This document shows, piece after piece, positions 1 to 9,530 of a stretch of 9,530 bases of DNA. The position numbers and the translations under genes were made by a program. Positions within the stretch are counted from its first letter, which is position 1. Each line of letters opens with the position of its first letter. Under the pieces are notes generated by a model. That model made no database searches, was not told where the DNA came from, and saw only the letters and a list, made by a program, of their open reading frames with translations. Source of the stretch: Geosiphon pyriformis uo1 (Eukaryota > Fungi > Glomeromycota); the NCBI GenBank assembly GCA_016748015.1, contig JAAOMT010000202.1:1-9530 (forward strand). Direction: 5' to 3'.

Positions 1-460
1 CCCCCCCCCCCCCACCCCCCCCCCCCCCCCCCCCCACCCCATCCTATGGGTACTGGGGACCCCTACTCTATGGTGCTCCTTTGTGGGGAGATAAGGGCTA
101 CATTTTTGTCTACTGCCCATAGGCTAGACACCCTACACTATGGGATATGGTTATACTTTTCTATGGGACCTTGGTGGGTATATGGGTCTACCCCCCCCAT
201 CCTATAGGCTCCTATGGGTACTATTGTCCTTGAGGGTCCATCCTGGCCTACGAGGTTGATGGGGTCCCCCTGTGCATATTTGGGGGACTTGGGGTCCCCC
301 CCCCTCAATCTGGATCGGCAATATGGTACTACTTCAGGGCTCAGGTTAGATTGGGGGCCTCTAGACTATATGGTGCTCCTACCACTACTTTAGGGCTAAG
401 TGGATCCAAATACCCTATTGCTCGGGGAGTGTTATTGGGCTCTCAGGATTTGGTGGTCTC
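1..460 (+). repeat. Terminal poly-C tract followed by degenerate low-complexity DNA
   Basis: An interrupted C run at 1-40 and C tracts at 191-198 and 296-304 are present, with CTATGGG and GGTACT words like the other background blocks. Confidence 0.65.
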
Positions 461-756
461 TATGGGTCTCAGGTCTGTTTGCTCTACCCTTACTGAATAT
501 TAGAGGGTTATTTGAGTAATCAAAGACTCTAGTGCCCCTATGGTAACAGGTCCCCTCCATAGGCACTCTTCGGCCAGCATCCCCTCATGAAGGCCTCAGG
601 GCCAATTTTGTCAGTAATACACGATCGCTATGACTATTACCTTCCCAGCCTTCTACGGTTGGAGGCGCCGTATACGGGAGAGTCCGAAGTACTCCTGCTT
701 GCTGAGATTCTCCACTGTATAATCCCCGAGCTGTTGGATTGAACATCTTACCAATA
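461..756 (-). pseudogene. Second mitovirus-like RdRp fragment (motif F to motif A region)
   Basis: The minus strand reads ...LSRIRRLQP*KAGKVIVIAIVYY*Q (KAGK...YY* at 611-652), resembling E.AGKVRVIAIVDYWTQ. The adjacent frame gives TKLALRP, followed by LH at 587-592, resembling Q..L.PLH. RRVPMEGTC (546-572) resembles R.IP.DGTF. YSVRVEQTDLRPI (461-499) resembles YSFDLSAATDRLPI and is in the same frame as the KAGKV motif. The upstream edge is a C10 tract at 757-766. Confidence 0.82.
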
Positions 757-1400
757 CCCCCCCCCCGAATCCAACCTCTTGGGATATGGCTCTGGTTTTA
801 TTGGTACCTTGGGATCCCCCCCACCCCCCCCCCCACCTACCTCTGGGGATCTCTAATGGTACCTCATTTTTGGGGGGTATTTGGTGGTCCTTTTTGTAGG
901 ATTTTTGGTATCCCAAAAGGGGTATCTGGTATCCATCACATCCTATGGTATATGGGCCCTCCATATGGCTCCGGTCTTGGGATCCCACTACATATTGGGT
1001 ATTGGGATACTATGGTGGGATATGGGTACTACCCTATGGTATATGAGGTATAGACGGGTATTGGGATACCACACATACTCTAGGCTCCGATCTAGTGGAT
1101 ATGGGGTGTCTATACGGTTGGGTATATGGGATACTACTAAATGGCTAAATTTTGGATACCCTTGTGGTTTTTGTCTAGGGCTCACATCCTTGTGTAATAT
1201 GGTGTATCCACCCTTGTTTTTGGTAGTATTGGGTGGTACCTCCGGTTGGGGACTTGGTTTTTGTATCTTTGTTGAATTTGTACCTCCTACCCTATGGTTG
1301 CTGCGTATATCCTGTTTGGGTAGTCTTGGCTATATGGTTGGGTATCTGGTACTATTTGGATCCATTGGTGTGGATACTTTGGATCTTATAGGGTACATTT
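757..1400 (+). repeat. Degenerate GGTA(C/T)C-type low-complexity DNA
   Basis: It uses the same word vocabulary as 6400-9530 (GGTACC, GGTATC, CTATGG, TTTTGG), with poly-C tracts at 757-766 and 816-834. Confidence 0.7.
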
Positions 1401-4370
1401 TGCTATGAGGGACCATTGGTGGAGACATGGGATCCACAAGGCTAGGTGGGATCAATAGAGGGATCCTTTGGATCCCCTGGGCTATGGGATCCATTAGGGG
1501 ATACATTTGTGTCCTCAGGGCTCCTCTATGGCTACATGGTAGATCCCCTGGGTGGATCCTTTGGGGTCCATGAGGGGAGATATGAGATAGATGGATCCTC
1601 TAGGATTCCTTGGGTATCTGGGACTATGAGATCCATTAGGGCTATGAGTATACTCTGGGCTGCTAAGGGTTAGATAGGTTAGATGAGATCCACTAGGGAT
1701 ATCTGGCTAGAGGGACTATGGGCTAAAGGGGGATCCACTAGGTTAGATTGGATACTTTGGATCCATTTTGTGGATGGGCTAAATGGGGATCCATTGGATA
1801 CATTGGTGTCCATTTGGTTAAATAGGCTAAAGGGGACTATATGGTTGGATGGGCTATGGGGATCCTATAGGGTGATGGGAAGGATGGGTGGATCCATTGG
1901 GGTTAGAGGGACCATTTGGCTATTAGGAGGATACATGGGTACATTGGGGACTCAATGGCTATTGGGGGATCCTCTAGTGATCCTTTGGTTAGATGGGTAC
2001 TATTAGGAGGATACATGGATCCTTTGGGATAGATGGTTAGAGGGACCCTTGCTCTATAGGGGATGGATGGCTCTAGAGGGTGGGATCTATAGGGAGAGGG
2101 TTAGATAGGGTTGAAGTGGATCCATTAGGGCTAAATGGGCTATTTAGGATCCATTGGTGGGTATCTGGTATAGGTGGTACTCTCTGGGTTCAATCTGGGA
2201 TCCTTGAGGTTTGATGGGATAGATGGCTACAAGGGCTATGAGGGCTATCTGGTATATCTGAGATCCATTAGGGGATCATTTGGATACCTTTGTTTGTCCA
2301 CGGGTTTAATGGGATGGATGTTGCAGATGGGGATCCTTTGGGACCCATTGGGGCAGAGGGCTAAATATGGGATCTATGGGACTATGAGAATACCCTGGGT
2401 CCATGAGGGTCCCTTTTGTAAAGGGCTACATGGTAGAGGTGTGGATGGATCCATTAGGGATCTATTAGGCGAGTGGTCTATGGTGGATATATGGTATCCT
2501 CTATGGGATATATGGGATATAGGTATCTATGGTGATGGATCCTCTGGAGATGGAGAGATATGGCTATTAGGGTTAGATGGAGATATATGGGGATGGTGTA
2601 ATCACTTAGTGGTATATGGATAGATGGTACTATGGTCCTCTATAGGGTCCCTTAGGGTTCTATGGATAGAGGAGATGCTCAATGGGGGATCTATTGGAGG
2701 GTCCATTGGTTTGTCCTCTAGTGGATAGATTGGATATCTGGGGTCCTCTAGAGGTGGGATATCCTCTATGAGGAGAGATGGATGGATACCTTGGGTACAT
2801 GGCTCTCTAGTGCTCAATAGGGTACATTTTGCTCAATAGGGGATCCATTTGGTATAGGTATATCTGAGATCCCCTGTTGGATACTTGGATACTTTGGATA
2901 CTCAATGGTAGAGATGGTTGGGCATGGTACTCTGCTAGGCTCTCTTTGGTCCATGAGGGCTCAATCTGGGACTATGGAGCTAGATGGGATAGATGGTAGA
3001 GATGAGGCTATAGAGGGTAGGATATGGCTATACAGATAAATGGGGATGGATCCCTGGCGGGTCCTCTATTAGATCCTCTAGGATCCTATACGGGCTTCTA
3101 GTGGTCATCGGCTCTACCTTGAGGCTCTGGGATCATTAGTTTTATCACTATGGGTCCATTGGGTGATCCTCAATGGGATCTAGGGATCCAACGGGACCCT
3201 GAGGGCTCTCTACTAGTGACCATTAGTGCTCCATATAGCTAAAGTTTGATATATGAGATCCACTAGGGACTCAGGGTTAAGGGGCTCCTGGGACTAGAGG
3301 TGTTAGAGGGACCATGAGGATCCATGAGGGCTAAAGTGCTCAATATGGAATCCTCTAGGGGTTAGGTAAGATGGATGGTATCTATAAGGGTTCAATAGGG
3401 CTCTAGTAGGCTAAATGGGCTATTTAGGGCTATGGGGATACACAGGTGTTGATATATTAGATCCACTATGGGGATGGATGGGCTACAGAGGGATCCCTTT
3501 GTATGGATGGCTATATGGTGATCCATCTGAGTTGGATGGTATCCTCTAGGGTATATGGGATCCATGGGTACCTTTTTAGACTTTGGATCACTTAGGGGAC
3601 TATGGCTCCTATCTAGTGGATGGGATCCTTTTGATCTATGGAGAGAGATGGCTCTATTTTGCTCAATATGGGGATCCACTAAGGTTTGATCTAGGAGGCT
3701 GACTATACTAGTATCCTCTAGTTATCCTATGGGGGACTAGATGGGCTACAATTGAGCTCAATGGGTAGAGATTAGATACTTTGGATATACTGGAGGATCC
3801 TTTTGATCACTATGGTGGATGGATGGGTTATATGGCTCAATAGGGACTATCTGGATACTTTGGATCCTTTGGGGCTAAATGGGCAGATGGGGGATCCTCG
3901 TATACTTTGGGTCCATTATGGGATCCCTTAGGTACTCAATGGTGGTTATATATTAGATCCACTTTGTTGGATGGTGGGATCTATTGGGTACATTGGGGGA
4001 TAAATGGCTCCATGTGATACACTGTGGTTGGATCTATTAGGGACGAGGGTTGGCTATGGGGATACTTTGGATCCATGGGCTATTTGGGATACTCTTGATC
4101 TATAGGGTCCTATTGGGCTATGGGACTATGAGATCCACTGGGTAGATGGTGGCATATTGGATCCCCTAGGCTATATGGGATATAGGGTATAGGCTCTATG
4201 GATGGATCCTCTAGTGATCCTTTGGGAGAGGGGGATCCTTTGGATCCTATGGGGACGGTTGGATGGATGGGTAGTGATGGGATCCGCAGGGCTATGGGAT
4301 ATAGGATACTTTGGATACATTAGGCTATCTTTTTGTTTATGTAAACATCTAAACCCTCTGTATGGATCCC
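1400..4370 (+). repeat. Degenerate GGATCC-rich low-complexity repeat domain
   Basis: A manual count gives roughly 35-40 GGATCC sites in about 3 kb and only about one GGTACC. Longer words recur: GGATACTTTGGAT (near 1372, 1750, 2888, 3854, 4060, 4304), GGCTAAATGGG (near 1777, 2129, 3409, 3873) and AGATCCACT (near 1686, 3256, 3459, 3955, 4131). No fixed period is visible. Confidence 0.85.
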
Positions 4371-4778
4371 TCACTTACCTGCTCCCATTATCGGGTATCT
4401 TGGCATATGGGATACCTCTTTGGGGTGTAGGAGAGGGGATATTTGGTTTTGAGATAGTTGGTTTGTATACCCCCCAATCCCGCATCACCCCCCCCCCAGG
4501 ATCCCCAACCCCTATACCCTTGTGCCCTGGTGTGGTATGGGCTACTTAAGGTTGATCCTGGGTCCAATGGGGATGGAATCATATTGATCCTCTCATTGGA
4601 TCTTTTGCTTTTGGATTGGGTTTGTACCCACGGGGTAGTCATTGGTGCTCTACTTTGTGCATCTAATGTTTGTGCCTATAAGTCTATTTTTGGGTATCAC
4701 AATCACTCTTGCTACTCTTGTAGTGGGATCTTGTTGGACCCACAAATGTTGGTAGATCCGGTGTGATACCCCCCCCCC

Positions 4779-4834
4779 CCGCAAGGCCGGGCCGAGGCCC
4801 CGTAGGCAGGGCCGTAGGCCAGGGGCCGGAGGCC
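4779..4834. repeat. GC cluster: array of short palindromic mini-hairpins
   Basis: CC-GCAA-GG (4779-4786), GGCC-GA-GGCC (4790-4799), CC-GTA-GG (4800-4806), GGCC-GTA-GGCC (4810-4820) and GGCC-GGA-GGCC (4824-4834) follow directly after a C12 tract (4769-4780). Confidence 0.8.
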
Positions 4835-4862
4835 ACCAACTCCCTCTGAAACACTTGTAAAC

Positions 4863-4925
4863 GGGGTCCTCCCTGGGGGAAGTGGGGGGCCCCAACCCCC
4901 CCCTTAGAGGGTAATCCGGGACCCT
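4863..4925. other. Potential multibranched stem-loop
   Basis: An outer inverted repeat GGGTCC (4864-4869) / GGACCC (4919-4924) encloses TCCC-TGG-GGGA, GGGGGG..CCCCCC and CCCT-TAG-AGGG pairings. Confidence 0.45.
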
Positions 4926-4929
4926 GGGC

Positions 4930-5159
4930 TCGTATCCCTTTCTCCACCTTTTGGCGGAGGACCCTCTGCCCTCAGTCAGTAGTATACAGGCGTGGGTACT
5001 TTGGCCCCATTTTTCTCGGGACCTTTTAACCCCTGGGGTCGCGGACCAATGCTCTATTTTAAGGGACGACCCATGGCAGGTCCTCAGAAGATGAGTTGTA
5101 CCACCAATGAGTAGTCATGGCCGGCCTCCTTGTCAAGGACCCCCCCCTTGTAGGCCTAC
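4930..5159 (-). other. Probable C-terminal or 3' portion of the endogenised viral sequence
   Basis: It has the same non-background composition and is contiguous with and downstream of motif D on the minus strand. No recognisable motif was found. Confidence 0.35.
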
Positions 5160-6012
5160 CTATTAAGAGTGGATAGCAAACCTTATTGGATTTATCTCCA
5201 CACCAACAGCTCGCCTTACCCAGGGTCCTATTAGGTTGGGGCGGGGACCCCCGAGAAGTATGAGTAGAGGGTCTACTACCTTATTAGTGAATGGCCCCCA
5301 CGCAAAAATGGCCTCCTTGAAGCTGGGTATACTTCCCTCTCTCCCTCCAAGGCCGGCCGCCCTCTGGAACCCTTCCTATCTGTGTCCGACTTTGAGGATA
5401 TTGGGATACCTAATTCTTCCATAAGGGCCAAATCATCTTTAGCTACTCTTTATGAGCAAATAACCACCAAATCCTCTCCTAGTACCCGGTAGTCGGCCAC
5501 AACTACCATGAGAGGGGGTTTATGCTTATTCGAGTACCATACCCTCGCTTGTAGAAATGCCCGGTACCGCTTGCCACTGGACCAGGCGGGCACAGGGAGT
5601 CTGGCGAATGATTCTAGTTGCACCCATTGGGGCCTTGGAGAGTACTTTACCACCTACGAGTCCTTTAACCTTGTTACCTGCCGTAAGACTTGGACGGTCC
5701 TATCCCACCATAGGGACCACGGGACCAATACCCTTAGTAGACCCCCCCCTTATTACTCTCTCTCTACATGATTAGGCGCAATACCAACTTACTTGCCTCC
5801 TCCCCAATATTGAACCCATAAGATACTCCCCCAAAAGGAAGTGATAGTACCTATTGCCGCTTAAATAGAAAAGCAGGCCAAATACACATTAGATTACCCC
5901 ACCTTATGAGTATTGGTGGTATTTGGCAGATATGTGGTCTCAGGGTCGGTTGGCTATACCCTTCCTGAATATAAGAGGGTTCCATTTGAGTTATCAAAGA
6001 CTATAGTGCCCC
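5160..6012 (-). pseudogene. Decayed mitovirus-like RNA-dependent RNA polymerase core (endogenous non-retroviral RNA virus element), motifs A-D region
   Basis: Manual minus-strand translation gives these segments in the correct order. A motif-A-like YS..TD/LRP lies at about 5935-5971. VKYS then PMGA (5619-5630) and, in frame with it, LVQW (5574-5585) resemble V.Y..GQPMGALSSW......HH..VQW. DYRVLGEDLVVI (5459-5494) resembles .Y.VLGDDIVI. After a TAA at 5450-5452, RVAKDDLALMEELGIPISSKS (5387-5449) resembles VA..YL.LM..LGV.IS..KS. After a further frameshift comes GSIPSFKE, similar to SPIPFKE. Stops, frameshifts and GDD->GED indicate a pseudogene. The consensus motifs are recalled from mitovirus RdRps and no search was run. 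Confidence 0.88.
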
Positions 6013-6018
6013 CCCCCC

Positions 6019-6400
6019 TTTGTGCCAGTAGTCGAGTACCTGACAAACTTGCGATTACTGTGCCCAATTTACTGCCACAAAGCAGTATCCTCACTCCCTA
6101 CAGGGACATTGGGGCCGATACCCTGTGAGCCCTGCCAATCCTACGGTCCCTCAAGAGTCGGAATCTTAGCTTACTAGTATACGCCCCCCCCCAGGAGGCT
6201 AATAACAACTCTACCAATACTAGGTCTGGTCGTGCTGCTTCAATGTAATAGCAGGCAAAGTTAGTTTCAGTGTAAGCCCCCCTTCTGCTGACTGGAGTAG
6301 CCGAGGCGGAGATAGGTACTCCACAGTAGGTGCTGACTCTAAGTATGGGTACATAATAGGCTACAAAATAAAGCTATTCCTTACTCAAGTGCCCCTAGTG
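6019..6400 (-). pseudogene. Probable N-terminal part of the same viral RdRp element (poorly conserved)
   Basis: This is non-repetitive, CpG-containing sequence contiguous with the RdRp core and positioned where the N-terminal domain would be. Protein cues are weak (TYCGVP, RVVISLL, STTGTKG) and scattered over frames with many stops. Confidence 0.4.
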
Positions 6401-6471
6401 CTCTATACGGTTGGCCCCCTACCCTATGGGATATGGGTATTCCAATAGGGGTATATGGGTATATGGTGATA

Positions 6472-6768
6472 CCTCTCCATCTGGGAATTTGGTACTATAC
6501 TCTGGGATCTGGTATTGGGCTCTATGGGTCTCCCAATCATCTGGGATCCTTGGTATAGAAATTGGGGATTTGGGTACCTTTTGGGACCACCAGCTAATGG
6601 TTGCTACCGGGTCTATTTTTGTATACCACACCACCTATGGCTATACCCTTTGTGGTAGTATTTTGGGATATATGGGTATCGTGGAATACTACTCTACTCT
6701 AGGCTACTCATGATACCCCCTTAATAGGCTCCCATTGCCAAATATTGGGTATGGGTACCCCCCCCCCC
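6472..6768 (+). repeat. 297-bp exact direct repeat, copy 1 (left of gap)
   Basis: It appears identical to 6963-7259 at an offset of 491, starting CCTCTCCATCTGGGAA and ending GGGTA-C11. The duplicated ORF translations agree. Confidence 0.95.
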
Positions 6769-6962
6769 NNNNNNNNNNNNNNNNNNNNNNNNNNNNNNNN
6801 NNNNNNNNNNNNNNNNNNNNNNNNNNNNNNNNNNNNNNNNNNNNNNNNNNNNNNNNNNNNNNNNNNNNNNNNNNNNNNNNNNNNNNNNNNNNNNNNNNNN
6901 NNNNNNNNNNNNNNNNNNNNNNNNNNNNNNNNNNNNNNNNNNNNNNNNNNNNNNNNNNNNNN
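6769..6962. other. Assembly gap (194 N)
   Basis: A run of N begins immediately after a poly-C tract. Confidence 0.99.
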
Positions 6963-7259
6963 CCTCTCCATCTGGGAATTTGGTACTATACTCTGGGATC
7001 TGGTATTGGGCTCTATGGGTCTCCCAATCATCTGGGATCCTTGGTATAGAAATTGGGGATTTGGGTACCTTTTGGGACCACCAGCTAATGGTTGCTACCG
7101 GGTCTATTTTTGTATACCACACCACCTATGGCTATACCCTTTGTGGTAGTATTTTGGGATATATGGGTATCGTGGAATACTACTCTACTCTAGGCTACTC
7201 ATGATACCCCCTTAATAGGCTCCCATTGCCAAATATTGGGTATGGGTACCCCCCCCCCC
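6963..7259 (+). repeat. 297-bp exact direct repeat, copy 2 (right of gap)
   Basis: It appears identical to 6472-6768 and begins exactly at the end of the N run. Confidence 0.95.
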
Positions 7260-9530
7260 GCTTAAGGGCGCCCTACCCTTTGGGATATGGGTACCCTTTT
7301 TGTGGAGGTATTTGGTGGTAGGATTTGGGTAGTAGGGATCCCATCCTATGGACTCTTTTGGTGGAGTGATTGGGCTCATAGGGGAGACTGGGTACTGGTA
7401 GATTGTGGACCACTCAATATGGTGATAGGGTAGAAACCTATGGGCTCCATTTTGGTATTGGATCTACGGTTGGTAGTACTTTGGGTACTTTAGGGATTTT
7501 GTTTGACCCTCTAGGGCTACATTGGGTTGGTATATTTGGTGGATCTCTTATGGGTCTTTGGTTTTGGGATTATTTTGGTCTATTTGGGTCCACTACACTA
7601 TGGGCCAATAGGGTATTCGGGTATATAGGGGTTGGGACCTATATACTACTATGGTTGCTCCTCCACCCTAATAGGGCTAGACTGGGTATATTTGGTTGGT
7701 ACCTACGGTGTAGGAATTGGGCATCTTTTGTGGTACCTCTTATGGTTGGTATCCTATGGGTATATAGGTAGTGTTGGGGCTCTTTTTGGGTAGGTTTGGG
7801 GGTATCTTGGGGGATATTTGGTGGTATCCTATTTGGTTGTAGTCTTTGGGGCCACTACCCTATGGGCGATAGGGGTATACTGGGTATCTCTAATCTGTAA
7901 TACTTGGTGGTATAGATTGGGGCTCCTCCCACATATGGATATGGTATCTTTTGGGCAAGTCAATCTCAATCTTTTGGGTACTTTGGGTATCTCCCACCCT
8001 ATGGGATCTGGTACTGGGCAAGATTTTTGGTACCACTCTACTTTGGGATATGGGTATATTTGGGGAGATTTTGGGATACCCTAAATGGTGCCGAGGGGTC
8101 TATGGGACACTACTACACATCCTTGGCTATAAGGGTCTTTTGGGTACCACCAGCTAGGGCTCATATGGGATTTTTTGTATACCACTACTCTACTCTATGG
8201 TGCTCCTACACTATAGGCTAGTGGACTTTTGGGTAGATATTGGTACCACACATATGGCCATCCTAGAGGCTCTACAGGGATTGGGCTCATACCTTTTGGA
8301 TCTTGGGATACCCCCCCCCCTACCCTATGGTGAAAACCTTTTGTTGGTAGATGGGTATCTATACTCTGTACTCCCATACTATGGGTAGAGACTCTTTGGA
8401 GATTTTTGTGGATTCGGGTATCCTACATCTTGGTTTGTATGGGGTATTTGGTTGGACCCTAAATGGGATAGGAGGTCCACTACTTCTGGGCTACTCATGG
8501 ATCTATTGGGGAGATTGGGTAGAGTGGGGGTCCTTTGGGGATTTGGGTATCTAGATGGTGGATACTCCATATGGGCAAATTTGGGTATCATATGGGTGTA
8601 TTTGGTAGTACCCCCCCCCAGCTCATCCTCTGGTATATGGTATTGGGCTACCTGGTTGGGGGGGCCCCGCTGACTTGGCTCCGGCTCTGTATATTTTGGG
8701 ATACCACCCCCCTATGCTTGGTATTTGGTACCACTGCCATATGGTTGCTCAGCTCGGTGGTAGATTTTGGGGGGGATGGTTGGTACCTTATCCTATTGGG
8801 CTCAGCTCTTGGGTATATACTCAGGGTAGCATTTTGTGGACCACCTATCCTATGGGCTACATTGGTGGTGGTATATGGTGTATGTGGTACTACCCTATGA
8901 GATATGGTATCCTCTAATGTTTCTATTTGCTTACTATACTATGGGCTACATTGGCATCGGTGGTATATAGTAGATACCCATACTATGGGCTCTATGGGAA
9001 TATTTGGTACACTACTCTCTGGTTACCTATAGGGGAGGAGAGGTGGATCCTACTACCCATGGTGGTAGTGATATAGGCTACGCGTATAACTGGGTATTTT
9101 GTGGTATCCTCTTTTGTAATACTTGTAAACATCTTTGTGTGGAGAGTGGGGATACGGGTCCCTCCAACTACTTTATGGCTCCTTTGGGTACCACTCAATC
9201 TGGGCTACGTGAGATTGGTAGACTTGGTTGGTATCACTAGACTATGGGTACTGGGTATCTCCGTTTGTACCATCCTCTGGGTCCTTTGGGATACCACCAA
9301 ATAGGCTACGGGGAGTCATTGGTATATCCTGTTTGGTATCTTTTGGGTTGGAGGGGTAGGGATTTGGCTACCTTTTTGTATCTTTGTGGATACCCAATAT
9401 ATGGGATATGGCTACTTGCTCTTTGGTACCCTATCTGGGATAGGTATACTCCCCCTGGCCTCCTCAGTGGTATATAGGGTTGGTATTTGGTAGATAGGGA
9501 CCACTCATACGGTTTGGTACCCCCCCCCCC

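What the first reader, a model, noticed from the sequence alone, without database searches (positions are those of the whole stretch)
461..756. A second, separate viral fragment supplies the segment missing from the large copy
Seen in the sequence: this island encodes KAGKVIVIAIVYY, LALRP/LH and RRVPMEGT, none of which I can find in 4930-6400. It then runs into the block shared with 5931-6012. The large copy switches from presumed N-terminal sequence to this shared block at 6009-6018. Inference: joining 6400-6019, 756-539 and 6012-4930 would rebuild a more complete ancestral RdRp. The two same-strand pieces, about 5.5 kb apart, are relics of one duplicated insertion or of two integrations of related viruses.
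Basis: partly seen in the sequence, partly recalled or inferred. Interest (0 to 1): 0.78.

Follow-up and report, generated by a model that had tools for sequence, protein, structure and literature searches.

The report
Scrambled mitovirus relic, copied three times
Decayed DNA pieces of an RNA virus's copying gene lie in this repeat-rich, likely mitochondrial DNA; the small piece does hold a motif the big piece lacks, but the big piece is itself two diverged back-to-back copies, so the pieces do not line up into one gene as proposed, and this is an ordinary kind of viral fossil.

Summary
The island is real: 649-549 (minus strand) aligns collinearly with mitovirus RdRp motif F through the PxDxT segment, and 461-538 is 86.6% identical to 5931-6012. 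No significant second copy of that segment was found in 4780-6410. 6395-6013 is not N-terminal sequence: it is a 58-65% identical tandem copy of 6012-5621 on a constant diagonal, and both units fit the palm segment motif A to motif B. The C10 run at 6009-6018 is the junction between the units. So the shared block exists three times, and the proposed order would put an A-B segment before motif F. Even island plus 6012-4930 gives about 54 codons between DxT and motif A, against 24-26 in 120 of 120 clade proteins. Island and unit 2 differ by 7 transversions, no transitions and 3 indels, so they most likely split as DNA after one capture; unit 1 is older and may come from a second related virus. 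The variable parts fit a large, UGG-using mitovirus clade that includes a Rhizophagus virus. Host and compartment are not shown. Verdict: a dead, shuffled mitovirus NERVE, a known kind.

The parts
650..756 (-). Island, part upstream of motif F; foreign composition, only weak profile match on its own
   Evidence: composition; 159 of 200 shuffles as good alone; joins the collinear path
549..649 (-). Mitovirus RdRp motif F, PLH and PxDxT segment, frameshifted; the only clear copy in the window
   Evidence: 0 of 200 with each of three profiles
461..538 (-). Island copy of the shared block; best read as the segment after DxT up to a decayed motif A
   Evidence: 86.6% to 5931-6012; 2 of 300 and 4 of 200 with the clade profiles, 37 of 300 and 44 of 200 with the other profile
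757..766 (+). C10 run at the upstream edge of the island
6013..6395 (-). Unit 1: diverged tandem copy of 6012-5621; third copy of the block start, motif A region at 6253-6229, helix 6205-6143, lead-in of motif B at 6050-6024
   Evidence: 238 of 368 identical to unit 2, offset 378-395, 0 of 300; 0 of 200 under two of three scoring schemes; profile fit 0 of 200 and 2 of 200
6009..6018 (+). C10 run at the junction of unit 1 and unit 2
5621..6012 (-). Unit 2: shared block (6012-5931), motif A region at 5875-5843, helix, motif B at about 5653-5610
   Evidence: DxT-to-B fit 0 of 200 and 5 of 200 with the clade profiles
5280..5620 (-). End of motif B, motif C (reads GED, 5494-5459), motif D (5446-5387) and following residues, with stops and frameshifts
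   Evidence: PF05919 E 5.3e-04, 19.5 bits, below the cut-off of 25; 0 of 200 with three profiles
4780..5279 (-). Foreign-composition tail, presumably the C-terminal part and 3' end; no significant match
   Evidence: 13 of 100, 25 of 60, 20 of 60, 51 of 60 shuffles as good; 4775-4935 folds no better than shuffles
4769..4780 (+). C12 run at the downstream edge of the large region

Best explanation
The window holds non-coding, decayed pieces of a mitovirus RdRp gene, arranged as a small island plus two diverged tandem units, which were likely reverse-transcribed into mitochondrial DNA and then likely duplicated and shuffled as DNA at C/G runs. Shown: the island covers motif F to the shared block; the large region is unit 1 (block, A, start of B) followed by unit 2 (block, A, B) running on into C and D; every piece has stops or frameshifts. 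Inferred: capture by a host reverse transcriptase (none is in the window); an old event gave unit 1, either a DNA duplication or a second related virus; a younger DNA duplication gave the island and unit 2 copies of the block; the segment upstream of the block was then lost from the large region and everything downstream of it from the island, with breakpoints at homopolymer runs. It most likely does nothing today.
For: Collinear profile matches for F-DxT and B-D. Tandem repeat on a constant diagonal, specific to unit 2 among five regions tested; the profile puts motif A at 6253 and 5875, the same 378-nt offset as the DNA alignment. A-to-B spacing is about 74 and 77 codons in the two units, inside the natural 47-84. 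Block differences: 0 transitions of 7 and 3 indels in 82 nt, against a transition share of 0.547 and 0.35% gap columns in 368 alignments of natural relatives at 80-92% identity (P 0.004). 3 of 5 boundaries lie within 5 nt of a C run of 9 or more, which cover 2.9% of positions. Flat contig depth of 92-103 with no other letters on the viral parts. Multiple partial mitovirus copies per mitochondrial genome are reported in plants (PMC4393810).
Against: Unit 1 was invisible to plain protein and DNA profile tests and to an unrestricted fit of the 120-protein profile (10 of 100); it is significant only with a mutation-aware score restricted to DxT-B and not with the ATD-R profile (28 of 200, 25 of 200). 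The tandem repeat falls to 4 of 200 under the strictest scoring and two of three blastn settings miss it. Seven substitutions are few: with no transition bias P is 0.059. The boundary test is post hoc, and C runs also lie inside the relic. No gene, tRNA or Rfam RNA in the window fixes the compartment; no whole genome is held.
Confidence: 0.72

Rival explanations
1. Two related viruses of one clade were captured, and unit 1 comes from the second; the shared start of both units reflects cutting or template switching at the same G4 run. This differs from the best explanation only in fixing the origin of unit 1.
For: Mismatches between the units follow the coding pattern third > first > second position: third-position share 0.42-0.43 against 0.33 for neutral decay and 0.53 in natural pairs at 60-72% identity, P 0.02-0.05 under three gap settings.
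Against: Both units begin at the same base, as a tandem duplication would give; 15-26 gap openings and a transition share of 0.29-0.33 (natural pairs 0.43-0.46) point to long decay as DNA; the frame was taken from the profile path.
Confidence: 0.4
2. One reading: one RdRp split into 6400-6019 (N-terminal), 756-539 and 6012-4930.
For: The island precedes unit 2 on the protein and shares 82 nt with it; C10 runs lie at 757 and 6009, as a deletion between two runs would leave; a GPN triplet at 6116 would fall about 69 codons before motif F, inside the natural range.
Against: 6395-6013 is a copy of 6012-5621, fits A-B and not the N-terminal part; GPN occurs 5 times in the window; DxT-to-A spacing would be about twice the norm.
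Confidence: 0.04
3. The shared block is itself a compressed motif F to PxD segment, so unit 2 onward is one complete collinear copy and the island is redundant with it.
For: Unrestricted fits of 6018-5280 place the block at model PL..PxD and give a normal 26-27 codons to the motif A at 5875.
Against: Not significant alone (15, 20, 54, 90 of 300; 35, 52, 61 of 200); needs about 11 codons lost in several small gaps; the island copy fits the post-DxT reading better (2 of 300) and continues the F-DxT path.
Confidence: 0.15
4. The pieces are in nuclear DNA, or in a co-sequenced organism, not in the mitochondrial genome.
For: CpG is strongly depleted in the flanks (0.09-0.15 of expectation); no organellar gene in 9.5 kb; runs X2 and X3 of the same sample hold almost none of it (no proof of absence).
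Against: No transitions among the block differences, unlike methylation- or RIP-driven decay (established knowledge); other dinucleotides are also depleted, as in simple repeats; neighbouring contigs of like composition are at depth 92-131.
Confidence: 0.2

Closest known systems
[quoted passage not shown] 2015, PMC4393810; Fagales mitogenomes, PMC8558628)
   Same: Partial RdRp copies in DNA, from near complete to barely detectable, often several per genome, centred on motifs F-A-B-C-D.
   Different: Host not shown to be a plant; far more decayed than the expressed Arabidopsis copy; the variable parts favour a clade whose one host-named member here is a fungal virus. Plant NERVE sequences were not in my reference set, so membership of the plant clade was not tested.
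Large UGG-using mitoviruses of arbuscular mycorrhizal fungi and soil (Rhizophagus clarus mitovirus 6, WVH16998.1; Mitovirus sp. QDH87172.1; PMC6316171)
   Same: Island block, unit 1 and unit 2 fit this clade's profiles (z 2.1-4.9) and not the ATD-R profile (z 0.7-1.2); A-to-B spacing fits; 4 of 5 codons read as Trp are TGG.
   Different: Those are live RNA viruses with a 900-1100 aa open frame; this is broken DNA. No close relative was found; the conserved F and B-D parts fit both groups equally.
Pfam PF05919 Mitovir_RNA_pol
   Same: Only family hit with E under 0.1, at motifs C-D.
   Different: 19.5 bits, under the curated 25; the island gives no PF05919 hit.

Membership tests
Mitovirus NERVE | Homology to mitovirus RdRp motifs in the order F-A-B-C-D | tested here: met
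   F-DxT and B-D 0 of 200 with three profiles; A regions weaker
Mitovirus NERVE | Present as DNA, continuous with host sequence | tested here: met
   Single X1 contigs span each region with its flanks at flat depth; X1 may be the source of the window and its kind is guessed, so not independent
Mitovirus NERVE | Located in the mitochondrial genome or a nuclear copy of it | not testable with these tools
   No genome held; no gene or tRNA in the window
Mitoviridae (live virus) | One intact ORF encoding the RdRp with GDD | tested here: not met
   Stops in all six frames under tables 1 and 4, motif C reads GED, longest stop-free stretch over the motifs 91 aa
Mitoviridae (live virus) | Structured terminal regions | tested here: not met
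   4775-4935 minus: 187 of 200 shuffles fold at least as well; this may not be the true end
Large UGG-using (ATD-L/T-IP) mitovirus clade | Placement in the clade | tested here: inconclusive
   Profile preference in the variable region only; no tree built, pieces too short and decayed; reference picks partly steered by window motifs
PF05919 | Gathering score 25 bits | tested here: not met
   13.5 and 19.5 bits

The most novel reading that the evidence does not exclude
The host is not a plant but a fungus or other UGG-using eukaryote whose bloated, C-run-rich mitochondrial genome captured two related viruses of the large mycorrhizal-type mitovirus clade and spliced them at homopolymer runs: a fossil record of co-infection in a group where a 2023 paper (PMC9965874) found no concrete evidence of mitovirus integration.
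Probability: 0.25. Interest if true: 0.55.

Novelty: new member of a known kind. Interest (0 to 1): 0.3.

Why it matters
As a plant NERVE it is routine. It would matter more if the host is a non-plant, since PMC9965874 (passages read) states that searches for mitovirus sequences in genomes of other taxa had been unsuccessful; two unchecked notes of this scan already report such copies in fungal mtDNA. The layered divergence (about 9% and about 35-40%) and the breakpoints at C runs also give a small readout of how this genome mutates and rearranges.

Tried and rejected
No whole genome, so the rest of the assembly could not be searched by protein; laying X1-X3 contigs at 80% showed no further copies on the viral parts, which cannot see copies as diverged as unit 1. 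No RNA holder listed. phmmer of the main frame against 1.84 billion proteins: 0 hits; island frame against 5.8 billion: 11 candidates, none at E 10; Atlas on 6373-6098: nothing above 0.82; one metagenome scan for the block: 0; Rfam, tRNA: 0; Tandem Repeats Finder misses the 385-nt repeat. Readings of 6400-6019 rejected: N-terminal; motif D-E at 6343-6254 (3 of 200 when restricted, but 10 of 40 unrestricted, and off the tandem diagonal); motif F at 6064-6025 (inconclusive). The block is not a DNA copy of either A zone (52-457 of 500 global). Unit 1 does not extend detectably into the island's upstream part (209 and 221 of 500), and the similarity of host flanks is no higher than controls (136 against 106-154). 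The negative island/large-copy score correlation was a selection artefact and vanished within sets. Literature searches did not identify a genome with this spacer type (PMC6131824 passages did not fit). Reference handling: 300 loci fetched; 211 gave proteins long enough to keep, 150 had both F and C, 75 non-redundant; 22 + 79 in the two codon profiles; 120 further proteins.

Full report
Setting. The window is gene-free, low-complexity DNA (no tRNA; no Rfam hit) with two stretches of foreign composition, about 461-756 and 4780-6410 (order-3 Markov contrast). No whole genome is held. One public run, X1, holds it and may be its source. X1 contigs cover 300-2941 at depth 92 and 3883-6750 at depth 103, with no other letters on the viral parts; the two are linked through short repeats of about double depth at 2912-2992 and 3881-3912, so distance and orientation between island and large region rest on the window assembly.

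The island. The quoted peptides are there. Direct database searches failed, so I fetched 300 mitovirus-like IMG/VR loci by motif patterns and mapped each piece separately with a frameshift-aware aligner. 652-549 aligns in order to motif F, PLH and PxDxT (70 against a shuffle maximum of 48; nhmmer E 3.9e-05); its motif F is the top of 18,982 placements in the window by a wide margin (49.8 against 20.1). Some reference patterns were drawn from these motifs, which inflates the island's scores; the set was not, and nhmmer-independent pairwise scores exceed reversed controls there too. The block 538-461 continues the same path to a decayed motif A with the clade profiles (2 of 300; 4 of 200), but not with the ATD-R profile (44 of 200). 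Motif labels F, A, B, C, D are the standard ones (recalled; order as in PMC4393810).

The large region. Motifs B, C and D are at 5653-5387 (PF05919 E 5.3e-04, below the cut-off; 0 of 200). If the block held the only motif A, A to B would be 109 codons, against 47-84 in 186 references. This led to the main result. 6395-6013 aligns with 6012-5621 at 238 of 368 identical columns on a diagonal of 378-395 nt (164 against 70 +/- 9, 0 of 300). With dinucleotide-preserving shuffles it holds at 0 of 200 under two scoring schemes and 4 of 200 under the strictest; four control regions give 11-184 of 200; blastn finds it at E 0.001 (58% over 264 nt) with one of three settings. Both units start at the same GGGGCACT, which is also the start of the island's block, and the C10 run at 6009-6018 is their junction. 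A codon score that allows for random base decay places unit 1 on the DxT-to-B segment (0 of 200 with the 22-member profile, 2 of 200 with the 120-member profile, 25-28 of 200 with the ATD-R profile) and not on the N-terminal part (128 of 200, 83 of 200, 20 of 100). No reference was picked with a unit 1 motif. Motif A falls at 6253 and 5875, the offset the DNA alignment gives. Plainer tests had shown nothing significant for unit 1, so the protein assignment alone is moderate; it is the agreement with the DNA repeat that carries it.

The proposed rebuild. Putting 6400-6019 first would place an A-B segment before motif F. The second join, island to 6012, has the right order but gives about 54 codons from DxT to the motif A at 5875, against 24-26 in 120 of 120 clade proteins and 20-33 in 128 of 129 others, with one natural case of 52. 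So the block is a further A-containing fragment, an unusually long loop, or, less likely, a compressed motif F; I could not decide among these. A DYW stretch at 6064-6025 is the only hint of motif F in 6019-6400 (84 of 1000; 2 and 14 of 300); the same bases read as the lead-in of motif B (0 and 16 of 300) and align to that place in unit 2.

History. The two closer block copies differ by 7 substitutions, all transversions, and 3 indels. Natural relatives at 80-92% identity have 54.7% transitions and 0.35% gap columns (368 alignments), so P is 0.004 under virus-like divergence and 0.059 with no bias: a DNA duplication after capture is the likely origin. Units 1 and 2 differ far more, with a mild third-position excess (P 0.02-0.05), which leaves open a second related virus. 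Three of five boundaries sit on C runs of 9 or more (P 2e-04, post hoc), and 19 of the 21 runs of 7 or more in the window are C on the plus strand; homopolymer-guided recombination or slippage is inferred, not shown. Reverse transcription by a host retroelement is the mechanism presumed in PMC4393810; none is in the window.

Lineage and prior knowledge. The variable parts favour large, GC-rich mitoviruses with almost no in-frame TGA; one cluster of that clade holds Rhizophagus clarus mitovirus 6 and others hold unassigned Mitovirus sp. records (9 of 120 proteins looked up). PMC6316171 (passages) reports long RdRps and UGG use in mycorrhizal mitoviruses. PMC4393810 (parts 1-2 of 4 read; supplements searched, alignments not held as text) reports more than 175 copies in plant mitochondria; PMC8558628 (passages) reports multiple independent entries in Fagales; PMC9965874 (passages) notes no success outside plants; PMC7822452 and PMC12737674 (passages) add no integrated case; PMC6131824 (passages) did not match the spacer. 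Searches found no open-access report of mitovirus integration in fungal mtDNA; subscription papers are not covered. Two unchecked notes of this scan report such copies.

Verdict. Observation partly confirmed, interpretation partly supported: a dead, shuffled mitovirus NERVE with three overlapping copies of one palm segment. New member of a known kind; interest 0.3, higher only if the host proves not to be a plant.

Noticed in passing
window 727-756 and 5184-5213: Inverted 30-nt match (73%, 11 exact) between the island's edge and the large region's tail; longest inverted pair in the window but 12 of 300 shuffles as good.
   Followed up: partly
window 6472-6768 and 6963-7259: Perfect 297-nt direct repeat on both sides of the N gap, ending in a C run; probably a scaffolding artefact.
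   Followed up: no
whole window: 19 of 21 homopolymer runs of 7 or more are C on the plus strand, although the flanks are G/T-rich on that strand; five C runs of 8 or more lie inside the viral region.
   Followed up: partly
window 770-4480 and 7260-9520: Gene-free spacer built of degenerate GGATCC/GGATAC/GGTACC words, CpG at 0.09-0.15 and AA at 0.4 of expectation; no matching genome type found in three paper searches.
   Followed up: partly
window 2912-2992 and 3881-3912: Short repeats at about double depth where X1 contigs break, with alternative joins listed; possible recombination or mis-assembly points.
   Followed up: no
window 4780-4930: GC-rich end of the large region with a 14-nt tandem unit at 4800-4835; no folding signal above shuffles.
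   Followed up: partly
L028: A natural mitovirus with a 52-residue loop between DxT and motif A, 1 of 129 examined.
   Followed up: no

Follow-up and report, generated by a model that had tools for sequence, protein, structure and literature searches.

The window, i.e., the whole stretch of 9,530 nucleotides (nt) that was analyzed, consists largely of degenerate 9-10-nt repeats of a GGATCC/GGATAC/GGTACC family (780-4750 and 6400-9530), whose plus strand is rich in G and almost devoid of CpG. With a Markov model built from flank sequence, two compositionally atypical islands were delimited, at about 480-760 and 4780-6400. An inverted repeat lies at 727-756/5184-5213. The features of the window are as follows:

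1-9530: carrier molecule, circular-mapping and about 9.03 kb long, dominated by degenerate G-rich repeats of 9-10 nt and also carrying tracts of poly-C (contigs of sequencing run X1)
450-538: duplicated block, first copy (self-alignment)
549-652, minus strand: probable second remnant, with motif F and a DGT-like box ordered as in the references (profile, shuffles)
4781-6400: non-repetitive island, about 1.1 kb of it without assignable origin (Markov-model contrast)
5279-5740, minus strand: main mitovirus RdRp remnant, a stretch preceding motif B, then B, C, D and the post-E region, with several frameshifts and stops
5298-5369, minus strand: region of motif E and beyond, read in a third phase (alignment with references L044 and P0012)
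5387-5494, minus strand: motifs C-D, triad GED, stop at 5452-5450 (match to PF05919, shuffles)
5574-5630, minus strand: motif B remnant PMGA ... LVQW, broken by indels (read from the sequence)
5913-6012: duplicated block, other copy (self-alignment)
6254-6413, minus strand: possible third C-D-E remnant, more decayed, YRALG ... GVPIS ... FA with motif-like spacing (shuffles)
6759-7248: scaffolding artefact, a gap of N plus a repeated 297-nt copy (X1 contig, identical repeat)

Within the main remnant, PMGA (5630-5619) and LVQW (5585-5574) share one frame of the minus strand, and DYRVLGEDLVVI (5494-5459) and VAK..LALMEELGIPISSKS (5446-5387) lie in another, separated from each other by the stop at 5452-5450. 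The tryptophan codon in LVQW and in VWY is TGG. The motif remnants B, C and D of the original prediction were recovered in the same order at 5630-5387, and motif E extends the collinear series, B and E being weak when taken singly (18 of 500 shuffles at the expected place for motif B and 24 of 500 for the post-E region). No single intact open reading frame (ORF), such as a living mitovirus carries on its RNA of 2-4 kb, runs through the remnant, and the catalytic triad of motif C reads GED in place of GDD; the triad, the stops and the frameshifts agree with the earlier view of a non-working polymerase. No signal of motif A was detected at the three places tested (142, 243 and 435 of 500 shuffles) or across 5700-6420 (164 of 300 shuffles), and candidates picked by eye near 5820, 5975 and 500 were dropped after shuffle scoring. 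The C-terminal part of the RdRp gave no score above chance (76 of 300 shuffles equally high).

Regarding the family, the best Pfam match of the 47-residue C-D fragment (X at the stop) was Mitovir_RNA_pol (PF05919), with an E-value of 4.8e-4 and 19.7 bits, which falls short of the curated cut-off of 25 bits; the sole other match was HTH_11 (E 0.12). Reverse transcriptase (RT) families were absent for this fragment at E up to 10 and absent from the other frames scanned, and no better match to a cellular protein appeared. Three of 12 stop read-throughs matched Pfam, every one at the C-D stretch; 27 further tiles gave no match, and neither did any of the 10 stop-free frames, so that the ORF track is blind to the remnant, as had been stated. 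Since searches of databases with the fragment gave nothing (15 candidates but none at E up to 10; no match among 1.84 billion representatives), reference RdRps were gathered from IMG/VR by motif patterns and supplemented with 120 relatives of L044. All patterns except the 'GQPLG' set, which was derived from the window, follow known motifs. Three of three collected references checked were members of PF05919.

A general profile of 78 mitovirus-like RdRps aligned to 5740-5279 with 57.0 bits when frameshifts were allowed (profile positions 332-478), compared with maxima of 31.6 for 60 shuffles and 34.7 for 28 flank tile-strands. The C-D stretch alone scored 47.0 bits, a value reached by none of 300 shuffles (top shuffle 19.0), and stood out in hmmsearch among 474 six-frame tiles (iE 8e-08). 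Sister profiles on the same stretch scored far lower than the mitovirus profile (47.1 bits), namely 15.4 bits for narna-like (41 sequences) and 13.1 bits for ourmia-like RdRps (45/53 sequences), these labels resting on the motifs used to collect the sequences. With 113 reference RdRps as tblastn queries, 29 of 49 rows fell inside 5279-5740. A profile of the L044 clade (120 relatives) brought no gain in sensitivity over the general one, and the score of 48.6 obtained on the main remnant with the 'GQPLG' profile was given no weight because of the origin of that pattern. The best identity of the remnant to any reference was 47% over 68 columns. The viral origin of 5740-5279 is secure at the level of the mitovirus family, and the assignment to Mitoviridae made from the letters alone holds, with collinear mitovirus matches at 5387-5650.

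The claim that the region represents much of a viral genome did not survive. About 460 nt of the 1470 nt in question align, motif A is undetectable, and PMG and the catalytic triad stand about 50 codons apart, compared with 35-44 in the references (5th-95th percentile, n=110); this is an excess and no deletion, contrary to the supposed missing internal piece. Nor does the island reach far enough from the triad in either direction for a near-whole genome, since its edges lie about 700 nt (3') and 930 nt (5') away, whereas the distances are 1050-2280 nt (3') and 1290-2385 nt (5') in 31 reference contigs with a length of 2.6 kb or more. The region is a patchwork of short remnants. The period-3 signal of the island is weak (10 of 500). 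Its end at 4781-4935 is GC-rich and bears a 14-nt tandem repeat (4800-4835); as a viral 3' stem-loop this end was rejected, since it folds no better than shuffles (z -0.18 to 0.70, 5/5 folds). C runs of at least 6 number seven in the island and four and five in the flanks, with identical strand, and these same-strand runs, together with the stops and frameshifts, argue for a long residence of the viral sequence in the molecule.

A second mitovirus remnant is probable at 652-549, outside the interval of the original prediction. It reached 25.4 bits with the general profile (0 of 300 shuffles) and 19.6 with the L044-clade profile (2 of 150 shuffles higher), the score of the DGT-like box by itself being reached by 20 of 500 shuffles; under loose gap costs one Trp-rich flank tile of 28 beats it (34.7 vs 28.0), and Pfam gave no match. 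At the conserved tryptophan of motif F it carries TGA, as do 11 of 48 references, which may be taken as only a hint, from one codon, of a host reading UGA as tryptophan. The putative third remnant (6254-6413) was equalled by 1 of 300 and 2 of 500 shuffles, both chosen after looking; it has no Pfam match, and its DNA does not resemble that of the main copy (293 of 500 shuffles). Statistical support for the second and third remnants is modest. The duplicated block is seen directly, with a pair score of 115 versus a maximum of 45 in 500 shuffles, 80 of 89 paired bases identical and all nine differences transversions. There is one copy per island, and the copy at 538-450 adjoins the second remnant.

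DNA-level support comes from a single run, X1, from which the window itself may derive and which is only guessed to be a DNA run. One X1 contig of 3023 nt spans 3883-6470 and crosses both edges of the island, in line with the earlier claim of residence in assembled DNA, although this contiguity with the flanks is not independent evidence, given that X1 may be the source and its DNA status is guessed. Mean depth is 102.6 for this contig and 92.1 and 97.7 for the flank contigs (per-contig means, no copy numbers). A contig of 5057 nt (depth 92.1) covers 7403-9500 and 200-2941 and so bridges the end of the window to its start; the two matches, being equal in length and depth, are taken as one contig. 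From its coordinates, the poly-C ends overlap by 13 nt and the circle measures about 9027 nt. Since the 3023-nt contig joins 6758 to 7249, the gap of N and the repeated 297-nt copy are an artefact. The window therefore maps as a circle, and a head-to-tail tandem array would map alike.

Among public sequencing runs, X1 was the sole one with the stretch, and none of RNA type was among the matches listed; run X2 held a single 160-nt piece (324-464), which was given no weight, and run X3 nothing matching the window. Further X1 contigs of 2.3-5.2 kb and depth 100-164 contact the circle via short common stretches (among the matches listed), located at 2912-2992, 3852-3945 and 7357-7486, which suggests a family of related molecules. 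No gene was found on the carrier (with Pfam applied to the islands), nor any Rfam family, tRNA, replication protein (in the Pfam frames scanned) or match to plasmid records. A search of metagenome contigs for the flank motifs yielded no matches, and a second one 117, none of them in the style of the flanks. Perfect 9-nt tandem arrays resembling the window repeat occur in two AT-rich metagenome contigs (L234, about 4000-4300; L253, about 200-400) and are probably unrelated to it.

The plus strand of the window has 17 C runs of at least 7 versus two such G runs (with one more as an artefact duplicate and one across the ends). In 13 self-alignments, the duplicated block included, 38 of 45 differences were transversions, and all seven differing letters between X1 and the window (among the matches listed) were A<->C or G<->T; A<->C/G<->T changes thus seem to dominate mutation across the whole molecule. 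RIP and methylation decay produce transitions, and the near-absence of these argues against both. A mutation spectrum resembling this transversion pattern is described for Arabidopsis mitochondrial DNA (mtDNA; PMC7056966), but spectra vary among seed-plant mtDNAs, and that of Ginkgo, with 204 transitions and 89 transversions, is unlike the one seen here (PMC9222611).

Regarding the lineage, the signatures PMG (motif B) and AGKV (motif F) fit non-plant references better. A plant-type profile gave 35.1 bits for the main and 14.7 bits for the second remnant, compared with 47.1 and 24.9; it was built from 16 sequences, Chenopodium quinoa mitovirus 1 (L285) among them, after the plant-type loci L290, L297 and L301 had been dropped for cut or broken frames. 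The named relatives of L044 are Rhizoctonia and Exserohilum mitoviruses. Two trees, a quick one of 166 rows (32 of the 120 P proteins) and one of 37 rows, placed the remnant on a very long branch outside the plant group, at differing spots and without starred support; forcing it into the plant clade of Duamitovirus was not rejected in the 37-row tree (p-AU 0.55). The remnant is too decayed to be dated or placed.

With the RdRp of Mitoviridae (PF05919, relatives of L044) the remnants share motifs F, B, C, D and E, both in content and in order, whereas the window has no open frame, an altered triad and an undetectable motif A, and lies in DNA; the element is a fossil and no virus. Mitovirus fossils are catalogued in plant mitochondria (PMC4393810). 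Like the window, these are partial DNA copies of the RdRp, from near-complete to barely detectable, with several per genome and no RT of their own; the window is far more decayed than their long-ORF examples and differs in its carrier, a small low-complexity circle. As in the definition of mitovirus NERVEs, the viral sequence is contiguous with host DNA (X1 contig, 3883-6470; one run, possibly the source). A 10-kb IMG/VR 'viral' contig (L300, 1-4263) with a short plant-type mitovirus frame (235 aa) may be plant organelle DNA with a fossil.

Low-complexity G-rich repeat DNA is unlike typical flowering-plant mtDNA. 'Empty' chromosomes are known from Rhopalocnemis (4-8 kb), Ombrophytum (4.9-27 kb) and Silene noctiflora (PMC10476698). 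With such multichromosomal or minicircular mitogenomes the carrier shares being a small, circular-mapping, gene-free molecule tied by short repeats to others in the assembly, whereas it has no long common conserved region (among the matches listed). Mitovirus DNA of Gigaspora margarita (PMC7082362) is likewise a DNA form of a mitovirus, in that case outside plants; it matches viruses in the isolate, whereas that of the window is old, broken and set amid host-type repeats. In one survey, 637 of 640 mito-like proteins from DNA sources came from plants (PMC12548735), and a 2023 paper notes that mitovirus endogenization outside plants lacks concrete evidence (PMC9965874). In the literature searched, with partial coverage, no integrated mitovirus was described from the mtDNA of fungi or from a minicircle devoid of genes. 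New here are the second remnant, the possible third, the duplicated block and the circular map.

The preferred reading, to which a probability of about 0.62 is assigned, is that decayed non-coding mitovirus RdRp remnants lie on a gene-free circle of about 9.03 kb, and that this circle likely belongs to a multipartite mitochondrial genome as one of its chromosomes or subgenomic circles. Mitochondria are the habitat of mitoviruses, and fossils in mtDNA are documented (PMC4393810). The compartment itself we infer, as no mitochondrial gene, tRNA or RNA family was found on the molecule. An unlikely reading, though the one most seriously to be weighed against it, keeps the remnants mitoviral and puts the carrier in the nucleus, be it as one 9-kb unit of a tandem repeat, as an extrachromosomal circle or as mtDNA moved there. 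The degenerate 9-10-nt repeats resemble old satellite DNA, organelle genes were absent from the molecule in the searches, tandem arrays give a circular map as well, and fossil copies in nuclei are known (PMC4393810); the scarcity of transitions (0 of 9 and 7 of 45) and the several multi-kb contigs of similar style and unequal depth (among the matches listed) speak against it. Improbable, by comparison, is a minicircle that picked up viral cDNA and is either autonomous and plasmid-like or native to an organelle other than the mitochondrion (e.g. the plastid). Its size, circular map and lack of genes would fit, as would the non-integrated mitovirus DNA fragments of G. margarita (PMC7082362), but no replication protein and no plasmid record was matched, short repeats are common to several other contigs (among the matches listed), and the heavy decay is at odds with a fresh episomal cDNA.

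Two further readings are very improbable. Retention of the remnants as a template for antiviral RNA would account for two to three remnants on one strand of one small molecule, and a mitochondrial fossil of Arabidopsis is transcribed (PMC4393810); no long frame is preserved, and with a best identity of 47% pairing-based silencing of viruses of the sampled type is disfavored as too low in similarity. That the match stems from a decayed RT, from some other RdRp family, from chance or from a chimeric assembly is largely refuted: PF05919 is a known source of RT false positives (PMC12548735) and the score stays under the Pfam cut-off, but RT is absent at E up to 10, the narna-like and ourmia-like profiles remain far below that of mitoviruses, motifs B, C, D and E stand in order, and one X1 contig crosses both edges.

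Under the preferred mitochondrial reading, a mitovirus RNA replicating in the mitochondrion would have been copied by an RT encoded elsewhere, possibly by a group II intron, a retroplasmid or a retrotransposon, and fragments of the cDNA may then have been captured during repair of DNA breaks, either once, with duplication and rearrangement afterwards, or on two to three occasions. The remnants would since have drifted neutrally by A<->C/G<->T transversions and slippage in C runs. Most likely they do nothing now and record a past infection.

The element is of a known kind in an unusual setting. The mitovirus fossil is real, though small and heavily decayed, and as a plain fossil it adds one case to hundreds from plants. 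The finding matters more if the host is no land plant, since the literature searched contains little on endogenized mitoviruses from hosts other than plants. The carrier, a gene-free, low-complexity 9-kb circle with companions of unequal depth and an almost pure transversion spectrum, is possibly the more valuable lead. Tentatively, and with the odds against it, the host may be a non-plant eukaryote (fungus or protist) that reads UGA as tryptophan and whose mitogenome consists of many small low-complexity circles, some of them gene-free, which repeatedly captured cDNA of non-plant-type mitoviruses. If true, this would combine an unusual mitogenome architecture with mitovirus endogenization outside plants, and the circles would constitute an archive of RNA-virus fossils.
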